Source: Vermamoeba vermiformis
Lineage: Eukaryota
DNA length: 64,000 bases
NCBI GenBank assembly: GCA_045837725.1
Contig: JBEWZL010000209.1
Location: 372,001-436,000 of the forward strand
Reading direction: 5' to 3'
Shown: one piece after another, positions 1 through 64,000 of the stretch
How the letters are laid out: every line of letters begins with the position of its first letter
How positions within the stretch are numbered: the stretch's first letter is position 1
Position numbers and translations under genes: made by a program
The notes under the pieces: generated by a model
The model's database searches: none
Told to the model about the DNA's origin: nothing
What the model saw: only the letters and a program-made list of their open reading frames with translations

Positions 1-2433
1 ATTAATTTGACGAAGCTGTATACTCTACTTTATCGCGAAAAGTTCTTTGGCAATGTCGTTAGTGTCGGTCGTGTTCAGACTCCAGTTTTACGAATGATAA
101 CGGATCGTGCCTTGCAACATAATTCCTTCATTCCTGTACGTATATTTATATAATGAGTATTAGCAATGTCTAATTGAAACGTTTAGCAACCGTATTACGA
201 AATGTTCATCACGTGCCAGCACGGTAATTCTACGTTCAAAATGCAGTGGGCGAGCAAAACGACAGATCCCGCGCAAAGAAAGAAATTTTTGGATAAGAAG
301 GAGGCTGTCGCTGCCAGAGACAGTTGTCAGCCTACGATGAAAGTCGTTGATGTTAAACAAGAAAAAATAGTAAGTCGGGCTGCATCATTGCCTTTTTAGG
401 AAATTTGTAACAGGTTTTAATTCGTTCTTTTTTCTAGGAAGAAAAAGGTCCTTTACTGTTTGATTTAACTTCATTACAAAAAGAAATGAACACGAAGCAC
501 GCACTGAGTGCCAGCAAGACATTACAAATTGCTCAAAGTCTTTATGAGCGACACAAGTTGATCACTTATCCGAGAACCTCTTCAAGATTCTTGCCGAACA
601 GTTCCAGGCCTATGGTTGCCGCATTAATTAAGTACGTTATTATTCTCCTCACCCCATTGGACCAGATCCATCGTACGGACGAGATCCAATTTTTATGATT
701 TAATTGGATCCGTTTGAGGCTAACAATTCTTTCTTAGACAATTTACTCAAGACCCAAAGAACAAACATTTCGACGTTTCACCAATTTTAGCGGTAAACAA
801 GGCGCTCGTTATTCGCAAATCAGCCGTTGTTTTCAACGAGACGAAAGTGACCGATCACCACGCTTTATTGCCGACTTTGAATTCTGATTGGCAGAATTTA
901 GCGTCAAAATTGGATGAGAAGGAGATAGTAGTGTTTCAAGCTATTACCAAGCGATTTTTAAGTAAGATCTGTTTCGGATGTGGATCTTTCTCTCGGTATG
1001 TTTTTATTAATCATTGCTATTATTAATAGGTTTGTTCTTGCCTGATTTGGAAAAGACGCGGTACGAGTTAAAAGCGGAAAATAACGGCAATGTTTTCGTT
1101 GCCAGTTACAATATAATTAACAATCTTGGTTGGAAGGCGGTACGTATTATTTATCAATTTATATATTAAATACTATTACTTATAATTATAATAGATGTAC
1201 CGCGGTGAGTTGACTAAAGAAGAATTGGAAGAAGACAAAAAATTCCCGGCACTGAAAGTTGGCCAAGAAATTACGTGCACTGTTCCTCCTTTAGTAGAGG
1301 TACATAATTATAAGGATATATATGAAATTATTCAGTTTTCATATTTTCTAAAAGAAACTGGGATCGAGATCTGATCTAACGTCTCTTTGATTTTAGGAAA
1401 AAAATACAAAGCCACCAGCGTTTTTCACTGAAGCATCGCTATTGACTGCAATGCAAAACCCGACAAAATATATTGAAACAAATAGCGTAACTGAAAATGA
1501 AGAAATTGCCGAGGAGTGGGGTCTAGGCACTGCTTCGACACGCGCTGGCATTATCGAACGGTTGACTAGCGTGGGATATATTAAGAAAAATAATAGAGCC
1601 CTCTTCCCTACGCGCAAGGGCATTCGATTTATCAAGTTAATTCAAGACGTAAGTTGTGAAATTTCGCTCAAAAGTGATGTGCGACCCGACTTTTGACACG
1701 ATATTTTTCATATAGGAACCGATTGCTAATGTTGCAACTACCGGCAAATGGGAGCACGCATTGGCTAAGATTAAGGACGGAAAGTTGGTACGTATCGATG
1801 GCCACTCAACCGAGTTACCATATTTGGAAGTCATCGCCTCGCTCGAGAACCCGAAATTACTCTATTTTTTTTCTGATGTTTTGCTGATAGGCTGCCAATG
1901 AGTTTACATCTGGCATTAAGACAATGGTTAGCGAGCATTGTACGAGATACAAAGAGTAAGTCAGATCTAGATCCGCTTAACGACCACTGGGTAATTTTTT
2001 CTAGTCCAACAAACCGACCATTGCTGCCCGCAGGAATCGATTTGTATCATACTTACTACCAAGACCCAATGAAACTAGGACCCATCGCTGACTTGAAAGA
2101 TTGTACTTGTCCTAAATGCAGTAGTAAGTCACTACTTTCGTGAGCTAGATCCGAGTAATACTAACTATTGTTAGCACCCAATACGATGAAACAAAATATC
2201 GAAGGCTATTTCTGTGTGCAGCCGACGTGTAATTTTGCGGTGCCACGAGTTCTGGATGGCATTGAAATCACGGAGGTAAGTCAAATTAATTCCAGATCGG
2301 GGACATTATTGATTAATTGTAACGATTACAGCCGATGGCCAAGAAAATAGTCAAGGAAAAGAAGTTGGTTTTGAAAGAAAAGAACAAGACGATCGAACTG
2401 ACCTCGGATCGATTTTATCCTGTTGTGAAATAA
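1..2433 (+). CDS. topB: Type IA DNA topoisomerase, bacterial TopB (topoisomerase III)-like; multi-exon, 5' end outside window
   Basis: Spliced exons give [35 protein letters not shown] (catalytic Tyr), [35 protein letters not shown] and a C-terminal CPKC...YFC...CNF zinc ribbon; TAA at 2431-2433. Confidence 0.9.
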
Positions 2434-2834
2434 AAAGGACATGACACGCTTTATTTGCAGTGAGACAGGTCAGTCTAATAACCTCTCTGTTGGTGACTGA
2501 CTTGTCTTTGCCAACATTTGAATATAAAGTCGTGACAGTGCCGTCGAACGAGCCTCATCGCCTTATTATCAGAGAAATTTCAGCAAAAATTGATCTGGAG
2601 AAAGTTTGCTATTATCCATTCGAACAAAATGTAGCTTTAGTCGGTCACTACCAAATATTCGCGATACTATGGACATTCGCATACACCGTTGAGATCGTTC
2701 TTCCATCAAGCGAGACGCAACACATTTGTCGAAATGTCACAGCTGTCATGTCAATTCGTAAGTTTCAGGGATTTATTTAACTGATATTAAAAGCGATTTC
2801 GTTAATCAGATTACAGAATCGTACTGGATGTGTT

Positions 2835-3901
2835 TCAAGCTTTTTTCTTGCTGGGTTTGCTCGGATTGAACGAGCCACTGAACCATGGAATTATACGTGA
2901 TGTATTTGCTTGATAGGACTTGTATTCGGGGTACTTCGAGTTCGAGATCTGCTCGGTCAATGTCGTCGAGCCTTGGAACAAACCAGTAAGGCACAATGCG
3001 CCAACGCCAGTCCAATTGAATAGTGGTTGATAAGATGATAAGCTAGGTTGAGTAGCAGCAATGGAAAACAAGTAGAACGACCACCATAGCGACATCTCGC
3101 CAAAAAAGTTCGGATGCCGGGAGTAACGGAACAAGCCGGTGTGAATGAAGCCAGGTACGACCTTATTATTCTTTTGGTTCTTCATTTGATGGAAGTTCCA
3201 TTGTTGCTGATCCGCGATAACTTCGATCAGCCAAAAGGTCAAAAACAGACCTGCAGCAACGTAGTCCATCGTGTTCAACGGCGTTCCGTGATTAAGCCAT
3301 GCTAAGTATATGGGAGTGACGCACCATAGAATGATAATGTTCTGAATGACGGCAATAAAAGTCGCATTCAGAATCTGGAAAAGAACAAAGCCCATCTTCT
3401 TTCTAACGATCACCCAACGGTAGTCTTCGTGCTTCCAGCCATATCCACCTTTGCGCGCGTAATTGTAGGTCAATCGTACTCCCCACAAAGTAATGCAACA
3501 AGCCATTAAAGTCATGCGCGGATCGAGTCCGTCAGATCTTCCCGAGAAAACTGGTTCTAAAACGAAGTACCACGCGTAGACCATCGGCATAATAGGCCAT
3601 AGCTTGTCCACTTGCGAGTAGTTGCCGGATACAATGGACATAACGTAGCACCAGATCATGAAAATGATGCAGATCGCGATTGCGCCTAAGAGAGGCTCGG
3701 CGTGCGTGAACCACTGCCACCCTTTAGCGACAGATATGTTGTTGATATCAAGGTGCTTGAGGTCTTCGTAGAATCGAAGAAGTAAGTCGGATACGTAAGG
3801 CCAACTTGCGCGGTCTTAAAAAATATCCGGTTAATTAATTAATACTATGATAATTATCACAAAAATATGTACTAAAGTATTGCGTAATTAGACTTACCCA
3901 T
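2835..3901 (-). CDS. DUF1295 / steroid 5-alpha-reductase-like membrane protein
   Basis: NYSQVDKLW, WGVRLTYN, EDYRW, ADQQQWNF, GLFRYSRHPNFFGE motifs. First coding exon ATGG (3901-3898) splices in frame to the exon starting at 3814. Confidence 0.9.
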
Positions 3902-4274
3902 CGATTTTCTGGTTATTGAATTCAAGCAAAACTTTTTGACCGGTCAAATCCAAGTAAAACGAAATTATCTGCGTTTATGACGACTGTTGTGGTCAACTTG
4001 CCAAATATTGAATGTATTAGCAGACATTTTCGTTGCAGAAACTGAAGTTCGGAAACGGAGTTGTGGTTTCTCCTCGATAATTCGAGAACAAAAAATCCAT
4101 CCATTTTGCAAAGCTAATTTAGCAAAAATAAGTCATAGTAACATACCACACGCGAATATGTTCTGTTTGTCATCAATTCCGTTGCTTTTAGAACCTTACG
4201 ATTGTTGGATCGCATCAGCCAAATTGGCGCGAAAATATTTATTTTTAATTATTAGAATAATCCAAATATGGATA

Positions 4275-4799
4275 TTACATTGTGGAATAATTGGCTCTTC
4301 GTCTTCTGCGAATAACTAGAATGACTACCACAATCAAAGTCAATCCCACGAGACCACACGCCACTCCAATTCCAATTTTAAGACCATTATTATTATTATC
4401 ACCAGCAGGAGCAATAGGTGATGAAGTTGGGCTTGCATCCGTCAAAACCACAAAGCTGGTCATGATCTCTCCGCTATCCAATTTTAAATTCGTGTTGCAG
4501 CAAGTATTAGCTGAGCATTTAATAGGATATGACATTATTACTGTTGATGCATCGCAGGTCGTGCTAGAATTAAATGTAGCTACTGTCCATTGGGTCGGAT
4601 CGGATTTGTACGTTACGAATTTAATAGCCATGAAGGGTTCTTCAAACATTTCTCCCTGAAGTGCAATGCAACCTAAGTTAGCGTAGGTCTTGCATCCATC
4701 CGAGCACGCGTTCGTGCACAGTTTTGCTTCTGGATCCGCTGCGACTACTGCAACCACCAACAAAAACAAAGGCAGTGCACACTTAATATTCATATGCAT
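4275..4799 (-). CDS. Small Cys-rich type I membrane protein
   Basis: Signal peptide, Cys-rich ectodomain, Ser/Pro stalk, TM helix, RRRRR stop-transfer and short tail NYSTM. Confidence 0.75.
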   Translation of the reverse strand: MHMNIKCALPLFLLVVAVVAADPEAKLCTNACSDGCKTYANLGCIALQGEMFEEPFMAIKFVTYKSDPTQWTVATFNSSTTCDASTVIMSYPIKCSANTCCNTNLKLDSGEIMTSFVVLTDASPTSSPIAPAGDNNNNGLKIGIGVACGLVGLTLIVVVILVIRRRRRANYSTM

Positions 4800-5152
4800 T
4801 ATAATAACGTGTGGTTGTCGTCTCGGTTGGAAGTTATTAATAAAGCGAGGAGCTGAACCGAAAGCGAACAGCTTATTTTGATAAATTTTGTGATACGCTC
4901 AAAATCAAGTTCGTTCACAACACAATAATACACAATAGGCAGTGCATCTAAGACAGTAGCTAGATGAAAACATAACGAGGTACGCATTAAAGAGAAAGGC
5001 AGATTTGCTATAATTCATTAATTATTAATTTTATGTTTTTTTTTTGAAATTCTTATTAAAAATTACAGCTCTATACATGCTACCCCAAATAGTTCGCTAC
5101 ATATTGACAAAAAATATATTTTTTTAAATATTTTGTAAGCATTATTTGCTGA

Positions 5153-6609
5153 TTACACCAACAAATTCAATACAGAGCGACGAGCAGGCGGTTGAGCTGT
5201 TGCCAACTCAGCGGGCATAGCAAATTTTGCCTCATCGGCTGCTGTGTGGCTAGTAACAGTCGGTTCCAATAAGCCACCTCGATCATCCGTGTGGTTGGAC
5301 GGGATGTAGAAGTCAGCAATTAATGGCTGAAGATCGTCTGCGACCTTTCCATTGATAGCCAATTCAGCGAGCACTTTGCCAAACATTGGAACGAATTTCA
5401 TAGCCCAACCTAAAGGTATGTTTTAATCTACGATCCACACAAAAATCAAATTTTTTTTCTTAATTACCCGCCGTGAATACGACCGCCTTGTTGTTGCTAT
5501 TTGGCACGAAGTCCAGTACGTAATTTCCGTCAGGCGTGTAATTCGTCAAACAGGTTGAGATGTTGGCATTGGTCCATTCATCGGAATTGGTATCAATGCT
5601 AGGCATGTGGCGTTCAAGCCATGCTTTAAGCATCTCTCGCTCATCCATGTCCTTCTCGTGCGCCACTTGAGCCATATCGCTACGTAGTACTTTTGGATTC
5701 GTTGAGCAGATTCGTACGTAGCCTTTCGGATCTTCAGGAAACCCGTAACGGAAGCCCAAGTCATTGGGATTTGCTGAATTAGGTTCATTAGCGAATGAGA
5801 TCCACATAGGATAATCTCTATCCTTTTGTTTTGACTTCCAGTAAAAGCTCGTCATTTCCCAGATCGTCAACTTTAGTTGGATGCCGAAATATTTCAACAA
5901 TTCATTAGTCCAGCATCCAGCGGCAATAATAAGCTTCTTTGACTTATAAACTTTGCCTACAGATGCGATTAGAATAGGTTACGTCTATTATTGGCGTACC
6001 TTTATGGTCCGTTATTTGAACAACATCTGCATCCGTCGAAATATTTGTCACTTTCGTATCAAATTGGATTTTAAGACCCGCCTTGACTGCAACAGCTTCT
6101 ACAGTCCTAAATTTATGTTAAATAATCAGCATACGATGGAAAATTGCAAAAACATACCTGCCCAGCAGCGGAACATCAATAACTCCCGCTAGCAAGTTGT
6201 TATCTTCGAGCCCCGAGTATCCTATATGAATGCACTTTCGTTAGAATGTCTAAAATAATTGCTGGATGGAAACTTGCCTGCGTAGTTCGACGGAACGTTT
6301 TGAAATCCGTAGTTTGGCAGATCTTGCCACTGAATCGTTGCAAGCGGAAACCCAGCTTGCTCGCTAACCTCTTTGGCTTTAGTAAAGTCGCCTTCAGGTC
6401 CTTCCATGGGAAGATCGCGGTCGCCAAGCCAGAGCATCTGTCAAACAAAAAATGATTGGATCTTGACTTGAGATTTTTTTTAAATTAAATTGAAACACTT
6501 ACCTGAGGGAGTAATTAATTTACTTGCACTTGGATCATGACTTTCGGCTTGCTTCTGAAGGTCTTTCCACAGATCGACAGTTTTTTGAGCTAGTTTGGCG
6601 AGATTTAAC
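5153..6609 (-). CDS. Monomeric sarcosine/pipecolate oxidase-like flavoprotein, apparently lacking its N-terminal FAD-binding exon(s); possible pseudogene
   Basis: LAQKTVDLWKDLQ, KKLIIAAGCWT, CLTNYTPDGNYVLD and GWAMKFVPMFGKVLAELA match MSOX/PIPOX motifs. No GxGxxG exon is visible upstream. Confidence 0.75.
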
Positions 6610-6810
6610 TGGCATCGAGATAGGACTTGGTTCGGTCATTTGTTGTATCTTCTTACTAATTAGAATTAAGCATTGAATTTAAGGTGGAAAAAAGTCCTGA
6701 CAGCTTGAAATCTCCGCAAAAGGAAGATTTTTTGTGTCTCGCGAAAATTGTTTTTGCTTTATTCTTCTACTAATCAATCCAATTAGGAGCACCACACGAC
6801 TACTCTTATT

Positions 6811-9800
6811 ATGGCAACTATTAGCGTTCGAGGATCGCCTTTTCATCTGCATCCACTACCGTCAGCACTCAAAACGTTAATCAAAAGCGTTGTGGCGGAG
6901 AAAAATGATAATTTGCAAAATCCTCATGCACGATCTCAATATTTAAAGCTCGTAAGTTACGCAATAGATGGTCATCAAGACAGAAATTTCTAACCTGATC
7001 TGAAGGCGCTGGTTGTTCCGACCGAAGCAGCAGAGCCACCAAAACCTAAAGTCGCTATTGTCGGTGCTGGAATAGCAGGTCTTTATGCTGCCTATATTTT
7101 ACAAGAATTAGGAATTGAATACACGATCTACGAGGCATCTCATAGGTACGAGATTAATATCTAGTTGTGAACCAAAACAAAAATTCCGCCGCTAACTTTA
7201 GCGTTTCAGAATTGGAGGTCGTATTAAGACGCACTATTTTGACGCCAAAACTTACGAGACCAAGCAAGATATCGTCCCTGCATCCGTGGCTCTGGATCCA
7301 AAGAACAACAAACCTTCTGTTGCGAATATCGTGAACAAAGGAAAAGAAGAATCTACTAACGACAAGCCCGATGTTCCTATGACCGATGGCACCGAGAAAG
7401 ATTCCGTGAGTCAGATTAAGACTCGATCTCGATCCGCTTCGCAGGCTAACTTGGACGACAAAAAACCTACCAAAAAATTAAAGAAAGGTGGTGATGACGA
7501 GCTTACTGCAACTGCTACTGAAACTCATGCCGTATCGGCAGTTTCGACGACCTACGCCGAGTTGGGTGCCATGAGACTTCCGGATGTTGAAAATCATTGG
7601 CGCGTTTTTGACTTGATTAATAGGTAAGCTCATTTCATTATCGAATACCATTCTTTCATTATATTAACATTGAAATGAAACTTAATAAAACGAAAGTATG
7701 GTTTCTTTAATAATTGTGTTCTAATTTTGTTAAGCCACGTGACTAATCCTTTATATAGAGTTGGCTTGTCAGGCAGTGTTATTCCGTTCAAAATGTCCGC
7801 TGATCACAATAACAGCTTCGTTTATATCAACAAGACTGCGATCCGCAAGAACGATGCACGATCTGACGACGTAGCGGAGTTGCAATTTCCTCAAGAAATC
7901 GTGGATCTTTGGCGAGACTATCAATCGCTGATGCACGAAGGAAAGAAATTGTCCGCAGATGATATTGTGAGCAAAATTATTCAGCCATTCATCGATGAAT
8001 TGAGCGCTGGTGATCCGACAGCGGATGTGCAATCAAAGAAACTACTCGAGCAAGATCATCATTCATTGGAGAGCTATCTAAGGGAAAAACTTCAGGCGGG
8101 TATGTTTTATATTGATGTTTTCTCGTAGAGATCGCATGTTTATTGACGGATCTATTCAGATTTTTTCATTCCCAAGGAGAAGTTGGAACCGTTTGGTCTC
8201 CTATCATTTTTGGACATTATGGCTTGTTCTACTGGCCTGCTTGAATTGTCATTGAGCGAGTTCGTGATTGACGCGTGGCAATTCTCCGGAGGTTAGTGTT
8301 TGCAAAAATTCATCGTTCAGTGAAACTCCCCAAAAACTCATCAATTTTTGCAGCTGCAAATTGGAGCACGATTAAAGGAGGAATGACGCGATTGGTCACT
8401 GATCTTGGTAGCAAGCTTCAACAGCAAGTTCACAAGGGCTGCAATGTGACCAAAGTCAACAGTATGAAATTTCAATGAAATCCAAATAACTGAGCCCTAA
8501 CGAGCTATTCCTATTTTAGTTAATGAAGCGCACAAGGTGCAACTGACGTACCTTGAAAACGAAGCTGTCAAGACGAGCGAGATATTCGATCACGTGATTG
8601 TTACAGTACCGGTGCCCGTGCTCAGACACATCCAATTCGAATCTGCGACCAAGAAAGATGTTCTCGGCTATCAGAAGCGCGAGGCAATTAGAGACTTTGG
8701 CTACGATCATTCGTGCAAGATCTTTTTGCGCTTCAAAACTCGCTGGTAAGTCAAGTTAGCGAACTCATCAGCGTATATATTACTGGTCTTGGCATTTCAC
8801 TTCAATAATTTATTTTTATAATGCGGAAAAATCTCGATTAATCTCCCGCTCAACACCAAGTTGGAGGTTAAAGTGAACGCTTTTTTTGATAAATTTTTTG
8901 TGAAACGCTCAAAATTTTCAAGTTTCTCTTAATTTTCGCTCACAAAAAAATCAAGCACACGCAAAAGACAGCTCGTCATGATTTTATTTATTTGCTCGCA
9001 GTATCGCTCGTGTCCATAGCGTCCTTTTAGGAAGAAGGGCATCAGAATTGAGTCAGATCAGTTAAACAGAGGTTACCTTTTACGCGATCTTGAGCTGTGC
9101 TTCGTTTGTGCCTTAAAAATGAAATCCTCAGTAGACTACTCGCGACTTTAAGTGTCGGAAAATTGAAAATTAGCCTACAATACACGGAATGCTTGCCTTA
9201 GGGGGCAGGGAAAACGCCCCAGTGCTCATGAACGCGTCACACAGCTGAAGACTTACTCCAACTCAATTGCACACATGGGACCAAACCATTGGGAGGCCGC
9301 GGTACCTCTCTCTGCTGATCCAGAGAAAATGGTTTGATCGGTGAGGGATCAGCTCACCAATGTGGCAACTAGTGTGACGTAGGTTGAATCCACCAAAACG
9401 GCAGATCAACTCACTCGCACCAAAGACAAGTAGATTCGCGACCGAAGCGAAACCGAGTATGAAGGGATTTCAAGTATGTTGTTAGAAAACATACCAACTT
9501 GAGACAGGCGGCAGAAACGGCAAGATCGTTGATCCAACCAACCTAAAAAAATATTTCAGTATAATGTACCGTTAGAATAATTTTTTATGCGTATTTAAGG
9601 CCAATAATTTGAATATTTAGATTTATATTCATCAAAATATCTTTTAATAATTCTGCGGAAAAACTTACAGCTACGCTGAGTTCCTGCCTGGTTACTAGAA
9701 CAACCGAAACCACGTCGTGCGTGTCGAAGCGAAGTGCTTGTAGCTCATATTATGCGCGTTTAATCGTGGTCTTCATGACAGGATTTTGATTGGTTTGACA

Positions 9801-10823
9801 AAGAAAAAAAAGAAACAAAAAATTTGGGTGTGAGTCGCAAATTTCAGGGGCGAAACCAAAATTTAGGCGTTCAGTTTAACCTCCAAGTGGATCGCATTTC
9901 GAAATTAATTTGTCACTTGGAAATAGCCATAAATTTTAAATACGCTTATTGACGTGAGGGATTAGGTGGGAAAAAGCCCCGTTCAACATCGTTGGTGGCA
10001 CTAGCACGACAGATCTGCCCAATCGTGTGGTCGTCTATCCTTCGTACGGCCAAGATCTGACTGACGGTGTGTTGCTTGCAAGTTACACGTGGGGCACAGA
10101 TGCAGTGCGCTGGGCAGGTCTCAGCAAAGACGATCGACTCCTTCAAGCGCTCGAGAATATAGTTGAAATGCACACTGCTCTGGTGGCGGATCCAAAACAA
10201 GCGAAAATTATTGAAAAGGAGATCAGAGGTTCGTTTAACGGCGGTGAATCGATTTGCTGGACCAACGAGCCTCAAGCATTAGGTAAAAATTATTTATTAA
10301 TTTTATAGCATTTTTCTTTTCAATCTAACAAGAACCGCTAGAAAATATAGTATTTCTAAGGCTATATTAATATTCTATCGTAGGAGCATTCTCGTACTTG
10401 TATCCCAGTCAGTTCGGCAGAATGCAAGAAGTGGTCAATGCACCTGTTGAAGGCGTCGTGCACTTCGCTGGTGAACACGCAGACATTTACCATGCATGGA
10501 TTGCTGCTAGTCTCAACTCTTCCTATCGTGCTGTCAAGCAAGTGCTCATGGGAAATGATAAGCTAGTTAATTTGCTCCAAGAAAAGTGGGTACGTTAATT
10601 AACGACAAAAATTCTGCGAAGAAATTTTTTTTACAAATTTTTGTTTTGCTAGTAAACTAATTTCGGTTTTTAGAGCAAAAAGACGCTTTTGAAGACCGTT
10701 CAACCCGTCAAATCAGCTGCCGCCAATATGGTTACTAACAAGACCGTGACGGCACCTGAAGCCATTCAACCTGCTGCCGTGCAAAAGAATATCTCGCTAC
10801 AAAGCTTCTCGCGTTATGGCTAA
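6811..10823 (+). CDS. Flavin amine oxidase / L-amino-acid oxidase family; multi-exon with a 1.2 kb intron (8746-9965)
   Basis: VAIVGAGIAGL, YEASHRIGGR, AELGAMR, KIFLRFKTRWWE, TDLPNRVVVYPS, LLASYTW, HFAGEH..HAWI. Confidence 0.9.
8861..9886. mobile_element. Non-autonomous TIR element inside the oxidase intron
   Basis: TTGGAGGTTAAAGTGAACGC (8861-8880) and GCGTTCAGTTTAACCTCCAA (9867-9886) are inverted repeats, 19/20 match. An imperfect flanking repeat caagttg/caagtgg appears if the ends are GAGG...CCTC. No transposase ORF. Confidence 0.7.
9116..9544 (-). ncRNA. Candidate ~430 nt structured RNA of unknown family, inside the TIR element
   Basis: GC-richer island with nested helices (minus strand: CGUCACA/UGUGACG, GAUCAAACCAUU/AAUGGUUUGGUC, GGUGAG/CUCACC, GGUUGGAUC/GAUUCAACC, GGGGC/GCCCC, GAAAUCC/GGAUUUC), ending at a T5 run. 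Confidence 0.4.
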
Positions 10824-11069
10824 CTGATAGTTTAGTGGTCGAGTTGCACAGCCTTGCAAAAACGAAATCGAAATGTTAAGTTTTTTTAACTGGTAATAGC
10901 TGCATTTTAATGTTTGATCTGATCGCCAAATATTGTATTAGTTTACGCAGGTTATAGTATATGATAAAGCATAAAATATAACGCAAATTTTACCGGATAA
11001 ATTTAATGCTACATGTCAAGTGTCAAAATTTTGACAGTTCTCTTAGTCCAAAGGTCGTTTAGTTATACT

Positions 11070-11867
11070 TTAAGAAAGCTCGACTTCATTCTTAGTAGGT
11101 GGCGTGTAGCTCTTATAATTGCTGCTGTGTTTGTGGCTAAAGGGGTTTAGACGAGCTTGCGGATGGCGCTTCCTCATTCCTTTCACAAATATCACCATGC
11201 CTGCTATAAATACAGCTGTAGACGCCGCCATTAAGATGCTGCCAATAATGATTAGAGCTAACGCCCCGCTACGGTTAAGTGATCCCGGGCTGGATCTCTG
11301 AGCCTGGGGATTTTCTGCCCAAATAGGATTTGTATTCCTTTCGAAATCGAGTTGTTTAGGGTCATAATAGCACGTGAATGGCAGCAGAGTTGGTCTGGAT
11401 GCCAAAACTGCGCTCGCTGCACTTTGGGTCTGAAATTGCTCTGTCGTTGGATGTATCGTTAGTTTAGTTGCCAAATAATAATATTCATTACCAGTATCAT
11501 TGCTCAACCATCCCCAAACGGTAGTTTCGCTGTCATACGGAAACGAGGCCTTTCGAAAAATAAGTAATTTTCAAAAATGAATCAAAAATAACCAATCTTA
11601 CATTATATATAACTGCGTACCATGAAGAATCGCCATCCGATACTTCTGCTACCCATCCAGAATAAACGGTGCAAGTTACAGCTGTAAAGTGTTAGATCAG
11701 ATCGTAATAACTCACTACTACTTACCGATAAAAACTTGCGAGGACGAAGATGGTGAAGTAGAGGGCTCAGCCATTGTGCCAAATACAAGCATAATAATGC
11801 CGCCAGTAAGACCACAGATGAAGACCAGAAGAGCTACGACAAAGCTTACTATTGGATTGATTTTCAT
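11070..11867 (-). CDS. Two-TM membrane protein with a Cys-containing extracellular loop
   Basis: Three exons: N-terminal TM, loop with VTCTV...FTCYYDP, second TM and a basic tail. Confidence 0.7.
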
Positions 11868-12098
11868 ATCTCGAAGGGTTAATTTAACTTGAATTTGGGT
11901 AATTGTTGATTGCTTGTGCTTCGCATTATCAATACAAATGAAAATAAAGACAAACGACGATTTAAGTTTTGACATTTTTCATATGACATTTTGAAATGAC
12001 AGACCTGTCATTGTGACCTGCAGATTGACACCAGATAGGTCGCTATTCGGTGTGGTTTTTGATTAAGGCCAGATAAAAAAGAGATTTAATTTAAACCT

Positions 12099-15000
12099 TT
12101 ATACAACCCAGTCGATCGATTGACATCGCAACAATCCTGCTTTGCCAGCGTAAGCTATCCACATGCACGCTGAAAAATTAGGATTCCATTTCACGCGATG
12201 AAAAGCGCGCATCGGATCCAGCAATTGTTTTTTGGGTTTCTTACTGGCATCTTCATTAGTATTATTGTTATTCTCTTCTTTTTCTTCTTCGTCGTTATCA
12301 TCAGCATCTTTTTTCTTCTTGGTTTTAGCCTTTGATTTCTTCTTCGGTTTCTCTTCCTCTTCGCTTTCGTCATCGTTGCCGGTCAACTCATTCAACGGAT
12401 CGTATTCATTCTTGGCCATTTTTTGACTGTCCGCGAACCTCAAAATAGACTCTTCATACAACATTCGTTCAATAGTCGTTGGTTTAGGGAACGTAAGCTG
12501 CAAAAAGAATCTTAGATCAGATCTGAATCCGGCAAAGAAATTCGAATATAGGTTAATATACTTACTGCGGCCAATCTAGAGTTCTTAATGCTGTCATTTG
12601 TCGGCATTGTTTTAACGACGCCATTAGCGTCACAAGTGGCAAAGTGTTCGATGAGCGGTGAGTTGGATCCATTCTGCAAATAATGTACCTCGTTATTAAC
12701 GCATCACGTGCATATAAATTTCATAATTATCTTACCCAGATGCTGGCTGCATGATAAATGAACTGTCTATTCATGCCACTAGCATCGAGATACCGAACAG
12801 ATCCGTCGTCAAAAGCACACGTGACCGTGCTTAGTTGCGACCCAAACGCAATGGAATTTGCAATTTCTAATGTATCGTATTAATATAACTATAATACTAG
12901 GGACTGTGTACGTACTGGTACCAAAAGTTTGTTGTTGCAAGGGGCAGCTCGTGTTGCGCAAGTCCCAAAACTTGATCGAGTCGCCCATGGACACTAACAA
13001 ATCTCTCGGCGCACCTTCGGAGGACCATTGAACTAGCGCACACGTCTAACGATAGGTTAATATATATAACAACAATAGTGATGGTATTGCACATACTCGG
13101 TGAGCTGTGAAGTATGCAATGGGAATCTTGTGAAGTTGAGTTTTCTAAATAAGGAAATTGTTAGCCAAAAGTCTTAGGGTCCGATCGAACTTTACCCTTG
13201 AATTCAAGAAACTAACGGTATTCATGTTTGAAAGTGTCACTTCGTCTGGCTCATCTTTGACATCTTTCGTGCCAAGACACGTTTCAAAACTGAAGAAATA
13301 TTCCAAATTAGGAAACTTTGTCCGTGCATTTGTTTGGTTTACGTACTTGACCGTTGGAGGCTTCAATGGTGGTGGAATAGTGTTCGTTACAACTTTTGAT
13401 TCTTTGTCGTTTGGCTTGAACACGGCAACAGTACCTGAATTAAATGTCAAAATCGGGCGTGACACGTGTCAGTCAGTGATCTCTGCGTACCATCCGTGCA
13501 GCCAGTAGCAATCATGTCACAACTGGTGTTCCACGAGCACCGCCAAATGAGACTAGGGAACGGCAAGCTCACTTCATACACGGGTTTCAACTTCAAAATC
13601 AACGACGTGCCGGGTTTTACTAAAAAAGGAAATTTAAATTCCAATCGAACTAATTGTATCTTTGAAAATTCGCGACGAACCTAATTCTTTTGGCAAATGT
13701 TCGGGGTCTGGCACGGAATAAACTCTTAAAATTCCGTCACCACAAGCTGCTGCTAATAATCCCAGTCTAGGTACAGCTATAAAAATAATCAGTAAATAAT
13801 TGCAAAGGTAAAGCTTTGCACTCGTTTTTTTTTGCGTACTTTTACCGTTGACTTTCTGTTTCAAAGGTGAACCCTTAGGACACCACTGCAAGTCCCACAC
13901 AAATCCACCTTCATGTGCGATGCCTAATGCGAGGTAAGGCTTGCTCGGTGCGCCAGATTTGGCTAATTTGCTGAGTGACCATATTTGAATGATGTGCTTG
14001 CCCGAGTATGGCTTGCTGAACACGTGATATTCGTCTGAATTGTAGGCACCGACGGCTATATATTGTTCTGCTATAATAGGGTTCAAAATAAAAATTAGTA
14101 ACTCTAGTTTAAACCGCAAAGTGCAACGCTCGAAAAATACATAAAAAAATAATTAATTATTTGAAACCGAATAAATTATTAATAAAAATACTGGCGCAAA
14201 TTAGTTAGGTGATGGTTAAATATGAATTAATTGAGGTACCTTCGTCACCAGTGGATCTGGGACACCAATCCATCGCCCAAACAGGACCACCAACATTAAT
14301 CAGGAGATCTTTATGCTTGCCATCGTGCTTCACTCGTTCAATCACTTCAAATAGCTCTAATGTGCGCGGATCTGACTCCGATTTTTCAGTGCGGAAACAA
14401 AATTGTGGCGATTTTTTCGTCTCAGGGAAATACTCCTTGGCGTCACTACAATAAAGGAATTAATATCATAATTATTATTATTAAGTTCTTGGTATTAATT
14501 TTTACCTGATAACAGCTGCTTTAATATCGTCAATGTTCGGCATCCAGTTCTCGAACAAAAATTTGAGAGAGTCCAACGATTTTTTCATTTCTTCACGGAT
14601 TTTAGTCCTATTTACATATTAAATCGTTAGTATTGCCGTATAATTCCCTAATTATATTTCAATATAAAGAAGTTAAAGTTGGATCAGGCAGATCTAACGC
14701 CGTTGTGCGAGCCAAGTTTAAATATAGCGCTATAATAATACTTACATCTCCTTCGAGTGGTTATCAGGCGTCCATACTTTAGGAGGTCTCGGCTGTCGTC
14801 CCTTTTTGACGTATTTTTTGGGAGTTCTCACTTCACCTTTCTTCGGTCGTCCGCGTGTCTCTTTTTTCTTCGGAGTATCTTCCGACACGACAAAATCTTC
14901 TTCATTGACCTTATCGCCGTCATTTTTATCTGTTTCATCGGTCGTTTTGGCTTCTTTTCTGGTTTTTGTTTTTGGTTCTTCGACCGGTTCTAACTGTTCT

Positions 15001-15580
15001 TGCTCCTCTTCTGCGCTTTCAATTTCTTCGTCTGACTCTTCTTTGTCTATAATACGAGGAATATATAAGCATTGGTGTCATTGATCAAGATAAACATAAA
15101 AATCAGATCCAACAATTGTTAAATTGTCAATTACAGCCGATAGTTAATAAATAATATTTCGGCATTTTTTCGAAGAAAAATATTAATTAATTAACTACGG
15201 TTGCTACGCAAGCATTGGTTCAAGTATTAAAGGACGTACCTAATTGAAAATCATTATCTTCAATACTGTCGTCCGCTTCGCTCATGTTAATATCCTCTTC
15301 TTTATCATTTTTATCTTCAGTGTCCATAGCATCATCGTCTTTTTTCTTTTTAGGACTCTTCCGCTTTGAAAAATTGAGTTTTGTTTGCTTTAATTTTCCA
15401 TCGTCTTCTTGACCTTTCTTTGCACCTTTTTGAGCTTTGCCTCCCTTAGGAGTCTTTTTAGGAGTCTTTTCTTCTTCGCTCGCAGCTTTTTTCGTGGTTT
15501 TGGACTTTTTCGCTGGCGTTGTTTTTTCTGCTTCGGGATCTGCTTCAGCTTTACGCTTTCTGCCTCGCGTTTCCACCTTC
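12099..15580 (-). CDS. GTF3C2: TFIIIC WD40 subunit (GTF3C2/Tfc6-like); start uncertain
   Basis: Charged N-terminus, NVGGPVWAMDWCP, IQIWS, LGIAHEGGFVWDLQWCP, PRLGLLAAACGDG, C-terminal HRVKWNPN..WIAYAGKAGLLRC. Confidence 0.85.
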
Positions 15581-15757
15581 TATTAACGAAAATAGTAAAT
15601 AGACTGCATTATTGAACGGTGAAATGTGAATGTAGCGCCGAAGCAAAGATCGCTTGCCGATCTCGAAAAAAATTTTGTTGGCGACCAACACAAAAGTCAC
15701 CCAATCACATAAAATTTAATTTATATTTTTTGGGAATTTTTCTTTGCTTTCAATTGG

Positions 15758-15988
15758 TTATTTTACCTTGGCGGGCTTTTCGGTATTTTTGTCATCTGCC
15801 GCTTCTTTGTTTGTAGTAGCATTATTGTTGTCCTGCTCCGATTTTTGGGCTTGGGTATTGCCTTTATTAGCTTCTTTGTCGTCACCCGCAGCGGATTTAG
15901 CGGCTGCATCTGATTTTTTTGCAGATGCCCTCCTGAATGAAGGCATGCTGCCCAGTGACTTCTTATTCAACTCCTTATCAGAACTCAT
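15758..15988 (-). CDS. Small hydrophilic Lys/Ala-rich hypothetical protein
   Basis: ATG-initiated 76 aa ORF with coding-like composition in AT-rich flanks. Confidence 0.5.
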   Translation of the reverse strand: MSSDKELNKKSLGSMPSFRRASAKKSDAAAKSAAGDDKEANKGNTQAQKSEQDNNNATTNKEAADDKNTEKPAKVK

Positions 15989-16219
15989 ATTAGGAAATAT
16001 TATTAATTAATATGAGGCGTGCCGGAGTTGTGTGAACGAGTTGAATAAAATAACCTGGATAATAAAATTAGTATTGTTCATAAACAAATCAAGTAGATGG
16101 CCAAAACTGATGTTAAAAATAGCGAACATTCATAGGAGGGTAAGTTCATTAAATTTAGACCGGCAAATGAGCCCGATCTGACGTTGTTAATGAAGTTGTC
16201 AGATCTCCGTTTATTTTAT

Positions 16220-16943
16220 CTTCCCCGTCAGAAGCTTGAGGACGGAGTTTCGACCGGAGTTATAATTTCAATCAAAATTAATTATATTGGGGGTTTAAAC
16301 TTTCACAAGGTGACTATATCGTTATAGTACCCTATTTGTACTACTTTCTTTATTAATTTTCGTCAGATTCAACCTTCTAATTCAACAAACGCGGATCTGG
16401 TCGTTTTTTTTAGGGAGGCAAAATTTGCCGCCATTTAAGTAAGACCTCTGTTACAAAGCAAGTAATCGGGCGGTTGGCATATATATATTAATAGTTATTT
16501 AAATATCTATATTTTGAACCGAAAGGTCCTACTTTTTTTCGATCCGGTAAAAGTTAAACTCAAAATTAGCGGATCTGACCCAAAAAAGAGGGTCAAAAAA
16601 ATGTGATTTTGCTTATATGAAAAAAAAAAGGGTATGTTTTCGGTTCAGATTGTACATATATGATATTATATCGTAGTTCTTGGTTTTAATTTCCCAATAA
16701 TCATTGCTGTAATGAGGACACTCGTTCGGAAGCAACGATATTTTGTGCCCTCAATTTTGCGACTATAATTAGAATGCAACCACTTGAGTACCAGTTGCAT
16801 TCCGCTAAAATAATACGAACCATTATCTCCATCATTAAAATATAATTGCTAATAAAATTGGTGCTTAAATTGCCCTCTTAATAAAATTTAATAAGAAATT
16901 TAACTCCGGTCGAAACTCCGTCCTCAAGCTTCTGACGGGGAAG
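16220..16943. mobile_element. MITE (724 bp) with perfect 43-bp TIRs and TTAT flanks
   Basis: CTTCCCCGTCAGAAGCTTGAGGACGGAGTTTCGACCGGAGTTA at 16220-16262 and its exact reverse complement at 16901-16943. TTAT lies immediately outside both ends; the interior is non-coding. Confidence 0.9.
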
Positions 16944-17110
16944 TTATTATCTTTCTAATATTTTATTTTTATCAGTGCTGGTATGCCTCAATAAGGTACT
17001 TGTCAAACACGACTGTACCAACGAGTGAAAGAATTTTTAAAAATGTTTGCAAGTCACGCCATTATTGCTCCAAACCAGATGGCGCAATTTTTAACGCGTA
17101 CAGGCTAAAT

Positions 17111-20100
17111 ATGCATCCTACTAGCGTAGCAGTAAGTACAACATAAATAGTGTTAGTAGTTTAAGCGTAGTGCTGAACGATTTTATGGAGATCTTACAAG
17201 ATCTGAGATTAAACGGTATTAATTGACTATTTTAGGCGAAAAATGTATTAAATAACCAACCATATCAAAAACTGGCCTTAATTTCAAAGAAGCCTATCGA
17301 AAGCAGCCTTATCAACGCAACGGATCCACAACAAAAATCCGATCCCCGATCTGCCTGCTCTACCAAGCTGACATACCACAATACTAATATGGAAGTCGTA
17401 TTAATCGACATGGATTTCCTAGAAAAGATTCATGTCTCAAAAGCATGCCTAGAGTCCATTCAAAAGTTCAACACGTTATTTTTTTTGCACATGCTCAGAA
17501 TCGACGCGGATCTACCAGCAAATCTGTTCATTATACCAATCCACGCCATAGTATACCGCGACAATAAGTATCAAGTGGATAAAGAGAAGATAGACGCATT
17601 ATTTAAGACTGAAAATGCCTTGGAAATAATGAAAAACGTCTTAGCGAAAATTAACGGCGAAAAAGCAGATTTAAATTCGAAGAAATTGACCGCAGAAGAT
17701 GTAGCAAAGATAGACGATATTAATTACTATAATTCAAATGATATGGTCACATTCGAAGGACTCAAAAGAGTAGAACAACTCAATATTTTCGAATCAATGC
17801 AAAATAACGAAGGAATATTCAGAAAACCAACCGCAGAGCAAGTTTCCCGCGCAAAAATTGCTGCAAAGGAACCGGATACCAAAAAAAGAAATGTTGTCAC
17901 TGTCGCATCCTCAAAGAAAAATTGGAGATCTACTTATGATACCGCTAGTTACCCACCCCAGCCTGAACAACCAATAGGCGTCGAGCTAGGCAAAGAATTG
18001 CAAGACAAAATCAGTCCTGCGTACAGATCTAAAGCTGAAAAAGCAATGGAAGAAATTCGCGGCGAATTGATTGGTCGTGTCGCCTTCGCACCGTATAATG
18101 AACGCCATTATACTCTTAGGTACACACAACTTATATCTTTTGTTACATGTACGCTTTAGCCAATCCATATTGAAATGTCTCCTCAGATCGGATCCGCACT
18201 TTGCAATTATCTCTTTCGTGATATCGATCTATATACTCAAGATTTATACCGATCCAATGCTAATATACTTTTCTTATAGAGATGTTGAATTTTTGCGAGT
18301 CCCCACATCCAGTTTTTTGGTACGCGGAAAGCATCCGATGTAAGAACTACAAAATTGCATTATAAGTTACTCTTTATTAATACCAAATACTTAATATAGA
18401 GTATATGAGACGTTCCATCGCCATTATATGTTCCGTTGCGAGCAACAAAAGATCGAGTCACAAGTACGACAATTTGACCAGCCATTATTGCTGCCATTAG
18501 AAGACGTTAGAAGTAACTTGCCAGTGCTGTTTTATAAATTCTTGCAATCCTATCAGCCCATGTTGTTGAGCAAAGCAGAATTGAGCAAAGTCTTGCAATA
18601 CACTTTTTCATCCCCGGAGTAAGTCAGATGCGACATCGATCTAAAATCCTAATTATTATTCAATTTATTTGTATTAATCATATTTATAATGTAGATCATA
18701 TTCGTTGTATCAAAATCGAGGCATGGCAATCCACGACTCGGGAGATCCAAAGCGAGCTCATGCGATTTTTCCTGAGCTGACCGAAATATTCCCAAAGGTA
18801 CTATTAACCATAATATGCAAACGTATATATACTAATATGCTATATAGAGCATTGATCCAGGAATGCTGTACTTTGGCGAGTTCTGTAAGGATCTGCTACG
18901 CAGTATTTGGTTCTGGACCCAAGTCCCGAAGATTGAGTCTATATTCAACATCAACTATAAGGACAGAATATTATTGAAACAAGTAAGATCATATTATTAA
19001 GGTAATTACCCGAATCAGTTCTAATTGTCGCATTTCAGATCTTCTATCACCACTCGTTCCTGAATGGATTTGAGACTGGCAATAAGTTAGCGCAGCTCGG
19101 TGACCTGTTTTCATACTTGGTTACCGTACAGCTTACTTTTTGCAAGTCATTCACGGATAAGTCTACGATCAAGCATTTTGTCGCTTACAGGTACTTCCTT
19201 TGAACGCTAAAATTATGAAATCGATAATATCAGCGTCTATAACTAAATAGCTGTATAATTACGAGTCAAATTACCTACGCGATGGACTTCGAATATGGAG
19301 CAATTTTGTTCGCGTTGAAAAAGTTTGACCAAAATTCTTTTATTAGGGACCGATTAATTACAAGACGAAAGCTTTGGGATATCGCAGACTCTTTAAATTT
19401 GGTTCAATACGCTTTTATTGGATCGAAAGTGTTCAATGCTGATGCCACTCAGATCCAACAGATCAACGTTGAATTTTTATGCCGAATCTTGGGTACGTGA
19501 GAAATCAAATACAATTATTAGTAGCTCATATATTGTAGGCTCTATTCTCATCGAACAAGGCGTTGATACGGGCATCAAAACGGTCTTAAAGTTCTTCCAA
19601 CATGAAATTCCTTATTTGAAAGAATACAGCCTGGATTCGACTCTTCAAATCCCTTCTGCGGGTAATTATGTCGCATTAGCTATCGTATCAAAGCGCATTC
19701 TAATTTTCTGAAAGAATCGCCGGATCTGCTTGAGAAACTCGAAAACGCAGAAAAGCAGCTCAATTACAGCTTCCCTGGACAAACCAAGGGAAAAATCATT
19801 TATGTACGTCCATACGTTATCATAATAGATTTATTTTAACGAAAACTAACGAGTAATAGGTCCTAGACAACCAACAAAAATATGAGTCTCAAATTTTAGA
19901 ATGGCTCGGCGATGCTGTACTAAGAGTAAGAGTCATAAACAAGTATAATTATACATATTAATAATTTTATTATTTAGATCGCTAACAGCATGTACCACAT
20001 TAACACGATCCACAACCAAAATTTAGCCGCAATTCTTGATATCGGTAACTCGAACAGCTTCTTGGCTAGAGTACGTACCATGATTCATATTGTATGTAAT

Positions 20101-20477
20101 ATTGATATTTTTTCCTAATTAGGTAATGCAAGAATTATTCAATTACAAAGTAACATCGTTAAAATCGTTGAAAACTTCCGCGGATGCGTTCGAAATGGTC
20201 GTCGGTACGTCTCGCGATTGCATCATAGATTTATAAGTACTTATATTTCTATACAGCCGTTTTATATTTGGAAGCGGGCTATTCAGAGGTTGAAAAATTC
20301 GTGCATAAAATTATGGTATTATATGAGCCTAAAGTCGAAGAATGGAGCCAACAATTGGTGAAGACAGCAAGCACTAACACGAATAAGTTCACTTTCTTAG
20401 CCCCTCCTGAAGACAAATCATCACTTTCAACCACTTCTAAGAAAACTACTCGGATCGTACATTCAAAATCGAGATAA
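17111..20477 (+). CDS. Dicer-like RNase III (platform, putative PAZ, RNase IIIa, RNase IIIb; no helicase or dsRBD seen)
   Basis: Platform-like LESIQKFNTLFFLHMLR; IESIFNINYKDRILLKQIFYHHS...NKLAQLGD (IIIa); EKQLNYSF...QILEWLGDAVL...KTSADAFEMVVAVLYLEAG (IIIb). Confidence 0.8.
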
Positions 20478-20658
20478 AAACCAGTATTCAACTTTAACTA
20501 ACATATCTTGAGTTGCTCGTGGATATAGCAAGTAGAATCGTATTAATTTTGACATTTCAATTTTGTAGCAGTAATTCACCGATAATTCGAAAACACAAAT
20601 CAATTTCGAGAATAACTCAAAAACCTTCATTTCATCCTTTAAAGATCAGCGATGCAAC

Positions 20659-22428
20659 ATGGATAAGATATTAAAGGTAAAGTGGCATATCAATACTAAA
20701 CTTGCTAATCTATTACTCGAGGTTTGTCTCTTGGGTAGATGCGGTGTTGGCAAATCCAGCTTTTTACGCCGACTCACGAAAGGATCTTACAGCCAATTGG
20801 AGCAACCAACTGTCGGAGTAGACGTGAGTACTATATTTCTAGTATAGCAAAATAATCCTGCTTTAGTTTAAGGCTGTAAATACTCATTACGAGGGAAATG
20901 AAATTAAAGTTCATTTATGGGACACTACGGGCAATTGGAGGTAAATAACATGTAAAAGCAAATCACGATTATAACAATGATTTTTCCGTAGATTTACCGA
21001 AATTGTCGAATTGCATGTAAGCGGCGCAGATGGAATTCTATTCTTTGTCGATGTAACGGATCCGTCTTCGTTGCATGATCTTCAAGCTAGATGGGTGCCT
21101 ATGGTACAAAAGATGGCACCTGATATGCCGAGACATCGACAAGTCATAATTGGTCTGCGAACTGACTTGAAAAAACAAGTTAACGAAATTTCATGTCGCG
21201 CAGCAGAAAAATTCGCGGCGAACTTAGGAATGCCTTACATTGAAGCTAGTGCCTTAAAAAACATTAACATAAAGGATTCCTTCGCGCTCTTGGTCGCGAA
21301 TATGTATGAATACTCACCGTATGTCACAAACCGAATCTGATCCTTTTTTTCGATAGGAACTCAAAAACGCCAATCTATCACCTGGCGCCAAGTATTACTA
21401 ACAATAAGAATACTTGCATAGGTACGACGACGTATTACCATTTCTATCGAACTAACGTCTCATAGAAATTCCGATGGATGAAATCTCTATTATTTCAAAA
21501 CTTGGCGATGGAAATTACGGCGAAGTTTTTCGCGCTGAGTGGTGTGGCCTTGAAATCGTACTTAAAAAATTCACAGTGGACACCGATATGGAAGAAGTTA
21601 ATAAGTCAACGTAAGATCCAAAACTCTTACCGAACCAATTCTTACTTGTATTTATAGACTGTTGTTACACAACCATATTGTACGAGCAATGGGCATAGCA
21701 CGAGACGCCAAGACGAATGAAATCATGCTGATCATGGAATTCATGCAGCACGGCTCACTCGAAGACTTGCTCTATCCGAAACATCCAACATGTCAAAAAG
21801 TGATACTCGAGTGCCAAGACGTCATTCAGATAGCTTTGGATATCGCGACAGGATTGAAATATCTTCACTCGCAAAGCCCGAAAATAATCCATCGAGGCTT
21901 AAGTAGCGCAACTATTCTGGTAAGTCACCTACTGTGCTGTCAGATATAACGCACTAACGCTTTGTAGCTCGATAAACACAGACGAGCTAAAATTGCCAAC
22001 TTTGGAAGTATGAAAGTTCACAGCGCGAACTCTGCTGCCACAGCTGTGACCGATGAACCAGGATCTATTGCGCCTGAAGTACGAGCTGAAGAAGAATTCA
22101 ACGAGAAAGCGGATATCTATTCGTAAGTCATTATGATGAAGTATATTACCTATTCTTATTATTGTATTTTAGCTTGGGAGCGCTGTTGTTTGAAATGTTG
22201 ACCAGCAGCAGATTGCCGGCACTGGATGCAAAAAGCAGATCCAGAAGGATTAAGCAAAACATCACCGACAAAGATTTTCAGCGCTTGATACTGAACTGCT
22301 GCAAGAAAGATTCGACGCGCAGACCGAGCATTGAACGCTGCATTGACGCTTTGCACAAAATGCAAAGAAAAAATACCACTATTGCTCTCAGCAATAACGA
22401 GGAAGAACCACCGTTGATTGAACACTAG
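20659..22428 (+). CDS. Rab/Rho-like small GTPase fused to a TKL-type pseudokinase
   Basis: GRCGVGKS, WDTTG, GLRTDL and EASA are spliced in frame to LGDGNYGEVF, IVLKK, HRGLSSATIL, KIANFG, APE, KADIYSLG. Confidence 0.8.
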
Positions 22429-22482
22429 TACTTTTGTTATTAGTAAAGTTTTTTTTATTTACATGCGCATATTGATACATCT

Positions 22483-23427
22483 TTAGCAAGTACAATTGCC
22501 TTTGTCCACAGTAGAATCGGGCTTTCGAAGCTTGTCCAGATCTATTTTATCCAAGTCATTGACTCGATAAATGCCGTCGTCTCGTGCTTCTAGTGCGATT
22601 TCAGCAGCCTTGTTAAACGTTTGTTCGACATTCATAAACTCTTTTGCACTGTTTTTAAAACCCGGTCAAATCTATGCTTCTCTACTCCAATATGAATGTT
22701 AAATTACGTACCTTGTCTCGATATATACTGCATGCTTCTTGTCTTGACACCACCTAAGTGCTCGTGCTTGAGGAACCTAAAAATTGAATTAGGAACTGTT
22801 ACTCGATGTGCTCAAAGTCATCACTTACAACGCGCTCATGTTCGAGATCTGTCTTGTTTCCAATTAAAATTACAGGGCAATCTTCAGGAACACCAGGCTA
22901 AACATCATAATTAACGGATGGATCGAATAAAGGATAGAATTGAAATACTTACCGTGGCTATGAATTCATCATACCACTTCTGTACATTATCAAACGTCTT
23001 TTGTCGAGTAACGTCGAATACGATAGCGCATACTTCGGTGCCTCTATAAAATGCACTGCCGAGGGTACTATTTAAATAAAATTTAATAAATGTTGGAAAT
23101 TTCTTTCAGCATCAGTAACTTCTGGTGCTTAGGGCTAATAATATCGCTATAATTAATACCTGAATCGATCTTGACCTGCAGTGTCCCAACATTGAATAAC
23201 AACAAGTTGATCCTTGACCATCACTTCTTTGGTAAGGAAATCCGTTCCGATGGTCGCTCTGTAATTGCCAGAGAACTTTCTATTGATAAATTGTTCCAAA
23301 AGGCTTGTCTTGCCGACAAAAGAGTCGCCTGATTTAAGAAGAACGCGCTTAGAATTGAGATCCATCCGCGTAACAATATTGAATTGGACTTACCGATGAC
23401 GACACACTTAGTAGTTGTCTTACGCAT
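22483..23427 (-). CDS. Rab7-like GTPase
   Basis: [48 protein letters not shown] and C-terminal CTC prenylation motif. Confidence 0.9.
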
Positions 23428-23651
23428 GTTGTTAGATGTTCGTTAGATATTATTTTAGGTTGAACAAACCAATTTGTAGTTTTTCTTGGTCGGCTTCTGT
23501 TGTTGAAGCAGTGCACTTCTGGATGTCGAAATTCAGAGAATAAGAAAATTTCCAACGAAATGGCAGGGCTAAACCCTTGCGAAATTGAAAATTGATATCA
23601 CGAACCGTCTGTAAAGAATCAAGGAACACAAAAGTAGATTCGACTTACATT

Positions 23652-24499
23652 TTATTGGAGAGGCGTCAAAGGCTTATTAAGGAAGTACTGATAGCACTCC
23701 TCGACAAAATCCTGTTGGCTATGCGTTTCAATCGATCCTGGTCGCTTTTTGCGAACCAGCGCGATGGCATCTGTTGGATTCATTTTTTTGACCATACAAA
23801 GGAAACAAGCGATTATAGTACCTTAAAATATAAGGCAAATTAATATCATTAAAGCCAATTTTACCCACAAAACATAATAGAGAACAGAGACGTACCTGTT
23901 CGGCCCATCCCTGCGTGACAATGCACCACGATAGGCTTTGTTTGATTTGATACTTCACTGAGCAATAACTCCATTTGCGACATTTTAGGCACTGAAAAAT
24001 CTGTAAAGAGAAGCAAGAGGTCAAAAGTCGTGTCAAGGAAGCAATCTGGGTCAAGATCTTACCTGTGACTGGAATATGAATTATTTTGGCTTTTTTGGAT
24101 ATCTCGGTAAGATCAAATGATAGAGGGTGCTCTGTGAGTGTGATTACGAGTCCGTAATCGATCATCGAATGGAGATCGAGCAACTGCTTTTCTTCACTCG
24201 GGCACCTCATGCCTCCAATAACACCATCTAAATTTTAAAATTAATTCCATGCTAATTGATATTAATATACGGTTACTAGCGATTGGTAATTAATTTGAAG
24301 CAATCAAAAATTAATTTGTGCTAATTAAAATTAATTAAAGATTTTAGGCTGCACACGTCTATTAAGTCAAATACTCGTGCATAAATTCATTCTTTACCAA
24401 CTAGATATTATTAAGGTTCATTAATTACCTTCAACCCACGAGAAGCCGCAGGGAGCTTCATTCCTCTTGGCGTACGCCCGCTTGATGGCTTCCTCCATT
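23652..24499 (-). CDS. Dual-specificity phosphatase (DUSP23-like)
   Basis: FSWVE, VITLTE, HIPVTDF, VHCHAGMGRTG, RPGSIET..Q. Confidence 0.88.
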
Positions 24500-24693
24500 T
24501 ATTTTTGCTATATGATTAAATATGAACGCTGTTAGTTGTTTTCTATTTACATTGTAAGGATAATCGCTTTTGTATTTGGCAACGCCCCAAATTCCCAATT
24601 TCGGTGAATTTATAATAATACTGCCTCGTAACTTCATAGGAATACTGCAAAGGCAATTTGGGGTTATTTTTGTTTATTGTATTACACACGATA

Positions 24694-25516
24694 TTATTCC
24701 AAAAAGTCGAAATCGTCCAACATTTCGTTGTAAGCCAAAACCTTCTTCTTGATCTTGGAGTTGTCAACCCACGTAATGAAATCTTCCATCGACCGAGTAA
24801 CATGATAAGCAGGATCGGTAACTATTTCAGGACCGATTCTGATTTGACCTTGTTCAATAAAAGTAATTGCTTCTTTCAGATTCTCGCAGTACTTGTTCTT
24901 TACGAGAATAACTGGCAGACGTCGTCTGTAATTATGGAAATAATTAATTTATGATCTATAAAAGGCGCGATGTTATTGTAATCTACATACCGGCAGAAAG
25001 CTGAAGCACTGATCTTCGCGACTAACGCTAAGCTCTGTTTGGATGTAATCAAACCCATATTGTACCTATCGTAATAATTCATTAGGGTCAATTGTATTAT
25101 CATAATGCCGATACGTTGGTGCTTACAATTTATCTAGCAGCTGATCTGTCATCTTAATCCGGTAAGCATCTGTTGCCTTCAAGGCCTGTAATTGTGTCGC
25201 TAACTTCTTCAATAAATTGCATAATTTATTGTATCTATAACAAGTCCAATTAGCCAACTGATCTTGAAAACAGATCGCGATTCAGAAAATAATTATCCTT
25301 TGTTTAATAAATAATTGTCTGCGCCATGTGTAAATTAATTAAATAACACGTTTGTTATTCTTAATTGATTATTTCTTACTTTGTGTAATCGTCTCTGTTT
25401 TGGATGTGGTAACGGCGGATGATCTCTCCTTCTCGCACGTTTTGTTCATTTTTCCAGTCAAGAAAATCGACCTTCTTCAATAATTTTCGTTCGTGGAACT
25501 TTAACTTTCTCTCCAT
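24694..25516 (-). CDS. IMP3: U3 snoRNP protein IMP3
   Basis: [57 protein letters not shown]. Confidence 0.95.
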
Positions 25517-25854
25517 TGTGTTTGTTTGGCTGATCGAGTTAAAATTGAGTTCAGCGCATTTTTGCTATTACTAAAGCGCACGCGACACGCGAGCAGACGA
25601 AAGTCAATTTTGTATAATTAACTATATGTTGTAAATATTGTAAGGTAAGTTGGCTGCGAGGCTGTTCAGTTTTCCAGCCAAATCTACAGTTACCGGAGCT
25701 AGCCCAAGCAATTAGCAAATTTCAATATAAAATAATATTTATTTATATTAACTTATATGGATCGCAATAACTTGGATTCAAAGCAAACGCTTAACAAAAA
25801 TTACAATAATTCGAGTCTAATTTACCAGATCTAACCCCGTTTTGCGTAGATATA

Positions 25855-26121
25855 ATGGAAGGTCATCGTAAACTAGTACTAGGATTATTTAAGGAATATT
25901 TGAGGCTATGCAGAAAATTGCCGAACGCAGCTTATCAACGGAAGGTTTCCTTCAATATCTCAGAGATGTTTCATTACAACAAACGAATAACAAATCCTCA
26001 AAAGCAAAAAGCAACATACGAAAAAGGATTGTACGATTACGAGACGTTTAAGAACTTTGTAGAAGCAGATCCGAAGATCCAGAAACTCATTTTCGAGCGA
26101 ATATCACGAAATAAACACTAA
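25855..26121 (+). CDS. LYR-motif (Complex1_LYR-like) mitochondrial protein
   Basis: VLGLFKEYLRLCRKLP...ISEMFHYNK, 88 aa. Confidence 0.7.
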   Translation: MEGHRKLVLGLFKEYLRLCRKLPNAAYQRKVSFNISEMFHYNKRITNPQKQKATYEKGLYDYETFKNFVEADPKIQKLIFERISRNKH

Positions 26122-26297
26122 CACATTCCAACAACATGCACCTTAAGCTTAGATCACGCACAAACAGTCGTTGGCGCGATTGCTGAAATTTGCCAGCCAA
26201 AATTCGAAAATTTGACAGTCAAAAGAGCCAGGCTTGTTCGTGTACTGGAATATTTTTGTTATTCTCGTTCTGACTAACTAGCTAACACGAACGCACG

Positions 26298-28541
26298 ATG
26301 AAGCGAACCAGAACATCTGCTCCGAACAATCCTCCGAAGCAAGGCCAAGCATCCGGCCAGCGCTCTCAAGTTGGCATCAACGATATATCGCCTTTAGTTA
26401 CTAATGCTGAGATCATTGGGCTAGGTGAGCGATATTACATGGTCTTATAGAGCACTAATAGCCTACATCCAACAGTCTTACGAAAGCTCGAGACCACCGA
26501 GTTCGTCGACAAGAAGACCAACCAATCAAAAAAGAAAGGCAGCTTCATCATTAGAGGTACGTTTTCTAGCATTACGAAACTATAAAAATTGATTTAATGG
26601 TATATTTAGATCGCACTGATACCTGCGCTGTCATCTGTTGGGGCGATGCTGCTGTTTTCGCCGAAGCTGTAGAGGTAAATCTAAACGACCGTTACACGAG
26701 CCTCTAAGCTAATTAAATCATAGGTTGGCGATGTGGTTACCATCAAAGGTCCTTCTATAAAGGTAATAGACCCTCTTTGACCTCCAAATACTTTTTGTAG
26801 CTCGACTAACGTGGTTGCTTGATCCAGGTTAAAAATAGCTTCTCGTCTCCAAGTACTTCTAATTTTGAGCTGCACTTGGACTCTCTTGAGAAGTCTAGTG
26901 TCGAGGCATGCACGAACTCACGAGCCATCGCTGAGCTGATGCTGACAAAACCTCCGCAAAACTCGAGAGTCGTTACGTTAGACAACCTCCCTGACATTAC
27001 CGAGAGCAGTAACATAACTGTAATGGTGATGGTAAATAAGGTATCGTAATTCATTCATTAAATGCGTCTTCTTTCGTAAGGTCTAACGCTTCGAATCCAG
27101 ATTCTCGATCAACAATTGATTACGACAAAGAAGGGCGACTCTGTTCTCAAACAAACCGTCATAACATTCGACCAGTACTGCCATTACTTTCCAATCGTCT
27201 TGTAAGCGTACCCTTATCCATTGCGATTAATTAATCTGGCCGACAGTTGGGGCACGGATCTGAAACTTGTCGAAAGCTTTGATAATGATTCAAGTACGTT
27301 GCTACTAATACTTATGTGTATATATTAACGAATCATATAGTCTTGTTTCTGGAGAACATCAAATACTCCGTTTTTCAGGTACGCAATTACTACACTCCAG
27401 AACACATTTTGACACTTCCCTAGGACCGCCCGCAAGCAGTATTCCAAAAGAGCAGTACGTTGATGCTCAATCCAGAGACGGCCGAAGGTACGTTATATCT
27501 ATAGAATTAGCGAATAATAACATTTGTCACAGCGATTGAGCTGTTCAAGTGGGCGACACGCGAGGAAAACTTTCGGTTGTTGGAGGAAAGTAGCCTCATG
27601 GCGAGTTACAATAATGCTGGAACTAGTTCTAAAGTTGAAAGTAAGTGAATTACTCGTGAATTCAATAATAGCATGCAATGGCTAACATTCGTAAGAAACT
27701 ATCGCCGAGATCCAAGATTTCTACTTCATTGAGAACTTGAAGCTCAATGCCGCCGTCAGTAATGAGGGCGTCTATGGCTTCATCTATGCCTCGTTGTACG
27801 CAATGGAGTTGAACGGCAACGACTGCTGCTACTTGGCTTGTTCCGCGTGCAGAAAACGGATCACAGAATTGAATTTGTGTTCGAATGCTCGGTGCAAGAT
27901 GTATAACCAAGCCACAACGCCCACGTATTACATGTAAGTACGCAACCTTTTCGCCTGCGACTTTTACCTAGAGAAATCTGAATTCTATCTGAAGTATACA
28001 ACATAAATTCTATGTTTTGCGGGATTCTCCAGCTCATTGCAGATGTTACTAATCCATAAATAACGTATCACTGCTCGAGTATCGCTTACCCTTCCTTAGG
28101 AAAGTTCCCTGCTCGTTTGTTGACCAGACCGGGAACATTGAACGCGTGTCATTGTTTGGTGATGTTGCCGAGAACTTTCTCAAAGCGACGGTAAGCTCCT
28201 CTTTGTAGCATTGATATACTCATTCAAGTAACTATTGTAGGCATCTGAAATTATGACGATGGAAAAGAGCGAGATAGAATTCCTGATCAATAGTATGATC
28301 TGGCAAAAGTATGTTGTCTACGTTAAGGTAAGTCGATTGAATAGCTTTACGGCATTGAAAAACGTAAACTAACTAAGTTATTGCAACCTGATAGGCCTAT
28401 CAATTTCGATCTAATTTCGGACTTGCCAATCAATCAGCCAACATCTCTGACTCGACTATTCGCTTCAATATCATAGGCTGCGAGCCTATTGACTATGAGA
28501 GCGCTATCAAGTTTGTCAATGCCATCAAGGTCAACGTATGA
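26298..28541 (+). CDS. MEIOB: MEIOB-like meiotic OB-fold ssDNA-binding protein
   Basis: GSFIIRD..CAVICWG, VGDVVTIKGP, SPSTSNFEL, CSAC..CSNARC zinc finger, FVDQTG..LFGDVAE..WQKYVVYVK: RPA1-paralog layout resembling MEIOB. Confidence 0.75.
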
Positions 28542-28944
28542 TCCCAAATCTAAGCTCGGTTAAATTTAGAGCTTACGGGAGACCAATGTGATCGGCAATT
28601 CTGATTTACGATATTATTAATTAAATAATAATGTTAAGAAATAGTGTTGTCGGTCAAAAAACTCAAAGATTTCATTAGGATTCTCCGATCCTCTTAAAAT
28701 TGTGGGTAAAAGACTTTTCGTTGCAATTTAACTTGATAAGGTTGTAGTGTAATTAATTGTAAGAAAGAATGAGGGCACAATCTTTTCCGGAGAAATAGCA
28801 TTAATGTTTATTTAAAATATCAATGCAATTTAGGCCATCTGTCGGGTTTCCGTCAGAAGACCAATAAATAAACTATCTTACAAGGGTACTATTAACAATA
28901 TACTACATCAAAATTGGAAAGATTCTAGAATTATCAAAAGAACA

Positions 28945-29298
28945 TTACTCGACTCGGATTTCGGCGTTCTGGTACTCGGGGGCGCCTAGCGGGTTACTAG
29001 ACTTGAAGCCAGTGACATACTTTGAAGGTTTTCGGGTCAATTCCGCATGTACGGCGTTGCAGTTGATATGTAAGTCCGCGTTCTTGCATCCGATCGCAAC
29101 AACGCTGCCATGGTGCTTCTTCGTGTCACTTCGGCACTCTTGTTGCTTGCAGCAGCTCCATCGACCAATTGATAATTGTCCGTCGGTGCTTTCTTGGCTC
29201 CATTGGCCAGGGTGGTAATAGCAAGTGGTATTGAATCTTGAATCAAACAACTTGTGGCATCTGTCGCAAGTCAAATAGTTTGAACCTTGGTTGCCCAT
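28945..29298 (-). CDS. Small Cys/His zinc-binding protein with predicted N-myristoylation
   Basis: MGNQGS start; CDRC, CYYHPGQW, GRWSCC, GC...H. Confidence 0.7.
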   Translation of the reverse strand: MGNQGSNYLTCDRCHKLFDSRFNTTCYYHPGQWSQESTDGQLSIGRWSCCKQQECRSDTKKHHGSVVAIGCKNADLHINCNAVHAELTRKPSKYVTGFKSSNPLGAPEYQNAEIRVE

Positions 29299-29641
29299 GA
29301 TTAAAAATATTAATTTAATTTGTGGTGTTGAGTTACTTGTGAGTTCGGATAATGAAAAAATTTCGGCCTGGATTTTTTATCTTGTACTCAATTTCCTAAT
29401 TTGGACTTACTGAATTACTTCATTCTGGGCAGCAATCCTCTTAGACTCCGCGGAGAAACCAGTGGAAGGATACTATAAAGAGTAAGTAATGGACATTTTG
29501 CTGCTATTTCAACCTGGCGTAACGGTTCGCATCCCAAGGAGCGTACTCCCACGCACATCCTACCCTAAGGACCTATTTTTAACCTAGTCGCACATAAATA
29601 ACTCAGTGTAAATCTTTTAAACAGGCAAATGAGCTATTTTA

Positions 29642-30820
29642 TTAGTTGACTAACGAGGCTGTCCTCTGTTTAAAGTGTTCGAACACATCAGCAACGTACC
29701 GCTCCAGTACTTCCAAGGAGCAATCAGTGTAGATAACTACGTCAGCGTACTTGAAGCGTTCCTTGTACGTCATTTGCGCGTTGATTCGTTGCTCAGCTTG
29801 CTCTGTAGTCAAGTTATTTCGCTTCATAATTCGATCTCGCGCCACTTCCACAGGTGCGTGCGTAATCCACACCTCATTTACAAGTTTGTGCCACTCAGCC
29901 TATTAATAACAGCATTAGGAATATTTGAATTGAAAATGGTACGGATTATTAGATCCAGTTGAAGCTAATTATAGAAGCCGAAATTTAACTTAAAAGTCTA
30001 GAGGCGGCCTGAGATTGAACCAGATAAATTTATGATCGACGACCGATGCCAATACTATAATTTATGCTAAATTTACCTCGATGAGAACTGCTGCTTCAAT
30101 GACCAGGTACTTCACGTTTGAATCTCGTGCGCGTCGAATCTCGTCCTCGAGCAGCACTTTAACGCCAGGCCAGACAATGTCACTGGAGCTATAATTAGCT
30201 AACAGGTACCGAGTGGATTACGAAGTGATATGGTTTGGTTCATTGAAAGATAGCAGATACGAGTTCCACAGCACTTACGTTAGCTCCTTCATCTTGGCTT
30301 GATCCCCGAAGACAATGCCTCCTAAAACTCTGCGATTGATAGTACCATCCTCAGCTACAATGTGTTGACCAAAATGAGCAACTACTTTGTGAAAGGTGTC
30401 TGTTCCCGGCTCGTAGGCTTTATGACCTGCACGAAAAGTAAATCTCGGAACTACACGAGGTAATACCATTATTTAACGAGTTTAATATTAAAACTATTTT
30501 TTGTGATTTATCCTATAATATTTTTTGATGGCTAGCTTAAAGTTTAAGGCTGAGTCGGAATCGCGTTAACAAATTAAATAATTTTTCTTAATGGTATCAT
30601 TATGGCTCAAGACTCACTTTACCTCAATTTAAGTAATATGCTGTATTGCGCGCACGAAATAATATTTACCTAGCTTGTCTGTATCAACAATTTGGGCACC
30701 AGATTTCTCTAACACTTTTATGAGGGTAGATTTGCCTGTACCAATACCGCCTGTCACGCCAATAATATATGGTAATGATTTAACATCGCTCTTGGTCTCT
30801 GTATTGAGCACTGTTGTCAT
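29642..30820 (-). CDS. coaE: Dephospho-CoA kinase
   Basis: IIGVTGGIGTGKST, DGTINRRVLGGIVF, IVWP, IEAAVLIE, RINAQM. Confidence 0.92.
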
Positions 30821-31175
30821 TTAATGAGACGTGCTGTGTCCTGATTTTGTTGCTAAAAAAAATCGCGCGCAAATTTTGAAACGGTCACACGAAGTCAATC
30901 TTGATCTGACAAAGTTGTAAATAACACATCATTTATGTATATAGACATGTATTAATTGGTATGTAACGCGTTGACTTACAAGGGTTAAGCAAGGCGTAGA
31001 ATAATTTTCGGTGTTCGTGATCTCGCTTTGGCATCGCGTGTTTTATAAATCACTAATTTTAATAATTATTATACTATCATATTGTTGTAAAATCGCATTA
31101 ATCATTCGCAAATAATCGATTTTGATTTGCAAAATTATTGATTATTTATTTTTAATCAGTGTAGGGATTATAATA

Positions 31176-34100
31176 ATGGGAGACAGCGACGATTTTCAAC
31201 CAGAAGTAAAATCTAAAAAGAGGAAACGATCGGATTCAAAGCCAAAGGCTACTCAAGCTGGATCCATCACGGCTTTTTTTAATTCGACAAAAACAGAGAA
31301 ACCAGTGATTAATTTGACAGACGAAAAAGAAAATACCAATAATTCGGAGAATAATAGCGAAGGGGAAGTACGACGAAGCCCGCGAAAGCGACGAAGATTA
31401 GAACCGAGTAGCAATAATGATTCTACTGGTCTTCCTTCCTCTTCACCTGTAACAGCTCAAGAAGTCATATTTATAGCTGATTCGCAATCGCAATCTCAGC
31501 CTAAAAATGACGCGCAAAAGACTGCTACGCCAACGAAGCCCAAGCGAGGTACGAACACGCGCCTCTTTGCATACCTTTGCTAACATTAGTAATGAATTGA
31601 TTAGGAAAAGCTAAGCAGAAAGAAATAGTAGACGAGAGCAGTAATAAAGAGAATAGTGCGGCACCTGTTAATGTCGAGCCTGCAAAAGTAGAAAGTACCG
31701 CGGAACCTGCTGCCACATCTACTGAAGGCGAAACTATTGGCAGAAGACTAAGGCCTAGAAGTCCAGTTAAAACTACAGATAATCAAGCAGTGAATAATTC
31801 AAGCACTTCTCCATTAAAGGCTCAAAAGGCTGCTCAAATTGATGTCGACTCGTCAGATCCGCCATCAACTTCAGCAAGCGAAGATAATTTCTTTACGCGA
31901 ATGACAAAAAGAACTCCAACGAAATCTAAGAAGAAAGAGGAGATTGCTCCAGCCGCGCCAAAAGTAGATGAGGTCTTTGCGGTAAAACCTGGAGGTACAT
32001 CCAAAGAATTATCACGCACTTGAAATTTACAATCGTAATCACTTTTGCTTTATTTAGAAAAAGTCCATGATTTCTTTTTAGCGGCATCGAAAAAGAAGGA
32101 GATTAAACTCCAGCGAGAATTGCAAAAATTGGACGAAGAAGTTGCTTCGAGCAGGTACCTAACGTCTTCCCTATAATAACTTAATATGATTAATGATTCA
32201 TAATATTAGGTCGCTAGCACAGCAAATAACAGGCGACAAAAAGCCTCATCCTTTCTTGTTGAAGAATCCCGCGTTCAAAATGACAGTTGTCAAAGAAAAG
32301 CCAGCCTGCGAAGCAACCGAACAAGGTACATTTAATAGCGCGAAAATACATGCCTTAATGATCTAACAACATTTTAGTTGTGTTTGAAGGACCGACGCTT
32401 CGTTTGATCGAGTTTCCGTTCGTGTCACATGTTGGTATCTCGACAACGGAAGACAAGGACAAAATGGACGACGTTATCGAGAGCAGCAATAGCAATAATA
32501 GTGCAGATCTATTCTCGAGCGATTCGCAAAATGAATTGGTGCCTAATTCTCCGAGTGCGGATCCAGCATTGTTCCGTGACGTTTTGGATTCGTGTGTCAA
32601 AGTCAGATTGTCAGACGTGGTTGTCAATCCTATCAAGAAGCCGGCTACTGTTGAAATTAAGGAGGACACGTAAGTGCTATTTTAAGCAACTGATGCAGAA
32701 CTCTACGGATCTGCCTCCACGCAAAAACTAACTTGAAATTATATTTAGACCAGTAACAACCGCTGATTTAGAGCAATTTGAAAATACGAGCGCGTTTGAA
32801 GCTATTGTTAGCCTAGTAGACCAGCAACAGCTTGCGTTTAATTCGCTCGAGTTGACGATCAGCCAAGCATTAAATGCAGCTAATGAAGCACCGTCCGCAG
32901 ATGAAGATTCGGATAGTTCGCAATCATCTTCGAGCAAGAAGAAAGAGAAGGCAGAGAATATTAACCCTAAAAGCCATTTTGTCGATACACCAACTTTGGA
33001 GCCAGATCAAATCCGATCACATCTACGAACCACAATGGCGAAGACAATTAAGCAGTCGAACGATGCTCAGGTAAAGGCCAATCCGCTTTGGACGGATAAA
33101 TATGCCCCGACAGGTGTCAATGAAGTTTGTGGCAATATAATTGCCGTCAAATTTTTATCCGCGTGGATGTCCAAATGGAAAACTCAAAAGACCAAAGAAA
33201 GGAAACGGAAGAACAAGAAGGATGACGATGATGAGGTATGGCACTCCAATCTAATTATAATCTCGGTTAATTTAGCAAAAGCGGATTAATTTCCTTTTGT
33301 GGTAATTTTTAAGGATTATTAACACCTTGTTATTTTAGTACATGGTTGAGCAACTGCCAAATACAGTATTATTGCATGGAGCTAGTGGGGTAGGAAAAAC
33401 AGCTGCTGTTTACGCTTGCGCCAAGCAGATCGGACTTTCAGTTTTAGGTACAACAGATCCGCTTAAAAATTTCAATTTAATTAATTAATTTCGTATTGTA
33501 GAATTAAATCCGTCTGCACAACGTTCCGCAAAGGAAGTGGCAAAATATGGAGAAATTACGCAATCTCAAGCCATCAGAGGCCAATCGAAAGACGCATCTG
33601 AGGCTCCAAAAGAAAATAATCAAACGCTGAATAACTTCTTTAAAGTCCAAAGCAAACAACCAACAAAGGATAACAAGACAGCTGCATCAGAGGCTCAATT
33701 TGATAACACTATTCTGTTATTTGACGAAGTTGATATTATTGACGAAGAAAAAGATAGAGGTTTTTATTCAGCGTTAGTAGAGCTAGTGAAGTCAACTAAA
33801 AGGCCGATTATAGTAACATGCAATAGTAAGTATTTGTCTACGAATTCATTTTAAAATTGCATTGAACTCGATCTCGGATTTAGATCTGTAGGATGTTTTC
33901 TCGTGTGCCTATTAATAATTTGTACATTAGCTATACCCGAAGAGCTATCAGCATTGCTCAACTTGCCTATTCTTCAGCTTAAACTGCGTCCAATGCCAAA
34001 GGCTCATTTCTTGAGCTACTTAAAACTAGTTGCATTATGTGAAGGCACCAATTTCACTATTCAACCAGCTGCACATGCTTTAGAGAAATTTGCTACATTT

Positions 34101-35799
34101 ATGAAGTGGGATCTGCGCAAGAGTTTGTTGAATCTGCAGTTTTGGTTGCAACAACATGATAACGACGGGATGAATAGCCTCGTTCTGAAGAATGATATAG
34201 ATACTCCTAAAGATGCGCGACTACGCTTATTTAGGAATAATTTATTGGAGTCTTGTTTTGGCTACGCGCATCTGAGTTCAAAATACTCGAACTTGTTTTG
34301 GACTTTCTTGTTGGGCCAAGAGATACCTCAAAATAGCACAAATACCAATAATAATAGCAGCGATAGTCAACAGCAATCATTTTTCAGCTTTTATTACAAC
34401 AAACAACGGCAGAAATTAATGCAAAGTAATAACGATGATTCTCCGCTATTTTTCAGCGCGACAATTCCTAAATCGGAAATACAGTGGAAGATGGAGAAAG
34501 AAGATACATTTTTCATAGCAGAGACAGCACATTTACTGCGGTTAGATATCGTTTTTAACAACTACTTGCAACTCTTCATTGAGCCAGTTTTGCCGTACCA
34601 ACAAGCACTTTTTACAATGAAAAAGACATATGAACAGATTGAGGTCGAGGAGAAGATACCTATTTTGGTATTACAAGATACACCTGAAGAAAAACCAACT
34701 ACAGAAATCAGCGAGAACAAGCCGTCGGACGAGACCTCCGAAAAACAGACTGAAAAAAAATCTCCGATCAATTCACCGAAAAAGACGACTACTTTGTTAA
34801 ACTTCTTTACGAAGGCAGCACCTGTGTCACCATCAAAGGAGCAAAAAGTTAATACTGGTCAATCTGCGGATCCGACCACTGCACCAGTGCCTGAAGTCGC
34901 AGTTGAAGAGAAGAAAGAAAGCGACGTATGCGAGCAGCAAGAACTTAAAGTTGTAGTGCCCGCCAAGCCCAAAGTATTACCGTACAAAGAGGACTTCATA
35001 ATTGAAAAGAGACTCGAGGACAAATTGGTCAAAGCGGAGGTCACGCTAGCGAACCGTCTCGGGGAATTAATTTTCAACGATATTGTTCAGCTGAGCGATA
35101 ACATATCCGCTGCTGATGAAATGGATTCTATTCAATGTCCGTCATTCGTAAGTATTCAGCTCAAAATCGGTCGTTAATTGTTGCGGATGTGATCCTGATC
35201 AAGCTCATTTTTAGATGTCGGACAAATGGCCCTATGATTTTAAGCCACGTATAGACCAATCAGAAATGAGCTCCGCTTACGAGATATTATCGCTGCGCAC
35301 GTGTGTTGCCAACACGTGTAATCAAGATTGGAGTATTATGCTTGCGGATCGCAGTACGCCTTCGAGTGGCAATAATAGCGAGCCATTAGAGACATTCTTT
35401 AATAATCATAGTGTCAGTTTAAGCGCTGATGATACGACCGCAGAACAGTACGTTGAAGGAAAGGAGCTCAAAGTTACGGATCTGACATTATTTTTCTTAG
35501 AATGCATTTCCAAAAGAAGATTGATACAGTTGTAGGACCTCTAATGGATAGTTTAGTATTTAGACTATCAAAAGCGACGTGTCTAGAATACACGTGGTTT
35601 TATCAACAATTATGTTTCATCGACGAGGATCGCGAAAAGACCAACACTAAACGAAGGTACGTTGTTGCAATAGTGATATTATCTAGTAACGGCAATATAT
35701 TAATGTTCTTATTGTAGGTTCACGAGTATGCTGCCGAAGTTCAGAATTTACGCGAATGAAAGCAAAATGTTGAAAGAAATGTCGCTTGTAAAATACTAA
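31176..35799 (+). CDS. ATAD5: ATAD5/Elg1 alternative RFC large subunit (PCNA unloader)
   Basis: Long disordered N-terminus, LWTDKYAP, GASGVGKTAAVYACA, ILLFDEVD...DRGF...TKRPIIVTCN, DLRKSLLNLQFW. Confidence 0.88.
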
Positions 35800-35981
35800 A
35801 GAAGACCTTTACAATATCCTTGACCTTATCATAAGGGTTGGAGTTCTATAATTATGGAATCACAAAAAAAAGCAGAAAAGGTACAGAATTCTCGAGCATA
35901 GATTTTATGAGGTCTACGCCGTGATTGTCGCATAATTTTAAAACTTGAAAATACGTTACAACACACCACGTTAAACTGATA

Positions 35982-36704
35982 ATGGACGCAGCGGATCTGG
36001 AGTCACGAAAGCGCAAGTCGCGAGATGAGGCAGGAAGCGACGATGACACGCCAAAGAAACAAAACAAAAAGCAGAAAAATTCTGGAAATAAATATAACGC
36101 AGACGAGGAAGATAAAAATGAAGGTCCGCAAGATCCGGAGTACCAGGAAATTCAAGGCGATCTATTTTTGTGCCCTGAAGAAGCTGCTTTAGCGCATTGC
36201 GTATCCCAAGGTAATAATAATTAGTAATATTGCAATATTTATATTAATTTTTTATCAGATCTGAGGATGGGAAAAGGAATCGCTGTGGAGTTCAAACGTA
36301 AATTTGGAAAAGTGCCAGATCTTATCAACCAGAATAAAGTGGTCGGCGAAGTAGCGCTATTAAAGCACAAAGACCGATTTGTATACTATTTGGTGACTAA
36401 GGAAAGATATTGGAACAAACCTACCTATCAAACTTTGACATCCAGCTTAGAGCAGATGCGCGATCATGCGGTGAATAATGGCGTTAAAATGATATGCATG
36501 CCTAAAATAGGTAATATTAAGTATTCCATTTTATCTTCCCGAATTTAACTAGAACTTCGGATGGTGGTTCGTGTACTGACCTAGATTTCAATAGGATGTG
36601 GTCTGGACAAGCTCGAATGGTACAAAGTGCGCTGGAATATTAAACAAACATTCAAAGGCACTGGAATCAAAATATGTGTCTACAGCTATGATCCAAACCA
36701 ATAA
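35982..36704 (+). CDS. OARD1: OARD1/TARG1-like macrodomain protein
   Basis: GDLF...LAHCVSQDLRMGKGIAVEFKRKFG, YYLVTKERYWNKPT, MPKIGCGLDKLEW. Confidence 0.9.
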
Positions 36705-36820
36705 AATCACCGGATGTGTACATGGAAAATTGCTCGCTGCCCAATATCTATCACAATATTAATACTGCATAATAATTAATTCTGAGCACACTATTTAATA
36801 CTAAACGATGGCACGCATGT

Positions 36821-39019
36821 TTAAAAAGGTTTGTTGTTAATGAAGCTTTGGATCATTGCCAATGAAACGGCAGGTTGGTTCATAGGCACCTATTCAATAT
36901 ACCAATTAGTTATATACGCGTATATTATTGTATTATTGTATATATTACCATGTGTCCAGCGCCAAAAACTTTAATGAAAGTCAAACCATTCGCAGTTCGG
37001 ATCGTGCCAGTCTGCGTGTTTTTGACGTACCAAGGATTCTCGGGAGCATTATTAAAGGCACTCTATAAGATATAAGATTTCAATATATGAATATATATAA
37101 CGATTGGGTGAGAAGATAACAAACAGCAGAGGCTACAAGAGCTGGATTCAGATCCGGATCGGAATTGCCTTTTTAGGAAAAGAAAAGATTTAACCAACGT
37201 ACTTGACCGCTCCATTTCATAGCATTAAGCCATCTTTCAGTACCAATAAAGTTGCAAATCAAGTCCTTGACTCCGTTGTAGATCAGCACTCGGACGTTAG
37301 CATCGATAATTTTCGGAATGTCTTCCGCGAAATTAGATTCTAAATCATCTAACATAAACACTCCGACCTATAAATACTAATTTAGTATTATAATAATTTA
37401 AGTGATATTTGAACGTACCAATCGGCTGCATGAAGTCCAATCGGCCTTGGGTGACACGCCCAACGATTTTCTGACCGAAGTTTGCTGCAAATAATAACAA
37501 TTAATAAGCCGTACAATATTGTCAACGTTATTAAGATCAATTCGTCAAAGAGTCAAAAATGACATTTTGTGACACGTGTCAAACGGATCCAGCACTGTAC
37601 GCGTTACAACTTATTGATCTTCCATATTGGTGGTATTAATATTTGAGGTACTTACAGACAAGAACTTATCAAGGGCTGAAAAGTCGTAGCAAAGTGGAGG
37701 ATATTCGCATCGTTCGCGAACATCGTAGATCTGTTACAATCGAGCAATTATTATTTAGCGCTTGAATAACCTAGTAGGCAACATGATACTATATGAAATA
37801 TAATAATTAATACTTACGTTAATTGATCGCAATGAATACGCTTCAGCACCCAACAACAAAGCCTATGAAAATCGCAGGTACCATTAGTATAGTCTTCTAT
37901 TATCAGTATATATACATCTCTAATATCACGTACTTCAAATGCCAAATTGCATTCTTCAACGGCGAGGGGCCACAAACCTGTGTCAATCAACAACTCGCAC
38001 GCTAGGAAATAAAAGTCAGATCTACTTGAACGAGAAAAAACATTAAGATAATAGTAATATAGTGACTGCTTACTAGGATAAGCAACGTCGTTATAAGCAA
38101 TACGTTCGACTTCAGGGATCAAAAAGTTCTCGTAGAGCAGATCTGCATCCGACGAGTACTGCACTGCTGGATTGACCCAACCGTTGCCAATACCAATGCC
38201 TTGCAAATTAATTTGCATATTGCCACCTGCTTTATTGCCATCGACAATACGGGCTCCCTAAGTAATTTTTTTTAGATCTCGTTACAATTCAAAAATTTTT
38301 TTTTTTGGCTAAACTTACGATAGCAGGGATATAGTGTCCAGCATATGACTCTCCGATTAAATAGAGGTCAAGCTTGCTATATTGAGGGTATTGCGCGAAG
38401 AACTTGATCAAGAACTAAAAATAGGTTCCGAGTCAGATCTTGATTGATAAGATAGGCCTTGATTATACCGTCGAATATTCCTATGATTAATATATATATA
38501 TACCTGGTACATATCTTCAGCAACGCCAGTTTCATCCTTGACGTAATCAGAATAGTGATCTCCGTAGCTAAATCCAGTGCCAACAGGCTGGTCAATGTAC
38601 AGAATATTGGCATATGTATTCCAGCTATAATAATATTATTAAATCATATACAATGATATTTATCGATAAATTAGGATATTGACGCACCTGTAAGGGTTGG
38701 AGTTGATAGTACCATTAGTGTCCATGATATAAGGGCCATTTTCCTTTAATTCAATTATTAAATGAGCATATATATGCAAAGATACCATATTAAAGTATAA
38801 ATACCACGAATAAAGCCAATTGAGACGAGCATCCAGGACCGCCTAAAATTAAATCCGTTACCAAGCCGGATCGTGTCATCATAATATCGATATATACTTA
38901 CCAGTCAACCAAATAATAAAAGGAGCAGTTTTAGGGTTGTTTCTAGCTTCAAACATCCAATAAAACAAATGTGATCCGCTATCGGTTTTGGTGCCATTAA
39001 CAGTAATGTATCTGATCAT
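36821..39019 (-). CDS. Serine carboxypeptidase (S10); 5' end uncertain
   Basis: [68 protein letters not shown]. Confidence 0.92.
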
Positions 39020-39690
39020 TATGAATGATCAGAATATAATCCATTATTCATATTTAATTATTTGCACGAGCAGGAATGGTAAAGCATGGTTGGATTGGTA
39101 GATCCATCAAAGATATTTTTGGTAATTATTTTTCTTTAATTTAAAAAAACACAAAAATCGCTATAATGACATTATTTATATTAATGACTTCAGGTTTGAA
39201 ATTTTTGGTCGCCTTTTTGACCGAACCCGTAGAAGTTAATCGCCTCCCTTTTGAGACAAACAACATGACTCGCGCTATCGTTGCTTTGTCGATTTTAAGC
39301 GTTATTGCACTGTGCTTGTGCGGAGGATGGGTATGATATTCATAATTAATCATAAATACAACGATAAAAAATAACGGATGTCATGAGCATCAATATAATT
39401 GTATTCTTACAATCATTTTATTAGGGTCCTGAAAAAAAAAACAGAGCAACAAAAACTATTTGAGCGGGACTTTTATATCTAACCAAGCTGTGCTCACCAC
39501 AATGCTATAGTAATGTGTAATAGAAGTATATAAGAGGGTTCTAAATGGTACTTCAAAAAACCAGATTAGTCTGATCTAGCCGTTATTTTATCCTTAATTT
39601 CTGGATGGGCTTAAGGTAATATTAAAATATTTATTTATATACATTTATAACAAAATTGTTCCCAATTAGTAATTTTGAGCTTTAAATTCG

Positions 39691-43155
<3,465 letters not shown>

Positions 43156-44036
43156 TTTGGTGTTCGATTCGTTCAAAAAAGATGAAAAATAACAATATAT
43201 CAAGAAGATTCGATCGCTGTCAGCTGCTAGAAATATTGTTTCGAAATTCTGTGACGTGTGAGTCGATTCCCGAAATCACATCCAAGAAACAAATCTTCGG
43301 CTTTTATTTTTTGATAGATACGCAGCTACCAACAATGATTATATGTCATTAATGTTGGATGTTAAGCACGAGAGTTTCAGACGTAAATTTGCAGCTGGAT
43401 TTCAAAAACCGAAAAGTTAACGACATCCGAGAGTCACCAAACCAAGTTATAATGATACCAATATGAAGCATAAAATTAGAGGTAATTTTTACCAAAAGAG
43501 ATTCTGTTTTGATTCGTGATTTTGAAAGTTACTCGCTCTACGTGTTATAAATTTCAGCGGAATACAATTGTTATGGTCATATTCTGATAATAATGCGTAA
43601 TAGTAATTTATATCCTTAATTTCGAGATGGTCATTTGTCAAATAAACAGACCTAGGTTGCGGATCTAACATCCCTTAAACACTCCAAAACTGCTCACAAA
43701 TTACCCAATCCGAAATTAATTGCTTATAACCGAACTATCTTTAATTATGCATATTAATGACCGTTATAATTGCCAATTGGCAGGTCGACTTAAACGGATG
43801 GATCCGGCTACAAAATCTTTCCGTACAAGGTACCTAATAATCAGCGGATGTAATTTTATCAATTGTATTCCAATCTTACGAAACATTGCAAAGAGACTAA
43901 TTGCAGTGTTCAAACTGATGTAGCAGCACCAATTGTTCGAAATAGCTCGCAAAGAGCCAACTGTCCGTTCACCTAGAAAGCAATTTTTATTTACAATATC
44001 AATTTGTTACGCGCTTAGCATCTTATCCGACTAATA

Positions 44037-46719
44037 TTAATACCCAAACGGTAAAATCGACGCTACAAAGTACGAAATAACTCCGCTGTGGATCAGTGCT
44101 ATTTCTACGGGACCGAATCGTTGCGCGAAGATAGCTGGGATAGTTATGATCGATATGAAGAGGTAGTAGGCCACGAGAGGGAACAAAAATAGTACAATGA
44201 ACGATAAGGCTCCAAAAATACGAGCTTGAGCGCCTGGTACAAAAAAAAAGAAAATTAATTTCGAAGAAAAACTGCGGTTAAAATTGCCTGTACGTACCAG
44301 CAACGGATATGACTACTATCAATAGCAATACCACGAATGCCCATAATCTACTGCCAATTATTTCAAAGGCCACACGGATCTTGAATCTAAACGATTCCAT
44401 GTTGACGTTAGATTTCTCCTCCCAGGCTTGCCAGCTGTAAAATCGAACAATCGCCACTTCATAGACCCAGCAGAAGAACATGGGGATCCATAAGATTACC
44501 ATAATCAGGTATCTGCGGTACAGATCCGAATCCAGTACGTTGAGCGATTTGAATAGTGGTGTTCCAAATCCGAACATCCAAGGCACGTGATAGAGAATAG
44601 CATTCATCACTAAAGATGGAAATAATTAGTTGATTAAACCTCGCTACTCAGTAGTCAATCAAAATACACTTTCAAACTTCACTTTTGATCTGGATCCGGA
44701 CCAAAAATTGCTGCAGAGTTACAAAGACTTACTTGTCAACCAAACAATGAGAATAGCGAATACCACCATAGTACTTTTGGCAGTTGACTGCGCGAATGGA
44801 GCTTTGATGGCTTCTTTGAACGACGATACCAAACAAACGCGCCAGTAGTACAAAAAGAACACGATCATCGCAAAGAAAAATGCGCCCCAAAGAAGAGCAT
44901 AGAATCGCACGGGCAATGGAATGAAGTTGGTAACGAGACCTGCCAAGAAGCATCCAATCCATAGTAAGTTGTGAATGACCCACCAGTACGGTCTGTATTT
45001 GAACTTGGACGAATCGAAATCTCCATCATAAACCTACGAATAACAACGTTATAATTACAAGGTTATGATTTTGTATCAAACAACAGCATCAAATTTCGAA
45101 TGACGTCACGTGTCAGCTGACACGTTCTGCAATGACACGTGTCAAAATGTCATCAGTTTTGAAATGGAAGGCAGTGTTATGTAGCCGCGTACCTTTTTGA
45201 AGAAGTGAGGGAATGAAAGTACCAGACCCAAGAGACCCCACGATATGAGACCAGCCAATCCGCTCAACATGGCCAATGGTTGAATGCCGTTATAGTTGAA
45301 ATCGTTGGCAGTGGCACCTGCTCCAAGACTAAGCAACATCCAGGTCACGGACTCTTCTATGATGCGGTGATCAATAGCTTCAAACACGTGGTTCGAAGGA
45401 CCTAAAAATATTCTTCGTGCGGAGTAACTTCCGAAATCTCCCGCAGTTGTGTCAAATTGAAGTTTTTCACCATCAGCGATGCCAGTAGTAATGTTTGAAA
45501 TCGCTGATTGAGCTGCGAGTGGATTGACCAATTCGTCATTTTTACCCACTGCAAGCAAGAAGTTTGGTGGGCTTGTCACGTTCCACGTATTACTATAGCA
45601 AAGTTTATTAGTGTCTCGTAATGGTATTATCGTAAAGGAAGTAATTTCAATGGAAAAATTTTAGCGTTTGGATCTACGACATTGCACGATTAAGAACTTA
45701 CTTGTTAAAGTTCAGATTGGCGCCAACAAGTACGACAGCCTTCAAGCCATCGGCTGGAGACAATCTACTTGCTATTTGCAATGCTGTACCTCCACCCATG
45801 GACCAGCCAATGATGCCAACTCGTGTCGGATCTACATCCGAAAACGTCGACAAATATTTTACTGCAGCAACACCATCATCACCAAGAGCTGCATTCGTTA
45901 ATAGTCCAGTACTAGCACCATGTCCTATAAATTAAAATGTCAATAAGCGTTCTATCATACTTCAAGCCTATTTTCTTCGCGTACCAGCTTGATCTATCGC
46001 CATCGCAAAAATTCCTGTTAAACAAAGATTATTTAGATACACTAACATCACTATTGATTAGACTATCAAAAGGTGCTATAATTAGTACACATTAAGTGGC
46101 ATGAGATTTCGGACTACGAACGGATCTTATTCGATTAAATATACTTAAATTGTCTGTAGCTTACCTGCATTAGCTAGTGCATGTACATATGACAGCATCC
46201 ATTCTTTAGAGGCCATAATACCTAACAACAACGTAAGAATTAAATTTACGTTGCGTAAAGCACGCGACTGCTTGTGAAACTAAAAAGATTCGACAATAAT
46301 GAAATATAGTAGTACCGTGATATATAACTACGCCTGGGAGCGTTCCGGGCGAATATTCGGTCGTTGGTCTGCCTATAACCGCTGCGATCTTGCGACCGCC
46401 TAATAAAGATTGTTAAATAAGAACAAAATGCGCATTTTCGCATATAATAATATTAATTGCACTGAATTAGAATATTTGACTCCAAAATAAATGCAAAAAA
46501 GTCATTTTTAATTTATTGTAACGGATTTGGCTATAAAAATGCACTTTACTGACCTGAATTAAATTCAACAAATTCATATTCGGTGCCGTAGCGTATCAAC
46601 CGATCATATATAACTGTGCAGGCGACGAATAGGCAAACAATTATGATTGCAGCAATCAGCCATCGTCGGTGGATGTTGGAGTCCCACGTCGCACGAAACA
46701 CCTCTTTAAATGCGCTCAT
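44037..46719 (-). CDS. Membrane-anchored alpha/beta-hydrolase with a multi-TM C-terminal domain
   Basis: N-terminal TM, PGVVIYHG, GHGAS, GIIGWSMGGG (nucleophile), GKNDE (acid), SNHVFE (His), then multiple TM helices. Confidence 0.82.
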
Positions 46720-47023
46720 ATGGTCCTCTACTTAAATAAGCGTTAAAAATGGCGTGCGAAACACACGCATTTTTGAGCACGTGCAGGGGCCAGCCACGTG
46801 GATTCCAAACGCGACAGAATGTGAATCACGCTTAAGTATCAGACCACAGCTAAACACTACCACAATTGATTTTTATGTATTTTAGATTATAACGGATAAG
46901 AGAATGTTAATACGCGGCACATAGGCAAGTGATTTTCAAACGAATCTAGTCTCAAAGTTAACTTCGCTTAGTTTTTATCAAATTTACAAAATAAACACAT
47001 AAATAATCTATTTACAATTTCCT

Positions 47024-49439
<2,416 letters not shown>

Positions 49440-50574
49440 GTTGCAGAATGATAGTGCTATGAACCAAATTAAAGTCAGATATTCCGATCCAGGAACGTTT
49501 TTCAAAGATCACACAATTTATTTTAATTGGATGAAAGCTAGAATTTGAATAGCTAAGAACCGCTAAGCACAATTTAACTTTCCCACATCAATAGCATTAT
49601 TCTAATTGAAAGAAAAATGTGTGCAGCAACGCTGGATTCGTTAGCTTACCACGTTAGCGATGAGTTGATAAGCCTAGAGCGCGTTAGGTTTTCTCAAAAA
49701 TGTACGGAAAATCTTTGCGCGAGTCGTGTTCGTCTCATTCAATTGCAATAAAAAATAACAGAGTATCTACAACTTTTGTACGATATTGTGCACCGCAATT
49801 TAATGAAAAATCGTACAAATTCCGGGACGCCGACTCCCGATTGTCAGACCGTTGACACAATGAGCTATGACAGTCGTACACTCGAATATTGCTTAGTAGC
49901 AGTCCAACTGCTGCGAAACGCTTCGTCGTCATGACAAAATGGCTTCGAATTTTCCAATTAAGGAAACTTTAGAATTTAACGCGATGTAATCCACGAATCC
50001 TTACAATTAAATTGCTGCCATATGGCATAATACAGTATTTATATCCTTTCTTGAGTGGCAATTACTTGTGTCAAAAGCTTGACAACAAAGCGGTCCGCGC
50101 AAATTAAAAATTATCTTATTGCATATTTAGAGCAACATAACTATGAAGCAGCGAGAATTTCGTTCTTATGAGTGACTGATCGCTTGACAGCTGAATCCGC
50201 AAAGCCTGGTTTGGGCTGTTTCAGTTCGAAAGAGTGTTAAATGGGCAGATTTCGATGGTGATAGCTAGCTGTATATTATTGGTAAGAGGAAAAACTTTAA
50301 CAGGATGAGGCTTCTGTTTGGTTGACTTATTATTCAATCGATTATTTAATTGAAATAATTTAAGATATTAACCAAAATTTCGGACTTTAACGTCATAAAA
50401 ACAAATCAAACTATTTATCCGATGCTATATAACAAATTGACATTTTAAATATAATACACGTACTTAGCTGATGCTATTTGCCAGATCCAGTTTGGCCTGA
50501 AAGTCAGCGTTCAGAAAACCAACTTTTCCTCTTATTCAGATAAGGTATTGGATACGATCTATTTGATCGTCAAA

Positions 50575-52152
50575 TTAATAATATTGACGCAGTTTCTCTT
50601 TCGATAGTTGGATGTAGTTAGTCATTGCGTCCGAACTGTTCATCCCTTTCAATGAATTCCAACTATTCCACTTCTTCCTTGCTTCGAACATGAACCACCA
50701 AGGCTTGGCTATAATGTTAAGGATGTAAGAAGCTGAGGAAAATTTTGCGCGTGCACGCTGGATGTGGTAACTTACTCGTCGAGTTATCGCCGTCGGTAGC
50801 TTGCTTATAATAACCGTAGAGTGCCAACAACGTGCTTTGATCAATAGAGGTCACGTATGAGGCAACGCGCGACGTCCAACGTAGAAATTTTTCCTGGATA
50901 TCGAAGCTCAGCAACGGTGTCGGAACACTGAAAAAAGCTACCAAATCATATACTAACCTCTAGTAGTACATCAACATTGTTGTTCCTTCGCTGTGTGAAT
51001 GGTTTAATGGGCGTGGTGACTTTCAGCTCTATTAGAGTGATGCGATCGTGTGGCTTCGGAACACTGGCAAACGGTCGAGTGCCGTCTAATACGAAGTTTG
51101 AATATAGAATCTCACTCACTTGGACACCACCGATCTTGATGCCTGCTGCCTATAATTATCATCGTAAGTCATATGCAAATTATAGCAAGAAAATTAGCAC
51201 GTGCGCAAGTTGGCCGGATCCGACGTACCTGTGAGAAGGCACCAGTTGGCTCTAATAATATCTTTAGGTCTTCGGGTGTCTTTGTTTTGCCGTTAAACAA
51301 GCAAAAGTGGCAAATCATGTTCAACAGGCCTCTGTTGTAGTAGAGCGGATGTACCGCAGCTGCAATAATTTCAACTACTTCTAGTGGTCTCGTCGGTTTC
51401 TTTCTCGTGGCAAAGTACTGTCCGTGCAACTGCTCGATCAAGTGGAATATTGGCAACAATACTGCGCATTCTTTCTCGAGGAACTGATCCAACTGACCAT
51501 CGTGGGTATGAAAGTAGTCAACGGGTATAATTGCTGCCACAACTTCGCCAGCTGAACAAAAAGTACGTTAAATCAGTTTGATACGATACGAGGTATTAAT
51601 ACACGGGTCAATGAACTGATTTATCCAACGGTTTTTTTTTGGATTCAGGATCTTACTTCGGACGTCTTTCACTCCTATGCTTAGTCCATTATTTGAATAG
51701 GTATCTACAACAAAATTGATGAATTTCATGGACGCCTTTTGACCTTCCAATCCTAGATGCGTGTTGAGCGGCTCGAGCGCGAATGCAGGTCCAAAAAACT
51801 CTTTCAAGTCTTGCTTGTCCGCGCTTGTTATTCTAAAACACCTAAAATACTCGGTTTCGTGGAGGAGGTTCTCTGGCGCGACGTTGGCTCGCTCAACTCG
51901 ATCTTCAATCCGCCTGAGTACATCCAACACCTGCTTCTTTTCTACGTGCGATGGAATTTCGGAAATATCAATTAATGCCGACTCTTCGACGACGTGGACT
52001 AATCTACGGCCTTGGCACTCAAGAAAGAGATTTCCTTGTAGCTGATGCGCTACGCTTTCCAACACGATCTCCAAATGTCGTTCATGCTGAGGAGCCAATT
52101 TGACAGAGATTTGTTTCTTGTGCCAGTCGAGAGTAAGTTTTATTGTTTCCAT
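50575..52152 (-). CDS. AANAT-like GNAT N-acyltransferase fused to a C-terminal acyl-CoA-binding (ACBP) domain
   Basis: FALEPLNTHLG, AAVHPLYYNRGL, EPTGAFSQ..KIG...ILYSNFVLDGTRPF, spliced in frame to LLALYGYYKQATDGD...KPWWF..ARKKWNSWNSLKGM...AMTNYI. Confidence 0.8.
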
Positions 52153-52898
52153 AATTATTATCGATGTAACAATGAGAATCTTGCGCCGAGTAAACGTAGT
52201 CCCCTCGAAATTTCATTGGTCTCATCCCCGAAAGTACCTCCATAATTACACAAGTCACGATCGTAATCGCCCCAAAGATTCTGTGTTCACAATTTACTAA
52301 CGAATATGTTATCAGTACAAAGGAAAATTCATTTGCTGCCAAATCCGTTACTTTGACGAATTCAAAATCATGTCCTGCTAAGATGTCCTGATGAAAACTT
52401 ACATGGAGCTCATGCGAAGAGTATTGTTGGTGCTATGCTCGTCTGCAAATGTACTCAAGGTAAGCCTAAGTCTTAGTTTGTTGGAGGAAACACGGATGTG
52501 ACCCTGTTGTGACAATTCGCACGTAACTTCTTTTATTTACTCGCGCAAATGTGCTTTTATTATAAATTTCATCATGACAGATGTCAAATACTGCGAGACT
52601 GTTAACGCGAATCCAGTTTTAGTCGCACTTTTTGTTTGTTTTGGAAATACCGACCCGCTTTAATACGCTCTGTTGTGTTCTATTACGCCAGTATAATCAT
52701 ATTAGTGTTACATTCTCGCTGTATTTACTGTAAGAACATTGAAATTTCATTGGATCCGCAGCTATTACGTGTGATTCCAATTAAGGGACCAAAATCTAGT
52801 CACTTTGGAAATTCTCATGTCGATGGTAAAAGTTACCAATTTTCGAACCGAACAGGTCAATCTAAATTTAAATTCGTAACGAAGTACAACAACAAATC

Positions 52899-54845
52899 AT
52901 GAGCGGATTGGATCTTGAGTTATCGAATGGGACTGGATCAACTTTTGTTGACTTGACTTCTTCAGCAAGCAACTTTATTCAAGATTACATCTTCGGTCTA
53001 AAATCCGAACCCATTTCTAGCAGCCATGATTTGAAGTACCCAAACGCTGATGAATTGCATGCGCTCGCTCAGCCCTTGGAAGCCAACAGCACGATTAACG
53101 AACGCGGCACCACTATGCAAGATATATTAGCTCATTTAGGCCAAGTAATGCAGACAGGTATTACTAAGAGCAGCCATGCTGGTCATGTTGCGTTTATCAA
53201 CGGGTACGTACAACACCGGATTTACATACTCCTAAGAAAAAAATCGTAATCTTTCAATTTCGAGTTAAATTTTATTTCCATCTGACATATGTAACTAGCG
53301 GAGTAATTTTGATAGGTTACTAATCATGTACGTTGATTATAGGGGTGGTATACTTGCCGGAGCAATTGGTGCAATGTTAGCCAGTGCTTTGCACGTTCAA
53401 ACGGGACTATGGGCCGAGTGTCCATCCATGATTGCACTCGAAGAGAGTGTCTTGCAGTGGATGGCTTCAATGATTGGCTACCCTTCTACTTCGAGTCAAG
53501 GTATCATCACGTCAGGCGGATCTACCACCTTGTTGACGGCTATGATATGTGCTCGACACCGATACTTGCCCGTGGAACTCATGGAAAAGGGCGTCATGTA
53601 CATCACTGAACAGTCTAACTGCTCCGTGCACAAATCTGCAAAGCTACTCGGACTTTCGAAACATCAGATCCGGGTAATCTCCGTCAACGAAGAGTAAGTC
53701 CCCGAACTCATAGTTAATACTTGGGTATATACTAACGTTGTCTATTAGTCATCGAATGAACCTTGAAGAGCTCGTGAACACTATTGAGAAAGATCTTGGT
53801 GAAGGTCTCAAACCCTTCATGATTGTTGGCAACGCTGGAACTACCGACACAGGTGAGATATACGTCTACTATTAGTAATATATATAGTACTAACCATCTC
53901 TTAGGTAAAATCGATGACCTTGCGGGTATCAACACTATTGCTTGTAAATACGACCTCTGGTTCCACGTGGATGCGTGCTACGGCGGATTTTTTGCGTAAG
54001 TCAAAAAACAACTTATTTCTTATTGAGAGCATATAATAACCTTCCCTATAGTCTTACTGAACGAGGTAAAGAGTTACTCAAAGGAATTGAGCTTGCGGAT
54101 TCGGTAAGTTGAAAAAGCGGTTGGATGTTGTTTCTTGAAGACTAACATTAGCTCTTAATAGGTATCGCTCGACCCTCATAAGTCATTGTTCATGCCTCTT
54201 GGCTACGGTGTCTTGCTCGTCAAAGAAGGTTCTGCGTTGCGTGAAGCGATGTCACGTCCTGGTCCCAGCCCATATTTGAGCAACATTTACCACATTACAA
54301 ACTACTGCGACTTGTCGATGGAACTTTCAAGACCTAACAGAGGCCTTCCAGTAAGTATACCAAGACAACTAGGTCTCGTGACAGCGGATCTAACCTAGTT
54401 TTGTTTGTAGCTTTGGTTCGCTTTGAAGCTTCACGGAGTCAATGCTTTTCGAACGGCGTTGCAAGAGAAGTTAGACTTGGCTAAAATGATGTGCGAACAG
54501 ATCTCGCAGATTGAAAATGTCGAAGTCATTAGCGAGCCTGAACTCACGACATTCACCTTCCGATACTACGACTCGGATCTTGGCCACTCAACACTTAATA
54601 TGCTCAATAAGACGTTAGTATCGCTCATCAATAAGCAGCAAGTCATCTTCGTCAATTCAACGATCATCAAGCAAAAGAACGTGATCCGCATCTGCGTCAT
54701 GAACCACCGAACACATATGCAGGACATTACTAATGGTGTTGAAGCTATTCGCAACGCTATTCAAGAAGTTCAATTGCTCGCTAGAAATAAGCACAGTGAT
54801 ATTCACGCGCGAGTCGACGATGCCAAGTTGGCTCACTCAGTTTGA
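52899..54845 (+). CDS. PLP-dependent group II aromatic amino-acid decarboxylase-like enzyme (bacterial-type)
   Basis: GIITSGGS, VGNAGTTDTG.IDDL, WFHVDACYGGF, DPHK (PLP Lys), ELSRPNRGLPLWFALKLHG, IRICVMNHRT. Confidence 0.92.
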
Positions 54846-54925
54846 AATTTTGATTTGTAACTGTGGTAGTTTATTTTGTACTTGTATTATTATTGTATTA
54901 TAAATGGTTAATTTTGTGTAGACAG

Positions 54926-55920
54926 TTAGAGTTGAACTTCCATTGCTTTTCTGAGATGCAAAATTGTTAGACCTTGATCCACGGATGCAGCGTTGACTGC
55001 GAAGCTAGGAACCATTCCCTATGCTCACATTAGTATTGGGTATAACTACTAGCAGCTATACGTACCTTAAGATCAGCTTGCACGACGTAGGTAACCTTGC
55101 ACTGGTTGTTGTCGGCCTTTTCAATGACATAACCACCAACTACGACAAATCTGTCAGCATCGCACTGGTAATTGCATAATCTTACTTTTAACATCACCGC
55201 GAACATAGCTCTGGTCAACTGGAGCGGCGGGGTGTTCAATGTTCGTGCAAACTGTTAATGCGAGATCTGCAGAAACAATGCGCTTGTGCTGAATAGATAC
55301 AAAATCCCTATTTGACAATGGAGTAGGCTGCAACAGAAAGGGTTAGCAGGTTTCTACGGAATTCTTTCATATTTAGCAGAGATTTTACCATTTTGTTTTG
55401 TTGGAGCACTACTTTGAAAGTATCGTTGATGACTTCAATATTTTTAATGGCAATCAAGCTCGGATCGAGAATATTTTGATATTCAAGGCTATACGCTCGC
55501 TTTAAAATATCTTCGATGGATCCCTAAACAGATCACTATTAGATCTAACGTTTCCCAGGTTAATATGACATGTGAACGTACGTTAACCAATCCTTGACCT
55601 CTTACTAAGTGGCTGCTATCATCTTTAGGGACTTTTAGTTAGTTTCGGACTACGAAGGCGTCAGATCGGATTCGCTTACATGTTTTCTTTTTAGAGACTT
55701 CTACTCCATCTTTCGTTTTGACTTGCGACCACCTAATTTTCAAAAATTAAAGACATTTTTTACTACAGAACTGAAAATGAACGCACCCCTCGTTAGAATG
55801 AGCGGCATCCAGCATAACTTGGACTTTTTGTTCGATAATTTGAGCGTAATTTTCTCTTGTTGCCATTGTAATTGTGTTATTGACTTCGATTTGATCGATA
55901 TCAGTGATCTTCGTATCCAT
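54926..55920 (-). CDS. START-domain lipid-binding protein (copy 2)
   Basis: W..VKTKDGVEVSK, PTPLSNRDFV, GGYVIE..CKVTYVVQADLKGMVP. Confidence 0.85.
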
Positions 55921-56051
55921 TTAAATGTTCCACCACGCGGACCGCATTTTGAAATTTCCTCCTTCGCATTGCGAACTTGTACACTCTGAGAATGTCGAAC
56001 TGTTATGGTGAACGGTAATATTTACTAAACTACAATACGAGGTAAGAAGGC

Positions 56052-57000
56052 TTAAGCGCTCTCCATGGCTTTTCGGAGATTGAGAACCGTGAGTCCTTGA
56101 TCTACAGATGCAGTGTTTGTAACGAAAGTAGGAACGGATCCCTAAGATCAAAGGTTATTAATAATATAATAAAATATGCGTATAAATATTGCCAAATTTA
56201 CCTTTAAGCTAACTTGAACAACGTAAGTAACTTTGCATTGAGTATCGTCAACTCGTTCGATGACATAGCCTCCAACTAAAGCAAGGTAAATACTTATCTT
56301 ATTGTATTAATACGAGTAGTACCACTTACGCATTACTTCACCACGAACGTAGTTCTTATCGACTGGAACTGAAGCGTGAGTAGTGGATGTGGCGCAAGTT
56401 ACGGCCAGATCCTTCGAAACAAGTTGTTTGTGTTGAAAAGTAACAAAATCTCGATCAGTTAATGGCGAGGGCTGGCATATGAATGAGTAAGTCTTATAGG
56501 CAATAAATTGTGGATCCGCGTACCATTTTGTTCTGTTGATAGACGACCTTGTAGCAATCTTCAAACAATTCAACTTGCTTGAACGAGGTTAAAGTAGGGT
56601 CAATAATCTTTTGATTTTCATCGCCAGCAAGTTTATTGAGGATGGACTCTACTGTCCCCTAAAAAGTCCCAAGTTAAAGTATCGTTCGATCCAGGATAGC
56701 TATGATAAAAGTTACCGGAACTAATCCTTGGCCGCGCACGAGAATATGGCTGCTATCCTCTATTTCCAAGTTGAACGTCAGATTCAGTCGACGATCTCGA
56801 TCAAAACTTTACCTGTTTTTCGCTTAGAAACATCGACACCGTCCTTCGTCTTAACATGGCTCCATCTTTTAAATAGTAAGTATACAATTATAATCATCTT
56901 TTGTTCAGAGCTCTTACCCGTCGTTGGATTGAGCGTAAGAGAGCACGAGCTTCTTTTTTTCTTCAGCGATTTGTTTGCAGTTGGCTTTAGTGATTTCCAT
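56052..57000 (-). CDS. START-domain lipid-binding protein (copy 1)
   Basis: WSHVKTKDGVDV, PSPLTDRDFV, YVRGE, GGYVIE..CKVTYVVQVSLKGSVP; own stop at 56052-56054. Confidence 0.88.
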
Positions 57001-57369
57001 TGTTACGTTGGTACTTATCGAATCTTAATAAGTGAGACTAAATATGGCTGAAGTGATGGGTGCAGATTTTCTGGTCACCTTGAAATTTACGCGGTCGAGG
57101 TGCATCGAAATTTCAAAGTCTTCCGGTCATTATTTCTCCTGCTGAGAAGACAACAACCACAAATTTGGTTAAAGCTTGCGAGATGAGTGACTACTAAATG
57201 TAATTAGTTGACATGGCAGAAAAAAGAAGGCACTAGAGCCAGATCCACGATAAATTCACATTGAGACACAACTTTCCGTCTCGTTGGTGGTATCATTGAA
57301 ATTTATAATTTTATAAAGAGATAGCTCGAAAAAGTAAGTTCTATTTACGGTCAAACTTAACGAAGTGCA

Positions 57370-59288
57370 ATGCTCGTGTTAATTTGGATTGTTTTAGCTG
57401 CCATCCTCTTGTTGGCCTATTTTCAGCAATATAATGCCGTAAGTTAATATAAGCACATTTTTAAATATTTTTAGAGAATTTTTAGACCTAGTTCAAGCTA
57501 GATGTGCACACGATCTGATCACAATTTTACTTACCTAACGTTCAGCGCCGTCAGATACCTACTATGCCCAAAATATGGCCATACATATCTTTAATAAAGA
57601 ATAAGGCATCCATGCGTCTGTTCTCGCAGTCTCTGATGAAAGAATATAATGACGCGGTCAGCTCGCAAATTTTTTGCAAATCCAGCGCTAACCAGATCTT
57701 TAGGTGTATATGGAATGGCTTGGCGGTACTACTTGCTTCCTTTTCAAACCGCAATGGATCAAACAGGTCCTTTCTGCATCGAATACTCGCGCTTTAATGA
57801 AACCAGTCGCATCCGAAGGACTCGGTAGGTTAAAAACTCACCCTTTATATATTCAACTAAATTAACATATTATATTGCAGGTATTAATGGTCTTGCTATG
57901 GTTACTGGAACGACTTGGGCGGTGCATAGAAAGCTGATCGCGCCAGCGCTTCAAGCTCGTTCACTGAAACCTTTCGAACCTATCATCGAGAGCAAAGTCC
58001 ACGTGCTGGTGAAGAGAATCGCTAATGAAATCGAAATTTCCGGAAAAGTTAGCATTAAAGAAGATCTGTACGCACTATTCAAAAAACTCAGCCTTGATAC
58101 TGTCGGAAGGATTGCTTCTGGAGAATCAATCGACTGTAAGTTATTTATATATATTTATTATTTATTAATATGATTTTTTTAGCGTTATATGATCGTCCTG
58201 ATAGTGTAGCGTTGCAAAAAGAACTCGACTTTTTGTTCGAAGAAGTTTTGAACAGATCCGTCGCTCCCATTCCTTACTGGCGTATAATGCCGTTCTTACC
58301 GTCAGCTAGACGTGTAAAATCAGGTAAATTTATTGCATAATCTTATTTATAGTCGGATCTAATTTCTGACGGATCAGTTCATAAACAACTTTGGACTATT
58401 GCCGAGCGAGCTGTCGAGCGCAAAAAAAGAGAAACTACATGCGAGGGCAAGTCTATTTTAGATATGTTATGGGAGGCTCATCTCGACAATCCTTTGGAGT
58501 TTCCTGAATCCGAAGTCGTCGAGGAAACTTTATCACTACTGTAAGCTCTTTATTATCGTTTACAAGATCGTATTATTAATGCCATATATTAGGCTTGGTG
58601 GAGCTGAGACAATTGCCAATGTTCTCGCTGCAGTGTTTTACTGTCTGGGCCAGCATCCGGAGGCCGTTACAAAGATCCGCAAAGAAATCGATGAAAAGTC
58701 TCAAGGAAAGGCTGTGCGCGTAGAAGATATTAAGCAGTATACGTACATTGATTGGGTGCTTAAAGAAGTGCTGAGAATGTATCCTGTTGCGTTTGTTGTG
58801 GATCGCATTGCGACCGAAGATATTCAACTTGGCCCGCACACAATACCTAAGGATGTAAGTAGCGTATAATACATGACGGTTATTTAATCTAACATAATGT
58901 TACTCATAGACCAAAATACTGATGCCTCCTGTCGCGATCCATTACAATCCGGAGGTTTTTTCGGATCCGTGGACTTTTAATCCAGAAAGATTTGCTAACG
59001 GCGAGCCCCAATTAGGATACTTGCCATTTGGAGGAGGGTAAGACCTATTTGATAAGAATTTACTGTCTCTAAAGCAAGATCTAACGTACGCGGTTTTTGG
59101 TTAGGCTGAGAATTTGTGTTGGCAAGACATTAAGCATGCAAATTATAATAGTTGCGATTATAGAACTCGTTAGAAGATTCAATATCTCGCACGTAACTGA
59201 AGTATCTGAAATTATGAACTCCGCCGAAGCGTTCAACCTTCGACCGCCTAATGCGAAGCTTGATATGATTGTAGAAAATGTATATTAA
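57370..59288 (+). CDS. Cytochrome P450
   Basis: N-terminal anchor, WAVHRKLI, GGAET, EVLRMYP, FNPERF, PFGGGLRICVG. Confidence 0.93.
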
Positions 59289-59552
59289 TGTAGTATAGAT
59301 TTTAAACGCGATAGATGTGTAATTTATGCATTTTAATACCACATTTTAAATTCGTCCAATGCAAGCCTTGAACTTCCCTAAGTAAGGACCGAGTTAGTTC
59401 AAATAATATTAGTAATGTTATATTATATATTAGTGGGACAGAGTGTTCATCGGCAGGAATATTTCTCAATTCTTTGAGGTCTCCTTATTTGACTTTTGGA
59501 TCACAAGACGGAACCTGAAATGTTTTCCACGTCCATTTCGTTCATTTCAACG

Positions 59553-61806
59553 ATGTATTCTCAGAGTACAGCACCTCAGAAGATTCACGTTCGGAATCTG
59601 TTCAAGATCTTCGTTCCTTTACGAGGTGAGAACAATTTCAGCGTCAAACTGAACACAACGCCGGTGTTTGGGGTTGTAGTCCACGATAAAAATGATGCAA
59701 ATATATCTTATGAATATCAGCTTCATATGCTTCTTCGAGAGCGCAGTTACACGCAAGGAATTGAAACTGAATCTGAAGCGGTTGGATGCTTCAGTTGGGC
59801 CAAAAGAAATCCTGTATTAGTGCAAACAGAACAAAATAGTAATAATATCGAAGGAATACTGCTTAGAGTGAAGGTAAATCATGGGATCTTCGATTTTCGA
59901 AAGACAAGTCGACAGTTGATCAGAATCGTTGTCAACCTGAAAGTTGGAAACCAATATGTTAGGCAAGGCACGAGTACTTTATGCAAATTATTGCCGAAAA
60001 AGCGTAAAGCAGACAAAACCAGCGAGAACACCGAAGGTAAAATCCTAAAATAATTTTTATTTATTTTAACTACCTTATTTTCCCAAATTGAACGACGGTA
60101 TACTCTAGAAACCACCAGGTGTTTCAATATTTAAAGCTGATAATTATTATTGTGTAGCGGAGATTGCGATCTCGTGGCCGGATGGGCAAACTCTCGACGC
60201 CCAACAATATCTTCCAGTGGCCCAATCAGACATTAATAATATTAGTACACATCATTTCGATTCAACTATCGAAGTTGATGAAAGCCCTGAAGTTCGTCAG
60301 TTCAGCATGACGAATCTGTTCGAACAACCTTCGTCAATGCTAATGCAAGAAGAAGTCGAAACCACTGATATTTTTACCACGCCGTAAGCATTTTACGTTG
60401 TTTCTCGATAAAACTGATCGTATGGCGACGTAGAGCAAGCGAAGAAAATGAACAGCACGATGAGCAATACATGGTACTCTACAACGGCAATGCAGAGGTT
60501 GTGGGCAACTTCAGAGCACTCAACTTCTACAAGGCATCTGATATCAATATTAAAGAGGACGTCAGATTGCTCATGGAAGGTATGTGGATAGACATTGTGA
60601 CACGCGTCTTTTTTGACACTTTGTGTTGACGCGCTGCTTATGGGCTCGTTTGTATATACTGTAGAGCATTGCTAACGGGTAGTCCTTATAGATAATAACC
60701 CACGTGACGTCCTTCTGAAGATCTCAGGAGTGTCGTACAAGTTCAAACCAGGCACAACACACTCCACTCAACGACGATTCGTTGGTTACATTGCACAACA
60801 AATCGAAAGTGTTGTTCCTGAAGCAGTTCAGTTGATCGATGGCATTCTTCATGTGGACTACGAGTCATTGATTCCCTATCTCAGTGAATCGATCAAGCAA
60901 AACTTCACTGACATTAAAGGACTCAAGTCAGACACGCAGAAGCTCGAAGCACTCTTGACCAATCTCTACGAGGAGTTTATACAAGGTGAAAGCAAAGACA
61001 AGTCAAAAGTTACATTCAAATCTAAGCTACGACCAGAAAAGTCACGTGTCAACGCAATCACAGGATTGGTCAAATCCAAGTGGCAGTGGTTTGCAGGATT
61101 GTTATTTTTAGCATTAATAGGCATCACTGTTGCGCTTAGTGTGGGTTTGGTTGCTAACTTCAGAGATCAACCAGACAAACCTGAACATGCCCCAAGTTTA
61201 CCAGATTACGGGAGTCCAGAAGGCTATTTGGAAGGCGTGGCAAGAACAGCATTAAAGACATTTTACGAATCAATGAATGGAGATAACTGGATAATCAAGA
61301 CGAACTGGATGAGCAATACTTCGGTGTGCGAATGGTACGGTGTCACATGTGAAGGACCATTTGAAGAGGAGCATGTCACGGAAGTTCGTCTATCGAATAA
61401 TAATTTGACAGGAGGATTGCTAGGACAGTATTTAATGTACAAAGTAGCGCCGTTGAAAGTTCTCGACTTGAGCAAAAACAACATTTTGTTCAGTATTCAC
61501 CAATTGTCACCGTACATCACGCACTTGAACTTGTCAGAGAATCAAATATCAACTGACATCAAAGTGTTCAATCAATTGACGTACATTAGGTCACTCAATT
61601 TGGCCCACACTCGCGTTTACGGAGATTTTCAGCTGTTACCGAGTCAATTAGTCCGATTGAAAGAGCTCAATTTGTCGCACACTTCTATAACGACTATTGC
61701 GCGGATGGATGGCGAGTACGAGATTGAAGTGTGCGATTGGCACGGGACTACTTTGCACTGTCCGATTCCTGCTTGGATCGGCAAGTGTGGCGGAACCTGC
61801 GTTTAA
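59553..61806 (+). CDS. MYRF-like membrane-tethered factor: N-terminal domain with NLS, Peptidase S74/ICA autocleavage domain, coiled coil, TM, LRR ectodomain (copy 1)
   Basis: Four in-frame exons: ...LLPKKRK; GNAEVVGNFRALNFYKA-SDINIKE; GYIAQQIESVVPEAV..VDYESLIPYLSESIKQ; TM; ALKTFYESMNGDNW...CEWYGVTC; LxLxxN repeats. An in-frame ATG also exists at 59520. Confidence 0.85.
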
Positions 61807-62150
61807 CATTATTGTAACCTTTTGAATAAATAATTCTGTATTCTTAGACACCTTATGCATATATTGGCCTTTCCTTCGGATCCGCTGGCTCAACAATGTG
61901 ATTCGAAACATGTTTCGTAAGGTTCTAAGAATGGGATGCAGATGTCGATTACTTAACCTGCGATAAATTGAGGTTGGAATGGACCACTAGAACTTAAGCC
62001 GCGAGAACAATGTTAGTATAACGAATAGAATCAAAAAATCTGCCAGCTCGCAAAATTGAAAAGTCTCGTAACAGGACTGGGATCCGTTATGTGAATCAAA
62101 TGTCCTGGCCCATCGTTAAGTTCACGAAAAAAAATCCTTTCGAAATCAAA

Positions 62151-64000
62151 ATGTATTCGCAGACAACAGCACTGCAGAAAATTCACGTTCGAAATCTGTT
62201 CAAGATCTTCGTTCCTTTACGAGGCGAGAACAATTTCAGCGTCAAACTCAATACCACACCAGTATTTGGCGTTGTAATATACGACAAAAATGATGCAAAT
62301 ATATCTTATGAATATCAGCTTCATATGCTTCTTCGAGAACGCAATTATGCGCAAGGAATCGAAACTGAATCTGAAGCGGTTGGATGCTTCAGCTGGGCCA
62401 AAAGAAATGCCGTATTATTTCAAACAGAACAAAATACAAATAATATCGAAGGAGTTATGCTCCGAGTGAAGGTAAATCATGGGATCTTCGATTTTAGAAA
62501 GACAAGTCGGCAGTTGATCAGAATTGTTGTGAACTTGCACGTTGCAAACCAATACGTCCATCAAGGCACGAGTACTTTATGCAAATTATTGCCGAAAAAA
62601 CGAAAGGCAGATAAAAGCAGCGAAAATACCGAAGGTAAGTAATTTAAAATTAACTAAATTCAAATAAAATTGCGTAGGTTACAATTAATTTGATTCATAT
62701 CTATATTATTCGAATAATAATTATTAGAAATTAATTTTCTTTGTTCAGCTGAAGTTGCGATCACGTGGCCCACGGATGAAACTCCGGAAAGCGAGCAACA
62801 CTATCCTGCAATCGATCAACCAGCCAATAATATAAGTCCATATTCCGACTCGGCTATTGAAGTCTACGAAAGTCCTGAAGTTAGTCCGATCCGCATGCCA
62901 AATCTGTTCGCACAACCTTCCTCGTCCTCGATGCTTATTCAAGAAGTAGAAATGTCTAATGTTTTTACCCAGCCGTAAGTATTATAGAATAGCATACTTA
63001 GAGGCATAATAGCTTTTAAAATATGAAACGCAGAGCGAACGACAATAATAGCGAGTGGATGGTGCTGTACAACGGCAATGCGGAAGTCGTGGGCAACTTC
63101 AGAGCACTCAACTTCTACAAGGCATCTGATATCAATATTAAAGAAGACATTAGACTGCTCATGGAAGGTTCGTTGCATTTTTAAGAACTTTTAGACGCGT
63201 GTCTTTTTGACACTTGGGTTTGACATGCGTGCACTTGTGCGCGTTAATTTTACCGTCAGAACAGAGCTAACGCGTAGTACTATTAGATCATAATCCTCGC
63301 GAGGTGATTTTGAAGATCGATGGCGTTGAATACAAGTTCAAAGACAATGTTCAGCACTCAACAAACAAACGATTCGTTGGTTACATTGCACAACAAATCG
63401 AAAGTGTTGTTCCTGAAGCAGTTCAGTTGATCGATGGCATTCTTCATGTGGACTACGAGTCATTGATTCCTTACCTCAGTGAATCGATCAAACAGAACTT
63501 CACTGACATTCAAGGCATCAAATCAGATACTCAGAAACTTGAAGCAGTGTTGAACAATCTTTACGAACAGTTCACCACAGGCGAAAGCAATGCAAAGTCA
63601 AAGACGAAGTCAAATACAAAGTCACGACCGATGAAGGAAAAGTCACGTGTCAATTCCAACACTTTGACAGGATTGGTCAAATCCAAGTGGCAGGTGTTCG
63701 CAGGATTATTGTTATTAGCGGTGATTGGCGTCACTATCGCACTTAGTATTGGCTTAGCATCAAAGTTTAGAGAACAACAGCCGGACGAAGCTAAACCGGT
63801 TCCAAGTACCTACCCGCATTACGAACCGCCAGACGCCTACGGCGAAACAGACGCAAGAACTGCATTAAAATTGTTCTATCAAACAATGAACGGAGATAAC
63901 TGGATAATTAAGACGAATTGGATGAGCAATACTTCGGTGTGTGAATGGTACGGTGTTACTTGTGACGGACCATTTGAATACGAACGCGTTACAGAAGTTC
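62151..64000 (+). CDS. MYRF-like ICA-TM-LRR protein (copy 2, runs off the window)
   Basis: Tandem paralog with the same intron positions, near-identical N-terminal and ICA domains, a TM and the LRR N-cap. Confidence 0.85.

What the first reader, a model, noticed from the sequence alone, without database searches (positions are those of the whole stretch)
17111..20477. Minimal Dicer-like protein with a catalytically degenerate RNase IIIa domain
Seen: no helicase, DUF283 or dsRBD, a Giardia-like minimal layout. RNase IIIb keeps all four acidic residues (LEWLGD; ADAFE). RNase IIIa reads LAQLGD and VEFLC, so both catalytic Glu are lost and one Asp is changed to Glu. Established: each Dicer RNase III domain cuts one strand. 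Inference: a dsRNA nickase, or an enzyme needing a partner, which would imply non-canonical small-RNA biogenesis.
Basis: partly seen in the sequence, partly recalled or inferred. Interest (0 to 1): 0.7.

Follow-up and report, generated by a model that had tools for sequence, protein, structure and literature searches.

The report
Half-active Dicer, probably sent to mitochondria
An amoeba-like microbe carries a small, conserved relative of the RNA-cutting enzyme Dicer that keeps only one of its two cutting sites and begins with what looks like a mitochondrial address tag, so it may nick one strand of mitochondrial double-stranded RNA, although neither the location nor the activity has been tested.

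Summary
The domain observation holds, but the start is wrong. Spliced contigs support 13 of 14 introns. The gene runs 16110-20477 (15 exons, 852 aa), 55 residues longer than reported. A sister-species protein (P0005) has the same start and joins.

The layout is PAZ-connector-RNase IIIa-IIIb, with no helicase, DUF283 or dsRBD. It is colinear with amoebozoan compact Dicers that keep all eight catalytic acids. Here IIIa has lost E547 (A), D622 (E) and the essential E625 (C); IIIb keeps all four. The second IIIa motif is dead, and IIIb intact, in three species. Both domains are under purifying selection (dN/dS about 0.09 and 0.05).

The missed N-terminus looks like a mitochondrial presequence: 8 basic and 1 acidic residue in 42, a predicted helix and an R-3-like site. 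The relatives lack it.

Best reading (0.45): a Dicer paralog retargeted to mitochondria as a one-strand RNase III. Main rival (0.3): a cytosolic or nuclear one-armed Dicer.

One-armed Dicer-like proteins have precedent (Paramecium Dcl1). My searches found no mitochondrial PAZ-Dicer. Location and activity are untested, and no genome was available.

The parts
16110..20477 (+). Whole gene, 15 exons, 852 aa. Exons: 16110-16139, 16976-17131, 17236-18119, 18280-18339, 18400-18618, 18695-18797, 18848-18982, 19039-19190, 19347-19492, 19539-19661, 19715-19803, 19860-19925, 19978-20070, 20123-20204, 20257-20477
   Evidence: Open frame with all introns GT-AG. 13 of 14 introns are supported: 10 as joints, 2 as joints with letters between, 1 as a loose end. 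Intron 17132-17235 is supported only indirectly (contig ends) and by P0001/P0005.
16110..17071 (+). Presequence-like N-terminus, aa 1-42 (exon 1 and the first part of exon 2), with an R-x-Y motif at aa 38-40
   Evidence: 8 R/K and 1 D/E in 42 residues, first acid at residue 28, hydrophobic moment 0.53; P0005 has 9/1 and 0.45; the 4 canonical relatives have 2-6 basic and 3-11 acidic. Helix predicted at 2-19 with low pLDDT.
17072..18054 (+). aa 43-335: presumed platform region plus a low-complexity insertion
   Evidence: Aligns to the relatives' N-terminal region only in global MAFFT. A local profile test was not significant: 96 of 300 shuffles scored as high.
18055..18797 (+). PAZ domain, aa about 336-484
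   Evidence: Pfam PAZ E=0.0012, below cut-off; Piwi PAZ chains E 0.004-0.04; colinear in hhalign. Not modelled confidently (pLDDT<50).
18848..18925 (+). Connector (ruler) helix, aa about 485-510
   Evidence: Helix 485-514 in the model; aligned with the canonical relatives.
18926..19618 (+). RNase IIIa, aa about 511-655, catalytically degenerate: A547 (19090-19092), D551 kept, E622 (19471-19473), C625 (19480-19482); auxiliary Asn and Lys positions read R and Q
   Evidence: Same in P0005. Second motif also dead in L001; L001 does not reach the first motif.
19747..20333 (+). RNase IIIb, aa about 681-805, with E713, D717, D773, E776 plus N747 and K769 kept
   Evidence: All six identical in the window, P0005 and L001; 105 of 125 residues identical to L001, dN/dS about 0.05.
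20334..20477 (+). 47-aa basic, Ser/Thr-rich tail where the relatives have a dsRBD
   Evidence: No dsrm hit, whereas P0013 and P0023 have one; 33 of 47 residues identical to L001; unstructured in the model.
16217..16946 (.). About 730-bp element with 68-nt terminal inverted repeats inside intron 1 (probable non-autonomous DNA transposon)
   Evidence: 87% complementary arms; TTAT on both flanks; the arm sequence occurs only at these two places in the window.
19311..19330 (+). 20-nt motif in the intron that splits RNase IIIa, identical in the orthologous intron of L001
   Evidence: the other 6 of 7 compared intron pairs share at most 7 nt.

Best explanation
This is a fast-evolving paralog of the amoebozoan-type compact Dicer that now works as a one-strand RNase III, probably inside mitochondria.

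Shown by sequence or model: PAZ, connector and two RNase III domains that pack as the usual intramolecular pair; IIIa has lost its metal-binding glutamates; IIIb keeps all of its own; the dsRBD is gone; a basic N-terminal extension was gained.

Inferred: the extension is a cleavable import signal, cut near residue 40. PAZ holds the 3' end of a duplex or hairpin, and the connector sets a distance. Dead IIIa acts as a scaffold and RNA-binding surface (it carries basic residues where the auxiliary Asn was). IIIb cuts only the strand carrying the 5' end.

The product would be a measured nick or 5'-end trim of a structured mitochondrial transcript (rRNA or polycistronic precursor, or sense-antisense dsRNA), not an siRNA duplex. 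The substrate is a guess.

My odds per step: IIIa dead 0.95, IIIb active 0.8, mitochondrial import 0.6.
For: Gene model.

Ancestry: the only full-length eukaryotic relatives among 19 hits in 1.84 billion representatives are 3 compact Dicers, named as Nematostelium, Protostelium and Thecamoeba proteins. hhalign gives probability 98.7 over aa 333-795.

Fold: the model core is confident (pLDDT about 52-88 over aa 500-810). It superposes on human Drosha 6v5b at Z 23.7, rmsd 3.3, 312 residues, and on Giardia Dicer at Z 17.8, rmsd 3.5, 288 residues.

Selection: 25 of 29 coding differences examined in strain contigs are synonymous. dN/dS against L001 is 0.09 for IIIa aa 570-635 and 0.05 for IIIb; synonymous sites are near saturation, so the values are rough.

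Presequence: it matches the features described for Dictyostelium presequences (PMC3578813, passages). Of 3860 internal 42-residue windows from this window's long ORFs, 57 meet the charge criterion, 31 also meet amphipathy, and 0 also have the R-3-like motif.

Mechanism from papers: each domain cuts one strand, and IIIb cuts the 5'-phosphate arm (PMC7827160, passages). One-site RNase III heterodimers nick (PMC3867540, section 12). A predicted mitochondrial RNase III for rRNA maturation is listed in Andalucia (PMC7050145, passages).
Against: No localisation predictor or experiment was available. The criteria were set after seeing the query, so those frequencies are optimistic.

The extension is 38 of 44 identical to P0005 (86%), no more variable than the rest of the protein, whereas presequences usually diverge faster (recalled). 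One of the two R-3-like sites (R17) is K in P0005.

The ATG at 16110 has C at -3, while Met56 (17111) has A at -3, and an out-of-frame ATG lies at 16097. An untagged isoform is therefore possible. The boundary between extension and platform is not established.

IIIb is itself very divergent: Pfam score 21.3 against a cut-off of 27, a long branch, and loss of the QAFTHxS-type segment and of the signature Arg. It may be weak. With no dsRBD, a partner may be needed.

The organism's lineage, its other Dicers and Argonautes and its mitochondrial genome are unknown.
Confidence: 0.45

Rival explanations
1. Cytosolic or nuclear one-armed Dicer in a small-RNA pathway. It nicks the 5' arm of hairpins or dsRNA, and Argonaute or a second nuclease finishes the job, giving strand-biased small RNAs. 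The basic N-terminus is then an RNA-binding or nuclear-targeting segment, or is skipped by starting at Met56.
For: Dicer ancestry and a retained PAZ. Nicked hairpins can load Argonaute in human lysates (PMC12632780, passages). [quoted passage not shown] The N-terminus is as conserved as the body, and Met56 has the better start context. Unchecked notes from this scan report dead-IIIa/live-IIIb Dicers in other lineages.
Against: The extension is absent from 4 of 4 canonical relatives, and its composition fits a presequence with no clustered basic patch. The spliced transcript and P0005 include it. No second Dicer-like gene was detected in the window.
Confidence: 0.3
2. Non-catalytic or barely catalytic dsRNA-binding factor, like chloroplast RNC1 or the ciliate pseudo-Dicers. 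It stabilises an RNA structure (splicing, ribosome assembly) in mitochondria or elsewhere, and the IIIb acids are kept for metal or RNA binding.
For: Extreme divergence of both domains (branches of 4.4 and 3.4 changes per column, against 0.4-1.2 for the end branches of the relatives), loss of the dsRBD and a remodelled start of IIIb. Precedents: RNC1; Paramecium Dcr2/3 and Tetrahymena Dcr1.
Against: All six IIIb catalytic positions are invariant in 3 of 3 species while IIIa kept 1 of 6. IIIb is the more conserved domain against L001 (84% versus 70%). In the cited pseudo-enzymes both sites are mutated.
Confidence: 0.15
3. It still makes double-strand cuts. Either IIIa works with a rearranged site (D551 and E622 holding metal), or two molecules bound at opposite ends each nick one strand.
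For: Two carboxylates remain in IIIa, and E622 and C625 are invariant in 3 of 3 species, so these positions are under selection.
Against: The lost residue corresponds to E110/E117, which coordinates both metals and is essential. The register is the same in the pairwise, profile-profile and multiple alignments. The model pairs IIIa with IIIb within one chain. Dimerisation was not tested.
Confidence: 0.1

Closest known systems
Amoebozoan compact Dicers: EukProt proteins of Nematostelium gracile (P0013), Protostelium nocturnum (P0016) and Thecamoeba quadrilineata (P0023), and one unnamed EukProt protein (P0026)
   Same: Colinear PAZ-connector-RNase IIIa-IIIb, no helicase; 20-22% identity overall in global alignment; hhalign probability 98.7.
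   Different: They keep all eight catalytic acids and a C-terminal dsRBD-type region, and start with an acidic or neutral N-terminus. This protein has a dead IIIa, no dsRBD, a basic extension of about 45 residues and much longer branches.
Giardia intestinalis Dicer (PDB 2FFL)
   Same: PAZ plus two RNase III domains without helicase or dsRBD; structural match Z 17.8, rmsd 3.5, 288 residues.
   Different: It has two metal-bound catalytic sites and makes about 25-bp products. No presequence is known to me (recalled).
Paramecium Dcl1; Paramecium Dcr2/Dcr3 and Tetrahymena Dcr1
   Same: Natural Dicer-like proteins with degenerate RNase III domains; Dcl1 has exactly one (PMC2647294).
   Different: In Dcl1 the second domain is the dead one. 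Dcr2/3 and Dcr1 have helicases and both domains dead. Their functions were undetermined in that paper.
Trypanosome editosome KREN1-3 with KREPB4/5
   Same: Mitochondrial RNase III pair with one live and one dead site, proposed to cut one strand (PMC3867540). This is the best functional analogue.
   Different: Separate chains, zinc finger and PUF domains, guide-RNA directed, no PAZ; no sign of specific relationship (RECC1 chain Z 9.1, rmsd 3.2, 113 residues).
Chloroplast RNC1; mitoribosomal mL44/mL57
   Same: Organellar RNase III-fold proteins with degenerate sites. RNC1 clusters were the top Atlas look-alikes at 0.87-0.88, a lead only. Mitoribosomal chains match at Z 11-14.
   Different: RNC1 has both sites silent. 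mL44 has one RNase III domain (recalled). Neither has PAZ. Pfam RM44_endonuclase does not hit this protein.
Human DICER1 single-domain mutants
   Same: Show that a Dicer with one impaired domain yields nicked hairpins (PMC12632780).
   Different: Disease lesions affecting IIIb activity; here the loss is in IIIa, fixed and selectively maintained.

Membership tests
Dicer (PAZ-containing tandem RNase III) | Two RNase III domains in one chain forming an intramolecular pair | tested here: met
   Pfam Ribonucleas_3_3 E=1e-12; model aa 493-817 superposes on Drosha and Dicer cores, Z 23.7 and 20.0. The model was built from an alignment containing such proteins.
Dicer (PAZ-containing tandem RNase III) | PAZ domain and connector helix upstream of RNase IIIa | tested here: met
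   Sequence evidence only: Pfam PAZ below cut-off, Piwi PAZ hits, colinear profile match. The fold of PAZ was not modelled confidently.
Dicer (PAZ-containing tandem RNase III) | Platform domain | tested here: inconclusive
   Local profile score not above shuffles, 96 of 300 as high; hhalign probability 0.1.
Dicer (PAZ-containing tandem RNase III) | Both active sites with four acidic residues | tested here: not met
   IIIa A547/D551/E622/C625; IIIb intact.
Dicer (PAZ-containing tandem RNase III) | Makes 21-25-nt duplexes with 2-nt 3' overhangs | not testable with these tools
   Needs an enzyme assay or small-RNA data.
Canonical helicase Dicer | N-terminal helicase, DUF283, C-terminal dsRBD | tested here: not met
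   No Pfam hits; start bounded by a divergent gene at 15988 and by P0005.
Amoebozoan compact Dicers | Best full-length homology and colinear architecture | tested here: met
Amoebozoan compact Dicers | Groups with them in a tree | tested here: inconclusive
   A 20-row single-domain tree leaves both domains unresolved on very long branches.
Mitochondrial matrix protein with a cleavable presequence | N-terminal basic, hydroxylated, acid-poor amphipathic segment with an R-2/R-3 site | tested here: met
   by my own post-hoc criteria; features taken from PMC3578813. No trained predictor was run.
Mitochondrial matrix protein with a cleavable presequence | Actual import and processing | not testable with these tools
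   Needs microscopy, an import assay or N-terminal proteomics.
RNC1-type silent tandem RNase III | Both catalytic sites mutated | tested here: not met
   IIIb intact in 3 of 3 species.
KREN/KREPB editosome nucleases | Single RNase III domain per chain with a zinc finger, acting as a heterodimer | tested here: not met
   Two RNase III domains and PAZ in one chain; no zinc-finger Pfam hit. The resemblance is functional only.

The most novel reading that the evidence does not exclude
An RNAi-pathway Dicer was duplicated, given a mitochondrial presequence and reduced to one active site. It became an end-measuring single-strand RNase III for mitochondrial RNA processing: a single-chain, Dicer-derived counterpart of the trypanosome KREN/KREPB pair, or the first sign of a small-RNA pathway encoded for the mitochondrion.
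Probability: 0.45. Interest if true: 0.8.

Novelty: new variant of a known kind. Interest (0 to 1): 0.62.

Why it matters
If import is real, this would be a PAZ-bearing Dicer recruited into an organelle. I found none in print. One search (Dicer + mitochondrial targeting sequence + PAZ + RNase III) returned 0 papers, and the listings showed none by title or abstract start; the library lacks most subscription journals.

It would show RNAi machinery being reused for organellar RNA processing, and it would point to an unknown structured substrate in amoeba mitochondria.

Whatever the compartment, it is a compact, naturally evolved and selectively maintained test case for what a dead-IIIa/live-IIIb Dicer does. 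It could also serve as a possible end-measuring RNA nickase. If the N-terminus is not a targeting signal, the finding drops to one more half-dead Dicer paralog, of moderate interest.

Tried and rejected
- My first gene model started at 17111 and used an acceptor at 19250. It was rejected: spliced contigs show the upstream exons and a 156-nt intron 19191-19346, and L001 has a 61-nt intron at the same place and phase.
- No genome is held, so other Dicer, Argonaute and RdRP genes could not be surveyed. A six-frame profile scan of the window found no second Dicer-like gene.
- No RNA holder was listed on record. The runs are 'RNA?' by guess, but their contigs lack the introns. I laid 4 of the 9 listed runs. 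The raw-read run X7 gave only 19 reads, all under 95% alike, and was not used as evidence of expression.
- The single-sequence structure prediction was useless (mean pLDDT 32). With a 15-row alignment only the RNase III core was confident.
- The profile search with A1 returned only P0001, and the P0013 search returned only 3 EukProt proteins; both were candidate-limited.
- The first metagenome scan found no relative.
- ESM Atlas: the whole protein gave leads under 0.9 only; residues 1-62 gave no usable hit.
- The domain tree was unresolved. Platform homology was not significant.
- Lineage look-up: 1 of 10 window ORFs was in the collection, without a name. 'Amoebozoan' is therefore an inference from the best hits.
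- Rfam found nothing in the window.
- The 156-nt intron folds no better than shuffles (z -0.31). No pairing partner for its 20-nt motif is shared with L001 in the part that L001 covers; the best window match (11 nt at 17088) lies outside it.
- mL44-like and RNC1-like identities were rejected on architecture.
- No complex prediction was run, as no binding is claimed.
- Two papers I wanted (a presequence predictor; T. brucei DCL2) were not held.
- A notebook entry says 26 of 29 synonymous; the recount is 25 of 29.
Full report
GENE MODEL. The window is intron-rich eukaryotic DNA, about 39% GC. No genome is held for it. Four of nine listed runs were laid on 16000-21500. Contigs from three of them lack the introns and support 13 of 14: ten as joints, two as joints with letters between, and one as a loose end. 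The fourteenth (17132-17235) is bracketed by contig ends and is contiguous in homologous proteins. The model has 15 exons and 852 aa from an ATG at 16110. A search with exon 3 found a spliced 796-aa JGI protein, P0001 (80% identical over exon 3). Its cluster holds an 851-aa Logan protein, P0005, with the same first ten residues and the same exon joins. A divergent gene starts at 15988, 121 nt upstream, so helicase exons have no room. Of the 40 differences listed (22 more were not shown), 29 lie in the coding sequence and 25 of those are synonymous. One in-frame 3-nt deletion is seen in three runs.

DOMAINS. Pfam gives RNase III (E 1e-12) and a sub-threshold PAZ, and no helicase, DUF283 or dsRBD. 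Solved Piwi PAZ domains match aa 322-420 at E 0.004-0.04. Among 19 hits in 1.84 billion representatives, three are full-length eukaryotic proteins, named as Nematostelium, Protostelium and Thecamoeba; a fourth was added. All have PAZ and two RNase III domains with eight intact acids, and a dsRBD-type C-terminus (Pfam dsrm in 3 of 4). P0005 aligns to their profile over aa 333-795 with probability 98.7. The N-terminal third does not align significantly. An AlphaFold model from a 15-row alignment is confident only for aa about 500-810. There it superposes as an intramolecular RNase III pair on Drosha (Z 23.7, rmsd 3.3, 312 residues), mouse Dicer (Z 20.0, rmsd 3.5, 298) and Giardia Dicer (Z 17.8, rmsd 3.5, 288). 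A domain tree could not place either domain, as both sit on very long branches. The organism is probably an amoebozoan; that is inferred from these hits and not shown.

ACTIVE SITES. The four metal ligands are E40, D44, D107 and E110 in Aquifex RNase III, and E110 is essential (PMC3867540, passages). In IIIa these positions read A547, D551, E622 and C625 in the pairwise, multiple and profile-profile alignments. The auxiliary Asn and Lys positions read Arg and Gln; these are invariant or near-invariant in the relatives, and their catalytic role is recalled, not taken from a call. IIIb keeps E713, D717, D773, E776, N747 and K769. A third, more distant species (L001; 68% nucleotide identity over about 4.2 kb, syntenic with the downstream GTPase gene) has the same dead second motif in IIIa and an intact IIIb; its contig does not reach the first IIIa motif. 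Against L001, IIIb is 105 of 125 identical (dN/dS about 0.05) and the covered part of IIIa is 46 of 66 (about 0.09), with synonymous sites near saturation. IIIa is thus a maintained pseudo-domain, not a decaying one.

THE MISSED N-TERMINUS. Residues 1-42 have 8 basic residues and 1 acidic, the first acid at position 28, a hydrophobic moment of 0.53, and R-x-Y/L motifs at 17 and 38. P0005 has 9 and 1 and keeps the motif at 38. The four relatives have 2-6 basic and 3-11 acidic residues and no such motif in their first 43 residues. These are the features described for amoebozoan presequences (PMC3578813, passages). Among 3860 internal windows of this organism's long ORFs, 57 met the charge test, 31 also amphipathy and 0 all three. 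I set those tests after seeing the query, so they overstate the case. Against the reading: the segment is as conserved as the rest of the protein (38 of 44), the first ATG has a weaker context than Met56, and no trained predictor was available. I put import at about 0.6.

MECHANISM. Each RNase III domain cuts one strand; in Dicers IIIa cuts the 3'-overhang arm and IIIb the 5'-phosphate arm (PMC7827160, passages). One-site heterodimers nick dsRNA, and the trypanosome mitochondrial KREN/KREPB pair is proposed to work this way (PMC3867540, section 12). The most likely activity is therefore: PAZ anchors a 3' end and IIIb makes one measured cut in the opposite strand. In mitochondria that would suit trimming or opening of a structured precursor; a predicted RNase III for rRNA maturation is listed in the Andalucia mitoproteome (PMC7050145, passages). 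The substrate is a guess. The rivals are a cytosolic one-armed Dicer feeding Argonaute (nicked hairpins can load, PMC12632780, passages), a non-cutting binder like RNC1, and residual double cutting.

COMPARISON AND NOVELTY. Helicase-less amoebozoan Dicers, some with PAZ, are published (10.1101/2023.10.19.562841, passages; PMC5056781, passages; supplements not seen, and the preprint's may list proteins like this one). Dicer-like proteins with one or two dead domains are published for ciliates (PMC2647294, passages). Unchecked notes from this scan report dead-IIIa/live-IIIb Dicers elsewhere, so that part is a recurring theme. By descent this is a Dicer. It fails the two-active-site test, so I file it as a Dicer-derived variant. 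The possibly new element is mitochondrial targeting of a PAZ-Dicer, which I did not find (listings only). Passages of PMC10328071, PMC13547706, PMC10405411, PMC12699882, PMC8138440 and PMC5455965 added no such case.

VERDICT. A real, spliced, conserved gene with a confirmed dead IIIa, an intact-looking IIIb and a previously missed presequence-like N-terminus. New variant of a known kind; interest 0.62, or 0.8 if mitochondrial import is shown.

Noticed in passing
window 19311-19330; L001 39-58: A 20-nt stretch in the intron that splits RNase IIIa is identical between the window and the distant species L001, while the other 6 compared intron pairs share at most 7 nt and synonymous sites are near saturation. 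It is single-copy in the window, with no fold signal. Possibly a splicing-control element; retaining this intron would stop translation in the middle of IIIa in both species. Unexplained.
   Followed up: partly
window 16217-16946: Intron 1 is 836 nt, against 46-160 for the other 13, because it holds an element of about 730 bp with 68-nt terminal inverted repeats and TTAT flanks. It is probably a non-autonomous DNA transposon. It would form a long stem in the pre-mRNA just after the start codon.
   Followed up: partly
window 15988-16110: Only 121 nt separate this gene's start from the start of a divergent minus-strand gene with long K/E-rich stretches and no informative Pfam hit, which implies a shared bidirectional promoter.
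   Followed up: no
window 20283-21460: One spliced contig of run X1 runs from the last exon of this gene through the downstream Ras-family GTPase gene. The adjacency is kept in L001. Overlapping UTRs or read-through; a contig does not show a single transcript.
   Followed up: no
window 19251-19346: An unused-looking in-frame acceptor at 19250 would add 32 residues inside RNase IIIa. No listed joint supports it, and L001 has no room for it.
   Followed up: partly
window 59493-60053, 60676-61806, 62022-62642: Two near-identical ORFs of about 190-200 aa without a Pfam hit flank an ORF with a Peptidase_S74 domain, a hydrophobic segment and leucine-rich repeats. This recalls MYRF-like self-cleaving membrane proteins (recalled, not tested).
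   Followed up: no
P0013, P0016, P0023, P0026: These EukProt proteins form a family of 686-839-aa Dicers with PAZ, two intact RNase III domains and a dsRBD-type C-terminus but no helicase. It spans three named amoebozoan genera outside the dictyostelids.
   Followed up: partly
P0025: A 480-aa bacterial-type protein with two RNase III-dsRBD units in tandem. In the first unit one motif Asp is replaced.
   Followed up: no

Follow-up and report, generated by a model that had tools for sequence, protein, structure and literature searches.

Gene content of the locus

The window, i.e. the whole 64,000-nucleotide stretch of the Vermamoeba vermiformis contig that was analysed, is eukaryotic DNA with a GC content of about 40% and short GT..AG introns. 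Gene models were built with our own exon-chaining scripts and with splice joints from X5, an RNA run that provided spliced transcript contigs from a close relative of the window's organism, and Pfam domain evidence was scored per exon and not per whole protein. Of the 15 joints listed from the X5 contigs, 13 measure 52-65 nt and the other two 107 and 139 nt. By exon chaining, X5 joints and Pfam, all seven genes of the initial annotation were located, contiguously, inside positions 44037-59288:

44037..46719, minus strand: membrane alpha/beta-hydrolase (Pfam and exon chaining)
47024..49439, minus strand: cytochrome P450, P450a (Pfam and exon chaining)
50575..52152, minus strand: GNAT-ACBP fusion (spliced model, RNA joints, Pfam ACBP and the fold of a relative); exons 52152-51657, 51551-51229, 51149-50958, 50893-50776 and 50708-50575
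52153..52898, no strand: divergent intergenic region of 746 bp, a presumed shared promoter with a conserved 25-nt element
52899..54845, plus strand: group II PLP-dependent decarboxylase (Pfam; all introns by X5 joints)
54926..55920 (or about 55866), minus strand: START1 (Pfam START and tblastn with START2)
56052..57000, minus strand: START2 (Pfam START, spliced ORF and X5 joints)
57370..59288, plus strand: cytochrome P450, P450b (Pfam, X5 joints and exon chaining)

The proposed identities were borne out, including the difficult call of an insect AANAT-like GNAT fused to an ACBP, which agreed with the fold of a relative, a mosquito aaNAT2 match and Pfam ACBP. The initial annotation had also set these genes against housekeeping surroundings; the cluster genes are indeed small-molecule or lipid related, but not every gene in the remainder of the window is a housekeeping one. 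Elsewhere in the window there are a DUF1295 steroid-reductase-like gene, a DAO-type FAD oxidoreductase, a serine carboxypeptidase (Peptidase_S10) and a Macro domain gene.

Features of the hydrolase (about 560 aa, with uncertain 5' exons) are a TM helix at the N-terminus, the nucleophile elbow GWSMGG and, at the C-terminus, a long region with several TM segments. The exon at 45698-45931 matched the Pfam DLH, PETase, Peptidase_S9 and Abhydrolase families (best E 4.7e-7), and no Pfam family was found on the C-terminal TM exons. P450a matched Pfam p450 at 5.3e-6 and 2.3e-4 and contains an 11-residue heme-Cys motif; the 5' end and last intron of its model are approximate, and a phmmer search of its 152-aa exon against the PDB found nothing. 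P450b (about 453 aa) contains the heme-Cys motif FGGGLRICVG, matched Pfam p450 at 3.3e-7 and 2.8e-20 and has four X5 joints, and the PDB entries nearest to its I-K helix exon were CYP3A7/3A4 (2.8e-12), followed by CYP102 and CYP46A1. The two P450s had been described as dissimilar, which agrees with the mere 27-35% identity between P450b and the P450a region of a relative's contig (L002).

Both START genes encode START-only proteins. START2, a lipid-binding protein of 206 aa that is encoded by 7 exons and has X5 joints for five of its introns, lies head-to-head with P450b at a distance of 370 bp. Pfam START was matched on collinear exons in START2 (20.8 + 14.5 bits) and on two collinear exons in START1 (20.2 + 20.4 bits), each exon alone falling under the 22-bit cut-off. 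A tblastn search with START2 spanned the full length of START1, with all START1 exons detectable and the start codon at either 55920 or 55866, and START1 looks like a local, lineage-specific tandem copy of START2. Spliced X5 contigs covered four of the seven genes (GNAT-ACBP, decarboxylase, START2 and P450b); X5 depth was zero on the hydrolase and over 55341-56007, i.e. most of START1, and near zero on P450a (0.14-0.57, in two bins only).

The decarboxylase and the GNAT-ACBP fusion

The decarboxylase consists of 508 aa in 7 exons, all six introns being confirmed by X5 spliced contigs, and carries the motifs HVDACYGG and SLDPHK, the latter with the PLP-lysine; Pfam Pyridoxal_deC was matched at 8.8e-13 and 7.7e-5. 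When two stretches were searched against the PDB, the best match both times was 4obu (4.6e-12 and 8.6e-11), which we take to be the R. gnavus tryptophan decarboxylase, in keeping with the earlier description of the enzyme as aromatic amino-acid decarboxylase-like. Plant Tyr/DOPA decarboxylases ranked after 4obu on exon 2, and on exons 6-7 4obu scored 45.3 bits versus 29.8 bits (4.6e-6) for the second match, 5o5c, a desferrioxamine-pathway decarboxylase. The top NCBIfam model on exon 2 was the L-2,4-diaminobutyrate decarboxylase RhbB (3.9e-14), which also matched the last exon; NCBIfam holds prokaryotic models only, and the decarboxylase scores far under their equivalog cut-offs (52 versus 900 bits).

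The spliced model of the GNAT-ACBP gene, with RNA joints at 51551|51659 and 50706|50777 (X5), encodes a protein of about 421 aa with an alpha/beta N-domain (about 1-100) for which no assignable family was found, an iAANAT-like GNAT domain (about 100-325) and a C-terminal ACBP. The ACBP domain is complete, Pfam profile positions 1-42 (4.4e-7) and 40-75 (2e-11) falling on two successive exons, and includes a YKQA-type motif, which we take to be an ACBP motif. The GNAT domain of the window's protein had no match in Pfam, NCBIfam or PDB sequence searches, none of the Pfam GNAT models firing even at E<=1, and AF2 on the window's own read-through model was poor (mean pLDDT 51). The fold was called on P0009, a full-length relative with 46% identity, which was placed on GNAT exons 1-2 by alignment and on exon 3 by eye.

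In the AF2 model of P0009 the pLDDT was 83-95 for residues 11-150 and 75-78 from there to residue 180. Foldseek returned 40 PDB matches at E<=1e-3, headed by the Ebony C-domain, Drosophila Dat, Tribolium AANAT, PBCV-1 A654L and AgmNAT. In VIA-align the first 20 rows were all insect-type arylalkylamine/polyamine N-acyltransferase-like (Z 14.1-16.3, 174-198 residues aligned), and generic GNATs began below this group at Z 12.7. The best phmmer match of P0009 in the PDB was mosquito aaNAT2 (4fd5) at a marginal E of 0.046, with which it has TGAFSQ, Y.DY and PH in common; RimI came second. The EPLN motif is invariant throughout the GNAT-ACBP family and motif A is non-canonical (YxxGxL); in PMC6070697 the Glu of the iAANAT 'DEPLN' motif is given as the general base and some insect iAANATs as users of long-chain acyl-CoA. 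The fold of the relative and the marginal sequence match suggest that the GNAT part of the fusion is iAANAT-like. Just 18 matches among 5.8 billion proteins make this a very narrow family, and relatives were found on a small set of eukaryote-like contigs only; the architecture of N-domain, iAANAT-like GNAT and ACBP was not found in the literature searched.

The amine may belong to any of several classes: the best NCBIfam model is a diaminobutyrate decarboxylase, the best PDB match a tryptophan decarboxylase and the second a desferrioxamine-type enzyme, and enzymes that act on polyamines and agmatine are among the closest predicted folds to the GNAT. It is unlikely, in our estimate, that the pair forms a pathway on a diamine, a polyamine precursor or another aliphatic amine, with diaminobutyrate, lysine, ornithine or the like as its source, which would give N-acyl di- or polyamines by a logic as in hydroxamate siderophore formation or polyamine/agmatine N-acylation. 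The RhbB and 5o5c matches and the Z scores of P0009 against PBCV-1 polyamine acetyltransferase (16.3) and agmatine N-acetyltransferase (15.5), with spermine N-acetyltransferase also among the top neighbours, favour such an amine. Against it, 4obu leads on both stretches, the NCBIfam models are prokaryotic and the scores far under their cut-offs, and neither an N-hydroxylase nor a siderophore or NIS synthetase was seen in the window.

We consider it very improbable that the pair performs short-chain acetylation, inactivating or converting a biogenic amine, e.g. tryptamine or serotonin to its N-acetyl form, with the ACBP in a regulatory role or as a tether to a membrane or organelle. With a P450 hydroxylase added, this would resemble the plant melatonin route, which has four enzyme types, among them a decarboxylase, a P450 and a GNAT. 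Against this reading, no O-methyltransferase is present, ACBPs favour C12-C22 acyl-CoA over acetyl-CoA, and the ACBP lies downstream of the GNAT in five of six relatives' loci, the sixth contig stopping short of its position, i.e. it is fused in all five that extend that far. In favour of acetylation, most of the characterised iAANAT-like enzymes are acetyltransferases (PMC6070697), and Dat, AgmNAT and polyamine NATs are among the fold matches.

Conservation of the locus in relatives

The GNAT and the decarboxylase had been placed head-to-head across about 750 bp, and their start codons are indeed 746 bp apart, the region between them being a presumed shared promoter. A 25-nt element at 52783-52807, which occurs once in the window, is identical at 24 of 25 positions in L002 and L003 and at 20 of 21 in L004 (E 2.7e-7; best of 20 shuffles, 24.3 bits) and lies at a similar offset in these relatives, the surrounding DNA being otherwise unalignable.

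Contigs L002 to L005 are from relatives, L002 being metagenomic and from a relative at 50-75% amino acid identity. In L002, P450a, GNAT-ACBP, the decarboxylase and a START gene are kept in the order and orientation of the window, with 48-89% amino acid identity per piece. Here the P450a ortholog (48-75% per piece) adjoins GNAT-ACBP, and the START gene beside the decarboxylase is closer to START2 (58-89%) than to START1 (46-55%). The synteny expected of the cluster was thus found for these four genes but not beyond: the 660 bp of L002 past P450a, where the hydrolase would start, had no match to the window, and the P450b side is reached by no relative's contig. In L003 the first 10 decarboxylase residues were matched at the contig end (E 0.45). 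A second locus type, in L004 and L005, has an apparently intact GNAT-ACBP, a decarboxylase reduced to a 71-residue relic and ABC transporter genes on both sides, P450a being absent within 3.6 kb. The acyltransferase can thus be retained where its neighbouring decarboxylase is not. As the pair recurs in L002 and L003, and L004/L005 still show a relic of it, both genes appear to have moved or duplicated together.

These data bear on whether there is a shared pathway at all. It is possible, although we think it doubtful, that descent and chance brought these genes together and that they share no pathway, with the decarboxylase in general amine/polyamine metabolism, an unrelated acceptor for GNAT-ACBP, and P450s, STARTs and a hydrolase drawn from large lipid/xenobiotic families that are often side by side. 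The functional categories, broad as they are, were picked after the fact, and further small-molecule genes (DUF1295, DAO, Peptidase_S10) lie elsewhere in the window. A promoter-like palindrome, GAAATTTC, is enriched across the whole window (12 found, 3.4 expected), just five of the 12 being in the cluster region. The three genes without X5 contigs and the different context of GNAT-ACBP in L004/L005 point the same way. Nor is four-gene synteny unusual at such a divergence: in two Dictyostelium species most orthologs lie in small syntenic blocks (mean 2.8 genes, longest run 10; PMC3188802). What speaks against mere adjacency is that an amine-making and an amine-acylating enzyme lie head-to-head as a biochemically matched pair, that this pair recurs, and that the 25-nt element is conserved between otherwise unalignable sequences.

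At the other extreme, the initial annotation had proposed a full seven-gene cluster, in which the product of the decarboxylase would be N-acylated with a long chain, tailored by both P450s, carried by the two STARTs and turned over by the hydrolase, to give N-acyl arylalkylamide signals. We judge this cluster and its arylalkylamide product quite unlikely. In its favour, the seven genes exist and lie side by side, L002 keeps four of them in synteny, and P450b and START2 are transcribed along with the core pair in X5; a preprint describes how P450s of animals epoxidise N-acyl dopamine and N-acyl serotonin (bioRxiv 10.1101/2020.05.05.079624). Against it, the hydrolase, START1 and P450b are neighbours for which no tie to the pathway was found, START1 is seemingly a lineage-specific copy, and the hydrolase, most of START1 and P450a are those with zero or near-zero X5 depth.

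A candidate pathway and its known counterparts

Fewer than seven genes most likely make up the functional unit. Our favoured reading, which we hold tentatively and at somewhat less than even confidence, is a core pair for amine formation and fatty N-acylation, with P450a and one START as conserved neighbours. We infer the catalytic steps, substrate, acyl chain length and neighbour roles as follows. The group II PLP decarboxylase would convert an amino acid to a primary amine, which the divergently transcribed GNAT-ACBP fusion would N-acylate. The fused ACBP domain would capture a medium- or long-chain acyl-CoA for delivery to the active site of the GNAT; there, the Glu of the invariant EPLN would act as the general base, and the product would be an N-fatty-acyl amine, i.e. 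a fatty-acid amide, that P450a may oxidise and one START protein may carry. Points that weigh against this reading are the L004/L005 locus type, the ordinary extent of the synteny, the zero or near-zero X5 depth of the hydrolase, most of START1 and P450a (the syntenic one of the two P450s), the several possible classes of amine, the use of a relative for the fold and the non-canonical motif A. The head-to-head decarboxylase and GNAT-ACBP beside P450 and lipid-carrier genes suggest, without proof, a small pathway for fatty-acid amide lipids.

The acyltransferase has its closest counterparts in the iAANATs (Drosophila Dat/AANATA, AANATL2 and AgmNAT; Aedes aaNAT2/5b/7; Tribolium AANAT), the Ebony C-terminal domain and PBCV-1 A654L, with which it would share the GNAT sub-fold over nearly the whole chain, as well as EPLN of the DEPLN general-base motif, TGAFSQ and the C-terminal PH. 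It differs in that identity in the fold alignments with P0009 is just 10-18%, in motif A (YxxGxL versus R/QxxGxG/A), and in the extra N-terminal domain of about 100 aa and the C-terminal ACBP. The decarboxylase has Pyridoxal_deC, HVDAxYGG and the DPHK PLP-lysine motif in common with other group II enzymes (4obu; plant and animal aromatic amino-acid decarboxylases), and the loop M-E-L-(S/T)-R-P-x-R-G-L with 4obu, but the similarity is low (45-49 bits per 116- to 227-aa stretch) and diaminobutyrate, lysine and glutamate decarboxylases score just somewhat lower.

Compared with eukaryotic metabolic clusters (fungal and plant BGCs; decarboxylase-first pathways), the window's copy has no core synthase (PKS, NRPS or terpene synthase), cluster-specific regulator or transporter, synteny was shown for only four of its seven genes, and the decarboxylase is lost from one related locus; it resembles them in the co-located, partly divergent scaffold-forming decarboxylase, acyltransferase and P450s, and in an order partly kept in a relative. 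The hydroxamate siderophore steps of the DesA/DesC and RhbB/RhbD types differ in their acyltransferase fold group, which here is iAANAT-like, and the genes of the window are eukaryotic and intron-bearing, with neither an N-hydroxylase nor an NIS synthetase seen beside them. They are alike in that RhbB and DesA-like models match the window's decarboxylase, and in the proposed logic of a group II decarboxylase followed by acyl-CoA-dependent N-acylation of its amine.

Gene models and composition of the locus

The window is eukaryotic DNA with a GC content of ~40%, and a tRNA scan of the 64 kb detected no tRNA genes. Gene models were built by combining an exon-chaining script with the joints of X5, a set of spliced transcript contigs from a close relative which is labelled as another organism, was assumed by us to be RNA and has an identity estimated at ~96-97% from difference counts. 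Of the 15 X5 joints listed, 13 correspond to gaps of 52-65 nt and the remaining two to gaps of 107 and 139 nt. Twelve are bounded by plain GT..AG (read as CT..AC for minus-strand genes), and two of the other three become GT..AG when shifted. The introns have GTAAGT donors and CTAAC-like branch sites. An alternative genetic code was considered for the in-frame TAA between the ORFs 51568-52212 and 51169-51567 and was rejected because this TAA lies within a 105-nt intron that is removed in X5.

The initial annotation had placed seven consecutive small-molecule or lipid-related genes in this DNA, and all seven are present, according to Pfam matches, gene models and, for the GNAT domain, the fold of a relative. 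The features of the locus are:

44037-59288: seven genes in the order hydrolase, P450a, GNAT-ACBP, decarboxylase, START1, START2 and P450b
50575-52152, minus strand: GNAT-ACBP, a GNAT domain fused to an acyl-CoA-binding (ACBP) domain
52783-52807: 25-nt element, ~92-116 nt upstream of the decarboxylase ATG
52899-54845, plus strand: decarboxylase

These genes stand out less sharply from the remainder of the window than had been claimed; the latter also contains DUF1295, DAO, Peptidase_S10 and Macro genes. Other genes observed in the window are:

20981-22425, plus strand: adjacent ORFs with Ras-family GTPase and protein kinase domains, which may be a single Roco/LRRK-like gene
41177-42839: gene with a Kelch β-propeller and EGF domains (attractin-like), directly upstream of the hydrolase and without relation to the cluster hypothesis
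59493-61803 and 62022-63996: tandem duplicates, each with an N-terminal region of no known family followed by Peptidase_S74 (intramolecular chaperone of endosialidase), LRRNT and LRR repeats

The stretches 'IHVRNLF' and 'GYIAQQIESVVPEAVQLIDGILHV' are common to the two copies of this last gene, the first of which is covered by X5 contigs. With the Ras/kinase, kelch/EGF and Peptidase_S74/LRR genes as neighbours, a protist source of the DNA is plausible.

The hydrolase matched DLH, Abhydrolase and related Pfam families (E 4.7e-7) and has a GWSMGG elbow; its C-terminal exons are long, rich in TM segments and without a Pfam family. Both P450 genes matched PF00067 on two exons each (25.9 and 20.5 bits for P450a, 29.9 and 73 bits for P450b), and the heme-thiolate motif FxxGxRxCxG is present in both models, as FGGGLRICVG in P450b. 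In the PDB, the I-K helix exon of P450b is nearest to CYP3A, CYP102 and CYP46A1; the 152-aa exon of P450a had no PDB match. The START genes matched PF01852 with collinear exons, START1 at profile positions 102-148 (20.2 bits) and 150-177 (20.4 bits) and START2 at 103-148 (20.8 bits) and 149-175 (14.5 bits). Each exon scores below the 22-bit cut-off, and the rough sums of 40.6 (START1) and 35.3 (START2), which are not whole-protein scores, exceed it. START2 encodes 206 aa and START1 is its tandem paralog, with every exon detectable. START2 and P450b lie head-to-head, 370 bp apart.

Spliced X5 contigs cover four of the seven genes (GNAT-ACBP, decarboxylase, START2 and P450b) and the next gene downstream. 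The hydrolase and most of START1 (55341-56007) have no X5 coverage and P450a has a depth of 0.14-0.57, although as a single contig data set X5 indicates presence and not expression level. Three raw RNA-seq runs whose species label agrees with that of the DNA (X21-X23) gave 8, 15 and 16 partly fitting reads over 42001-62000, at 95-99% identity. The species labels or strains may be mismatched, or the region may be nearly silent in those samples.

The GNAT-ACBP fusion

In the spliced model, GNAT-ACBP is a protein of ~421 aa consisting of an N-terminal domain of ~100 aa, an insect-type arylalkylamine N-acyltransferase (iAANAT)-like domain and an ACBP domain. The ACBP domain is complete: exon 50717-50959 matches positions 1-42 of PF00887 (30.4 bits, E 4.4e-7), exon 50578-50850 matches positions 40-75 (44.3 bits, E 2e-11), each exceeds the 28.3-bit Pfam cut-off singly, and the intron between them is supported by RNA. 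The N-terminal domain (residues ~1-100) has a predicted β-β-α-β-β-α arrangement with pLDDT 68-87 in the AF2 model of the read-through described below. It has no Pfam family, and a wide VIA search returned only generic α/β matches (Z ≤ 6.1). The shorter paralogs P0009 and P0018, both relatives of the GNAT protein, do not carry it.

Direct searches with the GNAT portion of the window protein were largely negative. Its exons matched no GNAT family in Pfam at E ≤ 1, no GNAT model in NCBIfam and no GNAT entry by phmmer against the PDB; of the exon-family profiles searched against the PDB, one gave nothing and the other only terminase noise at E ~1, and ESM Atlas was uninformative on the GNAT exon (recognition 1511). 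A read-through query, in which the in-frame 105-nt intron was translated with X at its stop, found by HMMER only six exon-like fragments of its own family among 1.84 billion representatives. Homolog searches restricted to longer proteins found none, either with the GNAT exon or with the family alignment A3. AF2 modelling of the exon 1-intron-exon 2 read-through gave a mean pLDDT of 51 and no Foldseek match at E ≤ 1e-3; VIA on this poor model produced a weak row for Dat (Z 5.4). Searching 5.8 billion proteins with a profile recovered 18, all of the same narrow family as the query. With 18 relatives in that search and no Pfam match, the family is so divergent that it would be overlooked in genome mining.

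The fold was recognised through P0009, one of these 18 proteins, a spliced sequence of 234 aa which is 46% identical to the window protein and spans the whole GNAT domain. Its best PDB hit by phmmer was mosquito arylalkylamine N-acetyltransferase 2 (aaNAT2, PDB entry 4fd5), a weak match at E 0.046, followed by RimI at E 0.7; P0009 and 4fd5 have TGAFSQ, Y.DY and PH in common. The profile of this narrow family also matched Eis2, a GNAT, weakly at motif A (E 1.2). When P0009 was modelled with AF2 on the family alignment, pLDDT was 83-95 for residues 11-150, 75-78 up to residue 180 and <50 for the final ~47 residues. Foldseek returned 40 PDB matches to this model at E ≤ 1e-3, headed by the Ebony C-domain, Drosophila Dat, Tribolium AANAT, PBCV-1 A654L and AgmNAT (E 1.9e-6 to 3e-5). 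The first 20 VIA rows are all insect-type AANAT-like, with Z 14.1-16.3 over 174-198 aligned residues, and other GNATs begin below this group at Z 12.7.

The window protein contains the motif F-A-L-E-P-L-N-T-H-L-G, whose E-P-L-N residues are the same throughout A3. The Glu of the iAANAT 'DEPLN' motif is described as the general base (PMC6070697). The family agrees with this motif in E-P-L-N and differs in the preceding residue, the Asp being Leu in the window protein. The earlier description of the domain as insect AANAT-like is supported by the fold of P0009 and the EPLN motif, and GNAT-ACBP is accordingly predicted to have an iAANAT-like GNAT fold, as modelled on its 46%-identical relative and not on the window's own spliced protein.

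That the enzyme performs acetylation only is the least probable of the readings weighed here. By Rosetta-stone-style reasoning, the natural fusion of an iAANAT-like catalytic domain to one that binds acyl-CoA is evidence for fatty acylation by this fold family.

The decarboxylase and the intergenic region

The decarboxylase has 508 aa, and all six of its introns are confirmed by RNA. Exon 2 matched Pfam Pyridoxal_deC (PF00282) with 48.2 bits against a cut-off of 27 bits, and the motifs HVDACYGG and SLDPHK are kept. By sequence, the protein is a group II PLP decarboxylase. On both stretches tested its best PDB match was 4obu (4.6e-12 and 8.6e-11), which we take to be Ruminococcus gnavus tryptophan decarboxylase; S-W-D-A-H-K of 4obu, with the PLP-binding lysine, aligns with S-L-D-P-H-K. 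After 4obu, exon 2 matched plant 4HPAA synthase and Tyr/DOPA decarboxylases, and exons 6-7 matched 5o5c (a desferrioxamine-type decarboxylase) followed by TyDC and DDC.

The initial annotation had called this enzyme aromatic amino-acid decarboxylase-like. In favour are 4obu and the plant Tyr/DOPA enzymes near the top of the PDB matches; against it, the best NCBIfam model was that of DABA decarboxylase (NCBIfam holding prokaryotic models only), and GAD, DABA and lysine decarboxylases score within ~10-15 bits of the best matches. The structural neighbours of P0009 are likewise mixed and include arylalkylamine, polyamine, agmatine and histamine enzymes. An aromatic substrate is therefore the leading guess and not a result. 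The polyamine and agmatine neighbours and the DABA model would fit an aliphatic amine or a polyamine as acceptor, which, given the aromatic enzymes heading the PDB matches, we consider unlikely.

GNAT-ACBP and the decarboxylase lie head-to-head across 746 bp. The 25-nt element in this interval occurs once in the window. L002 and L003 match it at 24 of 25 positions and L004 at 20 of 21; all three are metagenome contigs of relatives that carry GNAT-ACBP, and their surrounding intergenic DNA is unalignable. The element may act in cis-regulation or belong to the 5'UTR. The palindrome GAAATTTC, presumably a GAAnnTTC-type, heat-shock-element-like core, occurs 12 times in the window against 3.4 expected, with five of the 12 sites in the cluster region and seven elsewhere. 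Its sites include 52207, 52741, 55951 and 57107, and several lie between divergent cluster genes, also in the presumed shared promoter. The excess extends over the entire window, and the palindrome was therefore dismissed as a signal particular to the cluster; it is probably a general promoter motif of the organism.

Loci in relatives and a proposed two-gene core

A metagenome scan with the exon-2 alignment identified six loci. Their DNA is 86-99.9% identical from one locus to another, and their exon-2 protein shares 73-76% identity with that of the window. ACBP follows GNAT in five of the six, and the sixth contig stops before that point. Relatives of GNAT-ACBP were found neither in prokaryote genomes nor in viral contigs. 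On the 9-kb contig L002, START, decarboxylase, GNAT-ACBP and P450a follow one another in the order and orientation of the window, with 48-89% aa identity per piece, and its START is closer to START2 than to START1. In L003 the first 10 decarboxylase residues were matched head-to-head at the contig end (10/10 identical, E 0.45). L004 (1-6772) and L005 (1-4265) contain an apparently intact GNAT-ACBP situated between ABC-transporter-like ORFs that have Walker A and signature motifs, and their decarboxylase is reduced to a 312-bp exon-2 relic of 71 residues; P450a is absent within 3.6 kb. This layout suggests that the two head-to-head genes were duplicated or relocated together and that the decarboxylase decayed afterwards.

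Conservation of synteny is partial: four of the seven genes keep their order in L002 and the pair is seen in L003 as far as its contig end, while L004 and L005 lack P450a and have lost the decarboxylase. The 660 bp of L002 past P450a match nothing in the window, so linkage of the hydrolase is unsupported, and no relative contig extends to P450b. A pathway comprising the full seven genes, all of which are present side by side in the window, is for these reasons very unlikely, and the hydrolase, START1 and P450b are unproven as its members. P450a and one START are conserved neighbours that possibly have a functional role.

The genes might also be neutral neighbours without a common pathway. A comparison of two Dictyostelium species found most orthologs in short stretches of conserved synteny, averaging 2.8 genes and reaching at most 10 in a row (PMC3188802), so a four-gene block alone does not prove selection. 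Set against the apparent movement of the head-to-head pair as a unit, we consider neutrality rather doubtful. Our tentative preference, held at somewhat less than even chances, is for a two-gene core in which the decarboxylase would convert an amino acid into an amine and the GNAT-ACBP fusion would N-acylate that amine, drawing on acyl-CoA bound to the ACBP domain of the fusion itself. A bolder and fairly improbable extension of this two-gene core is that the fusion of N-terminal, iAANAT-like and ACBP domains is a dedicated fatty-acid-amide synthase fed with long-chain acyl-CoA by its own ACBP and, with decarboxylase, P450 and START, forms a conserved endocannabinoid-like N-acyl amine signal pathway of a microbial eukaryote.

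To our knowledge, the enzymes that produce long-chain N-acyl amines (N-acyl dopamines, N-acyl serotonins and related fatty-acid amides) have been identified only in part, in insects and mammals as well. If true, the proposed pathway would be an independent and genetically compact answer to a biosynthetic step that is poorly defined in animals, and the decarboxylase, through the presumed common promoter region, is a testable candidate source of the amine. Should the link between the two genes hold, they would provide an easily expressed system with which fatty-acid amides could be produced and investigated, and metabolic gene clustering would have an example beyond fungi and plants; should it fail, a newly recognised, lineage-restricted GNAT-ACBP architecture remains. 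No description of a GNAT/AANAT-ACBP fusion or of such a protist cluster was found in titles and abstracts, in a search that covered few subscription journals. Compared with known systems, the locus is a variant on two themes that are both already known, the iAANAT-like acyltransferases and the clustering of metabolic genes in eukaryotes.

What the first reader, a model, noticed from the sequence alone, without database searches (positions are those of the whole stretch)
59553..64000. Tandem MYRF-like self-cleaving membrane transcription-factor candidates with an LRR ectodomain
Seen: one polypeptide with a beta-rich ~150 aa N-terminal domain ending in PKKRK, an acidic linker, an ICA/Peptidase S74 domain with an intact Ser-Lys dyad (KA|SDINIK; Ser at 60537 and 63125), a coiled coil, a TM and an LRR N-cap plus LRRs. 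Established: MYRF and Dictyostelium MrfA trimerise and autocleave via this phage-tail-derived domain to release a nuclear Ndt80-type factor, and C. elegans MYRF depends on a separate LRR-TM protein, PAN-1. Inference: here a sensor LRR and releasable factor are fused into a one-component receptor-transcription factor, and the N-terminal domain is not obviously Ndt80, so it may be a different DNA-binding family.
Basis: partly seen in the sequence, partly recalled or inferred. Interest (0 to 1): 0.88.

Follow-up and report, generated by a model that had tools for sequence, protein, structure and literature searches.

The report
Amoebal self-cleaving LRR membrane factor genes
Two neighbouring amoeba genes encode membrane proteins that join an outside leucine-rich-repeat domain to a phage-type self-cutting module and a basic, DNA-binding-like inside domain, which suggests a receptor that could release its own gene regulator.

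Summary
Window 59553-64000 holds two head-to-tail, four-exon eukaryotic genes; copy 2 is cut by the window end. Each encodes a basic ~150-aa beta domain, an LLPKKRK cluster, an acidic linker, a Peptidase_S74/ICA module with the Ser-x4-Lys dyad, a coiled coil, one TM and a plant-type LRR ectodomain.

The fusion is real in relatives. Full-length 677-807-aa ORFs sit on transcript-sized contigs, including two Vermamoeba vermiformis transcripts. In metagenome loci, 18 of 18 ICA units with enough upstream DNA carry the N-domain exon.

Across paralogues the ICA is 81% identical, against 28-38% for the other parts, and the dyad is invariant in 11 of 11. A homotrimer is predicted.

No RNA reads cover these two copies in three runs, but dN/dS is 0.20.

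Verdict: it works like MYRF but is not a MYRF orthologue. Cleavage, nuclear entry and DNA binding are untested.

The parts
59553..60036 (+). Copy 1 exon 1. It encodes the basic all-beta N-domain (about residues 1-145, pI 9.8) and ends in LLPKKRKAD. The donor GTAAAA is at 60037.
   Evidence: Sequence. Splice context. AF2 model with pLDDT 82 and 12 strands. pI. dN/dS of 0.11 against copy 2.
60158..60383 (+). Copy 1 exon 2, the acidic S/T/N/Q/P-rich linker. It starts with the conserved E-x-x-[IV]-x-[IV]-x-W motif (AEIAISW). Alternative in-frame exon starts lie at 60119 and 60137.
   Evidence: The intron position matches copy 2 and paralogue exon-1 ORFs compared with their transcripts. Composition.
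60434..60579 (+). Copy 1 exon 3. It encodes the pre-cleavage strand segment YMVLYNGNAEVVGNFRALNFYKA and the start of the ICA, SDINIKED. The Ser codon is 60537-60539 and the Lys codon 60552-60554.
   Evidence: The dyad is invariant in 11 of 11 relatives. The same S-x4-K spacing as MYRF S587/K592 is in passages of PMC3742440.
60692..60905 (+). First part of copy 1 exon 4, the rest of the Peptidase_S74/ICA domain, with the FVGYIAQQ and DGILHVDYESLIPYLSESIKQN blocks.
   Evidence: Pfam PF13884 at E 5.5e-8. PDB profile match to the phage tail-fibre ICA 6f45_A at E 2.8e-4. This block is identical in protein between the two copies and nearly so across 12 copies, despite synonymous divergence.
60906..61086 (+). 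Copy 1 helical coiled-coil segment and the basic juxtamembrane stretch.
   Evidence: Heptad-like spacing of predicted trimer contacts in paralogue P0020. 3 K+R and 0 D+E in the 15 residues before the TM.
61087..61161 (+). Copy 1 single transmembrane segment, WFAGLLFLALIGITVALSVGLVANF.
   Evidence: Every one of 11 relatives has one 19-residue window with mean Kyte-Doolittle hydropathy of 2.3-3.0 at the same place.
61162..61806 (+). Copy 1 ectodomain: a spacer, the LRRNT_2 cap (about 61243-61350), LRRs (about 61453-61614), a Cys-rich C-cap (CDWHGTTLHCPIPAWIGKCGGTC) and the stop TAA at 61804-61806.
   Evidence: Pfam LRRNT_2 at 3.4e-5 and LRR_8 at 1e-8. 6 Cys and 4 N-x-S/T sequons.
62151..62634 (+). 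Copy 2 exon 1: the N-domain plus LLPKKRKAD. It is 91% identical to copy 1.
62749..62974 (+). Copy 2 exon 2: the acidic linker, starting AEVAITW.
63034..63167 (+). Copy 2 exon 3: the pre-cleavage segment and the dyad. The Ser codon is 63125-63127 and the Lys codon 63140-63142.
63287..64000 (+). Copy 2 exon 4, cut by the window end. It holds the ICA, the coiled coil, the TM (about 63688-63768) and the LRRNT_2 cap (about 63856-63966).
   Evidence: Pfam PF13884 at 5.6e-9 and LRRNT_2 at 2e-5. Gene model.

Best explanation
These are two tandem members of a multigene family of type II membrane proteins. The family is seen here only in Vermamoeba vermiformis transcripts and in unnamed environmental contigs. 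I infer that it works like MYRF/MrfA.

Proposed mechanism:
1. The protein inserts with its N-terminus in the cytosol and its LRR domain outside the cell or in the lumen.
2. The nearly invariant ICA (Peptidase_S74) module and the coiled coil after it assemble three chains.
3. The Ser-x4-Lys dyad then cuts the chain at KA|SD.
4. A trimeric fragment is released. It consists of a basic beta-sandwich domain, an LLPK(K/R)R nuclear-localisation-like cluster and an acidic disordered tail.
5. That fragment enters the nucleus and regulates transcription.
6. The variable LRR ectodomain supplies ligand specificity, or controls where and when assembly and cleavage happen.

Shown here: the architecture, its transcription as one ORF in paralogues, purifying selection, invariance of the catalytic and trimerisation residues, and a predicted trimer.

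Inferred: cleavage, nuclear entry, DNA binding, and any gating by the LRR.
For: Architecture
- establish the domain order in both window copies.

Fusion in transcripts of relatives
- Searching with exon 1 alone finds P0001 (754 aa, E 1.1e-26). P0001 carries S74 and LRR domains and lies on 2.3-2.4 kb contigs.
- 11 of the 120 listed hits to exon 4 carry PF13884 plus LRR.
- Two of these are Trinity transcripts marked as complete ORFs from the EukProt record EP00029 of Vermamoeba vermiformis.
- Some protein clusters hold both genomic exon-sized ORFs (144 aa and 436 aa, on contigs up to 659 kb) and the joined 781-aa ORF on 2.4-2.9 kb contigs.
- In metagenome loci, 18 of 18 ICA units with at least about 680 nt of upstream sequence have an N-domain exon upstream on the same strand. 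The 8 units without one all have less than 470 nt upstream (my count).

ICA module
- S254, K259 and G301-I303-A304-Q305-Q306 (P0020 numbering) are invariant in 11 of 11 members.
- ICA identity averages 81%, against 38% for the N-domain, 29% for the linker, 28% for the coiled coil and 34% for the ectodomain. This is over 28 pairs of 8 proteins.
- The 43-aa core is near-invariant, yet only 58% of codons are identical at identical residues (66 pairs). That points to selection on the protein.
- The homotrimer of P0020 residues 225-388 scored ipSAE 0.90, against 0.00 for the best of 3 controls. The runs agree in at least 93% of contacts and the partner pLDDT is at least 82.
- The tool's calibration for that mark: it was reached by 21 of 30 solved one-chain pairs and by 0 of 23 solved single chains. 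On eukaryotes it was reached by 17 of 29, but by only 1 of the 7 with no older solved relative.
- ICA trimers have been solved, so this pass may reflect likeness to them.

Topology
- There is one strong hydrophobic window in 11 of 11 members, and no comparably hydrophobic stretch in their first residues.
- Basic residues lie before the TM. Cys caps and N-x-S/T sequons lie after it.

Released part looks like a transcription factor
- The N-domain is basic (pI 9.2-9.9, net charge +3 to +9) in 9 of 10 members, followed by K(K/R)R.
- The linker has 19-24% D+E and 1-4% K+R in 8 of 8 members.
- The AF2 model of the copy 1 N-domain has pLDDT 82 and pTM 0.74.
- ESM Atlas features of the copy 1 N-domain are nearest to P53 DNA-binding clusters (0.89, 195 of 256 features shared). 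CP2 and LAG1-DNAbind appear lower in the list.

Selection
- dN/dS between the two copies is 0.20 overall and 0.11 in the N-domain.

Mechanism precedent
- In MYRF, the S587A and K592 mutants block both cleavage and nuclear entry (passages of PMC3742440).
- MrfA uses the same mechanism (abstract and passages of PMC3828593).
Against: - No experiment on any family member was found.
- The N-domain has no sequence-level link to any DNA-binding family. Pfam gives 0 families at E <= 1 for the two window exons. For the 11 members at E <= 10 it gives only two unrelated single-member hits. A PDB profile search gives 0 hits at E <= 10.
- Foldseek against the PDB found nothing at E <= 1e-3. Its best hits were Ig V-set domains with TM-score about 0.26.
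- The Atlas score is below 0.9, which the tool calls a lead only. A repeat with the most divergent paralogue's N-domain (P0012, residues 1-150) gave no usable hit.
- The two models share most of their alignment rows, so they are not fully independent.
- One paralogue (P0297, of the P0019 cluster) has an acidic N-domain (pI 6.5) and a degenerate basic cluster.
- In three RNA runs carrying the same species label, with about 13 million records read from each, no read lay on the unique parts of either window copy. The 6, 11 and 11 reads that were laid sit on the conserved ICA stretch and run on into unlike sequence, so they come from paralogues.
- The ICA profile matches phage ICAs in the PDB (6f45_A at 2.8e-4, 3gud_A at 0.16). 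No MYRF chain is among its 5 hits at E <= 10. Common descent with MYRF is therefore not shown.
- MrfA cleavage is reported to be constitutive in the ER (PMC3828593 summary), so a ligand-gated release is not implied by the precedent.
Confidence: 0.55

Rival explanations
1. The protein is cleaved and releases its N-fragment, but the fragment is not a DNA-binding factor. On this view the basic beta-sandwich is a protein- or lipid-binding signalling module, for example a cofactor, an adaptor or an inhibitor. It is released from the membrane as a trimer and may or may not act in the nucleus.
For: No DNA-binding family is detected by sequence. Generic Ig-like and transglutaminase-type sandwiches score close to the transcription-factor domains. 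The zinc-knuckle His/Cys cluster that I recall as an EBF feature is absent: there is no conserved His/Cys cluster in alignment A3. One paralogue has an acidic N-domain.
Against: The same DNA-binding domain (EBF1) ranks first in two models. The longest alignments in the lists, 110-131 residues, are to p53-like-superfamily DNA-binding domains. The N-domain is basic in 9 of 10 members, and a K(K/R)R cluster plus an acidic tail follows it. This is the order seen in MYRF, where the NLS and cleavage are needed for nuclear entry.
Confidence: 0.2
2. The ICA serves only as an assembly chaperone for a trimeric LRR surface receptor or adhesin, as it does for phage tailspikes. On this view cleavage is constitutive housekeeping and the N-terminal piece has no signalling role. 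The biology lies in the LRR trimer, for example in prey or particle recognition.
For: ICA domains are assembly chaperones in phage fibres, and the profile matches those fibres best. MrfA processing is reported as constitutive. The LRR ectodomains are diverse in sequence and repeat number (34% mean identity, 212-366 aa), as expected for recognition proteins.
Against: In phage proteins the ICA chaperones the part N-terminal to it and is itself discarded. Here the LRR lies C-terminal to the ICA, across a membrane. The N-domain is the part of the two window copies under the strongest purifying selection (dN/dS 0.11), and it is present in 18 of 18 testable loci. That would not be expected for a throw-away piece.
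Confidence: 0.15
3. The family is functional, but these two window copies are silent or decaying duplicates.
For: There is zero RNA depth on their unique parts in three RNA runs. The best hits to exon 4 are only 43% identical, so the searches returned no transcript of these two copies. Copy 1 has the shortest ectodomain of the 8 members compared, at 212 aa.
Against: Both reading frames are intact across four exons, with canonical splice sites. dN/dS is 0.20 at a dS of about 0.7. The introns are only 57-66% identical, while the N-domain is 91% identical in protein. Three runs from at most two samples cannot show that the genes are silent under all conditions.
Confidence: 0.08

Closest known systems
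MYRF (animals) and MrfA (Dictyostelium): ICA-processed membrane-tethered transcription factors
   Same: The order of parts is the same: a cytosolic N-terminal beta-sandwich domain, a basic cluster, an ICA/Peptidase_S74 module with the S-x4-K dyad and a G-x-IAQ motif, and then one TM. Here the motifs are KASDINIK and GYIAQQ. The MYRF equivalents are S587/K592 and GVIAQ (passages of PMC3742440). A trimer is predicted.
   Different: No Pfam NDT80_PhoG match is found. No MRF_C1 or MRF_C2 domains are found; instead there is a plant-type LRRNT_2 plus LRR ectodomain. The ICA profile does not reach the MYRF chains in the PDB. The family has many paralogues, often in tandem, rather than one or two genes.
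C. elegans MYRF with its separate LRR-TM partner PAN-1
   Same: An LRR ectodomain is coupled to an ICA-cleaved membrane factor. PAN-1 binds MYRF and is needed for its activity, according to the abstracts of PMC8099431 and PMC12803276 in the search listing.
   Different: Here the LRR and the cleavable factor are one polypeptide. No homology between these LRRs and PAN-1 was tested.
Phage tailspike and tail-fibre C-terminal intramolecular chaperone domains (MEROPS S74: endosialidase, phi29/GA-1 neck appendage, long tail fibre)
   Same: These are the best sequence matches of the ICA profile: 6f45_A at E 2.8e-4 and 3gud_A at 0.16. Pfam PF13884 scores above its threshold.
   Different: This is a eukaryotic, intron-containing gene. 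The ICA is internal and is followed by a TM and an ectodomain. The part upstream of the cut is a small basic domain plus a disordered acidic linker, not a fibre.
EBF/COE DNA-binding domain and other p53-like-superfamily DNA-binding domains (p53, Ndt80, MYRF, CP2/Grainyhead)
Plant-type LRR receptor-like proteins, and the Dictyostelium ComC LRR
   Same: There is an LRRNT_2 cap with the C-x-W-x-G-[IV]-x-C motif, and repeats of the L-x-G-[ST]-[IL]-P type. Pfam matches LRRNT_2, LRR_8 and LRR_ComC. Plant RLPs appear among the LRR-only hits.
   Different: The orientation is type II, with the LRR after the TM. There is no kinase. The cytosolic part is the ICA plus the N-domain.

Membership tests
MYRF/MrfA (MRF) family | NDT80/PhoG-type DNA-binding domain recognisable by sequence (Pfam PF05224) | tested here: not met
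   The two window N-exons give 0 Pfam families at E <= 1. P0001 gives none at E <= 0.1. The 11 of 11 N-domains scanned at E <= 10 gave only C2_GDE1 and DUF2883, one member each.
MYRF/MrfA (MRF) family | N-domain has the Ndt80/MYRF DNA-binding fold | tested here: inconclusive
MYRF/MrfA (MRF) family | ICA (Peptidase_S74) domain with a Ser/Lys dyad between the N-domain and the TM | tested here: met
   PF13884 scores 33.4, 36.6 and 42.9 bits against a cut-off of 22. S and K at +5 are invariant in 11 of 11 members.
MYRF/MrfA (MRF) family | MRF C-terminal domains (Pfam MRF_C1 and MRF_C2; names recalled) after the ICA and TM | tested here: not met
   The Pfam scans of the exon-4 ORFs and of P0001 list only LRR families after the S74 domain.
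MYRF/MrfA (MRF) family | Autocleavage and nuclear entry of the N-fragment | not testable with these tools
   This needs tagged expression with dyad mutants.
Peptidase_S74 / intramolecular chaperone autoprocessing domain | Profile match above the curated threshold, plus the S-x4-K dyad and the G-x-IAQ motif | tested here: met
   The PDB profile match to the phage ICA 6f45_A is E 2.8e-4.
Peptidase_S74 / intramolecular chaperone autoprocessing domain | Homotrimer formation | tested here: met
   This is a prediction only: ipSAE 0.90 against 0.00 for the best of 3 controls. It may reflect likeness to solved ICA trimers.
COE/EBF DNA-binding domain | Sequence match to the COE DNA-binding profile, and a zinc knuckle (His/Cys cluster; motif recalled) | tested here: not met
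   No Pfam hit is found. There is no conserved His/Cys cluster in alignment A3.
COE/EBF DNA-binding domain | Shared fold | tested here: inconclusive
Plant-type extracellular LRR (LRRNT_2 + LRR) | N-cap with paired Cys, plus tandem LRRs, on the non-cytosolic side of a TM | tested here: met
   LRRNT_2 scores 24.5 and 25.2 bits against a cut-off of 20.7, and LRR_8 scores 35.3 bits against 27. The position after the TM is shown. The side of the membrane is inferred from charge and Cys/sequon distribution.

The most novel reading that the evidence does not exclude
On this reading, Vermamoeba-like amoebae carry a large, diversifying repertoire of one-component receptor-transcription factors.

- Each paralogue pairs its own LRR ectodomain with its own p53-like/EBF-like DNA-binding domain.
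- Ligand binding outside controls ICA-driven trimerisation and self-cleavage inside.
- The nearly invariant ICA and coiled coil let different paralogues form mixed trimers, which would give combinatorial outputs.
- That would be an innate-immunity-like or prey-sensing system built on a phage-derived autoprotease.
- The ICA may have been captured independently of MYRF, because its profile matches phage ICAs and not MYRF chains.
Probability: 0.15. Interest if true: 0.9.

Novelty: new variant of a known kind. Interest (0 to 1): 0.72.

Why it matters
In the papers I searched, MYRF/MrfA was the only eukaryotic transcription-factor family described as released from a membrane by a phage-type self-cleaving chaperone domain.

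This family would show that the same release module has been combined with two different parts. One is a different, sequence-orphan DNA-binding-like domain. The other is an extracellular LRR recognition domain, all in one chain. The family has also been amplified into many paralogues in a free-living amoeba.

If the mechanism holds, three things follow:
- It gives a minimal, direct path from an outside ligand to the nucleus.
- It offers a natural test of the PAN-1/MYRF idea that an LRR protein controls ICA cleavage.
- It gives a new entry point to how amoebae sense bacteria or giant viruses.

It also flags a class of membrane-bound regulators that screens based on domain annotation would miss, because the N-domain has no Pfam model. 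The 2026 NAR screen (PMC13294678, passages) found only proteins annotated with NDT80.

Tried and rejected
- The one search of 1.84 billion representatives was wasted. The profile built from A1 took all 754 positions of P0001, so LRR proteins filled the 150 rows listed. It gives no information on the N-domain.
- The A3 profile against PDB sequences gave 0 hits at E <= 10.
- Foldseek against the PDB gave nothing at E <= 1e-3.
- Foldseek against viral BFVD gave one hit at 6.2e-4, with TM-score 0.28, to an uncharacterised phage protein. I do not regard it as meaningful.
- Pfam at E <= 10 on the 11 N-domains gave no DNA-binding family.
- The Atlas search with P0012 residues 1-150, named clusters only, gave no usable hit.
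- The last word-index search, with the A3 profile and longer proteins, returned only 5 known family members among 6917 candidates. It found no new architecture and no named taxon. The tool says that finding none is weak evidence.
- No whole genome is held for this window, so no genome-wide paralogue count was possible.
- No RNA holder was listed for the stretch.
- A window reference was used instead.
- One step of the PDB sequence search was not run. The question was then asked with window and locus references.
- Earlier findings of this scan gave nothing.
- **Literature.** Searches found no paper describing an S74+TM+LRR protein or this N-domain. One search for DG1062 returned only unrelated instrument part numbers. 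The Pfam family DG1062_N (PF28397), named by the Atlas, could not be followed up. Supplementary files were not consulted, so Figure S5 of PMC3742440 (the ICD alignment) was not seen.
- **Transposon or viral insert.** I considered and rejected this reading. The copies have conserved intron positions, diverged flanks (44% identity in the 300 nt upstream), and purifying selection.

Full report
**1. What is in the window**

The region is eukaryotic: coding sequence is split by short GT..AG introns, and GC content is about 40%.

Copy 1
- It starts at the ATG at 59553.
- Its exons are 59553-60036, 60158-60383, 60434-60579 and 60692-61806.
- Joined by coordinates, they give a 1971-nt CDS of 656 codons plus a stop, with no internal stop.

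Copy 2
- It starts at 62151.
- Its exons are 62151-62634, 62749-62974 and 63034-63167, then 63287 onward. The last exon runs off the window at 64000.
- 519 codons are readable, with no stop.

Exon 2 of copy 1 has three in-frame acceptors, giving exon starts at 60119, 60137 or 60158. I chose 60158 for two reasons:
- It reproduces the copy 2 junction. Copy 1 reads NTE|AEIAISW and copy 2 reads NTE|AEVAITW.
- Exon-1 ORFs called on genomic contigs of paralogues end at the same point relative to their transcripts.

A tblastn of the copy 1 protein against the whole 64-kb window finds only these two copies.

**2. Domains**

Pfam on the last-exon ORFs:
- Peptidase_S74 scores E 5.5e-8 and 5.6e-9, that is 33.4 and 36.6 bits against a cut-off of 22.
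- LRR_8 scores 1e-8.
- LRRNT_2 scores 3.4e-5 and 2e-5.

The Lys lies five residues on, within KASDINIK.

The remaining parts:
- The N-terminal exon has no Pfam family at E <= 1.
- It ends in LLPKKRKAD.
- The linker is 23% D+E and 2% K+R.
- One TM (WFAGLL...VANF, 61087-61161) follows a basic juxtamembrane stretch.
- The C-terminal 212 residues carry 6 Cys and 4 N-x-S/T sequons.

**3. Is the fusion real?**

Exon 1 alone, searched against longer proteins, finds P0001 (754 aa, E 1.1e-26, 41% identity). It was 1 hit among 265 candidates. P0001 carries S74 (E 6.2e-11) and LRR domains, and it lies on 2.3-2.4 kb contigs. Members of its 90% cluster that are only 144-157 aa or 480-492 aa long lie on contigs of 83-313 kb. 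That is the pattern expected of transcripts and their genomic exons.

Exon 4 finds 390 proteins at E <= 1e-3. Of the 120 listed, 11 carry PF13884 plus LRR; the rest are LRR-only. The complete ones among these 11 show the same order of parts as the window genes.

P0012 and P0020 are Trinity transcripts from the EukProt record EP00029 of Vermamoeba vermiformis.

Among 33 metagenome loci found with the ICA peptide, 26 are close relatives. My counts are:
- 18 of 18 ICA units with at least about 680 nt of upstream sequence have an N-domain exon upstream on the same strand.
- The 8 units without one have less than 470 nt upstream.
- Four loci (L001, L017, L025, L028) show a second family gene head-to-tail, as in the window.

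**4. Which organism, and are these copies expressed?**

No genome is held for the window.

A DNA run (X1) holds 89% of the sampled words of the stretch. Three RNA runs carry the same species label. About 13 million records were read from each RNA run and laid on 59300-64000. They give zero depth on the unique parts of both copies. The 6, 11 and 11 reads that were laid all sit on the conserved ICA stretch and run on into unlike sequence.

One such loose end (4 reads, before position 60465) translates, by my hand reading, to LVHPQEYDNN. That is the linker of P0020 just before QYMVLYNGN. So paralogues are transcribed in this organism, and it is V. vermiformis or a close relative. The window GC of about 40% is consistent with the figure I recall for that genome.

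In the DNA run, the summed word depth is 2,770-7,357 in the five bins that cover the conserved ICA-coding stretches. Most other bins read 84-300, and a few reach about 660. In all, 533 contig pieces were laid. The tool warns that this depth is not a copy number. I read it only as a sign of many similar sequences in that run.

**5. Selection and conservation**

Between the two copies, dN/dS is 0.20 over 511 codons, with dS of about 0.70. By region it is 0.11 in the N-domain, 0.34 in the linker and 0.23 in the ICA. The introns are 57-66% identical and the 5' flank 44%.

Across eight full-length members, mean pairwise identity over 28 pairs is:
- ICA: 81%
- N-domain: 38%
- Ectodomain: 34%
- Linker: 29%
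- Coiled-coil segment: 28%

The Ser, the Lys and the GYIAQQ motif are invariant in 11 of 11 members. The 43-aa ICA core is nearly invariant in 12 copies, yet only 58% of codons are identical at identical residues. The conservation is therefore mainly selection on the protein.

Copies 1 and 2 share a 102-nt identical run in the ICA, which suggests a local conversion tract.

**6. The ICA module**

A homotrimer of P0020 residues 225-388 scored ipSAE 0.90 in three runs, against 0.00 for the best of three controls. The runs agree in at least 93% of contacts, and the partner pLDDT is at least 82.

The tool's calibration for that mark:
- It was reached by 21 of 30 solved one-chain pairs and by 0 of 23 solved single chains.
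- On eukaryotes it was reached by 17 of 29, but by only 1 of the 7 with no older solved relative.

ICA trimers have been solved, so the pass shows likeness rather than proving assembly. The contact list has 3-4-3-4 spacing from residue 333 to 369, which fits a trimeric coiled coil after the ICA.

A profile of the exon-4 part of the ICA matches phage ICAs in the PDB: 6f45_A at E 2.8e-4 and 3gud_A at 0.16. No MYRF chain is among its 5 hits at E <= 10. Descent from an MRF ancestor is therefore not shown, and an independent capture is possible.

**7. The N-domain**

No sequence method finds a relative outside the family.

First model:
- The AF2 model of the copy 1 domain, built from 11 sequences, has pLDDT 82 and pTM 0.74. 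It is all-beta with 12 strands.
- Foldseek against the PDB finds nothing convincing.
- The same list holds CP2c/LSF (5.6), the MYRF DBD (5.4), Ndt80 (5.2), p53 and Cep-1 (4.9), Grhl2 (4.7) and Runx1 (4.5). Transglutaminase N-domains (6.0-6.3) and SlaA (6.0) lie between them.

Second model:
- It is of a paralogue 32% identical to copy 1 (P0328; 9 sequences; pLDDT 73).

ESM Atlas features of copy 1 are nearest to P53 DNA-binding clusters (0.89, 195 of 256 features shared), with CP2 and LAG1-DNAbind lower in the list. A repeat with P0012 gave nothing.

The domain is basic in 9 of 10 members.

Together these results point to a p53-like-superfamily, EBF-like sandwich and fit DNA binding. Every score, though, lies in the range that the tools flag as not decisive.

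**8. Mechanism and comparison**

The order of parts is: basic sandwich, K(K/R)R cluster, acidic disordered linker, ICA with its dyad, coiled coil, TM. This matches MYRF/MrfA, where:
- dyad mutants block cleavage and nuclear entry (passages of PMC3742440);
- processing is autoproteolytic (abstract and passages of PMC3828593).

The family fails two MRF membership features: the NDT80 profile and the MRF C-terminal domains. It adds an LRR ectodomain. This recalls the separate LRR-TM partner PAN-1 of C. elegans MYRF (abstract of PMC8099431).

A 2026 screen for membrane-bound regulators reports NDT80 plus 'chaperone of endosialidase' proteins in four Amoebozoa. It started from NDT80 annotation, so it could not have found this family (passages of PMC13294678).

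Five literature searches found no description of an S74+TM+LRR protein.

**9. Verdict**

I file it as a new variant of a known kind. It works like MYRF with moderate confidence (0.55), but it is not an MRF family member. Cleavage, nuclear entry, DNA binding and any LRR gating remain to be tested. The two window copies themselves were not seen in RNA.

Noticed in passing
window 57829-59290 (+): A multi-exon cytochrome P450 gene lies directly upstream of copy 1. Pfam p450 scores E 2.5e-20 on the ORF at 58462-58869.
   Followed up: partly
window 2835-3815 (-): A 326-aa ORF carries a full-length DUF1295 match at E 1.1e-47.
   Followed up: partly
window 41174-42220 (-): This ORF encodes an EGF_3 domain (E 2e-8), then a Pro-rich stalk, a TM and a basic tail. 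It looks like another surface protein.
   Followed up: partly
window about 60773-60874 (cds position 938 onward; coordinates computed by hand) and the matching stretch of copy 2 near 63370-63470: There is a 102-nt run of perfect identity between the two copies inside the ICA core, although dS elsewhere is 0.5-1.1. It may be a short gene-conversion tract.
   Followed up: partly
window 60158-60180 and 62749-62771; paralogues: A short conserved motif, E-x-x-[IVL]-P/A-[IVL]-x-W, sits at the start of exon 2, just after the basic cluster, in the complete family members. Its role is unknown; it may be a linear binding motif.
   Followed up: no
window 63896 joined to 61300, in DNA run X1 (table 5c): A contig of the DNA run joins the LRRNT region of copy 2 back to the equivalent region of copy 1, with 15 other letters between. 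It is either an assembly chimera between paralogous repeats or a structural variant.
   Followed up: no
L027-L033: These seven loci carry distant S74-like matches (41-60% identity in the best tblastn segment). They have no N-domain or LRR hit. They are probably unrelated phage or bacterial ICA proteins.
   Followed up: no
P0297 / P0019 cluster: One paralogue has an acidic N-domain (pI 6.5) and a degenerate basic cluster (ILPKPRTSS). It may be a non-nuclear or regulatory variant.
   Followed up: no
ESM Atlas row 13: A cluster named 'DG1062 N-terminal domain' (PF28397), a Pfam family that no scan of the local Pfam copy here returned, scored 0.85 against the N-domain. It is a lead for a named relative that I could not test.
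   Followed up: no
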